Shown one piece after another: positions 1 to 64,000 of a DNA stretch of 64,000 nucleotides. The notes beneath the pieces are model-generated. The model made no database searches. It was given only the letters and a program-made list of their open reading frames with translations, and had not been told where the DNA came from. The position numbers were made by a program, and so were the translations under genes. The DNA lies in the NCBI GenBank assembly GCA_009694735.1, contig SHUG01000003.1, positions 19,840 through 83,839 of the forward strand. The letters run 5' to 3'. Positions within the stretch are counted from its first letter, which is position 1. The number at the start of each line of letters is the position of its first letter. This stretch comes from Acidobacteriota bacterium. GTDB taxonomy: Bacteria > Acidobacteriota > Vicinamibacteria > Vicinamibacterales > UBA2999.

Positions 1-1410
1 ATTCTCGAAACCTTCCGCGACCTGAACGAGATTGGCGCGGCCATCGCCGCGGTGCGCAGCGTGTGCGACCTGCCGATCGTGGCGCAGATGACCACCGAAG
101 AAGACGGCGCCAGTCTTGACGGGGCGCCGCCCGAGCAGTTCGCGCCCGACCTGATCGCGCGCGGCGCGAGCGTCGTCGGCGTCAATTGCAGCGTCGGCCC
201 GGCGCCGATGCTCGAAACCATCGAACGGATCAGCGACGTCACCGACGTGTGGCTGTCGGCACAGCCCAACGCGGGCCGGCCGCGCGACATCGAGGGCCGC
301 AACCTCTACCTGTGCTCGCCTGAGTACATGGCGTCGTACGCGCGCCGGTTCATTGCCTCGGGCGTGCGCCTGGTCGGTGGCTGCTGCGGCACCACGCCGG
401 AGCACATTCGGCAGATCGCGCTCGCCGCGAAGTCGATGGCCCCCGGTCTTGCGCGCCATGCCGCGACGGCGGACGTGCGGACGCCGGTGGCCAGCCAGCC
501 GAACGCGCGTCCGGCGCTGCCGCGCGAGTCGAAATCGATCATGGGGCGGAAGCTGGCCAACGGCGGATTCATCCGCGCGATCGAGCTGGTGCCGCCGCGG
601 GGGCATGCCGCCAGCGCGGCGTTGGCCGATGCCGCCCGCCTCGCCAAACGCGGTGTGGATGTGGTGACCATTCCCGACGGTCCGCGGTCCGGCGCGCGCA
701 TGAGCGCGCTCTCGTTGGCCGTACTCGTGCAACAGCATGCGGCAGTGGAAGTGTTGCTGCAGTACTCCTGTCGTGATCGGAATCTTCTCGGCATTCAGTC
801 GGATCTGTTGGGTGCTCACGCGATGGGTGTGCGGAACCTGCTCGGCATCACCGGCGATGTGCGCAGCCTGGGAGATATCCCTGACGCCACAGCTGTGTTC
901 GACGTCGACTCGATCGGACTAACCAACGTCATCGCGCGTCTCAATCATGGGCTCGATATCGGCGGCCAGTCGATTGGCGAGCCGACCTCGTTCCATACGG
1001 GCGTGATGGTCAACCCGTCGCGTGATCTCGATCAGGAATTACGGCGCCTCGAGTTCAAGGTGGAAGCCGGGGCGGAGTTCGCGGTGACGAGACCGGTGTT
1101 TGATGTGTCCGCATTCGAACGTTTCCTCGCGCGCGTCACGCCGCTGGGCGTGCCGATCATCGTCGGCATCTGGCCGTTCGAGAGCGCGCTCAATGCCGAG
1201 TTCATGGCGAACGAAGTGCCCGGTGTGACGGTGCCTGATGCCCTGGTGGAGCGGATGCGTCGCACCACCAGTGCGGACGCGGCGGCCGCCGAAGGCGTGA
1301 AAGTGGCGCGGGAGCTCGTGGCAGCCATCAAGGGGATGGCTGCGGGTGTGCAGATCTCAACGCCGTCGGGCCGGCTGGACGCCGCCCTCGATGTGCTCGA
1401 CGTGGTATAG
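1..1410 (+). CDS. yitJ: Bifunctional homocysteine S-methyltransferase / methylenetetrahydrofolate reductase (YitJ-like), 5' end outside window
   Basis: Frame open from base 1; GVNC and GGCCGTTPEH Zn motifs of the HMT domain followed by an MTHFR domain (CRDRN, ITGD, GAEFAVT, NEVPG). Confidence 0.9.
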   Translation: MLETFRDLNEIGAAIAAVRSVCDLPIVAQMTTEEDGASLDGAPPEQFAPDLIARGASVVGVNCSVGPAPMLETIERISDVTDVWLSAQPNAGRPRDIEGRNLYLCSPEYMASYARRFIASGVRLVGGCCGTTPEHIRQIALAAKSMAPGLARHAATADVRTPVASQPNARPALPRESKSIMGRKLANGGFIRAIELVPPRGHAASAALADAARLAKRGVDVVTIPDGPRSGARMSALSLAVLVQQHAAVEVLLQYSCRDRNLLGIQSDLLGAHAMGVRNLLGITGDVRSLGDIPDATAVFDVDSIGLTNVIARLNHGLDIGGQSIGEPTSFHTGVMVNPSRDLDQELRRLEFKVEAGAEFAVTRPVFDVSAFERFLARVTPLGVPIIVGIWPFESALNAEFMANEVPGVTVPDALVERMRRTTSADAAAAEGVKVARELVAAIKGMAAGVQISTPSGRLDAALDVLDVV

Positions 1411-1437
1411 TCCGGGTCGTTTCGGAGACTGTTGAAA

Positions 1438-2121
1438 ATGGGCCTATTTAACGAAGAAACACAGCGCTCGGGCGACGCGGCCACGAGGGCGCTGTCGGTC
1501 ACTACGGTCGAGATCGACTTCGTCGAGAAGGTCTATCAAGGCATCGCCAGCGTGTACGACTACACCTACGGCCCGACCCTGCATCCCGGGCGGCTCGAGG
1601 CCATCGAGAAGATGGCGGTTCGCCCTGGTACGCACGTGCTCGAAGTGGGCGTTGGCACGGGCATCAACCTCTCGCTGTATCCGCGCAACTGCCGGGTGAC
1701 CGGCATCGACCTGTCCAGCAAGATGCTCGAGAAGGCGCAAGCCCGGATCGATGAGAAGGGCCTCCATCACTGCGACCTCGCGGCGATGGATGCGACCCAG
1801 CTCAAGTTCGCCGACAACTCGTTTGATGTCGTCTACGCGCCCTACGTGATCAGCGTGGTGCCGGAACCGGTCAAGGTGGCGCGCGAAATGTACCGTGTCT
1901 GCCGTCCCGGTGGCCGCGTCATTATCCTCAACCACTTCAAGAGCGCCAACCCGATCGTGGGCCGTATCGAGCGCGCGATTTCGCCGATGACGGTGCACAT
2001 CGGCTTCACGGCCGATCTCGATCTGCCCGCGTTCCTCAAGCAGGCCGACCTGAATCCCGTCTCGATCGAAAAAGTGAACATCCCGAAAATGTGGTCGCTC
2101 ATCACGGTCGTCAAAGACTAG
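1438..2121 (+). CDS. Class I SAM-dependent methyltransferase, PmtA-like phospholipid N-methyltransferase
   Basis: VLEVGVGTG motif I, GIDLSSKML, FDVVYAPYVISVVP, RPGGRVIILNHF. Confidence 0.75.
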   Translation: MGLFNEETQRSGDAATRALSVTTVEIDFVEKVYQGIASVYDYTYGPTLHPGRLEAIEKMAVRPGTHVLEVGVGTGINLSLYPRNCRVTGIDLSSKMLEKAQARIDEKGLHHCDLAAMDATQLKFADNSFDVVYAPYVISVVPEPVKVAREMYRVCRPGGRVIILNHFKSANPIVGRIERAISPMTVHIGFTADLDLPAFLKQADLNPVSIEKVNIPKMWSLITVVKD

Positions 2122-2589
2122 TTGGCGCCACCGCCCGCCACGCCTGAACCCGGCTGGACTCCCGTCCAGCCGTTTCCGTCTCTGGACCCACAGTCGTTCC
2201 TCGTTGCCAATCCGTCTGGCGAAAGCGTGCGCATTGCGTATTTTCGTCGGCCCGAGACGCCGGTGCTCCATGCCAGGGCGTGGTTCGGCCGCGAGACGCA
2301 GGGCCCGCCCGGCCACGTGCATGGCGGCGCGATGGCGGCGGTGCTCGACGAAGCGATGGGCGGCGCGTGCTGGATGAACGGCCACCGCACCGTGGCCGCG
2401 AAGATCTCGGTGTCGTTCCTGGAGATGCTGAAGCTCGAGACGGAGACCACGGTCGAGGCGGCAATCGAGCGGACCGACGGGCGCAAGATCTACCTGCGAG
2501 CGAAGATGTCGGACGGGCGCGGGACGACGATCGCCGAGGCCGACGGCCTTTTCATCGTGCTTAAGGACGACACGTTCAAGAAGCCGTGA
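2122..2589 (+). CDS. PaaI-family hotdog thioesterase
   Basis: GPPGHVHGGAMAAVLDEAMG motif; start codon uncertain. Confidence 0.85.
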   Translation: MAPPPATPEPGWTPVQPFPSLDPQSFLVANPSGESVRIAYFRRPETPVLHARAWFGRETQGPPGHVHGGAMAAVLDEAMGGACWMNGHRTVAAKISVSFLEMLKLETETTVEAAIERTDGRKIYLRAKMSDGRGTTIAEADGLFIVLKDDTFKKP

Positions 2590-2640
2590 TCCAATGGTCA
2601 CTCTGCTGCTTGTGACACCCCGTCAAGCTACAATAGAGAG

Positions 2641-3045
2641 GTGAGCTTTGACGAACGCGCCTTCTTCAGCGAGAAGCCCGAGAGCCGGCCGGCCAAGTAC
2701 CCGTGCCCCCGCTGCAAGCGGACCAACGAGTACACCATCCGATGGATGCGGCGGACCAAGAAGGACCGCGCGCCGCAAGCCGCCGACGAGCGCGCCAAGT
2801 TCGACAAGCTGCGCGATCACCTACTGCGCCTGGACGATGAGGTGACGTGCAAGACCTGCGGCAAGAAGTTCGAGATTCCGTCGCTGCATTCGATGATGTT
2901 CATCGATCAGCTCGACGGCCTGCCGAAGGACGAAGAGGCCGACGAGAGTGAAGCCACCGCGGCACCTGGCAAGCCCATGGATGCCACGACTCGCGCGGCG
3001 TTGCCGGCGCGGTTTACGCGCCCGACCAAAGGCTGGCGCGGCTAG
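2641..3045 (+). CDS. Hypothetical Zn-ribbon protein
   Basis: CPRC...CKTC pairs; TACAAT -10 element 6 nt before the GTG. Confidence 0.7.
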   Translation: MSFDERAFFSEKPESRPAKYPCPRCKRTNEYTIRWMRRTKKDRAPQAADERAKFDKLRDHLLRLDDEVTCKTCGKKFEIPSLHSMMFIDQLDGLPKDEEADESEATAAPGKPMDATTRAALPARFTRPTKGWRG

Positions 3046-3112
3046 GCCGCAGATTCATGCCAGGCCACAGATTAGACACCGATTAAACACAGATTAGCAG
3101 GCAGCCTGCTGT

Positions 3113-3802
3113 CTACCAGATGCCCGGCAACAGCCGCGACCGCACCTGGCGCTGGTAGGCGCGATACTTCTCGCCGAACGTCTCGACCAGCAATGCTTCT
3201 TCCCACGGAATTGCCACGATTAAATACGCCGTGCTGATTATGGCGAACAGCAAACGGCTGTAGGTCATGCGCTGCATGCTGAACACCATCAGGATCCAGG
3301 CGAGGTAGATGGGATGCCGGACGAAGCCGAACAGTCCGGTGACTTTGAACTCGACCGGCCGGCCGGGCGGCGCGACCCGAACGCCTGCCAGTTCCCACAC
3401 GCCGATCGCACTTGCCGCGCGCGCGGTCATCGAGATGCCCGTCAGTGCCAGGAACCACATCACCCAGCGCCACGGTCCGTCGATCGCCCACGCCACGCCG
3501 GGTAAGGGCTGCCAGAACCAGCACACGGCGAGGAACAGCAGGCTGGCGACCCACACGTAGAGGCTGCGCTCGAGCTCGGCCGGAACCGTGCGGGTAATCC
3601 AGGCCTTGGCGCCGGTCCTCGCCATCACGCTGTGATGCAGCGCGAACACCGTGAACAGCGCCACGTTGAAGGCGATCGCGGGCCACGCCGGCTGGCCGGT
3701 GGCCGGCGCGGGCAGGTCGAGGCGAATGCCGTAGACGACCGCAAACGAGGCGAGTGACAGGGCGAAGAGCAGCGCGCCGATCCACACGAATGTCTTTCGC
3801 AC
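3113..3802 (-). CDS. Isoprenylcysteine carboxyl methyltransferase / MddA-like membrane methyltransferase
   Basis: FALHHSVMAR, ERSLYV, GLFGFVRHPIY, EEALLVETFGEKYRAY; start moved to GTG 3802, which has TATAAT 7 nt upstream. Confidence 0.8.
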   Translation of the reverse strand: MRKTFVWIGALLFALSLASFAVVYGIRLDLPAPATGQPAWPAIAFNVALFTVFALHHSVMARTGAKAWITRTVPAELERSLYVWVASLLFLAVCWFWQPLPGVAWAIDGPWRWVMWFLALTGISMTARAASAIGVWELAGVRVAPPGRPVEFKVTGLFGFVRHPIYLAWILMVFSMQRMTYSRLLFAIISTAYLIVAIPWEEALLVETFGEKYRAYQRQVRSRLLPGIW

Positions 3803-3823
3803 GAACGGTATTATAGAGGTCAG

Positions 3824-5092
3824 TTGAGCCTCCCCAAGGTCGCCATTACCGGCATCGGAGCCGTTTCCGCGTTTGGCGTCGGGCGCGAAGTGTATTGGGA
3901 CGCGATTCGCCGCGGGCAAAGCGGCACCCGCGCCATCACCGAGTTCGACGTCTCAACCTATCCCTGCAAGGTCGCTGCTCCCGTACCGCCCGTGGACATC
4001 GCCGCAGCGATGCCGCTCGCGGGCGAAGCCGCCCCCCGCGATTCGCGCGCCGACCCTAAGCGCTACTCCCGCGCGGCGTTGTTTGGTGTGGTGGCTGCGC
4101 GCGAAGCCTGGAACGACGCGAGACTTGGTTTTGGCGAAGCCAACGCCGGCGTGATTATTGGGAGCGGCGGTGGCGGCATCGACGTTGGCGAGCGCCAGTA
4201 TCAGGACTTCTTCACGACCGGCGGACAGCATGTCACGCCCTATGCCATTGCCATCGGTATCTGCGGCATGGTGTCGAGTGAGATCTCGATTGCCCTCGGC
4301 GTCCGCGGGATCAGCCATGTGCTGTCGACCGGTTGCACCAGTTCCACCGACGCCCTCGGCTACGCCTGCATGTTGCTGCGCCAGGGCGAATGTGACGTGT
4401 TGCTGTCGGGCGGCGCCGATGGCTGCGTGTTGCCGGGCATGATCTTCGGCTTCTCGCGCATGCGCGCGGTCTCGACCCACTACAACGATCGCGGCGCCGA
4501 GGCGTCGCGGCCGTTCGACCGTGGCCGCGACGGCTTCGTGCTGGGCGAAGGCGCCTGGATGCTGACGCTGGAACTCGAGGATCGCGCGCGGGCGCGCGGC
4601 GCGAAGATCTACGCCACCATCGATGGCTATGCCTCGACCTGCGATGCCTATCACCGCGTCCAGATGGACCCCGATGGCGAGCAGATTGTCCGCTGCATGC
4701 ACACGGCCATGGCGCGCGCGGGGCGCGCGGCCGAGGAGATTGGCTACATCAACTATCACGGCACCTCGACCCAGCTGAACGACGCCATTGAATCGCGGTG
4801 CACGCGCCTGGCGTTTGGCGCGCTGGCGGACCGCATCCCGGGGTCGTCCACGAAATCGATGATTGGCCACCCGCAAGGTGCCAGCGGCGCCGCTGGTGTC
4901 GTCGCGACCGCCCTTGCCCTGTCGCGCGGGTTCCTGCCGCCGACCATCAACCTGACCGACCCGGATCCCAATTGCGACCTCGACTTCATTCCCAACGAGG
5001 GCCGCGCCGCGCAACCGGAGGCGGCGCTCTGCAATTGCCTCGGCTTCGGCTCGAAGAACAGCGCGCTCGTCCTCGGCCGCTCGCATGGATGA
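3824..5092 (+). CDS. fabF: Beta-ketoacyl-ACP synthase II family
   Basis: Cys-His-His triad (TGCTSS, YHGTST, KSMIGH), SRPFD..RDGFVLGEGA, GFGSKN. Confidence 0.85.
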   Translation: MSLPKVAITGIGAVSAFGVGREVYWDAIRRGQSGTRAITEFDVSTYPCKVAAPVPPVDIAAAMPLAGEAAPRDSRADPKRYSRAALFGVVAAREAWNDARLGFGEANAGVIIGSGGGGIDVGERQYQDFFTTGGQHVTPYAIAIGICGMVSSEISIALGVRGISHVLSTGCTSSTDALGYACMLLRQGECDVLLSGGADGCVLPGMIFGFSRMRAVSTHYNDRGAEASRPFDRGRDGFVLGEGAWMLTLELEDRARARGAKIYATIDGYASTCDAYHRVQMDPDGEQIVRCMHTAMARAGRAAEEIGYINYHGTSTQLNDAIESRCTRLAFGALADRIPGSSTKSMIGHPQGASGAAGVVATALALSRGFLPPTINLTDPDPNCDLDFIPNEGRAAQPEAALCNCLGFGSKNSALVLGRSHG

Positions 5093-6260
5093 CGTCGTAA
5101 TTGCCGGGGGCGGACCGGCGGGCGCCCTGGCCGCCATCATCCTGGCGCGGGCCGGCGCCCGGGTCCGCCTGTTCGAGCGCGCCCGCTTTCCCCGGCACAA
5201 GCTGTGCGGCGACACCCTGAATCCGGGCGCACTGGCGGTGCTCGCGCGTCATGTCGACACGACCGCACTCGTGACGGGCAGCGACGAGATCCACGGCATG
5301 CTGCTCACCGGTCCCGGTGGCGTCGCCGTGCGTGCGCTCTACGGGGCGGGCCTGGCGGGACGAGCCGTCACGCGCAGTGTCTTCGATGAATGGCTGCTTC
5401 GGCAGGCGGTCGCTGCTGGCGCGCGAGTGGAGGAGGGCGCCGCGGTCAAAGGCGCGCTCGTCTCGGCCGGCCGCGTCACCGGCGTGACGGTGGCCGGACG
5501 CGCGGGTCAGGACCTTGCCCACGAGGGCCGCCTGGTGATCGCCGCCGACGGACGCCGATCGACACTCGCGTTTTCGCGAGGCCTCGCGCATCAGCCGGCC
5601 CGCCCCAGGCGCTGGGCCATCGGCGGATATTTCACCGGTGTGGCCGGCTGCGGAACCGTCGGCGAGATGCACGTGCGCAAGGGGCACTACATCGGCGTGG
5701 CGCCGGTACCAGGCGGCCTCACCAACGTTTGCGTGGTGATTCCCCACGCCGTCGGCGATCGGGCGTTCGGCGCGCCGGCCGAGTTGATCCGCTCACGCCT
5801 GAACGCCGATCCGGCGCTGCGCGATCGGTTTGTGGATGCGCGTCCTGAGGGCGATCCGGTCGTGCTCGGCCCGATGGCCGTGGATGCCGATGCCGCCGGT
5901 GAGCCGGGACTGTTGCTGGCCGGTGATGCCGCGGGTTTCATCGATCCGATGACCGGCGACGGCCTGCGCCTCGCGTTGGCAGGCGCGGAGCTGGCCGCCG
6001 CCGTCATTCTGGAAGTGTTCGCCGGGCGCGGTTCACCAGAAGCTGCTCACCTGGAGCTGGCGCGCCGCCGCCGCGCGGCCTTTGCCTCGAAATGGCGCTT
6101 CAACCGCACGTTGCGCTCGCTGGTCACGTACCCGCAGGGCGTCTCGGCCGCTGCGGTCTGCGCCCGCGCCGTGCCGTCGGTGTTGGTAACGATCATCCGC
6201 TACGCCGGAGACTTGCCCACCGAAGCGCGGCGCGCGAAGGCGGGCTGCCCGTCATCATGA
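5085..6260 (+). CDS. FAD-dependent oxidoreductase (geranylgeranyl reductase / hydroxylase-like)
   Basis: GGGPAG Rossmann motif, FPRHKLCGD, IAADGR, GDAAGFIDPMTGDG. Confidence 0.85.
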   Translation: MDDVVIAGGGPAGALAAIILARAGARVRLFERARFPRHKLCGDTLNPGALAVLARHVDTTALVTGSDEIHGMLLTGPGGVAVRALYGAGLAGRAVTRSVFDEWLLRQAVAAGARVEEGAAVKGALVSAGRVTGVTVAGRAGQDLAHEGRLVIAADGRRSTLAFSRGLAHQPARPRRWAIGGYFTGVAGCGTVGEMHVRKGHYIGVAPVPGGLTNVCVVIPHAVGDRAFGAPAELIRSRLNADPALRDRFVDARPEGDPVVLGPMAVDADAAGEPGLLLAGDAAGFIDPMTGDGLRLALAGAELAAAVILEVFAGRGSPEAAHLELARRRRAAFASKWRFNRTLRSLVTYPQGVSAAAVCARAVPSVLVTIIRYAGDLPTEARRAKAGCPSS

Positions 6261-6778
6261 CCACCCAGGGCCCGGCCGTTGCCGCTCTCACGATCGCCGC
6301 CGCGCTGCTGATGATGGGCGGTGAGCTGGTACTCTCGCTCTTCAACGAGCGCCAGTTGCGCGCCAGGGGCGCGGTTGAACCGCCGGACGACGTAATTACC
6401 ACCATGCGGTGGGCGTATCCCGTGGCGTTTGTCGCGATGGGAGTGGAAGGCGCGGTGGTAGGACCCTCACCGGGCTCCGTGCTGCTGGGCGGGCTGGTGA
6501 TGTTCGGTCTCGCGAAGGCGCTCAAGGTGTGGGCGATCACCTCGTTGGGGCCGCGCTGGAGTTACCGCGTGCTGATTCTTCCCGGTGCGCCGCTGGTGAC
6601 GTCGGGGCCCTATCGGTATCTGTCGCATCCCAACTATCTCGCCGTCCTGGGTGAGCTCGTGAGCGTGGCGGCAATTGTCGCCGCGCCGATTACCGGCGTG
6701 CTCGCGACCGTGGGCTTCGGCTTGCTGATGCGCGCGCGCATCCGCGTCGAAGATCGCGCGCTGGGCCGCCTTCGCTAG
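6257..6778 (+). CDS. ICMT-family methyltransferase (SrsB/BpsB-like)
   Basis: NERQLRARGAVE, WAITSLGPRWS, GPYRYLSHPNYL, RIRVEDRAL; ATG overlaps the upstream TGA. Confidence 0.85.
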   Translation: MTTQGPAVAALTIAAALLMMGGELVLSLFNERQLRARGAVEPPDDVITTMRWAYPVAFVAMGVEGAVVGPSPGSVLLGGLVMFGLAKALKVWAITSLGPRWSYRVLILPGAPLVTSGPYRYLSHPNYLAVLGELVSVAAIVAAPITGVLATVGFGLLMRARIRVEDRALGRLR

Positions 6779-6828
6779 GGCGGACCTGTCGCGCCGAAGC
6801 CTTGGCGAAGGCGGATACAATAGCCACC

Positions 6829-8241
6829 GTGAAACTGCCCAAATGGGCGACGGCGCTCGACCTCGTGGCCGTCGCGATGGCCATCGTCGCGCTGTCGGTG
6901 GTGGTAGCCGGCGGTTTCCGCGAGACGGTCTTCGGCGTCCGCCTGTCGGTCACCGACTGGTGGCGGCCGGCGCTGTGGAGCGTCGCGGCGATAATTATTC
7001 GCCACGCCATCGTGCGGCGGCATCCGCTGCCGCAGCGGGTGGTGCAAGCGGTGGTGCGCTGGTGGCGCGATCCGGTCACCAAGGCGGTGCTTCCCATTCA
7101 CCTGGCCACGCGCGGCGGTGTGCTCGCCGTTGGCTTTCTCGCGATCATCCTGATTGGCTTCCCGCCGGAGGCCTCGTCTCGCTGGCGCATCTACTCCCAC
7201 GATTTTCTCGACTTGCCGGCGCGATGGGACACCGGCTGGTATCTCGGCATTGCCACTGGTGGGTATCAGTTCAACCCAAGGGCAGACGCGGGCTTCCAGC
7301 AGAACATCGCTTTCTTTCCCGCGTTCCCGATGGCGATGAAGTACCTGTCGATCGTGTTCGGGCGCCAGCCGCTCTGGACCGGCGTGGCGGTGTCACTGGT
7401 CGCCTTCTTCCTCGCGCTGGGATACTTCCTGCGACTGGCCCGGGACGAGCTGCATGACGAAGCTGCCGCCGTCACCGCCGTCATGCTGCTGGCCGCCTAT
7501 CCGTTCGCGGTGTTTTTCAGCGCGGCATATACCGAAGGCCTCTTCCTGCTCACCCTGGTCGGCGCGGTCTATCACTTCCGCCACGATCAGCTCTGGCGCG
7601 CCGCGGCGTGGGGACTCGTCTGCGGGCTCACGCGTCCCAACGGCTGCTTCTTGTCGATCGTGCTGGGCTTGATGGCAGTGACACCCATGTGGGATGCCGT
7701 CCGCTGGCGTCCGCTCGTGCCGCCGCCCACTGGCTGGCTGCACCTCGGCCAGCGGCTGCTTGCCGCGTCGGCGCCCGGCGTCGGCATGCTCGCGTTCTCC
7801 GCTTACATCTACCAGCTCACCGGCAATCCCTTCCAATGGACGATGCAGAACGTCGCGTGGGGACGCGTCTACCGAGACCTGGATTCGCTGGTCTCCGATC
7901 GCGTGGGCTACATCGCGGCCAATGGCCTCTACAACTACGCCTCGACGCAGACCATCGACTTCTTCTACCTGCTCGCCGTGCTGTTTGTGCTCGGCTCCGC
8001 CTGGCCGGTGTATCGGCGGTTCGGCCTGCCGTACGCGGTGCTGCTGCTGGTGAGCATGTTGCCGCCCATGGCGGCCGGCGGGCTGCTCTCGATGGGCCGC
8101 GTCACCTCGGTGTTGTTCCCGGCGTTTCTCTGGATGGGCGGCGCCATTCCCGCGCGCCATCGCACGGCCTGGATCGCCGTCTTCGCGTGCCTGCAGGGGT
8201 TTGTCGCGGTGATGTTCTTTACCTGGCGTCCGTTGTTCTAA
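6829..8241 (+). CDS. GT-C membrane glycosyltransferase (PIG-V / mannosyltransferase-like)
   Basis: RWDTGWYLGIA, AFFPAFP, FFSAAYTEGLF, LTRPNG, SMGR; many TM helices. Confidence 0.8.
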   Translation: MKLPKWATALDLVAVAMAIVALSVVVAGGFRETVFGVRLSVTDWWRPALWSVAAIIIRHAIVRRHPLPQRVVQAVVRWWRDPVTKAVLPIHLATRGGVLAVGFLAIILIGFPPEASSRWRIYSHDFLDLPARWDTGWYLGIATGGYQFNPRADAGFQQNIAFFPAFPMAMKYLSIVFGRQPLWTGVAVSLVAFFLALGYFLRLARDELHDEAAAVTAVMLLAAYPFAVFFSAAYTEGLFLLTLVGAVYHFRHDQLWRAAAWGLVCGLTRPNGCFLSIVLGLMAVTPMWDAVRWRPLVPPPTGWLHLGQRLLAASAPGVGMLAFSAYIYQLTGNPFQWTMQNVAWGRVYRDLDSLVSDRVGYIAANGLYNYASTQTIDFFYLLAVLFVLGSAWPVYRRFGLPYAVLLLVSMLPPMAAGGLLSMGRVTSVLFPAFLWMGGAIPARHRTAWIAVFACLQGFVAVMFFTWRPLF

Positions 8242-8287
8242 AGCAGAGTCCGATTCAATCGGTGTCCCACCGGTGTCAATCGGTGGC

Positions 8288-8707
8288 CTAGACAGACGCG
8301 ATCCACTGGCGCACGATCCCCTGGATCGCCGCCTCGTGCGCTTTCACGTCTTGAACGCCGGCAAAGTTCATGAGCGCGCGGTCCTTGGCCAGCCACTTGA
8401 GCAGTCCCTGCGGATTTTCGATCTGGAACGACGGGGTCTTGCGAACCTTCGCGCCGAGGTGAAGAATCACCCCGATGCCGTCCTTGGCGCGAAGATGCGT
8501 GGTGGCGAAATACTCGGTGGTGCGAAAGCTCGGCGGGTTCCACTTCACGCCTTCGGCGATGGCGGGATCGGCGCCGGCGATGATCGTGCGGAGCGCCTCG
8601 ATGGCGGCCTTGTGCGGGTGCTCAAGGGTCGCCATGAACGCATCCACCGCTTCGGCGGTATCGGCGTCTGTCTTCGTGCGTTCCGGACGTGGTTTCGGTG
8701 TGGCCAT
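8288..8707 (-). CDS. DUF1801 (YdhG-like) protein
   Basis: IAEGVKWNPPSF, LILHLGAK-like motif, LLKWLAKDRA. Confidence 0.8.
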   Translation of the reverse strand: MATPKPRPERTKTDADTAEAVDAFMATLEHPHKAAIEALRTIIAGADPAIAEGVKWNPPSFRTTEYFATTHLRAKDGIGVILHLGAKVRKTPSFQIENPQGLLKWLAKDRALMNFAGVQDVKAHEAAIQGIVRQWIASV

Positions 8708-8782
8708 CCAGCAGGGATGTTATCAGGGAGCAGGGGCACGCTTGCGCACTCGACATGCGGCAGGCCCCGACGATGGTTCCGG

Positions 8783-8997
8783 CGTCCAATTCACATGCGC
8801 GGTGGCTATACTCGACCCAAGACCATGTCTCGCCGCGCCCTTCAGCTGGTGATGATGGGCGACCAGCGTAATCCCACTGCCCGCGACGACGTCCGCGCGG
8901 CCCGTGCCGCGCGCGCACGGGGACGGTTCGACGATGCAAACGCGTTCTTCCGGGATGCGGACGGTCTGGCGCGTTGGCTCCATGTGAATGTTAACCG
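8783..8997 (-). other. attC site 7, split by an inserted copy of the TPR gene 5' region
   Basis: Right half gcgttggctccatgtgaatgttaacc (8971-8996) matches the other attC arms; a complementary arm attcacatg survives at 8789-8797. Confidence 0.6.
8801..8972 (+). repeat. Diverged, internally deleted duplicate of the TPR gene promoter and 5' end
   Basis: 8801-8837 matches 15443-15479 and 8831-8972 matches 15803-15944, joined at a cgccgcg microhomology. Confidence 0.9.
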
Positions 8998-9246
8998 GAA
9001 CGGTTCTTCGTCGCCGGCACTAAACGAGGCATTCAGGGTCAGCATGAGGATCGATTGCGCCTGATCCTCGGTGCGCTCAATGCAGCAACGAGCCCCCAGG
9101 ACTTGAACTTGCCCGGTCTGGGCCTCCATGAACTTCAAGGGAGTCGCACAGGCACCTGGGCGGTCAAAGTCAGCGGCAATTGGCGCGTAACTTTCGAGTT
9201 CGCCGGTAACGATGCTGAGCGCGTGGATTACGAAGACTATTACTGA
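8995..9246 (+). pseudogene. higB: HigB (RelE-family) toxin, 5'-truncated
   Basis: Reads ERFFVAGTKRGIQGQHEDRLRLIL...WAVKVSGNWRVTF...VDYEDYY; an in-frame TAA at 8992 sits where the start and first ~10 codons should be. Confidence 0.8.
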
Positions 9247-9255
9247 GGACGACCG

Positions 9256-9543
9256 ATGAAGATGTACAACCCACCGCACCCGGGCGAAGTGCTCCGCGAA
9301 CTGTGCCTGAAGCCGCTGGGCCTGACCGTCACCCAAGCCGCTCGGGGGCTGGACGTCAGCCGCAAGACCTTGTCCGCCATCTTGAACAGCCGCGCGGGGA
9401 TCAGCCCTGAGATGGCTGTTCGTTTGTCGCTGGCCTTCGGCACGAGCGCCGAGAGCTGGATGAACCAGCAGACCCAATACGACCTTTGGCACGTCGAGCG
9501 GCGCCGCAAGAAGCTGCATGTCGCCAGGTTGTCTGCCGCTTGA
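9256..9543 (+). CDS. higA: HigA HTH antitoxin
   Basis: [35 protein letters not shown]; GAGG RBS. Confidence 0.92.
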
Positions 9544-9568
9544 TTAGTTGATGGCTCGTTTCAATTCC

Positions 9569-9646
9569 GGCTAACGATTCAAATGAGCCGCGCCCGCAGA
9601 CGCCCGTGAACGGGTCAAGGGCGTCGGCTCCATTTGAAGGTTAGCG
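9569..9646 (-). other. attC site 6
   Basis: Minus strand CGCTAAC-cttcaaatggagccg...cggctcatttgaatc-GTTAGCC; 78-bp imperfect palindrome with one unpaired base. Confidence 0.85.
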
Positions 9647-9656
9647 GGCCGCTTGC

Positions 9657-9875
9657 TTACGCCGTCACTGGCATGAGTCGGTAGACCCGGCTGGCCAATC
9701 GCGATGCACGCCGGGGGTCACCGGACCGCAGCGCCTCTCGGACCTCGTCGAGCCGGTACGCGTCGCCGATTGACAGGTACGGCGCCCAGCCGCCCTCGGC
9801 CTCGAGGAGATCGACGTCGACTTCCGCAACGAAGTCGCCCTCGCGGACCAGTCGCTTGGTGGTCTTGGTGCTCAT
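9657..9875 (-). CDS. Small protein coupled to DUF4258, putative antitoxin
   Basis: 72 aa; ATGA overlap with the DUF4258 stop; ends 10 nt before the attC. Confidence 0.7.
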   Translation of the reverse strand: MSTKTTKRLVREGDFVAEVDVDLLEAEGGWAPYLSIGDAYRLDEVREALRSGDPRRASRLASRVYRLMPVTA

Positions 9876-10194
9876 GTTCGTCTCTTCAGCCACGTCTCAT
9901 CCCATCTTGCCGGATCTGGCCTGTACGCGGTGATCAAAACTGCCGGAGACGTTTGTCCCTCCGGAATGCCCCAGACGACGTGTACGGGCTTGCCTGTCTT
10001 GTCCTGCTCAAGCACGAGCACACAGGGGCCTTTCGGAAACTCGGGGTAGTCCTCAATGACTACTGCCGCCCCAGCCCATCGACCACTTCGTGGACGAGAA
10101 CCTGATCGGCTGCGAGTTCCTCGTATCCATAAACAGAAACACGCACCTCTGCGCGGGCCACCAGTGCTCGCACCTGCTCCAAAGTCTGACTCAC
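9872..10194 (-). pseudogene. DUF4258 (putative RNase toxin), frameshifted near 10068
   Basis: MSQTLEQVRALV...EVVDGLG, then shifted frame AAVVIEDYPEFPKGPCVLVL...HVVWGIP...LITAYRPDPARW. Confidence 0.75.
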
Positions 10195-10250
10195 CGCCTT
10201 GGCCCGTCCGTCATCGTGTAATCGTGTTGTCTCGGGATGGTCCTGTCCGT

Positions 10251-10783
10251 CTAAAACGAATAGGGTTTCATCCGCACGGCCAGCGTCGTGATCTGCATGT
10301 GGCCCTCTCGACACACTGGACAGCGCGCCAGGTCGACCCCAGTAAGCCGGAGCACCAGCGCGTGCGACGATTCGGGAGGGGCCTCCTCGGTCGGCGGCTG
10401 GCCGAGCAGGTCACGACATGGGCGGACCATGTCGCGCCGCGTGCGATTGGCGAGCAGACCGAAGTGGCGAATGCGCATGAAGCCGCGGGGCACGACATGC
10501 AGCAGAAAGCGCCGGAGGAATTCGTCCGCCTCGAGGGTCATGACCTTCTCGTCCCCGGTTGCCGCGGCGACGGCACGCAGAACGACGTGCGGTCGCGCTT
10601 CAACCTCGCGTGACACAAGCAGCGCAACGCATTCACGGTGATGTTGCACGTACTCCAGGACCGCCGGCGCTCGCGAATCAGATACCGCACATACGCTTGC
10701 ACCTCGTCCTCCGACATCTGATCCGGTGATCGCCGGTAGTACCGGGCCAAGCCCGTGACGGCCGTCAGATACGTCTCGCGCGT
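10251..10783 (-). mobile_element. Internally deleted tyrosine-recombinase + IS91-family (Y2) transposase element remnant
   Basis: Recombinase N-terminal SAM-like fragment (LARYYRRSPDQMSEDEVQAYVRYL, ~10555-10783) fused to an IS91 C-terminus (MTLEADEFLRRFLLHVVPRGFMRIRHFGLLAN...CPVC). Confidence 0.8.
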
Positions 10784-10877
10784 CCGATGCTCGGTGGCGT
10801 CGATCGCCGAAGTGTGTGCGAGAGAACTCTGGAAGGGCGCTGCGCCTCAGAGACGAGGCCTACCGCGCAGCGGTTTC

Positions 10878-10960
10878 GTTCAACGCCGGCTTGAGCCGCG
10901 CGCCACGGTGACATGATCGCCCAGGACGCCTGGCGCGACGGCTCCAAGCCGATGTTATGC
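10878..10960 (-). other. attC site 5
   Basis: Minus strand GCATAAC (contains the vapC stop)-atcggcttggagccg...cggctcaagccggc-GTTGAAC; 83 bp. Confidence 0.9.
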
Positions 10961-11374
10961 GACGTGGCCCCGGAACAGCCTCAGGGGCGCGTGCCTCGCA
11001 ATCGCCTTGAAGTCCTCGTCGACGGCGAAGAGTTCGTGGTTGCCGGTAATCGTACATGCGGCGATCAAGCAGTCGACCCCAGAAACGCTGAGCCCTTTGC
11101 CCAAGCAGACGTTCCTGACTCGCGCAGCCTCGACGTGTTCCGGAACTCCCGCGGGAACGACGGCGAACGCCGCGAGCAGCTGCGTCGTGAGGTCGCTGAA
11201 CTGCCGGGGGGACCGAATGCCGCTCAGCACCTCTTGCAGCACGATGCCGGGCAGGCCGAGGGGAACGTCCCTCGCCATCAGTTCGTCGAACACGACCTGC
11301 AGCCGTCGCTCCTCCGCCCCGGGGCGCCTTCGCCGGAACACGCGCGAGAGGACCGATGTGTCAAAGAGGATCAC
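10955..11374 (-). CDS. vapC: VapC PIN-domain toxin, apparently intact
   Basis: ILFDTSV, LQEVLSG, VDCLIAA, DEDF acidic PIN residues. Confidence 0.9.
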   Translation of the reverse strand: MILFDTSVLSRVFRRRRPGAEERRLQVVFDELMARDVPLGLPGIVLQEVLSGIRSPRQFSDLTTQLLAAFAVVPAGVPEHVEAARVRNVCLGKGLSVSGVDCLIAACTITGNHELFAVDEDFKAIARHAPLRLFRGHVA

Positions 11375-11571
11375 CGGGCTCGTCGCTCCCGCTTGTAGTC
11401 GTACTGCGGGTCGTACGCGACCTTGCCCGCGAGCTTGGCCAGTTCCAGTCGCTGGCGCCGTTGGATGAACTCCCGTAGCGCCTCGTTCACCGTTTCGCGC
11501 TTGGTCCGGTACCCGCCCACGCTGCGGGCCTGATCGAGGAGTTGATCATCGATGGCGAGATTGGTTGGCAT
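11371..11571 (-). CDS. vapB: VapB antitoxin
   Basis: MPTNLAIDDQLL...TKRETVNEALREFI; overlaps the vapC start. Confidence 0.88.
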   Translation of the reverse strand: MPTNLAIDDQLLDQARSVGGYRTKRETVNEALREFIQRRQRLELAKLAGKVAYDPQYDYKRERRAR

Positions 11572-11608
11572 ACACAAAAATGCTACACATTCATCTTGTG
11601 TGCGTCAA
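11572..11608 (-). promoter_or_regulatory. vapBC promoter with operator-like inverted repeat
   Basis: TTGACG-17 nt-TAGCAT, 8 nt before the ATG; ACACA/TGTGT inverted repeat overlaps it. Confidence 0.6.
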
Positions 11609-11616
11609 GTTCTGTT

Positions 11617-11696
11617 GGCTATGCATTCCAAATGAGCCGCGCCGGGAAGCGGCGCGCGAGCGACGCGGCGGCGTCGGCTCCATTTGAATGTTATGC
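11617..11696 (-). other. attC site 4 (GTT end degenerate)
   Basis: Minus strand GCATAAC (contains the hicB stop)-attcaaatggagccg...cggctcatttggaatg-catagcc. Confidence 0.8.
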
Positions 11697-11957
11697 CGCT
11701 ACTTCGACCGTGGCGTAGAAATCGACCGCCCGAAGTAGTCGCCTCGGCCTGACTACACGCTGGCTTGGGCGCGGAATCGGAAGCCCGTCCTCGCGTAAGC
11801 CGCCGATGTGCAGCTCGATCGCCCGTTCGATCCGCCGCAGTGCCGTGTCGATCGTCTTTCCCGTGGCAACGCAGCCAGGCAAGTCTGGAACCGAGGCGCC
11901 CCAGTCGCTCCCGGCGTCGCGGTTAATGCGCACAAGATATTGCCGCGTCTTCGTCAT
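11691..11957 (-). CDS. hicB: HicB-family antitoxin
   Basis: WGASVPDLPGCVATGKT, AIELHIGGLREDGLPIPRP. Confidence 0.9.
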   Translation of the reverse strand: MTKTRQYLVRINRDAGSDWGASVPDLPGCVATGKTIDTALRRIERAIELHIGGLREDGLPIPRPSQRVVRPRRLLRAVDFYATVEVAA

Positions 11958-12148
11958 TTCAGTTCCTTCAACCCGGCTTGCCGCTTGACAGAGGCCAATG
12001 TGCCTTTCGGCATGTCGTCGCCGAGGCTGCCACTCACAGTCACCCGCCCGGGCTTCGTCAGGTGCTTGAACTGGCGATGACTACCTTCGGTACTAACCAA
12101 CGCTCAGCCCTCGCCGTTCAGGCGCCGGATCACCTCACGAACCTTCAC
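11954..12148 (-). pseudogene. hicA: HicA toxin with premature TGA at 12104-12106
   Basis: MKVREVIRRLNGEG*ALVSTEGSHRQFKHLTKPGRVTV...GTLASVKRQAGL; the stop replaces the usual GW tryptophan. Confidence 0.85.
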
Positions 12149-12233
12149 CCGACGACGCTACCACAGCCGGCCGATGCGTTGGCGCCGATGGCGGAGGCTG
12201 TGTCGTGTGAGCATTTCGTCTGACTGGATTGCG

Positions 12234-12306
12234 GCATTACGATCGCGCTCACCCGTGAGCGCGCACGATAGCACCCGCGCGAGTCGGGTGCAGCGCCAAG
12301 TTGGCG
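12234..12306 (-). other. attC site 3 (GTT mutated to GTA)
   Basis: Minus strand CGCCAAC-ttggcgctgcacccg...cgggtgagcgcgatc-GTAATGC; 73 bp; close relative of the site at 14691. Confidence 0.8.
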
Positions 12307-12395
12307 CAAGATTCTTCGTCGTCGTGCTCTGTCCGGATCGGGCGCCGACGTCGGTTCGCGGGGTCGGCGCTCAGTCCGTTGTCTTCGTGTTCGCG
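12307..12395 (-). repeat. ORF-less cassette element, copy C (hairpin 1 deleted)
   Basis: Aligns to 13150-13300 with a deletion between gctc microhomologies. Confidence 0.7.
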
Positions 12396-12441
12396 CCCCG
12401 CGTCAAGCTGCAGGCAGCGCGCTGAGCTGGGGGACGTCCCC

Positions 12442-12849
12442 TCATGGATGCGAGCGTCGCCGCAGAAGGCGCGCGCGGAGTTGAACTTGGTCATGGTCGT
12501 TGATGTCCAGTAGCTCGACGGTCGCGCGTCCCTCCGAAGTCAGCCCCTTGATGGTCCCATCAGGCTAAGATGAGAAGTGCTCTCGCCACGCGTGGCGCCT
12601 GGGGTGGTAGAGCGCCACGAGAGAGCCGGTCTCGGGGTCGATCGACGCGATATTCGGGCCCTTCTTCAAGTTGCAACGGATACAGCACAAGCACAAGTTG
12701 TCGACCTCGTCTGTTCCACGATGCTGCCGACCGATGATGTGGTCGACCTGGTGAGGCAGAATCGATGCGCTCTGGGGACCGCGGCAGTACTCGCACGCAC
12801 CATGAGCGCGGCGCTGAGCCAGCTCCCGCAAATCGCTCGATACCTTCAC
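12442..12849 (-). pseudogene. HNH endonuclease with premature TAG at 12565-12567
   Basis: CEYC, QVDHII, NLCLCCIRCNLKKG; frame continues after the stop as PDGTIKGLTSEGRATVELLDIN. Confidence 0.8.
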
Positions 12850-13061
12850 GATGCCGCGCGCATCGTCCAGAACTGCTCGGCCTCCAGCTTAAGGAGGCTC
12901 AGCATGTCGTTCAAACGAACGACTTCCGAGTACTCCTTCTGATCCTCAGGAGTGAGAAGGCCCGCGGTGCTCTTCTCGGCGAGCTCTTCGACTCGTGGGG
13001 CCAAGTCCTTGCTGATGGCGTCGAGCGCCGCTTCGAGCTGCTCCAACGTGTGCTTTTCCAT
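12846..13061 (-). CDS. Small acidic helical protein coupled to the HNH gene, putative antitoxin/immunity protein
   Basis: 71 aa, RVEELAEKSTAGLLTPEDQKEY; GTGA overlap with the HNH start. Confidence 0.7.
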   Translation of the reverse strand: MEKHTLEQLEAALDAISKDLAPRVEELAEKSTAGLLTPEDQKEYSEVVRLNDMLSLLKLEAEQFWTMRAAS

Positions 13062-13149
13062 AAGGTTCTCCGTCGCCGGCACTTGCGGCAGCATGCCACC
13101 GATCCGCGGTCGCCACAAGCGCGGCACGGAGCGAGCCCGCCCAGTAGCC

Positions 13150-13302
13150 ATCGTGCTGCCCGCGCCGGATCGACCACCGTCTACGTCGGTTCACGGGGTC
13201 GGCGCTCCCCCCGGTAGGGTCGAGGCGGGCCTCATGATTGTCACGGCCCGCCCCACGCTCTTGGCTCAGTCCGTCGTTCTCTCTCCGGTTCGTTCTTTTT
13301 CC
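13150..13302 (-). repeat. ORF-less cassette element, copy B
   Basis: Contains ggcgggcc-gtga-caa-tcat-ga-ggcccgcc and cgccgaccccgtgaaccgacg; starts at the GTT of an attC. Confidence 0.7.
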
Positions 13303-13376
13303 AGCCAACGCCCGGCTTCAGCCGCGGCGGCTCTCAGCATTTCACTCGCCGCCGTCGGCTGCAAGCCGTGTTGGGC
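13303..13376 (-). other. attC site 2
   Basis: Minus strand GCCCAAC-acggcttgcagccgacggcggc...gccgccgcggctgaagccgggc-GTTGGCT; 74 bp. Confidence 0.9.
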
Positions 13377-13444
13377 GGCTCATCCAAGTCGTGCAGGGCG
13401 TCGTCAGCGCACCGTGAGACCGTTATCGACAAGGTTCAGAATTC

Positions 13445-14374
13445 CTAGTTGGACGCTCTCTCTGGCGCGGCTGGTCCCATGCCAGCAACCAGAAGCCAGA
13501 GGTCCTCATCCTTCGTCCCCTCGTAGTGCGTGCCGTTCGCAAAGTCGTGAATGTACGACCCCTTCGGCATTCCGACTGTCTTGTCCTTGTCGACGGACGA
13601 TCCCGCGCCAATGTACATGCGTCCGCCCATGACCCAGACGAATTGATCGTTGGCGTGGCGGTGCGCCGTGCTCCAGCTATTCGGTGGCCGGCGGACAAAC
13701 TGAACGTACAGGCCGGCTTTGCCCGGATCACCAAAGACATTGACGAACGTGCTGCCGTCGGCTGCTTTGGTCCACGCCATATCTTCCAGTTTCTTGGCTA
13801 CACGCGCAGTCGGGTCGACATTCGGTCCACCAGGGGCACGAGGTGCCTCGTTGGCCGGGCCGCTATTCGTCCCACCCAGTCCGATAAAGAACAGCGTCAC
13901 TCCATCTTGCCCCACGCCGTCGTAATGCATTCTTCCGGGGACTTCGCTGACAACCGTGCCGCCCCTCAGGGCATCCACTCGATTCCGATCTTGAACTGGC
14001 CCTGTGCCGGCCAGGAATGTTCCCTCGAGCACCGTGCCGTAGCGTTCCGTCGGGTGAGTGTGGGGGGCGCTCCAATTGTCGAAGGGGCGTCTCAGGAGCG
14101 AGACATAAATTCCGCCCGGTTTTGACGCGTCGCCGTAGAGCGTGAGACTTCCAGTGCCATTCCGCTCGACCCACGGAATCTCTGACGGCAGCTTGTAATC
14201 GCGGATGCTGCGATCCAGCGTGACGGGGGCCTGTGCCGCGACTGGCACAATGAGGCCAAGCTGTTTACTGATGACATCCCGCTGAGGGATTGCAGGCCAG
14301 AGCGAGACGCTCGGGCAGATTGCGAGCAGGACGAGAAATCGAAGCAGGAGCTTCTGTGATTTCGACGTTGTCAT
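13445..14374 (-). CDS. Probably secreted tandem cupin-domain protein (cassette cargo)
   Basis: Hydrophobic N-terminus; two repeats of GDxxKxGxYV...WSxxHxH...HYxG; GGAG RBS before ATG 14374. Confidence 0.75.
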   Translation of the reverse strand: MTTSKSQKLLLRFLVLLAICPSVSLWPAIPQRDVISKQLGLIVPVAAQAPVTLDRSIRDYKLPSEIPWVERNGTGSLTLYGDASKPGGIYVSLLRRPFDNWSAPHTHPTERYGTVLEGTFLAGTGPVQDRNRVDALRGGTVVSEVPGRMHYDGVGQDGVTLFFIGLGGTNSGPANEAPRAPGGPNVDPTARVAKKLEDMAWTKAADGSTFVNVFGDPGKAGLYVQFVRRPPNSWSTAHRHANDQFVWVMGGRMYIGAGSSVDKDKTVGMPKGSYIHDFANGTHYEGTKDEDLWLLVAGMGPAAPERASN

Positions 14375-14690
14375 AATTCGCTCTCCAGTTAGATGATAGT
14401 CCGCATTGGCGGGGCCGGTCACGGAAGACGCGGTGTTCCCCCTTGTCGCGTCGCCCCTTCGGATCGTGTACTTCAACCACGGGCAGGGCAGCGGATGGTT
14501 CGCGAACGGTTTGAGTGAACGACTGACCAGACATGTTCTTGACGTTGTTCCACAGCGGGGCATCGGCGACATGTGCGACGTTGGTCGCAAGAATCAGCCG
14601 CGACGTGCTCCAAGCCAACGAATCATGGCGACCAATGAGACAACTCATCGTTTTCAAAGCTCTCGCCGAAGATTCTCTGGAAACCTGCCT

Positions 14691-14763
14691 AGACAACGTT
14701 CGCGCTCACCCGCGAGCGCGCACCAGACGACCCGCGCGAGTCGGGTGGAGCGCCCTGTTGGGT
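14691..14763 (-). other. attC site 1
   Basis: Minus strand ACCCAAC-agggcgctccacccg...cgggtgagcgcgaac-GTTGTCT; 73 bp. Confidence 0.85.
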
Positions 14764-14984
14764 TCTTGTTCGTCGTCGTCGCGTTCTTGCCGTGCCTTGA
14801 TCATCCGCGCCGCCGACGCTCGGTTCGCCAGGTCGGCGGGGGAGTTCCGTTCCGGATCGTCGCCGCCTACCGCATCGACTTCCGGCGGGCCTCATGGTTC
14901 GCCACGGCCCGCCGACGCCGCGCCGGACTCGGTCGCCGTCACATCGTTCGGTTCTCTTTCGTTCGTGTCTTTCGTCTACCCAAC
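14764..14984 (-). repeat. ORF-less cassette element, copy A (complete cassette body, possible ncRNA)
   Basis: Starts GTTGGGT, exactly complementary to the ACCCAAC of its own attC; two hairpins shared with copies B and C. Confidence 0.7.
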
Positions 14985-15466
14985 GTCATTTGGGTGTCTG
15001 GTGCCAATTGCTGGTCAGCGCCCGCGGTCAAGACGCCTGCGCTTGAGTGCCACCCCCCACTCGCGCGCGTTATTGCCGTTATTCCAACCGGCCGCAAGTC
15101 CTTCTGCCCAAACGATTCGCCTCACTTGAACGACACCCGAACCCGGGAATTGGCACCGGCGCCATAACCCCGAAAATCCGTGGATAGGCAGTTGGCGCCA
15201 TTCCCGGGATTGGGGCCAGCCGGGGTTGCAAACTGCCAACCGCGGTCTCGTTCGCCGAAGCGCGCCGCGCGAAGACGTGTCATGAAACCGGAATGCTCCC
15301 TGTTGTTGAAGGCTCCTTCAGGCTTCTGGCTGGCTCCTGACGTCCTACTCGTATGCGCCTGAGTGCCGGCGGGCCCCACGAGGCGGGCCGGTCCGCCGAA
15401 GCCGCCGCTCCGCTGAGTATCCACCCCAAGGGCCGCGGCGAAGGCGGCTATACTCGACCGAAGACC

Positions 15467-17968
15467 ATGTCTCGCCGCGTCTGGTTGCTCCTGGCTTCGG
15501 TCGTGCTAACCGTCGGGCTCGCGCCGTTCGTCACGGCTGAGCAGTCGCAGAACGTCGCGGCTGCGCGGGCCAACGCCGAGAGGTCGTGGCACCGTGGGCG
15601 TCTCGACGAGATCGGCAAGTTCGCCGATGCCTTTCCGAAAGACGAAGTGCTTGCCGTCTGGCGCGCCAAGGCCACCGCGGCCCGCGGCGATTACGCCGGT
15701 GCCGAATCGGGGCTGCAACCGTTTGCCGCCGCCAATCCGGCTGGCGACGCCGCACTCGAAGTGGGACTGCTCCAGCAGTTGGTCGGGCGCCGCGTTGAGG
15801 CGCGCCGCGCCCTCCAGCTGGTCATGATGGGCGACCAGCGCAATCCCACCGCCCGCGACTACGTCCGCGCCGCCCGCGCCGCGCGCGCACTGGGACGGTT
15901 CGACGATGCAAACGCGTTCTTCCGGGATGCGGACGGTCTGGCGCCGAATGATCCGGCGATCAACACGGAGTGGGGCGACCTGTTCGTTGAGAAGTACAAC
16001 AACAAGGACGCCGCGCGGTCGTTTCAGGAAGCCCTGAAGGCCGACCCCGAGTACGGCCCGGCGCTACTCGGCATGGCGCGGTCGCTCGCCGACCAGAACC
16101 CGGCGCAGGCCGTCGGCCTGGCGCTGCAGGCCCTCAAACAGAACCCCGTCGATTTGGGCGCACACCTGTTCGTCGCCGAAATGGCGATCTACCAGGACAA
16201 GAAAAAAGACGCGCTCGAATCGATCGGCAAAGTGCTGGCGGTCAACCCGCAGCACCTCGAAGCGCTGTCGATGCAGGCGGCGCTGGCATTTGTCGAAGGA
16301 CGCACGCAGGACTACGACGCGGCGCTGGCCGCCGCGCTCGCCATTCATCCGGCCTACGGCGAGATTCATCGCGTGGTCGGGTCGGTCACCGCGCATTACT
16401 ACCGCTTTGACGAGGCGGTCGAGCATGTGCGCAAAGGCATTGCCCTGGACCGCGACAACGCCGTGGCCTATGCCGACCTCGGCGCGCACCTGATGCGCAC
16501 CGGCGACGAGCGCAACGCCCGGCGCGCGCTCGAAACGGCATTCAAGGTCGACCCGTGGAACGTCGTCACCTTCAACCTGCTCGCCCTGCTCGACACGCTG
16601 GAACCATTCGACACCATTCGCGAAGGCGACCTGGTGATCCGACTGCATCCCGACGAGAAAGACGTGATGCGGCAGTACGTGCCGCAGCTCGCCAAGGAGT
16701 CGCTCGACGCGCTCAGCAAGCGGTGGGAGTTCACACCGAAGGGCCCCATCCTGATCGAGATGTTCCCGAATCACGACGACTTCGCGGTGCGCACCCTCGG
16801 CCTGCCCGGCATGATTGGCGCGCTCGGTGCTTGCTTCGGTCGCGTGGTCACGGTCGATTCGCCGAAGGCCCGCGCGCCCGGCAGCTTCAACTGGGGCGAG
16901 ACGCTGTGGCACGAAATGGCCCACGTGATCACGCTGCAGCTGTCGAACAACCGCCTGCCGCGATGGTTGAGCGAAGGCGCGTCGGTCTACGAAGAGCGGC
17001 GCGCCCGCCAGCAGTGGGGCCGGGAAATGGACATCCCTTTCGCCCGAGCGATGGACCGCGGCAAGTTGATCAGCCTGCGCGATCTGAACTCCGGCTTCAG
17101 TAACCCGGAACAGATTTCTTACTCCTATTACCAGGCGTCACTGGTCGTCGAGCACATCGTCGACGTGCATGGCCAGGCCAAGCTGCGTGCGCTGGTCGCG
17201 GCCTACGCTGATGGCTCCGACACGGAGACGGCCATTGGCAAGGCCCTGGGCGTTGACATCGACTCATTACAGAAGACCTTTGATGGCTTTCTTGAGGGCC
17301 GCTACGCCGGCCTGCGGCGGGCGCTGGCCGTGCCGGAAGGGCTGACCGAGAAGACCCCCCTGGAACTGGTTAAGGTGATCGCCTCGGCCAATCCCGGCAG
17401 CTACACGGCGCAGATGGCACTCGGCGAAGCGCAGATCGAAAGCAGTCCCGATGGCGCCATCGCCGCATTCGAGCGTGCCGCGCAACTGATTCCGAACGTC
17501 ACCGGCGAAGACAGCCCAGAGGCGCTGATCGCGGCGGTCGCCTTGAAGAAAGGCGATAAGTCGCGCGCCGCCGCCGCCCTGGAATCCCTGAGCGGCAAGA
17601 GCAACACTGACATCGCGTCGGCCCGGCAATTGGCGACGCTGGTTGACCCCGTGAAGGAACGTAGCCGTTTGCACGTCGCCCTCAAGAGCCTGGTGGCCAT
17701 CGACCCGTTCGATGGCGCGGCCCATGCCACGCTGGGCCGTCTTGACCTTGACGCCAAGCGGACGGACGAGGCCATTCGCATGTTCCGCGTGGCCCTGGCG
17801 TCGAAGCCGCTCGACCGCGCCGGCGCGCACGCCGATCTTGCTGAGGCCCTCGCCGAGGCGGGCCAGCGCGACGAGGCGAAGAAGCAAGCGCTCGCGGCGC
17901 TCGAGATCGCCCCCACCTTCACCCGTGCGCAAGACCTGCTGCTCAGGCTCGCCCAGGGCAGTCGTTGA
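15467..17968 (+). CDS. Secreted TPR-repeat protein with a central peptidase MA-like (HEXXH) domain
   Basis: Signal peptide; many TPRs; WHEMAH...PRWLSEG; TATACT upstream. Confidence 0.85.
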   Translation: MSRRVWLLLASVVLTVGLAPFVTAEQSQNVAAARANAERSWHRGRLDEIGKFADAFPKDEVLAVWRAKATAARGDYAGAESGLQPFAAANPAGDAALEVGLLQQLVGRRVEARRALQLVMMGDQRNPTARDYVRAARAARALGRFDDANAFFRDADGLAPNDPAINTEWGDLFVEKYNNKDAARSFQEALKADPEYGPALLGMARSLADQNPAQAVGLALQALKQNPVDLGAHLFVAEMAIYQDKKKDALESIGKVLAVNPQHLEALSMQAALAFVEGRTQDYDAALAAALAIHPAYGEIHRVVGSVTAHYYRFDEAVEHVRKGIALDRDNAVAYADLGAHLMRTGDERNARRALETAFKVDPWNVVTFNLLALLDTLEPFDTIREGDLVIRLHPDEKDVMRQYVPQLAKESLDALSKRWEFTPKGPILIEMFPNHDDFAVRTLGLPGMIGALGACFGRVVTVDSPKARAPGSFNWGETLWHEMAHVITLQLSNNRLPRWLSEGASVYEERRARQQWGREMDIPFARAMDRGKLISLRDLNSGFSNPEQISYSYYQASLVVEHIVDVHGQAKLRALVAAYADGSDTETAIGKALGVDIDSLQKTFDGFLEGRYAGLRRALAVPEGLTEKTPLELVKVIASANPGSYTAQMALGEAQIESSPDGAIAAFERAAQLIPNVTGEDSPEALIAAVALKKGDKSRAAAALESLSGKSNTDIASARQLATLVDPVKERSRLHVALKSLVAIDPFDGAAHATLGRLDLDAKRTDEAIRMFRVALASKPLDRAGAHADLAEALAEAGQRDEAKKQALAALEIAPTFTRAQDLLLRLAQGSR

Positions 17969-18762
17969 TGCGCCAGCCGCGCTCGGTCACCGCCATCGCC
18001 CTGCTCGTGGCACTGGTGTGGCTCGCATCCGAGGTCAGTGCGCAAATCCCGGTCATTGGCGGCGACAAGTTCCAGGGCCTGAAGTGGACCTTCGTTCGCA
18101 TCAAGTACGGTTCCTACCAGGGTGAAGGCGCCGCTCGAAATTCCCAATTGGCCTACTGGGATGAGCCCTGGGCGATCGATGCCCCGGCGGCCGAACAGAA
18201 TCTCTCACGCCGCATCAAGTCGGTGACCGCCATTGACGTGGGCGAGCCGCAGGTGATGACGCTTGATGACGAGAAGCTCTTCGAGTACCCGTGGATCTAC
18301 ATCGTCGAGCCCAGCAACCTGGTGCTGTCGGAGAAGGAAGTGCCGATCCTGCGCGAGTTCCTGCTGCGGGGTGGCACGCTCACGATGGACGACTTTCATG
18401 GTCCGTACGAGTGGGACCTGACCGTCCGCCAACTGCAGCGCGTGTTTCCGGATCGCGAGATTGTCGAGATCGCGCCGCCGCATGCGATTTACGACTGCTT
18501 CTATCGCCTCGAGAAGTATCCGCAGATTCCCGGCCTCGGTTCGTTTCTGAGCGGACGGACCTGGGAGAAGGGTGGCTTCGTCGCGCGGCTGCGCGGCATT
18601 CTGGATGACGCCGGCCGCCCCATGGTGCTGATTAACTGGAACACTGACATGGGCGACGGCGTGGAGTGGTCGAACGCGCAGGAATACCCGGGCTACATCA
18701 AGTGGACGGCGCAGGCCTACCAGATGCTCATCAATGAAGTGATTTATTCGCTGACACACTGA
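17968..18762 (+). CDS. DUF4159 domain protein
   Basis: FVRIKY, LFEYPWIY, LRGGTLTMDDFHG, NTDMGDG. Confidence 0.8.
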   Translation: MRQPRSVTAIALLVALVWLASEVSAQIPVIGGDKFQGLKWTFVRIKYGSYQGEGAARNSQLAYWDEPWAIDAPAAEQNLSRRIKSVTAIDVGEPQVMTLDDEKLFEYPWIYIVEPSNLVLSEKEVPILREFLLRGGTLTMDDFHGPYEWDLTVRQLQRVFPDREIVEIAPPHAIYDCFYRLEKYPQIPGLGSFLSGRTWEKGGFVARLRGILDDAGRPMVLINWNTDMGDGVEWSNAQEYPGYIKWTAQAYQMLINEVIYSLTH

Positions 18763-18768
18763 GGTCTC

Positions 18769-19779
18769 ATGAATCGGATGACGGACGTGGCTGTGGAAGG
18801 CCTGGCAGAACGGGTCGCCGGGAGCCGGCAGAAGATCCTGACCGAGCTGCGGAAGGTGATTGTCGGGCAGGACGACGTGGTGGACGAAGTGCTGATGGCG
18901 CTGTTTTGCGGCGGCCATTGCCTGATCACCGGCGTGCCCGGCCTGGCCAAGACACTGCTGGTCAAGACGCTCGCGCAAATCCTGGACCTCAAGTTCAAGC
19001 GGATCCAGTTCACGCCCGATTTGATGCCGGCCGACATCACCGGCACTGAAGTGCTGGACGAAGAGGGTGGGCATCGCTCCCTTCGCTTCGTCCACGGTCC
19101 GATCTTCGCGCAGATTATCCTGGCCGACGAAATCAACCGGACCCCGCCGAAGACCCAGGCGGCATTGCTCGAGGCCATGCAGGAGTACCACGTCACCGCC
19201 GCGGGCCGCACGTATCAACTGGAGCGGCCGTTCTTCGTGCTGGCGACGCAGAATCCGATCGAGCTCGAAGGCACCTATCCGCTGCCCGAAGCGCAGCTCG
19301 ATCGCTTCCTCTTCAACGTCGTGATGACCTACCTGTCGGAAGACGATGAAGTGCAGGTGGTGACCGACACCACGAGCACGAAGAAGGCTGAGCCGTCACG
19401 GGTGCTCGATGGGGCGGAGATTCTGGCCATCCAGGACTGCGTGCGCCAGGTGCTGGTGGCCGAGGAAATCGTACGCTACGCGGTGCGCCTGGCCGACAGC
19501 TCGCGCCCGGGCCGCGGCGCGAAGCTGGATTTCATCGAGAAGTGGGTGAAGTGGGGCGCCGGGCTGCGCGCCTCGCACGCGTTGGTCATCGGCGCCAAGG
19601 CGCGGGCGCTGCTGCATGGCCGCGTGCACGTCTCGGTGAAGGACATCCAGGCGCTGGCCAAGCCCATCCTGCGGCACCGCGTCCTGCCGAATTTCTATGC
19701 CGAGGCCGAAGGCATTACGCCGGATCGCATTGTCGATCAACTGCTGGATGCCGTGCCGGTGCCTGCCAGCGGGTTGTAA
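18769..19779 (+). CDS. moxR: MoxR-family AAA+ ATPase
   Basis: GVPGLAKT, RIQFTPDLMPAD, LADEINRTPPKTQ, ATQNPIELEGTYPLPEAQLDRF. Confidence 0.95.
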   Translation: MNRMTDVAVEGLAERVAGSRQKILTELRKVIVGQDDVVDEVLMALFCGGHCLITGVPGLAKTLLVKTLAQILDLKFKRIQFTPDLMPADITGTEVLDEEGGHRSLRFVHGPIFAQIILADEINRTPPKTQAALLEAMQEYHVTAAGRTYQLERPFFVLATQNPIELEGTYPLPEAQLDRFLFNVVMTYLSEDDEVQVVTDTTSTKKAEPSRVLDGAEILAIQDCVRQVLVAEEIVRYAVRLADSSRPGRGAKLDFIEKWVKWGAGLRASHALVIGAKARALLHGRVHVSVKDIQALAKPILRHRVLPNFYAEAEGITPDRIVDQLLDAVPVPASGL

Positions 19780-19782
19780 GCC

Positions 19783-20673
19783 ATGGGTGAGGCACGGTTC
19801 CTCGACCCGGCGATCGTCGCGCGACTCGGCACGATCGACCTGAAGGCGCGGACCATCGTCGAAGGATTCCTGACCGGGCTGCATCGCAGCCCGTACAAAG
19901 GATTCAGCGTCGAGTTCGCCGAGTACCGTCAGTACCTGCCCGGTGACGACCTGGCCACCCTCGACTGGAAGGTCTACGCGCGGTCGGATCGCCACTTCGT
20001 CAAGAAGTACGAAGAGGAAACCAACCTCACCTGCCACCTGCTGCTCGACGTCAGCGCCTCGATGGGCTATGGCTCTGGCCCGGTCACGAAGCTGCAGTAC
20101 GGTTCGTACCTGGCGGGGGCCCTGGCGTACCTGATGAACCGCCAGCGTGACGCCTTCGGCCTGGTCGCCTTCGACGCCGGCATCACGTCGCTGGTGCCGG
20201 CCAGTGCGCGCACTGGCCACCTGCGTGCCGTGCTGCTCGCGCTGGAGCGCCTGAAGCTCGGCGCGCACACCAACGTCGCCAAGCCGCTGCACGACCTGGC
20301 GGCGGCCGTCCGCCGGCGGGGTCTCGTCGTGCTGGTGTCCGACCTGCTCGACGATCCGCAGCAGGTGCTCGACGGATTGAAGCACTTCCGCTATCGCGGC
20401 ACCGACGTGGTCGTGTTTCAGGTCCTCGATCCCTTTGAACTGAAGTTCCCGTTCGAGCAGGCCGCGCGCTTCCGGGACATGGAAACCGCCGATGAGGTGA
20501 TGGCGGTGCCGGCGGCGGTTCGCCGGGACTACCTCGACCGGATGCAGGCGATGATTGCGCACTACAAGCGCGAACTGGCCCTGGTGGGCATCGACCACTG
20601 CCTGCTCGACACGTCACAGCCACTCGAGCTTGGGCTGATGGCGTACCTGATGACGCGCCGCCGGATGCCGTGA
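19783..20673 (+). CDS. DUF58 (vWA-like) protein
   Basis: GLHRSPYKGFSVEFAEYRQYLPGDD, LLDVSASM. Confidence 0.92.
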   Translation: MGEARFLDPAIVARLGTIDLKARTIVEGFLTGLHRSPYKGFSVEFAEYRQYLPGDDLATLDWKVYARSDRHFVKKYEEETNLTCHLLLDVSASMGYGSGPVTKLQYGSYLAGALAYLMNRQRDAFGLVAFDAGITSLVPASARTGHLRAVLLALERLKLGAHTNVAKPLHDLAAAVRRRGLVVLVSDLLDDPQQVLDGLKHFRYRGTDVVVFQVLDPFELKFPFEQAARFRDMETADEVMAVPAAVRRDYLDRMQAMIAHYKRELALVGIDHCLLDTSQPLELGLMAYLMTRRRMP

Positions 20674-22553
20674 TGTTCGGCGTGTCCTTTCTCGCACCGT
20701 TGTTCTTGATTGGCGCGCTGGCCGCGGCGGTGCCAATCCTGCTGCACCTGTTCCATCGCAAGACCGACGTCGTGATCGACTTTCCGTCGGTCAGGCTGTT
20801 GACGCGCGCGCCGGTGCAGCAGCATCGCCGCCGGCAACTGCGGGAGCTGATCCTGCTGGCGCTGCGGGTGGCCGCGCTGATTTTGCTGGCGGTGTCGTTT
20901 GCCCGCCCGTACGTAGCCGGCGCTGCCGCGCCAGTGTCAGCGCCGGTGACCGTGGTGCTTCTTGATACCTCGATGAGCCTGTCGGCGCCTGGGCAGTTTG
21001 CCAGCGCGCAGAAAGCCGCGTCGCAGGCCGTGCAGTCGGCGCCCGCCTCGGATGCCGTGGCACTGATCACCTTCGCGGATTCGGCCACCGTCACGGTGCC
21101 GCCGACATCGGATCGCGGTGCCGTGTTGGCCGCTATCGCTGCCGCCGCCGCTGGCGCCGGCGGCACGCGCTACCGCACGGCGCTGGCGAGCGCGAGCGAA
21201 GTGATCGGGGCGCGCGAGGCACGGGTCGTCATCGTCACCGACCTGCAGCAGGCTGGTTGGGAAGCGAATGACGATGGCGGGATTCCGGACGGCGTGGACG
21301 TGCGAGTGGTGGCCGTGGCAGGTCCGCGCGGCAACCTCGCGGTCACCTCCGCGAGCAGGCGCGACCAGGTCGTGATCGCCACCGTGCAGAACTACGGCGC
21401 CGACGAGGCGCGGGCGGCCGTGCAGCTGATGGTGGAAGGGAAGGAAGTTACCCAAACCACCGCGGTCATGGCGCCGTTTGCTGCCGCCGAGGTCGAACTT
21501 CGTGGCGGGTTCGGCGAAGCCGGAACGGCGCGGGTCGTGATCGAGGATGCCACCGGCTACCAGCCCGACAACGCGCGCTTTCTGCCCCTGGATCCACCTC
21601 CGGCGGTGCCGATCGCCGCGCTGGTGGCCGATCCATCCGGTGCGACCGGCGGCATTTACATCGAACGCGCGTTGTCGGTGGCCGACGAAGGCCCCGAGTT
21701 CGCGGTAACCGTGGCCGATGGCCGCGTGCTGTCGGAGTGGACGACCGCAGAGATGTCACGGTACGCCGCGTTGGTGATTCTCGGCACGCGCACGCTCGAC
21801 CGCGGCGGCCGCGCGCTCGTGAAGGCTTACCTGGCGGGCGGCGGCCAGGTGCTGCTCACGTTGGGACCCGATGTCGATCCCGGAACCCTGGGTGATGTCA
21901 TTGGCGCGGACCTCGGCGTGGTGCCGGCGCCGGTGCGTGCACCAGGCGCAACCCTGGTGGCCAGCGACAGCCGGCATCCCATCTTTCGTCCGTTTCTCAT
22001 CCCTTCTGGTGCGCTCGGAGACGTCCAGGTCGACCAATACCGGCGTCTCAAGGATCAGGAAGGCCGGACGGTGCTGGCGCGACTCACGGGCGGGGATGCC
22101 GCGCTGACCGAACAGGTCGTGGGCCAGGGGCGATTGCTGGTGTTCGTGTCGGACCTCGACAACCAGTGGAGCCGCTTTCCCTTGCAGCCGTCGTTTGTGC
22201 CGTTCGCCGTCGAAACCGCGCGCTACCTGACGCACGGACGGCAACTGCGGCAGCAGTTGACACTGCCCGAGGTGCCCGCCGGCGCGGCGATGGCGCCGGG
22301 GGTCGTGACGACGGGCGAAGGCGCCGCGGCGCGCCGAATGGTGGTGAATGTGGACGTCCGCGAGTCGAGCCCGGCGGCGACCACGGTGGAGGAGTTTACT
22401 AACGACATCAGCCGCACCAACCGATCCGATCAGCGCGCGCCGGTGAACGTGGCGCGCGAGGTCGAAGAGCGGCAGCGGTGGTGGCAGGTGGGATTGCTCG
22501 TGATGCTGGTCGCGCTGGCCGGCGAAGCGCTCGTTGGCCGCCGCGCCGCGTGA
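20673..22553 (+). CDS. BatA + vWA domain membrane protein
   Basis: PILLHL...FPS...FARP BatA N-terminus; DTSMS MIDAS; C-terminal TM helix. Confidence 0.85.
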   Translation: MFGVSFLAPLFLIGALAAAVPILLHLFHRKTDVVIDFPSVRLLTRAPVQQHRRRQLRELILLALRVAALILLAVSFARPYVAGAAAPVSAPVTVVLLDTSMSLSAPGQFASAQKAASQAVQSAPASDAVALITFADSATVTVPPTSDRGAVLAAIAAAAAGAGGTRYRTALASASEVIGAREARVVIVTDLQQAGWEANDDGGIPDGVDVRVVAVAGPRGNLAVTSASRRDQVVIATVQNYGADEARAAVQLMVEGKEVTQTTAVMAPFAAAEVELRGGFGEAGTARVVIEDATGYQPDNARFLPLDPPPAVPIAALVADPSGATGGIYIERALSVADEGPEFAVTVADGRVLSEWTTAEMSRYAALVILGTRTLDRGGRALVKAYLAGGGQVLLTLGPDVDPGTLGDVIGADLGVVPAPVRAPGATLVASDSRHPIFRPFLIPSGALGDVQVDQYRRLKDQEGRTVLARLTGGDAALTEQVVGQGRLLVFVSDLDNQWSRFPLQPSFVPFAVETARYLTHGRQLRQQLTLPEVPAGAAMAPGVVTTGEGAAARRMVVNVDVRESSPAATTVEEFTNDISRTNRSDQRAPVNVAREVEERQRWWQVGLLVMLVALAGEALVGRRAA

Positions 22554-22559
22554 GCTAGG

Positions 22560-25500
22560 ATGAACACAGACAGGCCCATGACCGACCGGTTCGCTGAGCT
22601 ACGGACCATTCTCGCGGATGTCAGGGCGCGCTGGACGCGTCGCGCGTTGCTGCGCGCATGGACGCTCGGCGCGGTCACGGCTGCGGCCATGCTGATGGTG
22701 GGCCTGCTGGCCGTTTGGCTGGTGGCCCGCGAAGGTGTGCCGCTGGTGCTCGCGGTGACTGCCGTGAGCGTGGTCGCCATGATCGCGCTGGTGTTCGCGC
22801 TGCTGCCGCTGCGGCAGCCGCCGTCAGATCAGCAGGTCGCCCGTTTCATCGAAGAACAATCCGGCGGCCTGGACGATGTGCTGGTGACAGCGGTGGAGAA
22901 GGGCCGTGCCGGACCGTCGCCGATAACCGACCTGCTGGTGGCCGACGCCGTGCGGACCGCGCGGTCGCTGCCGCTCGACTCGATCGTCAGCGCCGCGACG
23001 GTGAGGCGCGCCCTGGCGGGTGCGACGCTGGCCAGCCTGACATTGCTGATGTCGCTGGTGTTCTTCGCGCCGTCCGCGGGCCGTGCCGTCGACGTGGTCG
23101 GCAGTTACCTGTTTCCGACGCGCTACGTCATCGAGGTGGCGCCAGGCTCGGTGAAAGTGCGAGTGGGCCAGCCGCTGACGGTGGTCGCGCGAATTGCCGG
23201 CATTGATGGCGGGCTGGTGCCCGACCTCACGGTCGGCAGTGGCGAGGCCGCGCGCTCCGCGCGCATGGCCCCGGGCGCGGCGGCCGGTGAGTTCACGTTC
23301 ATGTTGAACAACATCGAGACCTCGTTCCCGTACCTGGTTTCGGTCGGCGCCGTGCAATCAGCACAGTTCCAGGTCGACGTGATCCGCCCGGTTCGCGTGG
23401 CGCGCGTGGATGTGCGCTACGAGTATCCCAAGGGCGTTGGCCTGGCGCCCCAGACCGAGCAGGACACTGGCGACATCTACGCGCCTGCTGGCACGAAGGC
23501 CTACCTCACCATCACCACCGACAAGGCCGTGACGCACGGCCAACTCACTCTCTCGGACGGCGCGGTCGTGGCGATTGAAGGCACTGACACCGTGTTATCG
23601 GCCGCCCTGACCGTGGCGAAGGACAGCTCCTATCGTATTGCGCTGAATGACATCGACGGGCTGTCGAGCGAGGGTACGGAATATTTCATTCGGATGCTGA
23701 ACGATCGGCCGCCCGACGTGCGCATTTTGCGACCGGCCGTCGACCGGCACGTGTCGCCGCTCGAAGAGGTGGCGATCGAAGCGCGGGCAGACGACGACTA
23801 CGGCGTGCAGTCGCTGGAGTTGGTGTTCAAGACCTCGGGTGGAAAACAGACCGTAGTGCCGCTCGGACAACCGATTACGGGTTCAATGGCGGCTGGCGCC
23901 CATACGGTCTACCTCGAAGACCTGCGCGTGTCGCCCGGCGACTTCGTGACCTACTACGCCCGCGCGCGCGATGTCGGCCGGGGACGGCGCGCCACCGAGG
24001 CACGCAGCGACATCTTTTTTCTGGAAGTGAAGCCGTACGAAGAAGAGTTCACCGCCTCCGAGAGCCAGGCCATGGGCGGCATGCAGGGCGAGCAGACCGG
24101 ACTCGAAGAGCTGGTGGCCGAGCAGAAGGACATTATCGCCGCCACCTGGAAGCTCGACGCGCGCGCCCGCCGCGCGCGCGCTGCGCGCGCTGACGGCGAC
24201 ATCAAAGCCGTCGCGGTGGCCCAAGCCGGCGTCAGGGAGAAGGCCGAGGAGATTGCCGGCGACCTGTCGGCCGCTGCGCTCGCGCAACAACGGCGGCGGC
24301 GCGGCGCGCAGCCCGGCCTGTCGCGCGCCGGCACCGAGGATCCCATCGCCCAGGCGGTCACCGCCATGGGCCAGGCCGTGACCGAACTCGATCGCTTCAG
24401 TACCGCGAAAGCGTTGCCGTTCGAAGAGGCCGCGCTCGGCAGCCTGTTGAAGGCCCAGGCCGAGATTCGTCGCCGGCAGGTCGCCATGCAGCAGGCCCAG
24501 GGCGGCGGTGGCAACGGCAACCGGCAGTCGCTCGACCTGTCGACGTTGTTCGAGCAGGAACTGCGCAAGCGCCAGCAGACCAACTACGAGACGCCGTCCA
24601 CGAGCGAGACGCGGGCGGAGGCAGCCAAGCCGGATGAGGATCCGCTGGCCGGCATTCGCGAATTGGCCCGTCGGCAAGAGGCGCTGGCACGCCAGCAGCG
24701 AGAGCTGGCCAAGAATCAACCGGGGCTGACGGCGGAGGAGATCAAGCGGCAACTCGAACGCCTGACCCGCGATCAGAGTGAGCTGCGGAAGCAGGCAGAA
24801 GAGCTCTCCAAACAACCGCAACAGCGGGGCGGGCAGGGCGGGCAAGGCTCGCCGGCCGAAGGCCAGAAGCTGCGCGACATTGCGGATGAGATGCGCAACG
24901 CCGAGGGCGATCTGCGCCGGCAAGACCCGCAACAGGCGAGCGCCCGCGGCGATCGGGCGTCGCAGCAACTGCGGCGTCTTGAACAGCAAATGCAAGGGAC
25001 GCGGCCCGACGAACGTCGCCGCGCGATCGGCGATCTCCAGATGGAGGCGCGGCAGCTCGCGGAGGCTGAGCGCCGGTTGGGAAACGAGGCGAAGCGGACG
25101 AGTGCCGGCAATGCTGGTGAAGATGCTCGCCGCCGCCTGGCGGCGGAACAGGAGCGGCTGGCGGCCCGCACCGACCGTCTGGGTCAGTCCGTCCGCCAAC
25201 TGGCCGGCGGCACCGCCGGCGCCGAGGCGGCCGATCGCCAGGCCATGTCGGAGGCGTCGCGTGAACTCGATCGCCAGAAGCTTGCCGATCGCATGCGGCA
25301 GTCGGCGCAGGTGATGCGACAGCCCCAGGCTGCAGGCGAGGGTGACGCAGCCACGCCGGATGAACTCGGGCGTGCCCTCGACAAGGTCGCCGAACGCCTG
25401 GGTGCCGCCACTGGCGCGCAAGATGGCGAGGCCGGCAAGCTGTCGGATCAATTGGCGCGCACGCAGGAATTGCGCGACCGCCTGACTGAACTGCAGCGCA

Positions 25501-25967
25501 CCATGGATGCCCTGGTCCGGGCCGGCGCATCGCCCGAGGGTCAACCACCAGGCCAACCAGGTGCCACCGGGCAGCCGGGCAGCGCTGAAGGGGGCCGCGG
25601 CGAGTCGGTGCCACGCCTGCAGCGCGACGCCGACAATCAGTTGAGAGAGGCACGGAAGCTCGTCGATGAAGTGCAGCGCGAGAATCCGCAAATGTCCGGC
25701 GGCACCACGCCCGAGCAGTGGTCTCGCAGCGTTTCCGCGCCAGGCACCGAAGCCTTCAAGCAGGACTTCGCCCACTGGGAGTCGCTCAAGAAGAGCCTGT
25801 TGGTGGCCCTCGACCGCACCGAATCGCAGTTATCGGACCGGTTGCGCACGCGAGAGAACAAGGAGCGGCTGAATGCCGGCCGGCACGACGCCGTGTCTGA
25901 GACCTATCGCAAGCTGGTGGATCGCTATTACCAGGCGCTGGCCGCGCCACGAAAGCCCAACCGGTAG
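22560..25967 (+). CDS. Large membrane-anchored coiled-coil protein (DUF4175-like)
   Basis: N-terminal TMs, Ig-like region (DDDYGV, PGDFVTYYARA), Gln-rich coiled coils, YRKLVDRYYQAL C-terminus. Confidence 0.7.
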   Translation: MNTDRPMTDRFAELRTILADVRARWTRRALLRAWTLGAVTAAAMLMVGLLAVWLVAREGVPLVLAVTAVSVVAMIALVFALLPLRQPPSDQQVARFIEEQSGGLDDVLVTAVEKGRAGPSPITDLLVADAVRTARSLPLDSIVSAATVRRALAGATLASLTLLMSLVFFAPSAGRAVDVVGSYLFPTRYVIEVAPGSVKVRVGQPLTVVARIAGIDGGLVPDLTVGSGEAARSARMAPGAAAGEFTFMLNNIETSFPYLVSVGAVQSAQFQVDVIRPVRVARVDVRYEYPKGVGLAPQTEQDTGDIYAPAGTKAYLTITTDKAVTHGQLTLSDGAVVAIEGTDTVLSAALTVAKDSSYRIALNDIDGLSSEGTEYFIRMLNDRPPDVRILRPAVDRHVSPLEEVAIEARADDDYGVQSLELVFKTSGGKQTVVPLGQPITGSMAAGAHTVYLEDLRVSPGDFVTYYARARDVGRGRRATEARSDIFFLEVKPYEEEFTASESQAMGGMQGEQTGLEELVAEQKDIIAATWKLDARARRARAARADGDIKAVAVAQAGVREKAEEIAGDLSAAALAQQRRRRGAQPGLSRAGTEDPIAQAVTAMGQAVTELDRFSTAKALPFEEAALGSLLKAQAEIRRRQVAMQQAQGGGGNGNRQSLDLSTLFEQELRKRQQTNYETPSTSETRAEAAKPDEDPLAGIRELARRQEALARQQRELAKNQPGLTAEEIKRQLERLTRDQSELRKQAEELSKQPQQRGGQGGQGSPAEGQKLRDIADEMRNAEGDLRRQDPQQASARGDRASQQLRRLEQQMQGTRPDERRRAIGDLQMEARQLAEAERRLGNEAKRTSAGNAGEDARRRLAAEQERLAARTDRLGQSVRQLAGGTAGAEAADRQAMSEASRELDRQKLADRMRQSAQVMRQPQAAGEGDAATPDELGRALDKVAERLGAATGAQDGEAGKLSDQLARTQELRDRLTELQRTMDALVRAGASPEGQPPGQPGATGQPGSAEGGRGESVPRLQRDADNQLREARKLVDEVQRENPQMSGGTTPEQWSRSVSAPGTEAFKQDFAHWESLKKSLLVALDRTESQLSDRLRTRENKERLNAGRHDAVSETYRKLVDRYYQALAAPRKPNR

Positions 25968-25992
25968 GCCGTCGAAATAGGGTGATGCGCCC

Positions 25993-28215
25993 ATGAGGTT
26001 CGCCATCGTCCTCCCATGGTGGGGCTACGCGCTGCTGTTCGGCGGCGCGCTGGCTCTCGCCTGGCTGGCCTACGCCCGCGTGCCCATCGCCCTGACCCGC
26101 GCCATGCGGCTGTCGCTGTCGGGATTGCGTGCGGTCACGCTCGTCCTGCTGATCGCGATCTTGCTGCGTCCCGTGGTGTTGGTGCCGCCGGCGGCCGCGC
26201 GCAACAGCCTGTTACCGGTACTGGTGGATATCTCGCGCAGCATGCGGCTGACTGACGGCGATGGGGTATCGCGTCTCGACCGCGCACGGGCGATCGTTCG
26301 TGACCTGCAGGCGCAGGTGGCGGACGAGTACCGAATCGAGCTGCTGACCTTCGGCGAGGCCCTCGCACCCGGCAACGTCGATGAGATGGCCGCGACCGCG
26401 CGGCGCAGCGACCTGAGTGGCGCACTCAACGACCTGGCCGATCGCCACCGGCGAGAGCGGGTGGCCGGTGTCATCGTGCTGTCTGACGGCGGGGACACCT
26501 CGCCGCGGGAACGCGACGCGGTTGTGCGGATGGTGGATGCGCCGGTGCTGGCGGTCGGCATGGGCCGCGCCGAGACGTCCCGCGATCGCGAAGTGCTCAA
26601 CCTCACGGCCGGCGAGCCGCTGCTGGCTGGCGCCTCGATCGACCTCAGCGTCTCGGCCATCAGCGCCGGGTTTGGCACCGACCCCGTCGAGCTGCGCATC
26701 AGCGCCAATGGCCGGCCCATCGAGGTGCGGCGGGTGACGCCGACCGCCGATGGCGCGCCGATCCATGAAGTGTTCATGGTGTCACCAACGCCCGACTCGG
26801 CCACGGTGTATGCGATCGAGATTCCCGCCGCCGATGGCGAGCTGTCGGCCGAGAACAACGTTCGCAGCGTGCTGGTGCCCGCGCAGACGGGGCGCCGCAA
26901 GATCCTGATGGTGGAGGGCGCGCCAGGTTACGAGCACACCTTTCTGAAGCGGGCGCTCGCCCAGGACCCCGGCCTCGACGTCGACGCCGTGGTGCGCAAG
27001 GGTCAGAACGACGATGGGCGGGACACGTTTTATGTGCAGGCGGCGCCGGGGCGGGTCGCGGCGTTGGCGAGCGGGTTCCCCGCCAAGCGCTCGGAACTGT
27101 TCGTCTATGACGCCATTATCTTCGGCAACATCGAAGCCGATTTCTTCACCCGCGAACAGCTGGAGTTGACGTCGGCATTCGTGGCCGAGCGCGGCGGCGG
27201 GTTGCTGGTGCTCGGCGCCCGATCCTTTGACCGACAGGGATTGTCGGGCACACCGCTCGACCAAGTGCTGCCGATCGATCTCACCGATCGCCGCGCGACG
27301 ATCGCCCTGGCCTCGAGCCCGCGTGACACCGCGCCCCCCAACTCGTCGGCGTTGACGGCCGATGGCGCGCGACATCCGGCCACCCGCCTGGCGGTCACCA
27401 CGGCAGAGAGCCGGCAACGGTGGGCCCAATTGCCCGCGCTGGCTTCGGTGGCGCCGATCGGCGGTCCCCGCCCTGGTGCGCAGGTATTGGTAGTGGCCAC
27501 TGGCGGTGATGGCGTGACGCAGCCGTTGATCGCGGCCCAGCGCTACGGTCAGGGCCGGTCGCTGGTGTTTGCCGGCGAGGCGTCGTGGCGCTGGCGCATG
27601 ATGCGGCCGGCGACGGATCACAGTTACGAGACCATCTGGCGGCAACTAGCGCGCTGGATTACCGCCGGCTCGGCGGCGCCGGTGGCGATTGCGGCGATGA
27701 CGCCGACCGTGCCTGGCGTAACCGAGCGCATTTCGGTCACGGTTCGCAACCAAGAGTTCGCCCCCGTCGCCAATGCCGAAGTGTCGCTGGCCGTGACCGC
27801 ACCCAACGGCGAGGCCCGGTTGCTGACGCCCGCGCTGTCGAGCCCCCAGGATGGGCGCTATGCGGTCGCCGCGCGATTCGACCAGCCTGGCGTCTACCGC
27901 CTGGATGCGACCGCGACTCGCGCCGGGGTGCGCATCGGTGCCGCATCGCGGCAGGTCCTGGTCGGCGGCGCCGACCAGGAGATGGCGCAGCCACGACTGA
28001 ACGACGCCGTGCTGAAACGGCTGGCTGCGGAAACGAGCGGCCGCTACTTGCCGGCCGACCGCGCCGGAGAACTGCCAGCGTTGCTGCGAGAATCGCGGGT
28101 TGACGCTGGGGTGCCCGAACCACGCGACCTCTGGCACAATGGCGGGAGCTTTCTCGCGCTGGTCGCCCTGCTGGGCGCCGAGTGGCTATTACGTAGACGA
28201 GCAGGGCTCGCGTGA
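25993..28215 (+). CDS. vWA + glutamine-amidotransferase-like membrane protein
   Basis: DISRSM, VLSDG, FVAERGGGLLVLG, YGQGRS, SWRWRM, EWLLRRR. Confidence 0.8.
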   Translation: MRFAIVLPWWGYALLFGGALALAWLAYARVPIALTRAMRLSLSGLRAVTLVLLIAILLRPVVLVPPAAARNSLLPVLVDISRSMRLTDGDGVSRLDRARAIVRDLQAQVADEYRIELLTFGEALAPGNVDEMAATARRSDLSGALNDLADRHRRERVAGVIVLSDGGDTSPRERDAVVRMVDAPVLAVGMGRAETSRDREVLNLTAGEPLLAGASIDLSVSAISAGFGTDPVELRISANGRPIEVRRVTPTADGAPIHEVFMVSPTPDSATVYAIEIPAADGELSAENNVRSVLVPAQTGRRKILMVEGAPGYEHTFLKRALAQDPGLDVDAVVRKGQNDDGRDTFYVQAAPGRVAALASGFPAKRSELFVYDAIIFGNIEADFFTREQLELTSAFVAERGGGLLVLGARSFDRQGLSGTPLDQVLPIDLTDRRATIALASSPRDTAPPNSSALTADGARHPATRLAVTTAESRQRWAQLPALASVAPIGGPRPGAQVLVVATGGDGVTQPLIAAQRYGQGRSLVFAGEASWRWRMMRPATDHSYETIWRQLARWITAGSAAPVAIAAMTPTVPGVTERISVTVRNQEFAPVANAEVSLAVTAPNGEARLLTPALSSPQDGRYAVAARFDQPGVYRLDATATRAGVRIGAASRQVLVGGADQEMAQPRLNDAVLKRLAAETSGRYLPADRAGELPALLRESRVDAGVPEPRDLWHNGGSFLALVALLGAEWLLRRRAGLA

Positions 28216-28301
28216 CACCGATGATACCGACCAAGACAGCTGGGCCCCAGACCTGTCCGCCGAAGCGCGTAGCGCGAAGGTGGATGACGCAGATTACTCA
28301 G

Positions 28302-29264
28302 ATGAGATTCAAAGGCTCGCTACTTGCCACGCTGCTTCTCCTGCTCTCGCCAATAGCAGCAGCCGCCGAAACGCGGTGGGCGGTCATCATTTCCGGCGCG
28401 TCCGGGGGCGAGAAGTACGCGGAACAGATGCGCGATTGGCGCGAAGGCCTGCGGTCGGCCCTGGTCGATCGTTACGGCTTCACGAGCGAGCACGTGCGCC
28501 TGTTGGTGGACGAATCGGCGGCGGCGGGCGAGAAGGGCTCGGGCGCGAACGTTCGCAAGGTGTTCACCGAGATCAAACAGGCCGGGACCAAAGACGACTT
28601 CGTGCTGGTGGTGCTGCTTGGTCACGGCACCTACGACGGCGAGGTCGCCAAGTTCAACCTGGTCGGGCCTGACCTGACGGCTAAGGACTGGACCGACCTG
28701 CTGGCCGGCGTGCAGGGCCGGCTCGCCGTGGTGAATACGACCGAAGCCAGCTTCCCGTTTCTCGAGTCGCTGACGGCCAAGGGCCGCGTGGTGATCACCG
28801 CCACCGATTCGGCGGCGCAGAAGTACGCCACCGTGTTCCCCGAGTACTTCGTGAAGGCGATGCGCGAAGCCTCGACCGACCTGGACAAGAACGGCCGCAC
28901 CTCGCTCTTCGAAGTGTTCGCCGCGGCGAGCGCCGCCGTGAAGCAGCACTACGAGCAGAAGGGGCAGCTGGCGACCGAGCGGGCCGTGATCGACGACAAC
29001 GGCGACGGCAAGGGCCGCGAAGCCAGCGCCGAGGGGCCCGATGGTGGCGTCGCGCGCATCTCGTACCTGGATGCGGAAAGCGCGGCGGAGAACGCCAGCC
29101 CTGAACTCGCCGCGTTGGCGAAGCGCCGGCGCGCGCTGGAGATGCAGGCCGAAGAGCACAAGCAGCTCAAGGGCGTGATGCCAGAGGCCGAATGGAACGC
29201 GCGGTTCGAGAAGTTGATGCTGGAATTAGCGCAAGTCTCCGCGGAGATACGCAAGAAGTCCTAG
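28302..29264 (+). CDS. Secreted caspase/C13-fold protein lacking the catalytic Cys
   Basis: Signal peptide, WAVIISG, LLGHG, DLDKNGRTS; no Cys from this start. Confidence 0.65.
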   Translation: MRFKGSLLATLLLLLSPIAAAAETRWAVIISGASGGEKYAEQMRDWREGLRSALVDRYGFTSEHVRLLVDESAAAGEKGSGANVRKVFTEIKQAGTKDDFVLVVLLGHGTYDGEVAKFNLVGPDLTAKDWTDLLAGVQGRLAVVNTTEASFPFLESLTAKGRVVITATDSAAQKYATVFPEYFVKAMREASTDLDKNGRTSLFEVFAAASAAVKQHYEQKGQLATERAVIDDNGDGKGREASAEGPDGGVARISYLDAESAAENASPELAALAKRRRALEMQAEEHKQLKGVMPEAEWNARFEKLMLELAQVSAEIRKKS

Positions 29265-29271
29265 TCCAGGG

Positions 29272-29946
29272 CTAGGACGTGCGCGTATCCCACCAGTCGA
29301 CGTCCATGCGCTCGCGGCGCCGCATCGGAATGACCAGCGCCAGACCGCACGCGAACCCCGCCACGTGGGCCCAGAACGCAACCCCGCCAGAGAGATTGCC
29401 GGCCTGGAAGACCGGCAGCGTGCTGATTCCGCTCAGGAACTGCATGACGAACCAGAAGCCCAGGAAAAACACCGCCGGCAGCTCGAACACGATCGGTGGG
29501 AACGGGAACAACATCAGCACCCGCGAGTGCGGATACAGCACGAGGTACGCGCCCATCACGCCGGCAATGGCGCCGCTCGCGCCGACCATGGGGATCAAGG
29601 AGTCAGGGTTGAGCGCCGTTTGCGCGAACGCGGCGACGAATCCGCAGATCAGGTAAAACACGGCGAAACGGCCGTGGCCGAGGCGGTCTTCGACGTTGTC
29701 GCCGAAGATCCAGAGAAACAGCAGGTTGCCCGCCAGGTGCGCGACGCCGGCATGCACGAACATCGAGGTGAACACGTCGACCAGCGAGAAGTGCGCCGGC
29801 ACCATGGCGAAGGTGTTGACGAACGCTTCAGCCGTGCGCTCTGACAGCATGGCCTGGAACAGGTAGACCAGCACGTTGACGGCGATCAGGCTAATCGTTA
29901 CGCCGGGGTGTGTGCGAGAGGGAATGACGTCGCGCAGCGGAATCAA
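29272..29946 (-). CDS. Rhomboid intramembrane serine protease
   Basis: TSMFVHAG, GASGAIAG, AFWAHVAG. Confidence 0.92.
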   Translation of the reverse strand: MIPLRDVIPSRTHPGVTISLIAVNVLVYLFQAMLSERTAEAFVNTFAMVPAHFSLVDVFTSMFVHAGVAHLAGNLLFLWIFGDNVEDRLGHGRFAVFYLICGFVAAFAQTALNPDSLIPMVGASGAIAGVMGAYLVLYPHSRVLMLFPFPPIVFELPAVFFLGFWFVMQFLSGISTLPVFQAGNLSGGVAFWAHVAGFACGLALVIPMRRRERMDVDWWDTRTS

Positions 29947-29978
29947 TGACGTGCCTGCAGTTAGAATAGCGAATAACG

Positions 29979-30179
29979 ATGAAATGTCGCTCGTGCCCCG
30001 CCGAAATTGCGGCTAACGCCCTCATTTGCTACAAGTGCGGCACCGCCACCGAGGAGCCGCGGATCACCCCGCCGGCATCGCGTCCGCGGCGCTCGCGCCT
30101 GCCACTGGCGGGCCTGGTGCTGTTGGGGCTGGCGCTGGCGGCGGTCGTCCGCCAGGTGGCGTGCGGAAGCCTGTTATGA
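29979..30179 (+). CDS. Small Zn-ribbon membrane protein
   Basis: CRSC...CYKCG plus C-terminal TM helix. Confidence 0.6.
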   Translation: MKCRSCPAEIAANALICYKCGTATEEPRITPPASRPRRSRLPLAGLVLLGLALAAVVRQVACGSLL

Positions 30180-30219
30180 TGAGGCGTTCGGGCCTCCCAA
30201 ATGGCGCCCGCTCGTCCCT

Positions 30220-31833
30220 ATGGCAAATGCGCGGCTCGAAGTAAACGACGGCCTCGGCCAGCGAATCGTCCCGATTACGAAGGCCCAGCTGATGATCGGC
30301 CGCCGTCCCGAGAGCGACCTGCGCCTCGTCGGCACCGACGTCTCGCGCGAACACGCCGAGATCGTCGAGATCGATGGCGAGTGGCTGCTGCGCGACAAGG
30401 GGTCGCGCTATGGCACCTTCGTCAACGGCGAATCGGTCACCGAACACAAGCTCACGCACGGCGACAAGGTGCAGTTCGGCCGGGCCAGCGGCGCCGACGT
30501 CGTGTTCCTGACCGGCGATGCGCCCGCGCACGCCGACCGCTCGCAGGCCAGCGCCGTCAACGACCTGCGCCAGCTCGCCGCGCTGCTCGAAGGCCTGCGC
30601 GCGCTCGGCTCGGGCCGCGTCCTCGACGAAGTGCTCGCGCTGGTGCTCGACGCCGCCATCGACGTGGCCGGCGCCGAACGCGGCTTCATCATGTTGGCGG
30701 CGACCGGCCAACCGCTGGAGTTGAAGCTGGCGCGCGCGAAAGGCCGCATTACCCTGCCCGCCACCGGTTTCAACACCAGCCGCAAGATCCCCGAAGAGGT
30801 CTTTGCCACCGGCGAACTGAAGATCTTTGCCGACCTGCTCGATGGCGACCTCGCCAACGTGCACATGGGCACGGTGGCGCTTGGCATTCGCCACGTGGCC
30901 TGCATTCCGCTGCGCATGGTCCGCTACCTGGATCGTGCCGACATGGCGAGCGAGACCAAGAACATCGGCGTGCTCTATCTCGACAGCCGCGAGAAGGGCA
31001 GCCTGCTCGCGCCGCATACCCGCACGGCGCTCGACACACTGGCCAACGAGGCCGGCGTGGCCATCGAGAACGCCCGGCTCTATCGCGAGACGCTCGATAA
31101 GGCCCGCCTCGAGCACGAGCTGAAGCTCGCCGCGGAAATCCAGCGCGCGCTTCTGCCCGAGGGTACGCACAACGGTGTCTTCTTCGAGTCGGCCGGCACC
31201 TCGCTCCAGGCCCGTTCGATTGGCGGCGACTTCTTCGATCTGATCGACACGCCCGACGGCATGTTCGGATTCTTGTGCGGCGACGTCGCCGGCAAGGGGC
31301 CGGCGGCGGCGCTGCTCACGGCCAAGATCATGGGTATCTTCTCGGCCTTCGCGTCGATCGGCGACGACCCGGCGCAGACGGTAAACCACATCAACAAGGT
31401 GTTGACCCGTCGTCAGATCGACGCGCGCTATGCCACCCTGATGTACGGGCAGTTGGCGCCGACCGGCAAGCTGGTGTTCTGCAACGCCGGCCACAACCCA
31501 CCGCTCATCTACGGCGTCGACGGCTTGCGCCGCATCGAGGTGGGCGGCATGCCGGTTGGTTTGTTCGAGATGGCGCCGTACTCCGCCGATTCGGTGGACC
31601 TGAAGCCCGGCGACACCATGGTGCTCTACAGCGACGGCGTCACCGAAGCGCACAACGTCAACGGTGACGAGTTTGGTGAAGAGCGCATGGTCGAGGTGCT
31701 CGAACGCCACCACCAGGAACCCGCGACCGTCGTGCTCGAGAAGCTGGTCGACGCCGTCACGACGTTCGCGCACGGCGCCGAGCAGTACGACGATGTGACG
31801 GCGCTGATCGTGAAGTACACCGGACCGTCATGA
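30220..31833 (+). CDS. FHA-GAF-SpoIIE (PP2C) phosphatase
   Basis: IGR...VSREHA...SRYGTFVNG (FHA); GAF; GGDFFD, GDVAGKG, YSDGVTEA, DDVT. Confidence 0.9.
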   Translation: MANARLEVNDGLGQRIVPITKAQLMIGRRPESDLRLVGTDVSREHAEIVEIDGEWLLRDKGSRYGTFVNGESVTEHKLTHGDKVQFGRASGADVVFLTGDAPAHADRSQASAVNDLRQLAALLEGLRALGSGRVLDEVLALVLDAAIDVAGAERGFIMLAATGQPLELKLARAKGRITLPATGFNTSRKIPEEVFATGELKIFADLLDGDLANVHMGTVALGIRHVACIPLRMVRYLDRADMASETKNIGVLYLDSREKGSLLAPHTRTALDTLANEAGVAIENARLYRETLDKARLEHELKLAAEIQRALLPEGTHNGVFFESAGTSLQARSIGGDFFDLIDTPDGMFGFLCGDVAGKGPAAALLTAKIMGIFSAFASIGDDPAQTVNHINKVLTRRQIDARYATLMYGQLAPTGKLVFCNAGHNPPLIYGVDGLRRIEVGGMPVGLFEMAPYSADSVDLKPGDTMVLYSDGVTEAHNVNGDEFGEERMVEVLERHHQEPATVVLEKLVDAVTTFAHGAEQYDDVTALIVKYTGPS

Positions 31834-32105
31834 CCACGGTGGCGCGCGTCGCCATCGGGCTGTGGGCGGTCCTCGCGCTGGTGGTGTTCAGCGTGACCTT
31901 CGACTGGCAGACCCGCAAGGCGGGACTGCTGTTCGCCAGCCATCAGGTGCAGCGCCACGCCGCCGGCCTCCCGGTCGCCACCATCACCGAGGGCTTCCGC
32001 CCCATGGTGCGCTCGGCCGCCCTTCGGTCGAGCGCCTGGCTGGGCCTCAGTCTGATCACCGGCGTCATCGCGACGGTCGCGGCCTCACGAGCGTCGAAAC
32101 AGTAG
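31830..32105 (+). CDS. Small 2-TM hypothetical protein
   Basis: Coupled to both neighbours; two hydrophobic segments. Confidence 0.6.
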   Translation: MTTVARVAIGLWAVLALVVFSVTFDWQTRKAGLLFASHQVQRHAAGLPVATITEGFRPMVRSAALRSSAWLGLSLITGVIATVAASRASKQ

Positions 32106-33317
32106 ATGTTGGATTCGCTGATTTACGACTGGAACAAAATCGGCGCGCCGGCGGTGCCCAAACGGGTGATGCTGAACGACGAGACGTTGCGCGACGGCTT
32201 GCAGTCGCCGTCGGTGAAGACGCCCACCATCGCCCAGAAGATCAAGATCCTCCATCTGATCGATCGGCTCGGCATCGATACCGCCGACATCGGCTTGCCG
32301 GGAGCCGGCCCGCACGTCGTCCAGGACGTGGAGCGGCTCGCGCGCGAGATTGTCGGCGCGCGGTTAAAGGTGCGCGCCAACTGCGCGGCACGGACGATCA
32401 TCAGCGACATTCGGCCGATCGCGGAGATTACCCAGCGCACGGGTCTGCCGATTGAGGTGGGCACGTTCATCGGCTCGTCGCCGATCCGCCAGTACACCGA
32501 GGGCTGGACGATCGACTGGCTGTTGAAGAGCACCGAAGACGCCATTACGTTTGCCGTGGGCGAAGGCCTCGATGTCATGTACGTGACCGAGGACACGACA
32601 CGGGCTGATCCGGAAACGTTGCGCCGGTTGTACGTCTGCGCCATTCGCGCCGGGGCCAAGCGGATTTGCCTCGCCGACACCGTCGGGCACGCCACCCCGT
32701 GGGGCGCCACCGCCGTGGTCAAGTTCGCGGCGCAGGTGATCAAGGACGAAGGCGCCGATGTCGGCATCGACTGGCACGGTCATCGCGATCGTGACCTGGC
32801 CATCATCAACAGCATCGCCGCACTCGAAGCCGGCGCTTCGCGCGTGCACGCCGCCGCCCTGGGAATTGGCGAACGCGTCGGCAATACTCCGATGGACCTG
32901 CTGCTTGTGAACCTGGTCGTGATGGGCTTCATCGAGCGCGACCTCACGGCGCTGATGCCGTACTGCGACGCGGTGTCCGAGGCCTGCGGCGTCCCGATTC
33001 CCGACAACTATCCCGTCGTCGGCAGGGATGCCTTCCGCACCGCGACCGGGGTGCACGCCGCCGCGGTCGTGAAGGCCTGGCGCAAGGGTGACATCGAGCT
33101 GATGGACGCGGTCTACTCGTCGATTCCCGCCAGCCTCGTCGGCCGGCACCAGGAGATCGAAGTCGGCCCGATGTCAGGGAAGTCGAACGTGTTGTTCTGG
33201 TTGGAGCAGCACGGCATTCCGGCCACTGACCCGGTCGTCGATCGTGTCTTCGCGAAAGCCAAAGAGTCGACGACGGTCCTAACAGAAGCCGAAATTCTCG
33301 CGGAAGTTTACCGCTAG
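32106..33317 (+). CDS. leuA: 2-isopropylmalate synthase family (DRE-TIM), short form
   Basis: DETLRDGLQ, HGHRD, GIGERVGN, GPMSGKSN. Confidence 0.75.
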   Translation: MLDSLIYDWNKIGAPAVPKRVMLNDETLRDGLQSPSVKTPTIAQKIKILHLIDRLGIDTADIGLPGAGPHVVQDVERLAREIVGARLKVRANCAARTIISDIRPIAEITQRTGLPIEVGTFIGSSPIRQYTEGWTIDWLLKSTEDAITFAVGEGLDVMYVTEDTTRADPETLRRLYVCAIRAGAKRICLADTVGHATPWGATAVVKFAAQVIKDEGADVGIDWHGHRDRDLAIINSIAALEAGASRVHAAALGIGERVGNTPMDLLLVNLVVMGFIERDLTALMPYCDAVSEACGVPIPDNYPVVGRDAFRTATGVHAAAVVKAWRKGDIELMDAVYSSIPASLVGRHQEIEVGPMSGKSNVLFWLEQHGIPATDPVVDRVFAKAKESTTVLTEAEILAEVYR

Positions 33318-33320
33318 TCG

Positions 33321-33378
33321 GTCCGCCTAAAGGCGGACGCCACATTTACTTGCCTGTAGCGTCCGGCTTTAGCCGGAC
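33321..33378. repeat. Inverted REP doublet (GTAG-type, REPIN-like)
   Basis: gtccgcctaaaggcggacgccac and gtagcgtccggctttagccggac between convergent genes. Confidence 0.75.
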
Positions 33379-33383
33379 TGCCG

Positions 33384-34274
33384 CTAGTTCTTCAACAGCC
33401 GCGCTTCGATTTCCGGCAGCGCCACCACCACCACCTCACCCACCACTTGCAGGCTGCGCGCTGACACGGCGTCGAGCGTGTCTTGCGCGGTGTGCCATGC
33501 CGGGTAATCGAGATCGATGATGTCGAGCGAGGGTACCCCGGCCTTGAGGAACGGGAGGTGGTCGTCTTCAACGGCCATCGACTCGGTGATGAAGTGCGCC
33601 TGGTGTCCGAGCCGTCGCGCCACGCTCCACACGATGTCAGTCAGCCAGGGCGTCGAATTGGTCTCGCGCCGGATGTTCAGCTGGCGATCGCCGATCATGT
33701 CGAGCAGGATCATCGCGCGCAGCGACTTGAGCGTGCCGGCCGTGCGCGCGACCTCGACGTAATGGCGGCTGCCGTAAGTGTTGTCGGTGCCCTGCCATGC
33801 GCCGGTGGCTTCTTCGCCATCGAGGAACAGTAACTCAATCGTGAAGGGGAGCTGCGGGCGCGCCTTAATCACCCGCGCCAGTTCGAGCAGCGCCGCCGTG
33901 CTGGAGGCGCCGTCGCTGGCGCCGACGAAGCGGAATTCGCGGAACAACTTGGTGTCGAAGTGGCTCGCCAACACGATGCGCTCGGCGCGCTGGCCCGGGA
34001 TGGTCGCGATCAGGTTGACCATTTTGATCGGCCCAATCGGCGTGGTCGCCGTCCAGGCCTGTTCGACGGTCTTGAGGCCGACCGCCGCCAGCGTCTTGGT
34101 GATGTACACGCGATTCTTGACGATGCCCGGCGAGCCCGAGGGCCGCGGCCCGATGGCCACTTGCTGGCGCAAGTGTTCCCACGCCCTGGAGCTGTCGAAC
34201 GCCGCCGGCGCCTGAGCGGAAACCGTCAGCGACAACAGCACGCCGCTAATCGCCAATTGGATCAATCGAATCAC
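33384..34274 (-). CDS. M28 peptidase / glutaminyl-cyclase-like protein
   Basis: SHFDT, GASDGAS, DGEE, LLDMIG, EDDHLPF, WHTAQD; start uncertain. Confidence 0.85.
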   Translation of the reverse strand: MIRLIQLAISGVLLSLTVSAQAPAAFDSSRAWEHLRQQVAIGPRPSGSPGIVKNRVYITKTLAAVGLKTVEQAWTATTPIGPIKMVNLIATIPGQRAERIVLASHFDTKLFREFRFVGASDGASSTAALLELARVIKARPQLPFTIELLFLDGEEATGAWQGTDNTYGSRHYVEVARTAGTLKSLRAMILLDMIGDRQLNIRRETNSTPWLTDIVWSVARRLGHQAHFITESMAVEDDHLPFLKAGVPSLDIIDLDYPAWHTAQDTLDAVSARSLQVVGEVVVVALPEIEARLLKN

Positions 34275-34331
34275 GAATTCACCCGAATCGCCATTCACCC
34301 AACAATCAATCAATCGTCAATCGGTCGTTCG

Positions 34332-35624
<1,293 letters not shown>

Positions 35625-35691
35625 AGGATGATCCGATTCATTCTAGATCACCCGCCCAGCGCCGTCACGGATTGAGTGCGCGGCCGGGGAT

Positions 35692-36374
35692 CTATTCGGC
35701 CTTGGCCGGCCCGGCCCCGGTGTGCCGGACGTCCTTGGCCGACAGGATGAAGATGACGTCTTCCGCCACGTTGGTGGCGTGGTCGCCGATGCGCTCGAGG
35801 TGGCGGGAAATCAGGATCAGGTCCAGCGCCGGCTCGATGGTGACCGGATCCTGCAGCATGTAGGTCAACAGCTCGCGGAAAATCTGGGTCTTGAGGGCAT
35901 CGAGCGTGTCGTCCTGCGCCAGCACCGCCTCGGCCAGGGCAATGTCGCGGCGGACAAAGGCGTCGAGGGCGTCGCGCAGCATCGACTGCGCCAGCTCGCC
36001 CATCCGCGGGATGTCAATCAGCGGCTTGACCGGCGCGTGGCGCAGGTAGCGCTTGCCGGCCTCGCCGATGTTCACGGCCAGGTCGCCCACCCGCTCGAGG
36101 TCGGTGTTGATCTTGACGGCGGCGACGATCACGCGCAGATCGGCGGCCATCGGCTGGTGCAAGGCCAGCAACTTGAAACAGCGGTCGTCCAACTCGATGT
36201 GCAGGTCGTTGATGGGCTGGTCGCCAGCGAGCACGGCCTCGAGCGTCGCACTGTCACGGTCCATCAGGCCGCGCAGCGACTCGCGCACCCGTTCCTCGGC
36301 CAGGCCGCCCATGGCCAGCAAGCGCTGCTTGAGCGCGTCGAGTTCGTCCTGGAAGTGTCGAAACACGCGTTCCA

Positions 36375-36375
<1 letters not shown>
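35692..36375 (-). CDS. phoU: Phosphate signalling protein PhoU
   Basis: QPMAADLR, DLERVGD, HLERIGDHATNVAE. Confidence 0.95.
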
Positions 36376-37210
<835 letters not shown>

Positions 37211-37214
<4 letters not shown>

Positions 37215-38053
37215 ATGCGCCCCCGGCGCTGTTGGCGGTCCCGGACGACAATGGCGATCGCGTTCATCGACAACAGCAGCACCATGAGCACAAGAATACC
37301 AGCGGCGGCGTTCGCCTTGAACTCGGGTTGTGGCCGCGAAACCCAGTTGAAGACCTGGATCGGCAGCACGGTGAACTTCGACCAGATCCCGTCGGGCGCG
37401 AACGGGATGTAGGTGAGCGCGCCGATGGTGATCAGCGGCGCGGTTTCGCCGACCGCTCGTGACAGCGCCAGGATCAGGCCGGTGAGCACGCCCGGCAGGG
37501 CCATCGGCAGCACCTGGTTCCAAATCGTCTGCCACTTGGTGGCGCCGAGCGCGTATGAGCCTTCACGGATGGAATTAGGCACGGTTCGCAAGGCCTCGCG
37601 GGTGGACAGAATCACCACCGGCAGCGCCAGCAGCGCCAGGGTCGCGGCGCCGGCCAGCACGCTCTGGCCCATGCCCATCAAGCGGACGAACAGCCCCAGG
37701 CCCAGCAGGCCATAGATGATCGACGGCACCGCCGCGAGGTTCGAGATGTTGAGCTCGATGAAGCGCGCCATGCGGCTGCGCGAGCCGTATTCCTCGAGGA
37801 AGATCGCCGCGGCCACGCCGATCGGCAGCGCCAGCGCGCCGGTGAGCGCAATCACCCAGATGCTGCCCATCAGGGCGTGGTAGACACCGGCCTCTTCGGG
37901 CTTGCGTGACGCGATGTTAGTGAGGAACTGGAAGCTCAGGCGACCGGCGCCGTCCGAGACGATGTCGAAGACCAGCGCGGCCAGCGCCGCCAGTGCGATC
38001 ACCAGCGCGCTGAGCGACACCAACTGGAAGATCAGGTCGGCGTGCTTCCTCAT
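37211..38053 (-). CDS. pstA: Phosphate ABC permease
   Basis: [19 protein letters not shown]. Confidence 0.93.
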
Positions 38054-38973
38054 GCGTATTCCTCGCGGTAGCGCTCTCGCAGCCAGGTGCTGATCAGGTT
38101 GAGGCTGAAGGTCATCACGAACAGCAGCATGCCGACCGCGAAGATCGTTCGATACTCGAGGGTCCCCTGGGGCGTGTCACCGAGCGACACCTGGACGATG
38201 TAGGCAGTCATGGTTTCGATCGGCACGAACGGATTGCCGGTGAGGCGCGGCTGCTGGCCCGCGGCAATCGCCACGATCATCGTCTCGCCAATCGCGCGCG
38301 AGACCCCGAGAATGAAGGCGGCGGTAATGCCGGAGAACGCGGCGGGGACGACGACCCTGAGCGCGGTCTGCATGCGTGTCGCGCCCAGCGCGTATGAGCC
38401 TTCGCGCAGGCCCTGCGGCACGGCGCGCATCGCGTCTTCCGACAGCGACGACACCAGCGGCAGGATCATCAGGCCCATCACCAGCCCGGGGCTGAGCGCG
38501 TTGAAGCCCGAAAGGGTGGGGAAGACCTGCTGCAGCAGCGGCGTGACAAACATCAGGGCGAAGTAGCCGTAGACCACCGTCGGCACGCCCGCCAGGATCT
38601 CCAGCACCGGCTTGACGACTCGGCGGAAGCCGCTCGGCGAGTATTCACTCAGGTAGATCGCCGAGAGCAAGCCCATCGGCAAGGCGACGACCATGGCAAT
38701 GCTCGACACCAGCATGGTGCCGGCCACCAGCGGCAACACGCCGAACTTCTGGTTCGAGAACAGCGGGGTCCACTCGGTGCCGGTCAGAAAGTCGAGTACC
38801 GGTACCTCGCGCAGGAACTCGTAGGTCTCAATTGCCAGCACGGCAATGATGCCGGCGGTGGTGAGCACTGAGAGCGCGGCGCACAGGAACAGCGCCCGCT
38901 CGATGATCCATTCGCCTTTCAGCAGGCTCAAGGCGCCCCGAGCACGTCGCGGGGCCAGCGTCCGGGTCGTCAT
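38050..38973 (-). CDS. pstC: Phosphate ABC permease
   Basis: [17 protein letters not shown]. Confidence 0.93.
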
Positions 38974-38982
38974 GACGCTGCG

Positions 38983-40017
38983 CTACTGCGCGCGTTCCTT
39001 GTTGAGCAGCTGATCGATGGTGACGCCGACGGTGTTCTGTCCGGAGAACACCGAGCCGGTGTGGCGCTTGGCGAAGCGGTCGGTGACCATGCCGTAGATC
39101 TCCGGGCCCAGGCCCACGTAGTTCACTTCGCGGACCAGGGTTTCGGCGTTCTTCATGTAGAACTCCACGAACTTCTGCACTTCCGGACGCTCGGCGGCCT
39201 TCTTCGAGATGTAAATGAACACCGGCCGCGACAGCGGCTGGTAGGTGCCAGTCTTGATTGAGTCAGGCGACGGCAGCATCGGGCCGGCGCCGTTGTCGGC
39301 CTTCTCATCGTCCACCGGCACCAGCTTCAACCGTTCTGCGTTCTCTTCGTAATAGGCGAAGGGCAGGAAGCCCAGCGCGAGCTCGTCGCTGCTGATGCCC
39401 TGCACCAGCACGTTGTCGTCTTCGCTCGAGGTGAAGTCACCACGGCTGGCCTTGGCCTTGCCGTTGATGGCTTCGGTAAAGTAATCGTAGGTGCCCGAGT
39501 CAACGCCGGCGCCAAACAGGTGAATCTCGCGATCCGGCCAGGTGGCGCGAATCTGGTTCCACTTCTTCACCTTGGCCTGCGCATCCGGCGCCCACAGCGT
39601 CTTCAGTTCGGCCACCGTGATCTTGTCAGCCCACGCGGCCTTCGGGTTCACCGCGATGGCAATGCCGTCGTAGGCCACCGGCATCTCGATGAACTCGATG
39701 CCCGACTTGGTGCAGGCTGCCACCTCGCTGGCGCTGATCGGACGCGAGGCATCGCTGATGTCGATTTCACCGCGGCAGAACTTCTGGAAGCCACCGCCCG
39801 TGCCGGAGATCCCGACGGTCACGTTGATGTTCTGGTTGGACTTCTGGAATTCCTCGGCGACTGCCTCGCTGATCGGAAACACCGTGCTGGACCCGTCAAG
39901 CGTCACGAGAGCCGTGCCCCCGGATGATGTGCCGCTGGATGAGCTGCCGCCACAGGCGGCAAGCGTGAAAACCAGCACCACGAGGGGCGCGACGTGACGG
40001 ACAGGGGACAGCAACAT
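38983..40017 (-). CDS. pstS: Phosphate-binding lipoprotein
   Basis: LAAC lipobox, DGSSTV, GTGGGF, SGTYDYF. Confidence 0.93.
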   Translation of the reverse strand: MLLSPVRHVAPLVVLVFTLAACGGSSSSGTSSGGTALVTLDGSSTVFPISEAVAEEFQKSNQNINVTVGISGTGGGFQKFCRGEIDISDASRPISASEVAACTKSGIEFIEMPVAYDGIAIAVNPKAAWADKITVAELKTLWAPDAQAKVKKWNQIRATWPDREIHLFGAGVDSGTYDYFTEAINGKAKASRGDFTSSEDDNVLVQGISSDELALGFLPFAYYEENAERLKLVPVDDEKADNGAGPMLPSPDSIKTGTYQPLSRPVFIYISKKAAERPEVQKFVEFYMKNAETLVREVNYVGLGPEIYGMVTDRFAKRHTGSVFSGQNTVGVTIDQLLNKERAQ

Positions 40018-40022
40018 GGTCA

Positions 40023-41630
40023 CTAGCCTACGCGGCGGGGGTTTCGCGGTAGTTTCTGGCGTGTTAATTCCGTGTTAACGCCCTTGAGACCTTTCCGGTA
40101 CGGCACCTTCTCAATCCAAATCTTCCGGTCGAGCGCCACCTCGAGCGCACGAGCCTGCCTATGCGCCGCCCACACTTCCAGCTCGCCATCACCAACCGCC
40201 TGCACCTTGATGCGCAGCTCGCCCAGCCGCTCGCGAATCTCGAGGCCGCGCACCACGCCGTGGCGGCTGCGGTCGAGGGTTTCGGCAAGACGGAGGAACG
40301 CCGACAGGATCTCCACCGCGCGGCGGTGCTGCTTGCTGAGGTCCTGCTGGCCGATGTGATGATCCTTCGGCGTCGCGCGACGGTGATAGCGCGTGACGAG
40401 CGCCATGATCTCGATCTCCTCCGGCTCGAACCCGCGCAGGTCGCCGTTCTTGATCAGGTAGTACGAGTGCCGATGATGCTTCTCGTAGCTGATGTGATTG
40501 CCGATGTCGTGGAGGAACCCGGCAAACTCCAGCCACTCGCGCTCGCGGTCGCCCAGGCCATGAATCCGCTTGGTGAAATCGAACATCGTCAGAGCCAGCG
40601 CGGCGACCTGCCGGGAGTGTTCCGCCTCCCAGCGGCAGCGCTCCGCCAGCTCGACCACCGAACGGCGGCGCACATCGGGATACGAGTCCACGCGCGCGAT
40701 GTCCTTGCGATGGCGGTGGATGTAGTCGAGCAGCACGCCTTCGCGCAGCGCGAGATCACAGAGCGTGATCTCGTCCGCGCCCAGTTTTTTCAGCAGCGTA
40801 TCGAGCAAAATGGCGCCCGCCACCATGAGGTCGGCGCGGCGGGAGTCCTGGCCGGGCAGGTGCATGCGCTCTTCAAGGTCCATCTCGACCGCGGCCTTGC
40901 GCAGCCGGCGCAAACTCTTCGCCGGCACGCGCAGGTTGCGCACTTCCTCCGGGGCCGTGCCGCGATCCATGGCGGTGGCCACGACGCCGAGCGACAGGAT
41001 GGTGCCGGACGTGCCGATCACGCGGTCGTAGCCCGCCTCGACGAGGTGGCCGAGGTAGCGGTCGACTTGTTCGCTGATGAACTCGGTCATCTTGCGCTCG
41101 TCGCGGCTCGAGATCGGATCGGAGTCGACGAACCGCTCGGTGAGGCGGATGACGCCCAGCTTGAAGCTGCGCGCGAACTCGACCGCACTGCCGCTGCCGC
41201 GCGTGATCTCGACACTGCCGCCGCCGATGTCGATCACCACGGCACGCTTGGGCGTGTCGACGCCGTAGACCGCCGACAGGTGGATCAGCCGCGCTTCTTC
41301 GGTACCGGTGATCAGTCGTGCGCGAATGCCGGTCTTGCGCTCGATGGCCTTGAGAAACGCACCGCCGTTCTCGGCTTCGCGAGTGGCGCTGGTGGCGACG
41401 GCGAGAATCTCATCCACTTGATGCGACGTCGCGAGGCGCTGGAACTTCGACAGCGCCTGAAGTGCCGCGTGCATCGATTCAGGGGTGAGCTTCTTGCCGT
41501 CGAGGCCGCCGGCACCCAGCCGGACCATTTCCTTTTCGCGGTCAACGACCTCGAACGAAAAGTCAGGCCGGACGCGCACCACAATCATGTGGACCGAATT
41601 AGTGCCGATGTCGATGGCGGCGAGGCGCAT
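40023..41630 (-). CDS. ppx: Ppx/GppA exopolyphosphatase with HD domain
   Basis: AIDIGTNS, ATSATREA, DIGGGS, LHDIG. Confidence 0.93.
   Translation of the reverse strand: MRLAAIDIGTNSVHMIVVRVRPDFSFEVVDREKEMVRLGAGGLDGKKLTPESMHAALQALSKFQRLATSHQVDEILAVATSATREAENGGAFLKAIERKTGIRARLITGTEEARLIHLSAVYGVDTPKRAVVIDIGGGSVEITRGSGSAVEFARSFKLGVIRLTERFVDSDPISSRDERKMTEFISEQVDRYLGHLVEAGYDRVIGTSGTILSLGVVATAMDRGTAPEEVRNLRVPAKSLRRLRKAAVEMDLEERMHLPGQDSRRADLMVAGAILLDTLLKKLGADEITLCDLALREGVLLDYIHRHRKDIARVDSYPDVRRRSVVELAERCRWEAEHSRQVAALALTMFDFTKRIHGLGDREREWLEFAGFLHDIGNHISYEKHHRHSYYLIKNGDLRGFEPEEIEIMALVTRYHRRATPKDHHIGQQDLSKQHRRAVEILSAFLRLAETLDRSRHGVVRGLEIRERLGELRIKVQAVGDGELEVWAAHRQARALEVALDRKIWIEKVPYRKGLKGVNTELTRQKLPRNPRRVG
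40025..40078 (-). promoter_or_regulatory. Pho-box-like pstS promoter inside the ppx 3' end
   Basis: TTAAC/TTAAC/GAAAC/GAAAC at 11-bp period (40074, 40063, 40052, 40041), 10 nt, then TAGGCT. Confidence 0.7.
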
Positions 41631-41659
41631 GGGTAAAAAAGGTTAAAATTCATCCTAGC

Positions 41660-42547
41660 ATGGAGCAGTCAGCCCTTTCCGTCGCCATCCTTCGCCAACG
41701 CCTGGTCTCGCTGCTCACCGCCATGCCCGCGGCGCAGTCGGGCGACGAAACGTCGGTGCACCAGGCCCGCGTCGCGTCGCGCCGGTTGCGCGGCGCCTTG
41801 CCAATGCTCGGCGCCAGCGCCGACGCCGAGGCCCTCGACCGTGTCGATCGCCGTGTGCGCCGCATTACCCGCGCGTTGGGACCCGTGCGCGAACTCGATG
41901 TCGCCCTGTTGTTGCTGGCCGAGTTCGAGGAGCGCGGTGTGGCATCGGCCGACGCCATCGGCCGCGTGCGCGAGGCGGTGATCGCCGAACGACTGGATCG
42001 CCGCCGCGACATGCTCGATGCGATCACCCCGTCGCGCCTCGAGCAGCTGCGCAAGCGTCTGGTCGACGTGACGGCGCCCGAGTCGCACCGCGGATCGGTG
42101 GCCAACGCCGTCGCCGAAGCGGTGGCGCAGGCAGGCAAACGGGCCCGGCATTTGCGCGCGGCCATCGAACGCGCCGGCGGCATTTACCTGGCCGAACGGT
42201 TGCATCGCGTCCGCATCGAGGCCAAGAAGTTACGCTACACCCTCGAGATCCAGCGCGAGCTCACACGCTCACGATCGCGCCTCCATCTCGACCGGCTGAA
42301 GACGCAACAGAGCCTGCTCGGCCGCATGCACGACCTCGAGATTCTGATCGATCGCACGCGTGCCGTGCAGGCCACGCTGGCCGCCCGCAACCGGCGTGGC
42401 ATGGGCGAACTCGACGCGCTGATCCGCGTGCTCGAGGACGAGTGCCGCGCGGGACACGCCACTTACATGCACGCGCGCCCGGCCCTGTTGAAGCTCTGTG
42501 AGTCAGTGATCGACACCGCCGGGCAATCGCGCTCGACGGCTGCCTAG
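41660..42547 (+). CDS. CHAD domain (polyphosphate-binding) protein
   Basis: VHQARVASRRLR, LHRVRIEAKKLRY, LGRMHD. Confidence 0.9.
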   Translation: MEQSALSVAILRQRLVSLLTAMPAAQSGDETSVHQARVASRRLRGALPMLGASADAEALDRVDRRVRRITRALGPVRELDVALLLLAEFEERGVASADAIGRVREAVIAERLDRRRDMLDAITPSRLEQLRKRLVDVTAPESHRGSVANAVAEAVAQAGKRARHLRAAIERAGGIYLAERLHRVRIEAKKLRYTLEIQRELTRSRSRLHLDRLKTQQSLLGRMHDLEILIDRTRAVQATLAARNRRGMGELDALIRVLEDECRAGHATYMHARPALLKLCESVIDTAGQSRSTAA

Positions 42548-42559
42548 CCCCGGACATTC

Positions 42560-43069
42560 ATGGCCGCTACCATCGAGCTGTACCTCGTGCGCCACGGCAT
42601 GGCCGCCGAGCGTGGACCCAAATACCCCGACGATCGCCTGCGGCCGCTCACGCCGACCGGCGTCAAGCGGTTTGCCGCCGCGGTTCCCGGCCTGCTCGAG
42701 CTGGATGTGGTCATCGACTTCGTGCTGACCAGCCCGCTGGTGCGCGCCCGCGACACCGCCACGCTGCTGGCGGCTGGGCTGAAACCGAAACCAGCGATGA
42801 CCGAGATCGAGGCCCTCGCGCCGGGCGGACGCCACCAAGCCGTGATGGAAGCGATCAAGACGCACGCGAAACGGCATCGGCGCCTCGCGCTGGTGGGGCA
42901 CGAGCCGGATCTGGGCGAGCTCGCCGCGCGGTTGCTCGGCGCGCGCGGCATCGTCCAGTTCAAAAAAGGCGCGATCTGCGCCATTGATGTGGATGGCGCC
43001 ACCCCCGGCGGCCCCGGTACGTTGCGATGGCTCCTGACACCACGGGCGCTGCGCGCGCTCGCTCCCTAG
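42560..43069 (+). CDS. sixA: SixA phosphohistidine phosphatase
   Basis: LVRHG, RPLT, SPLVRA, VGHEP. Confidence 0.88.
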   Translation: MAATIELYLVRHGMAAERGPKYPDDRLRPLTPTGVKRFAAAVPGLLELDVVIDFVLTSPLVRARDTATLLAAGLKPKPAMTEIEALAPGGRHQAVMEAIKTHAKRHRRLALVGHEPDLGELAARLLGARGIVQFKKGAICAIDVDGATPGGPGTLRWLLTPRALRALAP

Positions 43070-43114
43070 AGCCCGGCAGAAATTTGTGTCAAATCGGTGG
43101 AATCCGTGGCCCTG

Positions 43115-44011
43115 ATGAAAGCCACCGTCGTCATCAACCCCATCGCCGGCCCCGGGCGCGCCCGCACGCTCGACGCCTGCGCTGCACTCGCGCGTGAGTC
43201 GCTTGGCCGCGGCGGTTTCGACGCTGATGTCCGCATCACGACGGCGCCAGACGATGCGCAGCGCTTCGCAACGGCGGCGGTCGAAGCGGGGCATGCGCTC
43301 GTGGTGGCGTGGGGCGGCGACGGCACGGTGAACGGTGTCGGTGCGGCGTTGGCCGGCACCCCGGTCGCGATGGCGATTATCCCAGGAGGTTCGGGCAACG
43401 GCCTGGCCCGCGATCTGGACCTGCCGCTCGACGCCGCGGCGGCGTTCGAGGTGGCGGCGTCTGGATCCGCCCGCCTGATCGATGCCGGCGAGCTGAACGG
43501 CTCGCTGTTCTTCAATGTCGCGGGCATCGGACTGGATGCGCGCATCGCCATGCGAATGGCCGCGCCGGGCGCTCGCCGCGGGTTACTGGGATACGTGGTT
43601 GCTACCCTCAGCGAACTGCCGTCGTACGTGGCCCGCGACTATTCGATCACGCCCCTGAACGGCGCCGGCGGCTCACCGTTTGCGACCTCGGCCTTGTTCA
43701 TCGCGATGGCGAATTCGCGCCAGTACGGCAACGGTGCGCAGATCGCCCCGCACGCCCGAGTCGACGATGGCGAGTTGGATCTCGTGGTGGTCAGGCCGCA
43801 GTCGCTGCTGCGCATCGCGTCACGTATTCCCGCATTTTTCAACGGCAGCCTGCGAGCCGACGAGACCCTCTGGATGAGAACGGCGGCCGAAATGGATATT
43901 TCGTCCGACCATGACATCTCGTTTCACGTGGACGGCGAGCCCCGCCAGGGGCCGACTACGGTCGCGCTGCGTACCCGTCCGCGAACGCTCCAGGTGAGAG
44001 TTAAAAGCTGA
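43115..44011 (+). CDS. Diacylglycerol/lipid kinase family protein
   Basis: INPIAG, GGDGT, PGGSGN, DDG, VDGE. Confidence 0.88.
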   Translation: MKATVVINPIAGPGRARTLDACAALARESLGRGGFDADVRITTAPDDAQRFATAAVEAGHALVVAWGGDGTVNGVGAALAGTPVAMAIIPGGSGNGLARDLDLPLDAAAAFEVAASGSARLIDAGELNGSLFFNVAGIGLDARIAMRMAAPGARRGLLGYVVATLSELPSYVARDYSITPLNGAGGSPFATSALFIAMANSRQYGNGAQIAPHARVDDGELDLVVVRPQSLLRIASRIPAFFNGSLRADETLWMRTAAEMDISSDHDISFHVDGEPRQGPTTVALRTRPRTLQVRVKS

Positions 44012-44100
44012 TTGCTCAATGGCTTATCTCATGTGAGCGAGAAGTTGTCGCGAAGAATTTACACCCGGTCGGCAACCGTCTAGGCCAGGCTCAGTGAGCG

Positions 44101-44316
44101 ATGTACGCCTTCACCAAGAAGATCCAGCTCCTCGAACACACGCGCCGGTATTCGATTCTCACCACTGACGTCGGTTGGGAAGTTCGCGAGGAGCGTGACA
44201 GCCAGTTGGTCCGCCAGGCCACCTATCAGGATTGGCACCGCGTCGAGCGCGCCAAGCGTTCGATCGCGAATGAGCTGGACGACCTCCAAACCCAGGGCTG
44301 GGCGGAAGTTCAATAG
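44101..44316 (+). CDS. Small hypothetical protein
   Basis: 71 aa, host-like codon usage, GWEVREE...DWHRVE. Confidence 0.6.
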   Translation: MYAFTKKIQLLEHTRRYSILTTDVGWEVREERDSQLVRQATYQDWHRVERAKRSIANELDDLQTQGWAEVQ

Positions 44317-44348
44317 GGTCCTTCGTTCTTTGCTCTTTCTTCTGGACG

Positions 44349-45125
44349 TTATTTCTCTGCTTCAATAAACCGGTAGCCCAAGCCGACCACCGTTTCGATC
44401 TGTTTGCCGGCGGCGCCCAGTTTGCCGCGCAGGCGGCCGACGTGCACATCGACTGACCGCGTCTCGACCATGCGGTCGTAGCCCCACACACGCTCGAGCA
44501 AGCGGTCGCGCGAGAGCACGCGGTTGCGGTTCTCCACCAGGTGGCGCAGCAGTTCGAATTCACGGCGGGTCAGGCGCACCGAGACGCCATCGACGGCGAT
44601 CGACACGACGTCGAAGTCGGCCACCAGGTGCTCGCCGCGATAGATCGGCGGCGGACCAACGTCATCCGGACGGCCCCGGCGCAGCACGGCACGCACGCGC
44701 GCTGACAGCTCGCGGGGGCTGAACGGCTTGGTCACGTAGTCGTCCGCGCCGGCATCCAGGCCGACCACGCGGTCGCTCTCGCTGCTGCGCGCGGTGAGCA
44801 TGATGATCGGGGTCTTGGCAGTCGCCGGCCGCGTCCGCAACAGACGGCACACCTCGAGGCCACCGAGCACCGGCAGGTTCAGGTCCAGGATGATCAGATC
44901 GACTTGCTGTTCGCTGGCCAGCTTGAGAGCCTGATCGCCGCTGGCCGCGATGTCGACAATGGTATCGCCGCTTCGTTCCAGGGTGTGCTTGATCAGTCCC
45001 GAGATGTCTTTCTCGTCTTCGACCACGAGGACACGGGTCTTGTTGTTGGCCCCGGGCACACCGGAGACTCTTGGACTCGGTGAGGGTGAAGCGTGATCGG
45101 CTCGAGCCAAACTGTTCTGTTGCAT
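44349..45125 (-). CDS. phoB: OmpR/PhoB-family response regulator (PhoB-like)
   Basis: VVEDE, LDLNLP, DDYVTKPFS, RSVDVHVGRLR; Pho context; start uncertain. Confidence 0.8.
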   Translation of the reverse strand: MQQNSLARADHASPSPSPRVSGVPGANNKTRVLVVEDEKDISGLIKHTLERSGDTIVDIAASGDQALKLASEQQVDLIILDLNLPVLGGLEVCRLLRTRPATAKTPIIMLTARSSESDRVVGLDAGADDYVTKPFSPRELSARVRAVLRRGRPDDVGPPPIYRGEHLVADFDVVSIAVDGVSVRLTRREFELLRHLVENRNRVLSRDRLLERVWGYDRMVETRSVDVHVGRLRGKLGAAGKQIETVVGLGYRFIEAEK

Positions 45126-45160
45126 CCTGCGATCCTTTACCTGCATGGAGGGGCAGCACC

Positions 45161-45214
45161 ACGGTAGCGATCGCAGGTTTCCGGCCAGTGACGGTGACGT
45201 TAATTCTGGGTTAC
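45161..45214 (-). promoter_or_regulatory. Pho-box-like promoter of the phoB-like gene
   Basis: GTAAC/TTAAC/GTCAC/GAAAC at 45210, 45199, 45188, 45177, 10 nt, then TACCGT. Confidence 0.7.
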
Positions 45215-45508
45215 CAAATCCACTGGATCGCCGCATTGGGGATCAGTCGCTGTCAACCGAGGTGTCACGCGGGCGTGATCGCCTTGTCATGCCGGCTCAC
45301 TACGCTCTGGTTCCAGAGGGCTCGCGGCTGCGCCGCTCGTCGGGGTCGCTCGCCACACTCGCTCCTGGGGCAAGGCATTCCCCCCACGAGGCGCGAAGCG
45401 CCGAGTCCCACGAGCGCCGACTTGTCCGCCGGAGCCTTGGCGAAGGTGGAAGGCGCGAGCCCTACAAGGCGCGAAGCGCCGAGCCCGACGCGCGGCAGGG
45501 CCGCGCGC

Positions 45509-46909
45509 CTACCAGAATCCCAGCCACTTCCACCACGCCGCGCCCGCGGTCAGCCAAATGGCGATGTTCGCCACCGAGGTGACGAACCCGACCTTCCACC
45601 AATCGGCCCGCGACACGTAACCCACGCCGAACAGGATCGGGCCCGTCGTCGTGCCGTAATGGGTCAGGCCAGCGGTGAGGTTGGCGGTGCACAGCAGGCT
45701 GTAGACCGCCAGCTGCGGCGGCACGCCGATGCCGATCAACACCGCCACAAAGGGCGGAAACATCGCGAGCATGTGCGCGGTGATGCTGGCGAAGAAGTAG
45801 TGCGCGTAGAAGTAGATGATCAGGATGCCGACCAGCACGACGACCCACGGGATGCCGACAAACACCGCGGCGACATTCTGCGCGAGCACCTGGGTCGAGC
45901 CGGTGTCGTTCAGCAGCTGGCCCATGCGCAGCATGCCGCCGTACCACACGAACACGTCCCAGGCCGCGCGCTCGCCCGCGGCGGTCTGCCACGTCAGCGT
46001 GCCTGAGGCCAGGAGCACGCCGATGCCGACCATGGCCACGAACGTGACATCCAGGCGATGCCAGGCCGACGTGATCCACATCAGCCCGACGCCGCCGAAC
46101 ACCAGCAGCGTGATCCACTCGTCGCGGCTGAGCGGGCCCATCTTCTTCAGTTCGCCGGCGGCGAAAACCGGCGCCTCCGGCGTGCTGGTGACCTCGGGTT
46201 TGAGCATGCGATACGCGATCCACGGCACCACCGCGCACGACAGCAAGCCCGGGACGATCGCGGCGACGAACCAACTGGCCCAGGTCACCTCGACGTTTGC
46301 CAGCTTCAACGCCAGGTTGGCGCCAAGCAGGTTGCTGGCCTGGCCGGTGAGAAACATCGCGCACGCCACCGCTGAGCCCTGATACATCGCGGTAATCAGG
46401 AAGGTGCCGAGGCGCTTACCGGTCGGACCGGGCCGTGAGTCGAACAGTTCGGCGATGCTGCGGGCAATCGGCAGTACCATGCCGGCGCTGCGCGCGGTAA
46501 TTGACGGCACCCCTGAGGCCAGCGTGACGTCGGTCATCTGGAGCGCGTAGGCGACGCCGAGCGACGTGCGGCCGACGGCCCGGACGAACAGCAAGGCAAT
46601 GCGGCGCGCCAGCCCGCAATCGAGCATCACCTTCGCGATCAGCATGGCGATGATCACCAGCCAGACCGACGGCTCGGCAAAGCCGCCCAGCACTTCGCGC
46701 ATGGGCGTGCCGTTGGCGGCCATGGCCGTCAGGCCGATCAGGACCAGCGCTGATGCCGGCAGTGGTTCGGTCACCATGCCGGCAATGACGCAGATGAAGA
46801 TCGCGGTTTGCCGCCAGCCTTGGGGGGTGATGGTGGCCGGCGCAGGAATCAGGTGGGCGAGGACAAGGTAGAGGAGAACCAGCGCGGCCAGCCCGCGAGT
46901 GCGCGACAT
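45509..46909 (-). CDS. DASS-family anion permease (CitT/TtdT-like)
   Basis: GLARRIAL, PSITARS, MFLTGQASN, YAHYFFASITAH, LTHYGT. Confidence 0.88.
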   Translation of the reverse strand: MSRTRGLAALVLLYLVLAHLIPAPATITPQGWRQTAIFICVIAGMVTEPLPASALVLIGLTAMAANGTPMREVLGGFAEPSVWLVIIAMLIAKVMLDCGLARRIALLFVRAVGRTSLGVAYALQMTDVTLASGVPSITARSAGMVLPIARSIAELFDSRPGPTGKRLGTFLITAMYQGSAVACAMFLTGQASNLLGANLALKLANVEVTWASWFVAAIVPGLLSCAVVPWIAYRMLKPEVTSTPEAPVFAAGELKKMGPLSRDEWITLLVFGGVGLMWITSAWHRLDVTFVAMVGIGVLLASGTLTWQTAAGERAAWDVFVWYGGMLRMGQLLNDTGSTQVLAQNVAAVFVGIPWVVVLVGILIIYFYAHYFFASITAHMLAMFPPFVAVLIGIGVPPQLAVYSLLCTANLTAGLTHYGTTTGPILFGVGYVSRADWWKVGFVTSVANIAIWLTAGAAWWKWLGFW

Positions 46910-46954
46910 TGGGAGGAATCTTACTCGGTCTCGCGGCTACGCCGCTCGTGAGCC

Positions 46955-48319
46955 CTACAGAATTCCCCGCTCCCACGGGCCAGTAATGGCCACCGTGAAG
47001 CCCGGCGTCTGAATGTTCACGAACAACCAGCGGCCATCGGGGCTGAACGTCGCGCCGGCGAACTCGCGGTCGCGGAAGTCACCGACGAAGCCGTTGCGCT
47101 CGCCATTGAGCACGATGTTGTTGCGGGCGAAGCGCACGATCTTGCCATCGCGCGTCAAGCCATGCACACAGGGATTGGCCGTTCCGTCTTCGCACAGCAC
47201 CAAGCCGCCCCGCGGGCTGACCACCAGGTTGTCGGGCATGTTCAAGACCTCGGCGCCCGGCGATTCGAAGATCATTCTGATCTCCTGCTCGCGGATGTCG
47301 AGCTCCCACACCTGGCCCATCTTCGCTTCGCCGCCATCGGTACTGGTGAGGTAGATGCGTCCGCCGCTGTACCACGCGCCCTCAAGGCGGCCGAAGATCG
47401 CGCCCCCGCGCTCGAGGCCCTGTGCGAAGACCCCGCCGCCATCGAACTTGGCCGCATCGACGTGCGCCTTGTCAGGCTGCCCGATGTCCACCCAGTGAAT
47501 GCCACGCTTGACTCCGGCGCGCTGTCCGAGCCGAAGGTCGGCGCGCGGCGCGCCATCGACCGCCAGCATCTGCAGCCGCCCGCCATCGGCCAGGCGCCGC
47601 GGCGACCGTGGGGTAAAGCGGTAAAGGCCCGACCGGCGCCGGTCTTCGGTTTGGTAGACAACGCTGGTGTCGGGATCGACGGCGACGGCTTCGTGAACGA
47701 ATCGCCCCATCTCGATGAGTGGCTGCAGTGACGGCCTTCCATCCACAGGCACTTCGAACACGTAGCCGTGCCCACGCTGCAGCAGCGGATGGTCCGCGGG
47801 GCCCAGCGTCGTTTCCTCGCACGTGAGCCACGAGTTCCAGGGGGTGGCGCCGCCGGCGCAGTTGTTGATCGTACCTGCCAAGCTGGTCCGTGAGCTGGTC
47901 ACCAGTCCAGTCGTGGGATCGAACCGGACCGTGGTCGTGCCCCCGCCCGCCTGTGCGTCGTATGCGAGCTTGGCGTCGAAGGTGATCCCAGGCGGCAGTT
48001 CGTGATTGCGAATCAGGACGATGGTGCCATCGGCGCCAGGAAAGGCGGCCATGCCGTCGTGGGCGCCGGGCGTGCGCGCGCCAGAGTCGAGGGGATCGCC
48101 GGTCCACCCGAACGAGCGATAGCGAAATCCGCCAGGAAGCTGAAGCAACGGCAGCCCCGTGGTTTCGTCGTTGACCGGCTGCAGGGGCCCGTATCCCGGG
48201 TCATCGGGCGCCAGGCGCCCAGCCGCCGCCGGCCGCCAGAGCGCTTCCAGGGGCACCGTGACAGCCGCGCTCCCGGCAAGGGCGGCTCGCAGCAGAAACT
48301 CGCGGCGGGGCGTCGTCAT
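46955..48319 (-). CDS. phoX: PhoX-family alkaline phosphatase (Tat substrate)
   Basis: RREFL, HDGM, NCAGG, WLTCEE, GRFVHEA, PDN, NIQTPG. Confidence 0.88.
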   Translation of the reverse strand: MTTPRREFLLRAALAGSAAVTVPLEALWRPAAAGRLAPDDPGYGPLQPVNDETTGLPLLQLPGGFRYRSFGWTGDPLDSGARTPGAHDGMAAFPGADGTIVLIRNHELPPGITFDAKLAYDAQAGGGTTTVRFDPTTGLVTSSRTSLAGTINNCAGGATPWNSWLTCEETTLGPADHPLLQRGHGYVFEVPVDGRPSLQPLIEMGRFVHEAVAVDPDTSVVYQTEDRRRSGLYRFTPRSPRRLADGGRLQMLAVDGAPRADLRLGQRAGVKRGIHWVDIGQPDKAHVDAAKFDGGGVFAQGLERGGAIFGRLEGAWYSGGRIYLTSTDGGEAKMGQVWELDIREQEIRMIFESPGAEVLNMPDNLVVSPRGGLVLCEDGTANPCVHGLTRDGKIVRFARNNIVLNGERNGFVGDFRDREFAGATFSPDGRWLFVNIQTPGFTVAITGPWERGIL

Positions 48320-48354
48320 GGCGTTTCAGTTTAGCGCATTTCAATACTGTGACG

Positions 48355-48450
48355 GACCGGGTGCACGGCGCCAGCGTCCTGCTGACGTTTGTGACCGACG
48401 GCATGGGGTTCTTCCTGTTCCTCGGCCTGACGCGACTGTTTCTGGTGTAG
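48355..48450 (+). pseudogene. mgtE: 3' remnant of an MgtE magnesium transporter
   Basis: Translates ASVLLTFVTDGMGFFLFLGLTRLFLV*, typical of the last MgtE helix; no upstream frame. Confidence 0.65.
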
Positions 48451-48459
48451 CTGGTTTGC

Positions 48460-50061
48460 CTACGAGGTGTGACTGCCGGGCCTGCCGGCCTCAACGACTC
48501 GAGTGGCCGCGGTGCGCGCGGCGCCACCGGCAACGGTGATTCGCTCGATCACGCGGAAGTCGGCTTGCATGGTCTTGGGCGTGGCGGTGCAAGCGATGTA
48601 GCCGCGCTTGTTGCTGTGATACGTCAGGTGCGGGTTATCGGCGTGCAGCCGTTCCCAATTGGCCTGGGTTTCAGAGCCGTCGCCGCCGGACGTGACCGAA
48701 CTGTTGGTGAACTCGACGCCGACGGTCGCCGACTTCGGGCTGGAGTAGTCCATCTTCAGGTCCGCACACCAATGCGTGTGGACATCACCGGACAGCACGA
48801 TGGGGTTCGGTGTCTTCGCGTCGGCCAGCCGCTGGTACAGCCGCTGGCGGCCGGCCGTGTAACCATCCCACTTGTCCATCGAGAACGGCGCGTCGGGATT
48901 GGTGCCTGAATTGTTGCGGCCAAACGTCGGCACCTGCTGGCCGAGCACCGTCCAGGTTCCCGTCGAGGCGGCGAGATTCTTGAACAACCACTCTTCCTGG
49001 GCGGCGCCGAGAATGGTCCGGGCCGGGTCGGTCGCAGTCTTGAGGCAATCAGGTTGCGTCGTCGTGGCGCAGGCCTGCTTGGATCGGTACTGGCGGGTGT
49101 CAAGCACGCTTAAGTCGAGCAGGTTGCCGAAGCGCAGCCGGCGATAGAGCGGCAGGTTCGGACCGGTCGGCATCGCTGAGGCGCGCAGGGGCATCGACTC
49201 GAAGTACGCCTGGTAGGCAGCCGCTCGGCGCAGCAGGAAGACTTCTGGCGGCGTGTCGCGTTCGTCGCGGTCGCCGGCGTAGTCGTTGTCGACCTCGTGA
49301 TCGTCCCACGTGACGATCATCGGCGCGGAGTGATGCGCCGCCATCAGATCCGGATCCGACTTGTACTGCGCGTAGCGATTGCGATAGTCGACGACCGTGT
49401 AGATTTCCTGGCCGAGATGTCGGCGCACATTGCTCGGGTTGCGCCCGGTGTCGCCGCGGCCCTCGTAGATGTAGTCGCCGGTATGAAAGATGAAGTCGAA
49501 GGCTTCATCGGCGACGCGGCCGTAGGCCGAGAAGAAGCCGGTCTCATAGTGGCCACAACCACACACGCCAAAGCGCAGCCGGTCGACGGCGGCACCGGCG
49601 GCGGGCGCCGTCTTGGTGCGGCCGGTCTGGCTGACTTCACCGCCGCACCGGAATCGATACCAGTACTCGCGCGCGGGTGACAGGCCACCGGCTTCGACGT
49701 GCACGCTGTGGCCCAGTTCCGGACGGGCGATGGCGGTGCCGTTGCGTACGATCGTCCGGAACGCCGGGTCGGCAGCAACTTCCCAGCCCACCTCCACGTT
49801 GGCGGTCGGCATGCCACCCCCCGTCAGTGGTTCTGGCGCCAGCCGCGTCCACAGTGCGACGCTGTCAGCCCACGGATCGCCTGACGCGACGCCGAGCGAG
49901 AAGGGATAGGTGCGAAACGCCGGTTGCGCCCAGGCCGCCAGCGACACGGTCGGCTGGGCAATCGCCGCGACGCCGAGTTTCCACGCGATGTTCAGCAACT
50001 CGCGCCGCGAGAGCCGCGAGAGCGCGCGATCGTAGAAGCGAATCGTGTTGGTGGTGGCCAT
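48460..50061 (-). CDS. phoD: PhoD-family alkaline phosphatase (Tat substrate)
   Basis: SRRELL, GVASGDP, HTGDYIYE, WDDHEV, LSGDVH. Confidence 0.93.
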   Translation of the reverse strand: MATTNTIRFYDRALSRLSRRELLNIAWKLGVAAIAQPTVSLAAWAQPAFRTYPFSLGVASGDPWADSVALWTRLAPEPLTGGGMPTANVEVGWEVAADPAFRTIVRNGTAIARPELGHSVHVEAGGLSPAREYWYRFRCGGEVSQTGRTKTAPAAGAAVDRLRFGVCGCGHYETGFFSAYGRVADEAFDFIFHTGDYIYEGRGDTGRNPSNVRRHLGQEIYTVVDYRNRYAQYKSDPDLMAAHHSAPMIVTWDDHEVDNDYAGDRDERDTPPEVFLLRRAAAYQAYFESMPLRASAMPTGPNLPLYRRLRFGNLLDLSVLDTRQYRSKQACATTTQPDCLKTATDPARTILGAAQEEWLFKNLAASTGTWTVLGQQVPTFGRNNSGTNPDAPFSMDKWDGYTAGRQRLYQRLADAKTPNPIVLSGDVHTHWCADLKMDYSSPKSATVGVEFTNSSVTSGGDGSETQANWERLHADNPHLTYHSNKRGYIACTATPKTMQADFRVIERITVAGGAARTAATRVVEAGRPGSHTS

Positions 50062-50065
50062 GGCC

Positions 50066-50128
50066 TTAGAAGTTTACCTTGACACCGAGTTGCATCTGGC
50101 GCGGTGTCGTCGCCAGCGAGGTGATTGA
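50066..50128 (-). pseudogene. C-terminal remnant of a TonB-dependent receptor
   Basis: ITSLATTPRQMQLGVKVNF*, comparable to ARQTQLSIRYSF* of the intact receptor at 58563. Confidence 0.65.
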
Positions 50129-50130
50129 GG

Positions 50131-50164
50131 ATGGTAGCCAGTGACTGTGACCGCACTGTGACAG
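50131..50164 (-). promoter_or_regulatory. Pho box promoter upstream of phoD
   Basis: CTGTCAC-agtg-CGGTCAC, 10 nt, then TACCAT. Confidence 0.7.
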
Positions 50165-50344
50165 CGCCAGGTCCACGCCCCTGGCGCGCATGACCGCAAC
50201 CGCCTCGGGATGAACGCAATCGGCCGGCTGCGTGCCAGCGGAAATGGCGCGAGCCTTCGTCGGGTCGGCGCGGCGATTAAACAGGGCAGCGGCGATCTGG
50301 GAGCGGCCGGCGTTGTGCACGCACGCGAACAGGACGGTAATCAC
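50165..50344 (-). pseudogene. arsC: Arsenate reductase (LMW-PTP type), 3'-truncated
   Basis: VLFACVHNAGRSQ, SAGT; breaks off after ~60 codons. Confidence 0.8.
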
Positions 50345-50718
50345 GACGCCTTCCGGGCCACTTGCAACCGGCGGTCGTCGGAAACGCTCGCGGCCGTGTG
50401 GGACAAGGCGTGGAGCGCGGACGCGACGACGGTCGCCACCACCGGGTTGGCGATCGGCGTCAGGCGATAGTGCATCCAGATGCCTTCGCGACGGGCATCC
50501 ACCAGGCCCGCCTTCCGCAGATAGGCCAGGTGCCGCGACGCCGCCGGCTGCGGCACGTCGAGGCTGGCGTGAATGTGGCAGACGCAGATCTCGCCGTCGC
50601 GCAGCAGCGCCAATATTCGCAGGCGGGTGGCGTCGGCCAAGGCTGCATAGACGCCGGTGAGCGCGTGCAGGTCCTTGATCGGCCGCGTCGGCAGGGCCGA
50701 GCAACAGGGTCTTGACAT
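50341..50718 (-). CDS. arsR: ArsR/SmtB repressor
   Basis: ALADATRLRIL, EICVCHI, SRHLAYL. Confidence 0.9.
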   Translation of the reverse strand: MSRPCCSALPTRPIKDLHALTGVYAALADATRLRILALLRDGEICVCHIHASLDVPQPAASRHLAYLRKAGLVDARREGIWMHYRLTPIANPVVATVVASALHALSHTAASVSDDRRLQVARKAS

Positions 50719-50780
50719 ATGCGTTAGGCCGAATATAACTTGCCGGTAATACATTCGCCTACGTGAATATAAGGAGTGAG

Positions 50781-51629
50781 ATGGACGTTAAAGAGATCGT
50801 CAAGGAAAAGTACGGCCAGGCGGCGACCCGTGCGGCCGCGGGGCAGACCAGTGCCGGTTGCGGGGCCACCGACGGCGGTTGCTGCGATCCGATCACCTCA
50901 AATCTCTACGATCTCGAGCAGATCGGTTCACTGCCCGCGGCGGCGGTGGTCGCGTCGCTCGGGTGCGGCAACCCAACCGCCCTCGCTGAACTGCGGGAAG
51001 GTGAGGTGGTCCTGGACCTGGGCTCGGGCGGCGGTATCGACGTGCTGCTGTCGGCCCGCCGCGTCGGGCCAACCGGCAAGGCCTACGGACTGGACATGAC
51101 TGACGAAATGCTGGCACTGGCGCGCAGCAATCAGGCCAAGTCTGGCGTCACCAACGCGGAGTTTCTACGCGGCGAAATCGAGCACATCCCGCTGCCCGAC
51201 AACACGGTTGACGTGATCATCTCGAACTGCGTGATCAACCTGTCAGCCGACAAAGATGCGGTCATGCGTGAAGCCTTCCGCGTCTTGAAGCCCGGCGGCC
51301 GCTTCGCCGTTTCCGACGTCGTCGTCCGGGGGCACGACGTTCCGGCCGAGGTGCGGCGCAGCATGGAGCTCTGGATCGGATGCATCGCCGGTGCGCTCGA
51401 GGAGAGCGACTATCGCAGCAAGCTCGCGGCGGCGGGCTTCGAGCAGGTGGACGTGGAGCCCACCCGCATCTACAAGGTCGAGGATGCGAAGGCGTTTCTC
51501 GAGAGTGCTGGTCCCGGGCTTGCGCAGTTCGCCGAGACGGTCGACGGCAAGTTCATGAGCGCCTTCGTGCGCGCGACGAAGCCGGGCCGCGCGGCCAAGG
51601 CCTGCTGCGGGCCACGCTGCTGCCAGTGA
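50781..51629 (+). CDS. arsM: Arsenite S-adenosylmethionine methyltransferase
   Basis: [33 protein letters not shown]; Cys-rich termini. Confidence 0.92.
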
Positions 51630-51766
51630 CAGGCCGGAGATCGGGGATCGGGCGGCCTGAAAGAACCTGGCGGCACCGCAGATAATGCGGTCGCCGGCGG
51701 CGCCGCCCGGATCAGGGCCCGCTGACCCCTGATCCCCGATCCCTGATCCCCGATCCCGGTCTGGAA

Positions 51767-52207
51767 CTACGGCGCGACCGTCACGTTGATGACTTCGCAC
51801 ATGCCGGGCAGCGTGCGGTGCATGTCATCACCGGCCTGCACCGCCAGCCGGTGTGGACCGGGCGTGAGCGACATCTCGATCACCTTCTTCCCATCGCCGA
51901 AATGAATCCACGGATCGGCCTTCGGGATGACCACGCCGTCGCCAAGACAGTCGGTGTCCAGGCCAAGGTGATAGTGGATCATGCCGGCTCGAACCTGTTC
52001 GGGCGTGAGCACCCCGGGTGGAACGGCGGCGACGGTGGCGCCGGTGCTGCCGAACTCGATGCTCGACATCGGCTTGATCGTGTCGCCGGTCTTCGGTGAC
52101 ACGAAGAACACCTTCCCGGCGGCTGGCGGCGCTTCAGCACCGCCGCAGGCGGCCAGAGCAAGCGTCCAGGCACCCAGCACGACAGTCTTCACAATACGGT
52201 TCCTCAT
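51767..52207 (-). CDS. DUF4399-like lipoprotein
   Basis: LAAC lipobox, VFFVSP, HYHL, IHFGDG, GPHRL. Confidence 0.7.
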   Translation of the reverse strand: MRNRIVKTVVLGAWTLALAACGGAEAPPAAGKVFFVSPKTGDTIKPMSSIEFGSTGATVAAVPPGVLTPEQVRAGMIHYHLGLDTDCLGDGVVIPKADPWIHFGDGKKVIEMSLTPGPHRLAVQAGDDMHRTLPGMCEVINVTVAP

Positions 52208-52283
52208 TACGACTCCTTTTCAGCTGACGAGCAACTCGCTGGGATTATATGCTGCTTGCGCCCCACTGAATCCATTGGATACG

Positions 52284-54009
52284 ATGGCGGCTACGTTGCT
52301 GCGCAAGTATCTGTTGTCGACCGACCACAAGGTCATTGGCCTGTAGTACGGTTTCACAAGCCTGTTCTTCCTGCTGGTGGGGTTTGTGCTCGTCCTGATC
52401 ATCCGGTGGCAGCACGCGTACGCCGGTCAACCCCTGCCGATCATCGGCGGGTGGCTGGGCGGCAACGCGCCCGGCGGCATTCTCCTCCCTGAGTTCTACA
52501 ACCAGCTCGGCGCGATGCACGGCACCATCATGGTGTTTCTCGGCGTGGTGCCGCTCGCGGTTGGCGCGTTCGGCAATTACGTGCTTCCGCTGCAGATTGG
52601 CGCGCCCGACATGGCGTTTCCCCGCCTGAACCTGCTGAGCTATTGGTTCTACCTCGCCGGCGGCCTGGTGATGTTGGCCAGCTTCTTCACGCCGGGCGGC
52701 GCGGCCGGGTCTGGATGGACCTCGTACGCACCGCTGTCAGTGGTGGCGATTGACGGCCAGACGTGGTGGCTGGCGGGCATGCTCCTGATCATCATGTCGT
52801 CGCTGCTCGGGGCGCTGAACTTCATCACGACGATTGTGCAGCTCCGGGCGCCCGGGCTGACCTGGTTCCGCCTGCCGTTCTTCGTCTGGGCGCAGTTTGT
52901 GACGGCGTTCCTGCTGCTGCTCGCGTTTCCGGCGCTGCAGGCGGCGGCGCTCCTGCAGGGGATGGATCGTCTCGCGGGCACGAGCTTTTTCATGCCGAGT
53001 GGGCTGGTGGTGAGCGGGCAGCCGCTGGAACGCGCGGGCGAGGGTAGCGCGCTGCTCTGGCAGCACCTGTTCTGGTTTCTAGCCCACCCCGAAGTGTACG
53101 TGCTGGTCTTGCCCGCCCTGGGCATCATCGCCGAAATCATCGCCAACAACACGCGCAAGCCGCTCTGGGGCTACCGGCTGATGGTCTATTCGCTGTTCGT
53201 GCTGGGTTTCCTGTCGTTCATGGTCTGGGCCCACCACATGTTTCTGACGGGCATGGGGACGACGATCAGCGCCTTCTTCCAGGCGACGACGATGATCATC
53301 TCGATTCCGTCGGTGGTCGTGCTGAGTGCGCTCATCTTGTCTCTCTACGGCGGGTCGATCCGTTTCAACACCCCATGCTCTTCGCGCTGGCCTTTCTCCC
53401 AATGTTCGGGATCGGCGGGCTGACCGGTCTGCCGCTGGGGCTGGCGACGACCGATATCCCGCTCCACGACACGAACTACGTGATCGCGCACTTCCACTAC
53501 CTGGTGGCGCCGGGGACGATCTTCGCCCTGTTTGCGGGGATCTATTACTGGTTCCCCAAAATCACCGGCCGCCTCATGAACGAGACCCTGGGGAAGATTC
53601 ACTTCTTCGGGTCGCTCGTCGCCATGAACGTGATCTTCATGCCGATGTTCGTGCAGGGCTTGGCGGGCGTGAACCGTCGCCTGTGGGACGGCGGCGCGCT
53701 GTACACCCACGCGCAGGAGACGCTGTATCTGAACGTGCCCATGGCGTATGCCGCAGTGGCGCTCGCGCTCTTTCAGATCCCCTTCATCATCAACCTGGTG
53801 TGGGCGCCCCGGTTCGGGCGCGTCGCGGGCGCGAATCCCTGGGAGGCGACGACGCTCGAGTGGGCCACGCCGACGCCCCCCATCCTCACGGCAACTTCGA
53901 CACGCCACCGCGGGTCGTTCGCGGTCCGTACGAGTACAGCGTGCCGGGCGCCGCCGCGGATTTTCTGCCGCAGGGCGCAGGCACCGACGAGACGCGCGCA
54001 GGCACGTGA
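52284..54009 (+). pseudogene. ctaD: Cytochrome c oxidase subunit I, disrupted
   Basis: STDHKVIG then TAG (52344); MHGTIM, HPEVY, WAHH, AHFHY; frameshifts near 53372 and 53880. Confidence 0.85.
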
Positions 54010-54599
54010 TGGACCTTCCGTACACCACGGAGATTCGGCCGGACACCGGGTTGACGAGCCCCACGCTCGGGATCTGGCTGTTTCTCGCCTCGGAGGTGAT
54101 GCTGTTCGGGTCGCTCTTCGCCTCGTACGTGCTGTTGCGCGTGGGCGCGTCGACGTGGCCGGATCAATCGTCGGTGCTGAGTGTGCCGCTGGCGACGCTG
54201 AACACCGTGATCCTCATCGCCTCATCGGTCACGATGGTACTCGCATGGGCGTCCCTCAAGAAGCGCAGCCTGCCGGCGTTTCGTCTCTACATGGGGCTCA
54301 CGCTGCTCGCCGGCGCGCTCTTCCTGGTGGTGAAGGCGTTCGAATACGGCGACAAGTTCTCGCACGGGCTGGTCCCGGCAACCAACAACTTCCTGGGTCT
54401 GTATTTCACGCTGACGGGACTGCATGCGGTTCACGTGCTGGCGGGCATGGTGGTCAACGCCTACCTGTGGCTGCCGGGCGCGCGCATGTGGCGGTCCGAT
54501 CCGGCGCGCTTCACACACCGCGTGGAGATTGCCGGCGTCTACTGGCACTTCGTCGATCTGGTCTGGATCTTCATCTTCCCGGTGTTGTACTTATTGTGA
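54009..54599 (+). CDS. ctaE: Cytochrome c oxidase subunit III
   Basis: GIWLFLASEVMLFG, TGLHAVHV, YWHFVDLVW. Confidence 0.9.
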   Translation: MDLPYTTEIRPDTGLTSPTLGIWLFLASEVMLFGSLFASYVLLRVGASTWPDQSSVLSVPLATLNTVILIASSVTMVLAWASLKKRSLPAFRLYMGLTLLAGALFLVVKAFEYGDKFSHGLVPATNNFLGLYFTLTGLHAVHVLAGMVVNAYLWLPGARMWRSDPARFTHRVEIAGVYWHFVDLVWIFIFPVLYLL

Positions 54600-54604
54600 T
54601 GCCC

Positions 54605-54937
54605 ATGTCCGAGCATGATGGCGTGCGGGTGACACCCTACCTGGTCGCGTTCGGTGCGCTGCTCGCCCTGACGGTCGCGACGGTCGCCGTCTCGTGGCTG
54701 GCGCTGCCGGCGACGCCGGCGATGCTGCTTGGCCTCACGATCGCGACGGTCAAGGCGTCGCTGGTGGCGGTCGCGTTCATGCACATCACATCGGCGCGGG
54801 CGACGGTGTTCCTCACACTGGCCCTGACGGCCACCTTCTGCGCGGCACTCTTCGGGTTGATCCTGTGGACGGAAGCCGATCACGTGTTGGGCACGGAGTT
54901 CACCAATCCGTTTGAATCACAGGGAGGGACTCAGTGA
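54605..54937 (+). CDS. ctaF: Cytochrome c oxidase subunit IV
   Basis: LLALTVATV, KASLVAVAFMH. Confidence 0.8.
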   Translation: MSEHDGVRVTPYLVAFGALLALTVATVAVSWLALPATPAMLLGLTIATVKASLVAVAFMHITSARATVFLTLALTATFCAALFGLILWTEADHVLGTEFTNPFESQGGTQ

Positions 54938-55128
54938 TGGCGTGTCCAGTGTGCTTTGGCGGCGAGGACCCGGTCGTTCGCGAGAGCATCACGGCCGGCA
55001 TTAGCGTGCTGCTCGGGGTGACCCTCGTGGTCCTTGGGTGCTTCGCCCGCTTCTTCGTCTCACTCGCGCGCCGATCTCGAGCGGCCGCGCACCTGACGGA
55101 CGAGCGATTCGAGAAGGCGGTCGAGTGA
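54937..55128 (+). CDS. Small oxidase-associated membrane protein
   Basis: ACPVCFG plus one TM; coupled on both sides. Confidence 0.6.
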   Translation: MACPVCFGGEDPVVRESITAGISVLLGVTLVVLGCFARFFVSLARRSRAAAHLTDERFEKAVE

Positions 55129-55868
55129 TGCTGGACTGGCTCGGCCTCCCGGTGGCCGCGTCCGCCCACGCGGCGGCTGTCGACGAGGTCATGGTGCTGG
55201 TGCACTGGCTGATGCTGGTCCTGTTCGTCGGCTGGAGCGCATTCTTCGTCTTCGTGCTCGTCCGGTTCAGGCGCGGCCGGCAACCCGTGGCCGACTACCA
55301 CGGCGTACGGGCGCCTTGGGCGCCATGGCTCGAGGGCGGCGTGCTGGCCGCCGAAGTGGGCCTCCTGGTGTTCTTCTCGATCCCGATCTGGAGCGCGCGC
55401 GTCGATCGACTGCCGGCGGCGCACGAGAGCACGGTCGTCCGGGTGATAGCCGAGCAGTTCGCGTGGAACATGCACTACCCCGGAGCCGATCGGGTGTTCG
55501 GGCGCGCCGCGATCCGATTCCTGTCGCCTGATAACCCGCTGGGGCTTGACCGCCGCGACCCGGCCGGCCGAGACGACATTACGACCATTAATCGGATGAA
55601 CTTTCCGGTGGGAAAGCCGGTCCTCGTGTATCTATCCACCAAAGACGTCATTCACAGCTTCGGCTTGCCGCAAATGCGCGTGAAGCTGGATGCCACGCCC
55701 GGCCTCGTGCAGCCCGTCTGGTTCACACCCTCGATCACCGGCGAGTGGGACATTGCCTGCTCGCAACTCTGCGGTCTCGGGCATTTCCGGATGCGCGGGA
55801 TCTACGCCAGTCAGACGCAGGCCGACTTCGATGCCTGGCTGGCGAAAGAGGCGTCGTTTCTTCAGTAA
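55128..55868 (+). CDS. ctaC: Cytochrome c oxidase subunit II
   Basis: QFAW, DVIHSF, CSQLCGLGHFRM CuA motif. Confidence 0.9.
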   Translation: MLDWLGLPVAASAHAAAVDEVMVLVHWLMLVLFVGWSAFFVFVLVRFRRGRQPVADYHGVRAPWAPWLEGGVLAAEVGLLVFFSIPIWSARVDRLPAAHESTVVRVIAEQFAWNMHYPGADRVFGRAAIRFLSPDNPLGLDRRDPAGRDDITTINRMNFPVGKPVLVYLSTKDVIHSFGLPQMRVKLDATPGLVQPVWFTPSITGEWDIACSQLCGLGHFRMRGIYASQTQADFDAWLAKEASFLQ

Positions 55869-55878
55869 GGACCAACCA

Positions 55879-56667
55879 TCAGGGTGGTCCGCCCTTGAAC
55901 GTCGCGGTCATCTTCGCCGGCGCGCTGCCGTCGACCGTGATCGACTGCGACTGCGTCCCCAACTGTTCGTGCCAGACCTCGATCGTGTAGCTACCCGGCG
56001 GCAGGCCCTTGATCTCGAATCGTCCGTCCTCTCGAGTGACGGCGAAGAACGGGTGCGGTACGACGTTCGCGTACGCGTTCATCCATCCATGCACATCACA
56101 ACGAATGGGTACGCCAATTTCCGGTCGGTCAAAGACCCGCGGCACTGGCGGCACCGTCGCGGGCTGTCCGAAGTTGAACTCGCGGTTCACGCTCGGCACC
56201 GCGTGTACGTTGTGGACGAGGGCGTCGCTGTTGGAGATCTTGATGGTCTGCCCCACCTGCACGCCAACGACGTGCGGGAGGTACTGACACCCCTTCTGAT
56301 CCAGCAGCACGGGCGTCGCGGGCGTCGCGTAGGTGCGCGCGCCAAGGCCATCCTTGACGTAGACGAAGACGTTCTTCAGGCCATGGTCCGGTCCGACGAC
56401 GAGCAGCTCGGATACCGCCCCCGGCCCCGGGACGCAGAGCGGATCTGAATCCATCCGGAGCGGACGCACGGGCGGCGGCGTGCCCTCGAACGTGATGGTA
56501 CCGGCGACGATGCCGGGGCCATCAGCCGTGTCGGTCGGCGCGGCCGCTCCGCTGGCAGCGGGCGCGGCTGAGCCGGCCGGCTGGTCCGGGCCGCCTCCAC
56601 ATGCTCCCGCCAGTACGATCGCCATCGGTACGCACAGCCTGACTCGCAGTAGTGTCCATCTCGACAT
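55879..56667 (-). CDS. Lipoprotein with cupredoxin-like and carboxypeptidase-regulatory-like domains
   Basis: LAGAC, DQKGCQY, HNVH, CDVHGWM. Confidence 0.75.
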   Translation of the reverse strand: MSRWTLLRVRLCVPMAIVLAGACGGGPDQPAGSAAPAASGAAAPTDTADGPGIVAGTITFEGTPPPVRPLRMDSDPLCVPGPGAVSELLVVGPDHGLKNVFVYVKDGLGARTYATPATPVLLDQKGCQYLPHVVGVQVGQTIKISNSDALVHNVHAVPSVNREFNFGQPATVPPVPRVFDRPEIGVPIRCDVHGWMNAYANVVPHPFFAVTREDGRFEIKGLPPGSYTIEVWHEQLGTQSQSITVDGSAPAKMTATFKGGPP

Positions 56668-56736
56668 CAGTGGGTTCCTCGGATTCTACTCGCCATCATA
56701 CCGTCAAGTCCTTTGCCAGTGCTCGCGCGCGGATCG

Positions 56737-56790
56737 TTAACCCGCTTGTAACATTCTCGTCATCTTCGATTCATACCGCGCCATTAACCT
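56737..56790 (+). promoter_or_regulatory. Pho-box-like promoter of the TonB receptor pseudogene
   Basis: TTAAC/GTAAC/GTCAT/TTCAT at 56737, 56748, 56759, 56770, 10 nt, then TAACCT. Confidence 0.7.
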
Positions 56791-56859
56791 GAACCGGTGG
56801 TTGACAGGCCCACGGTTGGTCCTGGCAACGCCGTTTTAAGTCTTCAAGTTGAGGGGTGC

Positions 56860-57943
56860 ATGAGCCATCGAACCATTAGCGTCGCGGTCCTGTCGGGCTG
56901 GCTATTGACCAGTGCCGTCGTGCCGGTGTGGGCCGAACCGGCCGCCCAAACCACCACGGCGCGGAAAGTCCGCGTGACGGGCGTGGTCCGTGACGACTCC
57001 AACAACATCTCGTTGCCTGGAATCCCAGTGGAAGTTGCGGGTGGAGAGACCGTCTATACCGACGTCGATGGGCGGTATGTTCTCGACCTGGCTCCGGGCA
57101 GCCACGAACTGCGCGTGACTATGGACGGCTACGAGGCGCGTTTTATCAAGGTTGAGGTGGCCGCCGGCTCCCGCGCCATTGATGCGAATGTCGGCCTCCA
57201 GATGAGCCGCTTCGCCGAAACCGTAACGGTCACGGCGGATGTGGCGGTGAACTCGGTCACCTCATCGGCTGAATCACAGATCGCCGAGCGCAAGAACGCC
57301 GCGGTCATCACCGACAACCTGGGCTCGCAGGAGATGAAGAAGAACGCCGACTCAGACGCTGCCGCCGCGATGTCGCGCGTGACCGGTCTGTCGGTGGTCG
57401 ACAACCAGTATGTGCTCGTGCGGGGCCTCGGCGAGCGTTACAGCAACACGACGCTGGCCGGTTCGACGCTGCCGACCACCGAGCCAGACAAGAAGGTCGT
57501 CCCCCTGGACCTGTTCCCGGCGGGCCTGCTCGACAGCGTGCAGGTCATTAAGTCGTACTCGCCCGACCGCTCCGCGGAGTTTGCCGGTGGCCTGGTGCAG
57601 ATCGTCCCGCTCAAGTTCCCCAGCCGGCCGGTCGTCGACTTTTCCTACGGGCTGAATGTTCAATCCAATGCCACGGGAAAGTCGATTCCGATGAGCTCGC
57701 TGGGCAATCGTGATTGGCTCGGCTTTGACGATGGCGCGCGCGCTGCCGGCGGGTATTCCGAACAACAAGATCGTGCGCCGCGGCATTTACACCCCCGAGG
57801 TCGGCTACGGCCCTGACGAAATCACGTCCTTTGGCAAGCTGCTCGGTAATCAGTGGCGGCCGGTGGCAGCCGACGGTGCGCCGGGTCAGAACTGGGGCAT
57901 GGTGTTCGGCAACCGCTTCGGTAAGTTCGGCATCGTCGCCAGC
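56860..57943 (+). pseudogene. TonB-dependent receptor, frameshifted near 57735 and truncated
   Basis: Signal peptide; plug (VRGLGERYS, VPLDLFP, KSYSPD, FAGG); most of the barrel missing. Confidence 0.8.
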
Positions 57944-58434
57944 GCGATGCGGTCACCGGCGGCGCCGCCCGGATCGGTCTTCATGTCGTCAGCGGTGGCG
58001 TGGATCATCAGCGCGGTACCGCCGTTGGCGTAGATCGAGTTGACGCCGTCCGCCATGGTCACGTTCTTGTTGGTGATGGTGGTCTTGGCGGCGCCGTTGG
58101 CGGCGACGGTGAAGTTCATCATGTCGCCCGCGTGCGAGCCGTCGGGGCTCTGCATGCCGTGCTTTTTCGCGGCGGGATTGAAGTGCGGACCAGCGGTGGT
58201 GAAGGCGGGGCCTTCGCACTTGGCCACCGAGTGGATGTGGATCGCGTGCTCGCCGGGCGTCAGGCCCTTCACATCGAGGTCGATCGAGATGCCGCCGTCC
58301 TTGGCCGCCGAGATCATGGCCATGCCAACCGAAGCGCCCTAGGCGTCCTTTAAGTCGATGTGCTTCATGCCCTGCGCCGACAGGCCGAGCGTCACCACAG
58401 ACGAGAGCGCGATTGCTGAAAGTATCCGGGTCAT
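57943..58434 (-). pseudogene. sodC: Cu/Zn superoxide dismutase, premature TAG (58339-58341) and C-terminus lost
   Basis: HAIHIH, AGPHFNP, HAGD, IHATADD, GDRIA then no CGVI. Confidence 0.85.
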
Positions 58435-58505
58435 GTTGCTCCTCTAACGCGTCCAGCTTCGCCACCCCGGCGAGGCATCAGTCTTCATCATGGCACCCTC
58501 GCCGG

Positions 58506-58544
58506 AAAAAGAGAAGGACTCGCCCCGTGTGGGAGCGAGTCCTT
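58506..58544 (-). terminator. Intrinsic terminator after the TonB receptor
   Basis: aaggactcgc/gcgagtcctt stem followed by a T-rich run on the minus strand. Confidence 0.7.
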
Positions 58545-58562
58545 GAATGGAGGCGAGGCGAT

Positions 58563-61500
58563 TTAGAAGCTGTAGCGAATCGAGAGCTGCGTCTGTCGAG
58601 CCGTTCCCAGCCCGACCGTGCGGTTGAGCGGGCCGAGCATGTAGCCGAAGGTGCCGGCTTGTGCTTCGGTTAGTGGCACACCGGGCGTGCCGTTCGGCAG
58701 GCTCGCGGCCGGGTTCTCGTAGTTGAGATGGTTGAGAATATTGAAGATCTCCGCGCGCAACTGCAGGCTTTGCGACGTCATGAAGCGGAGGTCCTTGCTG
58801 ACCATCAGGTCCGCCTGCCAGAAGCCGGGGCCGCGCAGGAAGTTGCGCGGCAGGTTGCCGAAGGTGCCGGGCTGCGGCGTCGCGAACGCGGCCGGGTTCA
58901 ACCAGCGGACGCCGTTCTTGAGGTAAGGGTCGACACCGGCGACCAGGTCAGGACGCTGGGTGCCGCGGCTGTTACCGCCGATGATGTTTGCCACCGTGAC
59001 GCCACCGACCGTGGCGTTGTCGGGTCGGCTCTGCACCACGTTGATCGGCACGCCGCTGCGGGCGTTGACGATGGTGCCGACACGCCAGCCACCGCGCCAG
59101 AGGCCTTCACCCGGAAGCAGGTAGACCAGCGAACCGTTGAAGGTGTGTGGGATGTCCTGGGGGTTGGTGCCGTACTCGGTCTCGTAGTTGAACGTGTTCT
59201 GCGTGGTCGCCGCTTCGTTCGAACCCTGGGTGGTGCCCTTGTTGCTCGAGTATTGGTACTGCAGGCCGCCCGTGAAGCCGGCGCGGAAGCGGCGCGTGGC
59301 GCTGACCTGCAGGGCGTTGTATTCCGCGTAGCCGCAGCCCGTGATGGCCCGGCCACTGATGGTCAGGCCATTGGTGCAGCCCGAGGTCTTGTAGTCAACC
59401 TGGCCGACCGACGGCACCAGGCGCGTGCGCGTGACCGGGTCGAGCGTGTTGCCGACACCGCGCAGGAACATGTCTTTGCCCTGGCTGCCGGTGTAGCCGA
59501 CCGTCAGGTTGATTTCGCCGGGCAGCTCGCGCGAGAGGCTCACGCCGTACTGCCTGTTGTATTCATCAGGGCGCTCGTGGGTGTAGCCGCGAATCGACAG
59601 CAGGTTGCCGAAATTAATGCCGGTGAAGGGATAGGCGAGACCGTTGTTCGGCACGTCGGCGGTCTGCGCACGGCGGCGTTCGATGTAGTTCTCGATCGGC
59701 TGGATGCGGTCTTCGAACTGGCCGGGGCCGTAGAACAACCCGCAGCCGCCGCGAATCACCGTCTTGCCGTTAATCTGGTAGGCCGCCGACAGGCGCGGCG
59801 AGAAGTTGTTCTTGTCGGGATTGTAAAAATTGTTGACGTCGGTGGCGAATGCGTTGTCTTCGACGAAGAACGGCTTCGCCCGTCCTTGCGCTTCCTTGAC
59901 CACTGAGTAGTAGTCGTAGCGCAGACCGAGCTCGAGCGAGAGCTTGTCGGTCGCGCGCCACGAGTCCTGCGCAAAGCCGATGGCGTAGAACTGCTGGGGC
60001 TTGAAGTTCGGCGAGTCGAGTGCCACCTGCACCGCGGCCGGGCGGTTGTCGATGAAGTCGTTGACGCTGTTGTAGGTGATCTCGGTGCTGCCGAGGAATT
60101 GGAACGTGCCATCGATTCTACGGTACTCGCCGCCGAGCTTGACGGTGTGCGCACCGCGAGTCCAGGTCAGCGAATCGGTGAACGACAGTGAGTTGGGGTC
60201 AAACACCGACCCGATGGTCGAGGCCGCGCTGCTGGCGCGAATCAGCAGGCCGCTGCGGGCGATACCGGTGGTGCCGCGCGCATCGACGCTCGACGAAGTG
60301 ACCGTGCCCGAGAGCGACACGCCGACCGGGTCGTAGCCGGGCGTGGCGCCGAAGGCGAGAGCGCTGGTCTGTGGCTTGTTGACGCCGACCTTGAACTCAT
60401 TGATCAGGCTGGAACCGAGGATCGACTGGAAGCTCCCAACAAGGTTCCGCGGATTCTGCTTGGCGCGGACGCGGCGCGCGGTCGCCGTGCGATCCGGCGT
60501 GTCGAGGTCGCCCTTGCTGAAGAGATAACGGACGTACACCGACTGTGCGTTCGAGAAGCGATGGTCGACGCGGAACGCCGCCGTGTTCTCCTGCTGGCTG
60601 GCCTCGGTGGTGTTGGTCGCCAGCCCGAGCAGCGGGTTGGCGGTCGCCACCGTGCCACGCGGAAACCCGTTCAGTAGCGACGCCACTGCCTGGGTGCGCT
60701 CGGGGCTCTGGCCGGCGCCGCTGCCAATCGGCTCCCCGGCGAGGATACGGCGTCGCGCCTCGTCGCTTGGCACGGCTTCCGTGAAGCTCAGCCCGGTCTT
60801 TTGCTTCAGGCCTTCGTAGCTGCCGAAGAAGAAGGTCTTGTTCGAGACCAGCGGGCCTCCGAACGAACCGCCGAACTGATCCAATGTCAGTGGCTGTTTG
60901 ATGTGGTCGTATTTGTTGGCGGCATCCAGCGCATCGTCGCGCTTGTATTCAAAGATTGAGCCGCGGAACGTGTTGCTGCCCGACTTGCTGATCACGGTGA
61001 TGTTGCCGCCGGAGCCGAGGCCGCTTTCGGCGGGCGCGAGGCCGGAGTTGACGCGGAATTCGGCGACCGATTCCATCGAGGTCTGCAGGCGGAACTGCGA
61101 GCCGGTCGAGTTCAGGTAGCCGGGGCTGGCGTCCCACACATACGTGCCGTCGATGCCGTCGTAGTTCAGGTAGTTCTGCTGGTTGGACTTGCCGTTGAAG
61201 CGGACCGACGCCCAGCCGCCGTTACCATCGCTGGTCGCGCCGGTCGCGAGCGTCATCAGGTTGGCGAAGTTGCGGCCGTTGACCGGGAGGTTCTGCACCT
61301 CTTCGGGCGACACGTTCACGCCAATCTTCGCGGAGGAGAGGTCGAGCACTGGGGCATCGGCGGTCACGGTGACGTTTTCCGCAAGCGACGCGACCGCCAG
61401 TTCCAGTTCGACGCGCTCGATTTGTCCCACGCCGAGCACCACTTCGCGCGTGCGCGGTGCGAAGCCGGCCAGCTCGCTGGTCACCAGGTAGGCGCCGGGC

Positions 61501-61730
61501 CCGAGATTGGTGACGGTGTAGGCGCCGTCGCCGTCGGTCACCGCGGTGCGCACGGCACCCGTGCTCTTCGACGTCACCACCACGGTGACGCCCGGCAGGG
61601 CGGCCTTGCTCTGGTCGAGAATCTTGCCGCTGATGCGCGACTCGGTCTGCTGTGCGGCGGCGAGCGATGGCGCGCCTGCCAAGAAAAGAGCCAGCGCGAT
61701 CAACGTGCACGCGCGGAATAACAACTGCAT
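58563..61730 (-). CDS. Oar-like TonB-dependent receptor with carboxypeptidase-regulatory domain
   Basis: GAGGAGG RBS, signal peptide, LPVNGRNF, KSGSNTFRG, GLRYDY, NNFSPR, terminal Phe. Confidence 0.9.
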   Translation of the reverse strand: MQLLFRACTLIALALFLAGAPSLAAAQQTESRISGKILDQSKAALPGVTVVVTSKSTGAVRTAVTDGDGAYTVTNLGPGAYLVTSELAGFAPRTREVVLGVGQIERVELELAVASLAENVTVTADAPVLDLSSAKIGVNVSPEEVQNLPVNGRNFANLMTLATGATSDGNGGWASVRFNGKSNQQNYLNYDGIDGTYVWDASPGYLNSTGSQFRLQTSMESVAEFRVNSGLAPAESGLGSGGNITVISKSGSNTFRGSIFEYKRDDALDAANKYDHIKQPLTLDQFGGSFGGPLVSNKTFFFGSYEGLKQKTGLSFTEAVPSDEARRRILAGEPIGSGAGQSPERTQAVASLLNGFPRGTVATANPLLGLATNTTEASQQENTAAFRVDHRFSNAQSVYVRYLFSKGDLDTPDRTATARRVRAKQNPRNLVGSFQSILGSSLINEFKVGVNKPQTSALAFGATPGYDPVGVSLSGTVTSSSVDARGTTGIARSGLLIRASSAASTIGSVFDPNSLSFTDSLTWTRGAHTVKLGGEYRRIDGTFQFLGSTEITYNSVNDFIDNRPAAVQVALDSPNFKPQQFYAIGFAQDSWRATDKLSLELGLRYDYYSVVKEAQGRAKPFFVEDNAFATDVNNFYNPDKNNFSPRLSAAYQINGKTVIRGGCGLFYGPGQFEDRIQPIENYIERRRAQTADVPNNGLAYPFTGINFGNLLSIRGYTHERPDEYNRQYGVSLSRELPGEINLTVGYTGSQGKDMFLRGVGNTLDPVTRTRLVPSVGQVDYKTSGCTNGLTISGRAITGCGYAEYNALQVSATRRFRAGFTGGLQYQYSSNKGTTQGSNEAATTQNTFNYETEYGTNPQDIPHTFNGSLVYLLPGEGLWRGGWRVGTIVNARSGVPINVVQSRPDNATVGGVTVANIIGGNSRGTQRPDLVAGVDPYLKNGVRWLNPAAFATPQPGTFGNLPRNFLRGPGFWQADLMVSKDLRFMTSQSLQLRAEIFNILNHLNYENPAASLPNGTPGVPLTEAQAGTFGYMLGPLNRTVGLGTARQTQLSIRYSF

Positions 61731-61767
61731 GGACAACCTCCTCAAACGGGACACACTCACACCCGAC

Positions 61768-61822
61768 AAGGTATCGGGGCGGCTCCATCGCTGGTGTGAC
61801 GGGCGCGTTAATTCCGTGAAAA
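61768..61822 (-). promoter_or_regulatory. Pho-box-like region upstream of the intact TonB receptor
   Basis: TTAAC (61807) and GTCAC (61796) at 11-bp period; shares cacggaattaac with the pstS promoter; -10 register off by one. Confidence 0.5.
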
Positions 61823-61886
61823 CTGACGCGGCGTGGTCGCAAGCACGCCGGTTAGCACCGCGATCTGTCGGTTGCCTGGGCAAGAT

Positions 61887-61918
61887 GTAACATTCGTGTA
61901 ACGTTTGTGTGGCATACT
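61887..61918 (+). promoter_or_regulatory. Pho-box-like promoter of DUF47-pit
   Basis: GTAAC (61887), GTAAC (61898), 10 nt, then CATACT. Confidence 0.65.
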
Positions 61919-61925
61919 TCCGGGC

Positions 61926-62543
61926 GTGCGATTCCGCCTCATTCCCCGCGAACTGAAATTTTTCAGCGATTTCATCACCTTGGCCGACCGGATCGTCACC
62001 GGCGCGACTTTGCTGGAGCGGATGCTGTCGTCCGATCCGCCCGCGTGGGACATGGCCCTGCAAATCAAGCAGGTCGAGAGTGAATGCGACGCCCTCACGC
62101 ATGACATCATTCAGCGCCTGAACTCGACGTTCGTGGTGCCGATCGATCGCGAAGACATTCACGCCCTCGCCAAGTCGCTCGACGATGTGATGGACGCGAT
62201 TGACGCAGCGGCGGCGGTGACGCGACGCTACCGCATGGCGTCGCTTCGTTACGGCGCGCGCGAACTGGCGTCGCTGACGTGGCAATCGGCGATGCAGGTC
62301 AAGGTCGCCGTCGAAGCGCTCGAGCACAAGATTGGCGTCCACGATCTCGCTGTCGAGGTGAATCGCCTCGAGAACGCGGCGGACGATGTGCACGACGAGG
62401 CGCTGCGTCGGCTGTTCGAGGAAGAGAAGGACGCCATCACCGTGATCAAGTGGAAGGAAGTGCTCGACCTGCTCGAGGAAGCCACCGACCGCTGCGAAGA
62501 CTGTGCCAACGTGCTCGAAGGCGTCGTCGTCAAGCACGGGTAG
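61926..62543 (+). CDS. DUF47 Pit accessory (PhoU-like) protein
   Basis: TFVVPIDREDI, LENAADDV, ATDRCED. Confidence 0.9.
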   Translation: MRFRLIPRELKFFSDFITLADRIVTGATLLERMLSSDPPAWDMALQIKQVESECDALTHDIIQRLNSTFVVPIDREDIHALAKSLDDVMDAIDAAAAVTRRYRMASLRYGARELASLTWQSAMQVKVAVEALEHKIGVHDLAVEVNRLENAADDVHDEALRRLFEEEKDAITVIKWKEVLDLLEEATDRCEDCANVLEGVVVKHG

Positions 62544-62550
62544 CGCTGCA

Positions 62551-63546
62551 GTGGAACTCGCCCTCGTCTCGCTGGTCATCGTCGTTGCGCTGATTTTCGA
62601 TTACATCAACGGCTTTCACGACGCTGCCAACTCGATTGCCACCGTCGTTTCCACCCGGGTACTGAAGCCGGGCCAGGCGGTGGTGTGGGCGGCGTTCTTT
62701 AATTTCGTTGCGGCCTTCGTCTTCGGCACGGCGGTCGCCAAAACGGTCGGGTCGGGGATGGTCGACATCACGATCGTCACGACGTCGGTGATCCTGGCGG
62801 GCTTGATCGGCGCCATCATGTGGGACCTGATCACCTGGTACTACGGCCTGCCGACAAGCTCGTCGCACGCGCTGATCGGTGGCTACGCCGGCGCCGCCGT
62901 GGCAAAGGTCGGCATGTCGGCCTTGATTCCGTCGGGCTGGACGAAGACGCTGATGTTCATTGTGCTCGCGCCGGGCGCCGGCTTCCTGCTCGGTTTCATC
63001 TTCATGGTCGCGGTCTACTGGCTCTGCCGCAATACCGCACCGTCACGCGTCGACCGCCACTTCCGCAAGCTACAGCTGCTGTCGGCGGCTGCCTACAGCC
63101 TCGGCCACGGCGGCAACGACGCGCAGAAGACGATGGGGATCATCGCCGGCGCTTTGTATGCCGGGGGGTTCCTCGCCGAGTTCAGGATTCCGTTCTGGGT
63201 GGTGATGGCCGCGCACGCCGCGATCTCGCTCGGCACGCTCGCGGGCGGGTGGCGCATCATCCACACCATGGGCTCGAAGATCACGCGGCTGCAGCCGGTG
63301 GGCGGCTTCGCGGCGGAGGCCGCCGGTGCGGTGTCACTGTTCACCGCCACGGCGCTCGGCGTCCCGGTGAGCACGACTCACACCATCACCGGCGCCATCA
63401 TCGGTGTCGGCTCAACGCGCCGGCTCTCGGCCGTGCGGTGGGGTATCGCGGGGCAGATTGTGTGGGCGTGGATCCTGACGATTCCCGCCTCGGCCGGCAT
63501 CGCGGCGGTGACGTTTTATCTGCTGCACGCCATCGGCCTGCCCTAA
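62551..63546 (+). CDS. pit: PiT-family inorganic phosphate transporter
   Basis: NGFHDAANSIAT, PTSSSH, HGGNDAQK, PVSTTH. Confidence 0.93.
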   Translation: MELALVSLVIVVALIFDYINGFHDAANSIATVVSTRVLKPGQAVVWAAFFNFVAAFVFGTAVAKTVGSGMVDITIVTTSVILAGLIGAIMWDLITWYYGLPTSSSHALIGGYAGAAVAKVGMSALIPSGWTKTLMFIVLAPGAGFLLGFIFMVAVYWLCRNTAPSRVDRHFRKLQLLSAAAYSLGHGGNDAQKTMGIIAGALYAGGFLAEFRIPFWVVMAAHAAISLGTLAGGWRIIHTMGSKITRLQPVGGFAAEAAGAVSLFTATALGVPVSTTHTITGAIIGVGSTRRLSAVRWGIAGQIVWAWILTIPASAGIAAVTFYLLHAIGLP

Positions 63547-63705
63547 CAGCCCGTGGTGAAAGTGGTGACGGCATTCGACCGGCGCTGCATCCCCGCCGAC
63601 TGCGTTGCTCGTCCTTCAAATATGCTCAATATTTTCAGTCCTCGCGCCTGGTCGGCGGGGCGCAGCACCGGTCTCGGTGCTCGCCACCACTTCCACCACG
63701 GGCTG
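63547..63705. mobile_element. 159-bp palindromic MITE-like element flanked by CTAA direct repeats
   Basis: Terminal IR cagcccgtggtg/caccacgggctg, pairing along most of its length; CTAA at 63543 and 63706. Confidence 0.65.
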
Positions 63706-63732
63706 CTAAGCGAGACAGTGAGCCGTTCACTG

Positions 63733-64000
63733 TCACCTTTCGGCTGCTGATTGTCTGAGGGGCAAGCTGACCGTGAAGAGCGCGCCGCCGGCGGCCTGAT
63801 TCTCTACGATCACCTCACCCTCCAACACTTGGACCAGGTGTTTGACAATCGACAGCCCGAGGCCGGTGCCACCAGGTCGCGCGCGCGACTTGTCGACACG
63901 GTAGAAACGCTCGAAGACCCGCCCGAGGTCGTCGGGCGCAATCCCGTGGCCAGTATCGCCCACACTCAACCGGAAGCGGCCGGCCACCACCATCGCCATG
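63733..64000 (-). CDS. phoR: Sensor histidine kinase C-terminus (PhoR-like), partial
   Basis: DTGHGI, VFERFYRVDKSR, GTGLGLSIVKH. Confidence 0.75.
   Translation of the reverse strand, partial: MAMVVAGRFRLSVGDTGHGIAPDDLGRVFERFYRVDKSRARPGGTGLGLSIVKHLVQVLEGEVIVENQAAGGALFTVSLPLRQSAAER

Follow-up and report, generated by a model that had tools for sequence, protein, structure and literature searches.

Segments A, B and C of the window, which is the whole stretch of 64,000 nucleotides of Acidobacteriota DNA analysed here, belong to a real family, not listed before, of small Acidobacteria integron cassettes that have no gene. Judged from its sequence the family is probably a mobile structured RNA. 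The explanation that we favour, with about even confidence, is that these undescribed, Vicinamibacteria-like cassettes carry a protein-binding RNA module that is made by read-through and likely acts in cis. Other explanations, in particular an action of the hairpins at the level of DNA, are weighed against it below.

Cassettes of the window

The window contains an array with five minus-strand attC matches between 9569 and 14764. A, B and C lie on the minus strand where the initial annotation had placed them, and all features of the array described here are on that strand. At its head is an attI-side integron platform without an integrase gene (14985..15215), into which cassette A is inserted at the crossover point, between …ACCCAAATGAC and GTTGGGT. 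This platform and its integrase-proximal counterpart in the related, intI-bearing locus L134 are 66.5% identical across 239 nt (E 4e-12). Upstream of A there is no match to the attC model on the minus strand, and the ORFs in 15015-15424 have no Pfam match. No intI lies beside the attI platform in the window, and fragments of TIGR02249 occur only at the ends of other contigs. Integron arrays that lack an integrase are known, and intI is present in the related loci L153, L180, L134, L191, L107 and L176 and in genomes G073 and G094.

Cassette A (14691..14984, 294 bp) is the first cassette behind the attI platform. It is complete and gene-less, and is made up of a leader, hairpin 1, a linker, hairpin 2, a tail and the attC. 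Its ends are complementary, with GTTGGGT at the start and ACCCAAC ahead of the attC, which agrees with its earlier description as a complete first-position cassette with matched ends. A full-length BLAST homologue in genome G073 is 76% identical to it over 292 nt. The leader (14914..14984), by direct reading, is purine-rich and T-poor with ACGAA/AGAC repeats. Hairpin 1 (14884..14913) has an 8-bp stem, the apex GUGG-CGAA-CCAU and a GA bulge, and reads GGCGGGCC-GTGG-CGAA-CCAT-GA-GGCCCGCC from 14913 to 14884. Hairpin 2 (14810..14839) has another 8-bp stem (CCGCCGAC/GUCGGCGG) under the same apex as hairpin 1, here CUGG-CGAA-CCG, and reads CCGCCGAC-CTGGCGAACCGAGC-GTCGGCGG from 14839 to 14810. The attC (14691..14764) scores 74.9 bits with the attC covariance model R2 (E 5.9e-15).

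Segments B and C are the two ends of one cassette, as no attC lies between them. This cassette runs from 13309 to 12234 (1,076 bp). Its start is the R' sequence GTTGGCT of the attC of the adjoining Cupin_7 cassette (13303..13377; 60.6 bits with R2, Cupin_7 match), and it is closed by an attC at 12234..12307 (64.1 bits) that is kin to the attC of A. The initial annotation had described three ORF-less segments; this is true of A, but B and C turn out to be parts of a single ORF-bearing cassette. The cargo between them (12441..13061) consists of a 71-aa ORF (12846-13061) without a Pfam match and an HNH endonuclease gene (12441-12849; PF01844, E 6.4e-9) with one in-frame stop on translation.

Segment B (13150..13302; repeat families D16 and D18) has the leader, hairpin 1 and a decayed second hairpin, and stands ahead of the two ORFs. 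Its hairpin 1 (13224-13252) reads GGCGGGCC-GTGA-CAA-TCAT-GA-GGCCCGCC from 13252 to 13224, with an A-U exchange and a 3-nt apex; the reported change of an inner-stem pair from G-C in A to A-T in B is confirmed in the sequence. Segment C (12308..12395; direct reading and D18) has a leader remnant, ACGGACTGAGC, which is also in B, a variant second hairpin (12343-12372) and the tail. The second-hairpin variants of B (13207 to 13178, with a decayed 3' arm) and C (12372 to 12343) are 90% alike (D18) and are related to hairpin 2 of A. The hairpin model R1 scores 49.7 and 41.6 bits at hairpins 1 and 2 of A, 39.0 bits at hairpin 1 of B (13218-13258) and at most 17 bits elsewhere in the 64 kb. The hairpin of C obtains no score with it, and the loop variant of C is seen in this genome only, among the sequences compared. 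C is a remnant of the family. The attC of A and the one behind C share 86% identity across 66 nt (D3), and both match the covariance model.

Relatives and their place in integron arrays

Relatives were gathered by pattern scans whose patterns required GTGGCGAAC, and attC sites were called with the covariance model R2, made from the relatives, together with an nhmmer profile. A scan for attC sites by AAC…GTT boxes and fold was dropped, being swamped by GC-rich hairpins, as was a count by gapless complement, which missed nearly all sites. At least 99 instances, at least 92 of them unique, were found by the pattern scans, and the unique ones are nearly all situated in cassette arrays. Cassette-type loci make up 10 of the 41 genome loci and lie in seven MAGs, all labelled Acidobacteriota/Vicinamibacter-, and at least 80 metagenome loci have the family. 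Named genome matches are all to Acidobacteriota. The distribution is patchy, with three carriers among 151 genomes of relatives, and there are no matches to the family in viral contigs or in the plasmids of PLSDB.

The association of the element with attC is tight. The family loci (344 kb) contain 269 matches to the attC model, and an attC has the same orientation as the element in 206 cases and the opposite orientation in one. In 73 of the 92 unique instances, among the matches listed, an attC starts no more than 330 nt downstream, and 34 aligned family attCs have AAC…GTT boxes and compensating L boxes. Where cassettes could be delimited, 28 of 35 are 211-352 nt long, and hairpin 1 is located 69-132 nt past the cassette start. 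The cassettes are bounded at the G|TT crossover, and pairing of the helix formed by their ends holds in 97% of cells, the ends of relatives being GTTCGGAG/CTCCGAAC and similar. Two copies of the family each are present in loci L082, L097, L144, L161, L172 and L186; those of L172 and L144 are tandem and identical, with cores 251 nt and 211 nt apart, respectively. Family cassettes that bear an ORF are rare and varied (six cases with room to judge). The ORFs of the next cassettes downstream (39) are diverse and include no fixed partner gene; a BrnT-like toxin is next in four, a count in which L121 and L191 are one array recovered twice.

The element is the first cassette in six distinct arrays of the nine that are linked to an integrase, no attC lying between intI and the element in L153, L180, L134, L191 (the same array as L121), L107 and L176, although this count comes from short contigs and is biased to early positions. 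Homology to the attI platform is found directly upstream of 15 of the 92 unique instances, window included, among the matches listed.

Structure, strand and coding capacity

On the sense strand the family has a common plan, in which one or two long imperfect hairpins are set among purine-rich, T-poor single-stranded stretches that contain CGGAA/ACGRA repeats. The hairpin cap common to the family is (G/C)UGG-CGAA-CCA-UGR, and at least three different stems bear this apex. The invariance of the hairpin-1 loop is in part due to ascertainment, because the search patterns demanded it; GGCGAA is also found in 41 of 58 second hairpins in relatives, though there the search pattern had no such demand. 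The linkers are divergent, whereas conservation extends to the leader, to the loop and to how far the loop lies from the start of the cassette. In 33 relatives the sense strand is enriched 7-16-fold in CGGAA, ACGGA and ACGAA over the window background (per kb, CGGAA 9.8 against 1.1 and ACGGA 8.6 against 0.55), and a CACGA-N-GA…CGGAA motif recurs in leader, linker and tail. Compared by eye alone, the loop did not fit R boxes, tRNA T-arms, primer-binding sites, K-turns or ribozyme cores.

Across 63 hairpins 92.4% of cells are paired, whereas shuffles reach 70.7% and slid controls 23-49%, and the covariation score is 0.537 against 0.199. Much of this covariation stems from two paralogous hairpin types and so represents few events. 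Within the hairpin-1 type the core stem is altered in seven of 44 rows and pairing is retained in all seven (U-A three times, a G-C swap once, a third stem twice and U-G once), and complementarity of the outer-helix triplet is seen in 21 of 29 rows, where shuffles give 9.8. The long type (14 sequences) has a modest six covarying pairs under a structure taken from the same alignment, a number that was reached in 15 of the 500 shuffles. Overall the covariation is genuine though thin, and is mostly that of one loop on different stems, the stems themselves being strongly conserved in sequence. Conservation of the stems beside divergent linkers would fit sequence-specific recognition, possibly of DNA, equally with pairing in an RNA.

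The strand can be addressed through wobble pairs. There are 52 G-U against seven A-C, and 44 against nine in the long type; this excess points to the sense strand of the array, and the preference of G-U pairs for the minus strand that had first been noted holds across many sequences. The sense strand also folds with lower energy than the antisense (alifold -64.8 against -60.1; mean MFE -127 against -114 kcal/mol). Folding energy is otherwise non-discriminating in such GC-rich DNA. The MFE of cassette A gives no signal relative to dinucleotide shuffles (z = +0.39 sense, +0.18 antisense), and the flanks of hairpin 1 are interchangeable, with -39.9 kcal/mol for cognate and -39.2 to -40.2 kcal/mol for non-cognate pairs. 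Shuffled flanks are merely some 2.6 kcal/mol worse, and a permutation of outer-helix energies (443 of 2000) shows no cognate advantage.

A protein-coding reading of the family was rejected on frame statistics. The sole sense ORF of at least 40 aa in cassette A has 68 aa (14689-14895), starts at an ATG in the hairpin-1 loop and runs out through the attC; this ATG is not kept in relatives and the ORF has no Pfam match. The spacing of hairpins 1 and 2 modulo 3 (25/10/6 over 41 rows) is not frame-keeping, and the distance from cassette start to hairpin 1, again modulo 3, is distributed 28/25/24. A frame through TGG-CGA-ACC is open in 22 of 47 cassettes, the hairpins are mutually out of frame in 31 of 41, and complete ORFs in family cassettes have 7-89 aa on either strand.

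No sigma-70-like promoter was found within A, B or C, in a scan confined to sigma-70 among the sigma factors; between 12200 and 15500 such matches occur only at the cupin gene and in the platform. There are likewise no terminators in A, B and C, hairpins 1 and 2 included, the sequence after the hairpins being G/C-rich, and the T content of the sense strand is 11.7%. Contigs from four soil RNA runs cover about 13300 to 14453, that is the cupin cassette and its attC, and 14506-15300 is uncovered. Rfam 15 has no match in the window and none in 16 family loci at the gathering threshold, and a comparison of 12200-15100 at E <= 5 gave chance-level matches only.

The initial interpretation is borne out in part. 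These results support its view of a mobile, structured element that integron cassettes carry, since the homologues show some, if thin, covariation, match nothing in Rfam, keep no common reading frame and are bound to attC sites, and the argument from G-U pairs holds.

Possible roles of the element

If the family acts as we favour, its RNA would be made by read-through from the integron promoter, as it shows no promoter or terminator of its own. The RNA would bind a protein, and the one or two identical loops may be the recognised parts. It would most likely act in cis, as a leader of the array transcript that alters the elongation, stability or processing of this transcript; this is suggested by the frequent position of the element first behind attI and by the location of B ahead of ORFs. 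The cassette form would let the integrase move and copy the module. It is also possible, though rather unlikely, that the element serves the entire array as a portable leader RNA, which the integrase would drop at attI, right behind the integron promoter. The twin-loop hairpins in the nascent untranslated RNA might then recruit a host factor or touch RNA polymerase, and either elongation would be changed, by anti-Rho/antitermination or attenuation, or the stability of the array transcript. The HK022 put and EAR RNAs are cis-acting processive antitermination RNAs whose hairpins form in the nascent transcript near the start of long operons and which have no gene of their own; twin hairpins and an early position would be shared with them, in a likeness of architecture and position only.

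It is also possible, though we regard it as rather improbable, that the family is a selfish cassette whose hairpins act in single- or double-stranded DNA to raise excision, integration or copying, with no useful product. An explanation of this kind was proposed for the paralogous non-coding cassettes of Vibrio in the account of Boucher 2006 (PMC1382264). The frequent first position beside attI, which is the landing site of new insertions, would be expected of such a cassette, as would the tandem identical copies and several copies per array, the patchy occurrence, the near-invariant stems between divergent linkers and the failure to detect a promoter or terminator of its own. Integron integrases, however, use the folded bottom strand of attC, whereas the wobble pairs favour the sense (top) strand. 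Moreover, an attC alone would suffice for mobility, yet leader, loop and distance of the loop from the start are conserved, and the hairpins lack the organisation of R and L boxes and are unmatched by the attC model.

It appears distinctly unlikely that the family is a small RNA acting in trans to titrate a global RNA-binding protein, as CsrB/RsmZ do, with repeated GGA motifs in single-stranded stretches and the loops as binding sites. The enrichment of CGGAA and ACGGA, the recurrent CACGA-N-GA…CGGAA motif and the identical apical loops are consistent with it. Against this, CsrA (PF02599) is absent from the three carriers G000 (85.7% complete), G073 (86%) and G094 (100%), the loops read GUGGCGAACCAUGA and have no GGA, the leader of cassette A in the window has ACGAA rather than ACGGA, and a promoter and terminator of its own, which such an RNA would need, were not found. 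It is very doubtful that the family serves as a promoter or silencer cassette, with a sense or antisense promoter as in gene-less Vibrionaceae and oral-metagenome cassettes. Promoter-active gene-less cassettes are documented in the accounts of PMC11014356 and PMC6557892, and the diverse downstream cassettes would suit a general expression module, but no sigma-70-like site lies inside A, B or C in the scan limited to that type, the low T content leaves little room for a -10 box on either strand, and a promoter would not be expected to have a conserved apex with compensatory stem changes. A decayed or very small coding cassette, or chance hairpins in GC-rich DNA, is scarcely credible: at least one frame of every cassette body is free of stops (74-104 codons), the hairpin-1 loop varies at would-be first or third codon bases in one frame and the MFE of A is that of shuffles, but stop-free frames are expected at 12% T and are equal between strands (17 and 16), the frame and ORF data above run counter to coding, and chance cannot explain at least 92 unique copies with position and orientation fixed in their cassettes.

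The favoured RNA reading and its alternatives concern what is a further case of a known class, that of non-coding cassette families. Those of Vibrio, as described in PMC1382264 and PMC11014356, are likewise small, have an attC and no gene, are conserved over their whole length, are repeated in arrays and are confined to one lineage, and the same two readings, selfish or useful to the integron, have been proposed for them there. The present family differs in belonging to another phylum, with no sequence likeness, and, compared by description, in its defined hairpin plan, with one apex on different stems, and its sense-strand bias. It is also without promoter-like sequence, whereas some Vibrio cassettes have shown promoter activity according to PMC11014356. 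A cassette-borne non-coding RNA that spreads between species is sRNA-Xcc1 of Xanthomonas, reported by Chen et al. 2011 as cited in PMC12444791. By that account its cassette also holds symE, and the RNA is directed against the Pc promoter and is under regulation of its own, in contrast to the present element, which is mostly alone in its cassette, always directed with the array, and has no promoter seen and no Rfam match. The DUF1874 and Transposase-resistance motifs (PMC5737381) are likewise structured single-strand motifs in consecutive intergenic regions of arrays. Weinberg et al. 2017 (PMC5737381) state of such attC-like motifs that RNA and single-stranded DNA are indistinguishable by sequence alone, and these two are, or may be, attC sites themselves; the present hairpins lie inside the cassette body beside a separate, ordinary attC. 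The main texts of the literature searched gave no description of a structured RNA of Acidobacteria cassettes.

Gene-less cassettes make up a sizeable part of chromosomal integron arrays, 6-49% in Vibrio by the figures of Boucher 2006 (PMC1382264). The present family is a second well-defined gene-less case, in another phylum, and offers features that can be mutated: a common loop, two stems, repeated single-stranded motifs and many natural variants. To our knowledge no function other than promoter activity, in some Vibrio and oral cassettes, has so far been shown for gene-less cassettes. If RNA is the active form, the family would provide a new structured motif that Rfam lacks, and integrons would mobilise RNA modules; if it should prove to be a portable leader, integrons would shuffle, besides genes, a gene-less control module that sets the expression of the array. 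An action as DNA would make it a model for selfish cassettes. In both cases the outcome would bear on the expression and upkeep of integron arrays.

Segments A, B and C and their array

Read directly on the minus strand, segments A, B and C have the layout that the initial annotation described. The body of A (14984->14765) is composed of an A/G-rich, T-poor leader, hairpin 1 (14913->14884; GGCGGGCC-GTGG-CGAA-CCAT-GA-GGCCCGCC), a linker, hairpin 2 (14839->14810; CCGCCGAC-CTGGCGAACCGAGC-GTCGGCGG) and a tail, and is followed by an attC site (14764->14691) that scores 74.9 bits with R2, the attC covariance model built from relatives. A is indeed a complete cassette, 294 bp long with complementary ends. 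Hairpin 1 of B (13252->13224) has a 3-nt apex and carries the compensatory change noticed earlier, its inner G-C pair being swapped for A-T; B also has a decayed second hairpin, and C a variant second hairpin and tail. A repeat finder independently recovered hairpin 1 in A and B (family D16) and the second hairpin in B and C (D18, 90% alike), and the attC sites of A and C, described as near-identical, are 86% alike (D3). The view that the segments lack ORFs holds for A, a gene-less cassette, but not for B (13150-13302) and C (12307-12395). R2 found no attC between these two in the window, and they share one cassette of 1,076 bp (13309->12234, minus strand) whose other contents are a 71-aa ORF and an HNH gene interrupted by one in-frame stop. 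Since the short string ACGGACTGAGC, the variant hairpin and the first part of the tail occur in both B and C, this cassette looks like a family unit with a two-gene insert or fusion, followed by a second unit without hairpin 1. In the HNH endonuclease gene (12441-12849, minus strand) the ORF stops at 12565, but beyond the stop the frame still encodes what is typical of an HNH C-terminus as far as about 12441; the gene is probably a pseudogene.

The minus-strand cassette array runs from 14984 to 8972. Further R2 matches lie at 13377-13303, 12307-12234, 10961-10878 and 9647-9569 (E-values of R2, and of the family hairpin covariance model R1, are rough), and by eye two more attCs of another type can be made out, one at about 11693->11620 and a truncated one at 8993->8972. 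The cargo is typical for such arrays: a secreted Cupin_7 protein, the HNH gene, HicA/HicB, VapB/PIN and a Y2 (IS91-type) transposase fragment (10251-10649, minus strand), part of which (10450-10492) is common to family locus L137 (1988-2030). The Cupin_7 cassette (13399-14453), the neighbour of A, has its own promoter-like site (14422->14393). It occurs at 90-99% identity in contigs of four soil RNA-library runs, which cover this cassette only and whose presence there does not prove transcription, and about half of the words of a 2-kb query were found in several soil metagenomes. Compared with the host genome, the Cupin_7 cassette is much more widely distributed.

A gene-less cassette family with a conserved hairpin plan

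The segments belong to a family of gene-less cassettes that are mobile, keep one orientation and have a conserved hairpin plan on the sense strand, that is, in the reading direction of the array. BLAST against 100 relatives detected a full-length cassette in genome G073 (76% over 292 nt) and partial matches in G073 and G094. The pattern GGYCGTGGCGAACNNTNAGGCC, applied to one genome per species, gave 41 loci, of which 10 (12 matches) showed the plan of a family cassette on inspection by eye; the 7 MAGs that contain them all carry the labels Acidobacteriota, Vicinamibacterales or Vicinamibacteraceae. The remaining 31 stand alone in unrelated DNA that mostly looks coding and were classed by eye as chance. 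A stricter pattern returned at least 80 loci from metagenome contigs, and the genome and metagenome total is at least 99 instances, at least 92 of them unique. Among 151 relatives' genomes R1 found the element only in three (the host's own, G073 and G094) and in 0 of 36 others of the same genus, which is to be read as not found rather than absent, as MAGs often miss arrays. Viral contigs and plasmids gave no matches.

Family loci are dense arrays, with 269 attC matches in 344 kb. An attC starts at most 330 nt downstream in 73 of the 92 listed unique instances, and matches to an nhmmer attC profile have the orientation of the element in 206 cases and the opposite one in 1, so that the proposed association with attC sites is borne out. 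Thirteen instances had no attC on either side, 7 of them cut by a contig end. Delimited cassettes measured 211-352 nt in 28 of 35 cases, and two copies per array are common, with tandem copies in L172 (251 nt apart) and L144 (211 nt apart).

Between the GTT at the cassette start and the hairpin-1 core there are 69-132 nt, in most cases 75-95 nt. A second hairpin is present in 58 of the 92 listed unique instances, and 41 of the 58 have GGCGAA in its loop, where the search pattern did not require it. For the commonest long type RNAalifold (14 sequences) predicts two long imperfect hairpin domains, one in which CGAGGCC…GGCCUCG encloses hairpin 1 and one in which UCCGG-…CGUCGCC, paired with GGCGACG…CCGGA, encloses hairpin 2. 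Linkers between the domains are purine-rich, and leader, linker and tail have the motif CACGA-N-GA…CGGAA in common. On the sense strand (G 0.37, C 0.29, A 0.23, T 0.12) CGGAA, ACGGA and ACGAA are enriched 7-16x.

When 63 hairpins (44 of hairpin-1 and 19 of hairpin-2 type) were aligned without gaps, 92.4% of cells were paired; shuffles reached 70.7% and slid controls 23-49%. The covariation score was 0.537 against 0.199. Most of the covariation comes from one apex, the (G/C)UGG-CGAA-CCA-UGR loop motif, placed on several stems (GGCGGGCC/GGCCCGCC, CCGCCGAC/GUCGGCGG and a third, CGCCGCC/GGCGGCG), and represents few evolutionary events. Core-stem changes were found in 7 of 44 hairpin-1 rows, with pairing kept in all 7. 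A variable triplet of the outer helix was complementary in 21 of 29 rows, compared with 9.8 (maximum 17) in 2000 shuffles, its covariation being mainly one C-G/G-C swap between two subfamilies. Covariation among homologues, proposed as a check on the structure, is present but sparse: the stems keep pairing when they change, the events are few, and the long type (14 sequences) gives a modest signal of 6 pairs, equalled in 15 of 500 shuffles. The claim that G-U pairs favour the minus strand was upheld, G-U cells outnumbering A-C cells by 52 to 7 in the hairpin alignment and by 44 to 9 on a structure predicted from the sense strand, a count biased by that choice. The sense strand also folds better than the antisense, for the consensus and for single sequences. 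Several observations count against a structural reading. In folding energy cassette A does not surpass its own shuffles, cognate flanks had no advantage in flank-swap tests, stem sequences hardly vary, and the constancy of the hairpin-1 loop was partly built in by the search patterns. Taken together, sense-strand hairpin formation is well supported and the outer helices are plausible. Such a sequence would fit either RNA or top-strand DNA; the integron integrase uses the bottom strand, which makes RNA the simpler reading.

Array position, attI platform and the missing integrase

Among the matches listed, ten family loci have a close integrase gene (intI). In one of them, L115, the element lies beyond the integrase 3' end in the integrase's own orientation, and for this reason was assigned to another array and left out. 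The element is the first cassette in 6 of the 9 distinct intI-linked arrays (L153, L180, L134, L191, which is the L121 array, L107 and L176), pointing away from intI with no attC between them, while in L157 it takes second place, in L073 third and in L166 a later one, a count that short contigs bias towards early positions. Homology to the attI platform lies directly upstream in 15 of the 92 listed instances, the window included, and a few more have other attI types upstream (by eye). A preference for first position is suggestive only.

In the window, the stretch 14985-15215 matches the integrase-proximal attI platform of L134 with 66.5% identity over 239 nt (E 4e-12), and no integrase gene lies beyond it. 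A is therefore the first cassette after an attI that has no integrase, which agrees with the first position assigned to it earlier. Array and platform together lie between two copies of the 5' end of a TPR/peptidase-MA gene (8801-8972 and 15443-15944, plus strand; 8801-8837 and 15443-15479 are 95% alike, 8831-8972 and 15803-15944 94%). The left copy is without about 330 nt, and the last attC is truncated exactly at its start. This arrangement suggests that the array was inserted or rearranged at the gene, which may be the reason for the absent integrase. Between platform and TPR gene start there is a GC-rich inverted repeat (15361-15405) that is 73% like hairpin 1 of A (D12) and does not contain the family loop motif. 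The MAG that contains the window has integron integrase gene fragments at the ends of four contigs (C123, C165, C163 and C2), so it includes at least one integron at whose platform the assembly broke.

A promoter-like TTGCNN-N17-GATAAT, seen by eye, is conserved some 100 nt ahead of the attI crossover in L153, L180, L191/L121, L073 and L176. It points into the array and is likely to be the integron promoter (Pc) of this group. Its window counterpart (about 15097-15070, TTGCGG…CAATAA) is weaker and was missed by a consensus promoter scan. The platforms (window 14985-15330, L134) also contain several direct repeats, (A/T)TGGCGCC…CCACCTAT, the last abutting the crossover; these may be integrase or regulator binding sites. 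The hairpin-apex motif ATGGCGAACC is found within the L134 and L150 platforms as well, which may be chance.

Possible function of the cassettes

That the family is coding or arose by chance is hardly credible. Against coding, hairpins 1 and 2 fall in different frames in 31 of 41 rows, distances from the cassette start to the hairpin are spread evenly modulo 3, only 22 of 47 cassettes have an open frame through the loop, and stop-free frames are alike on both strands, as expected at 12% T, so that the claim of no shared reading frame stands. ORFs inside family cassettes are rare, no link to a particular neighbouring gene is fixed, and comparison with Rfam, suggested earlier, matched no known RNA family.

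A function of some kind at the RNA level has, in our judgement, an even chance of being correct. Most simply, the cassette RNA would be made as part of the array transcript, because A, B and C have neither a sigma-70-like promoter (consensus scan) nor a U-tract terminator, the elements are oriented with the array and often first behind Pc, and B precedes ORFs. That different stems carry identical apical loops suggests a loop-reading factor, for which the two loop copies would be two binding sites. Our preferred reading is an RNA module that binds a protein and acts in cis on the array transcript, at the level of elongation, stability or processing. A cassette that is selfish at the DNA level would agree with first position, tandem copies and invariant stems, but the strand bias speaks against it, and we regard it as rather unlikely. 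An RNA acting in trans as a sponge is improbable; the case of a CsrA sponge was rejected, CsrA not being found in three carrier genomes. Some gene-less cassettes are described as having promoter activity (PMC11014356; PMC6557892); that the present cassettes serve as promoters is very improbable.

We found no published description of this family in the main-text literature. The accounts of Vibrio report conserved, paralogous, lineage-restricted non-coding cassettes with the same debate over selfish or useful roles (PMC1382264). The cassette-borne sRNA-Xcc1, as described, differs in sharing its cassette with symE and in pointing against Pc (PMC12444791), and the Rfam DUF1874 and Transposase-resistance motifs are presented as attC-like sites (PMC5737381). 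The Acidobacteriota hairpin cassettes join the known gene-less cassettes, and what is new is the phylum, the sequence and a definite plan of two hairpins that share an apex, together with a possible preference for the first position.
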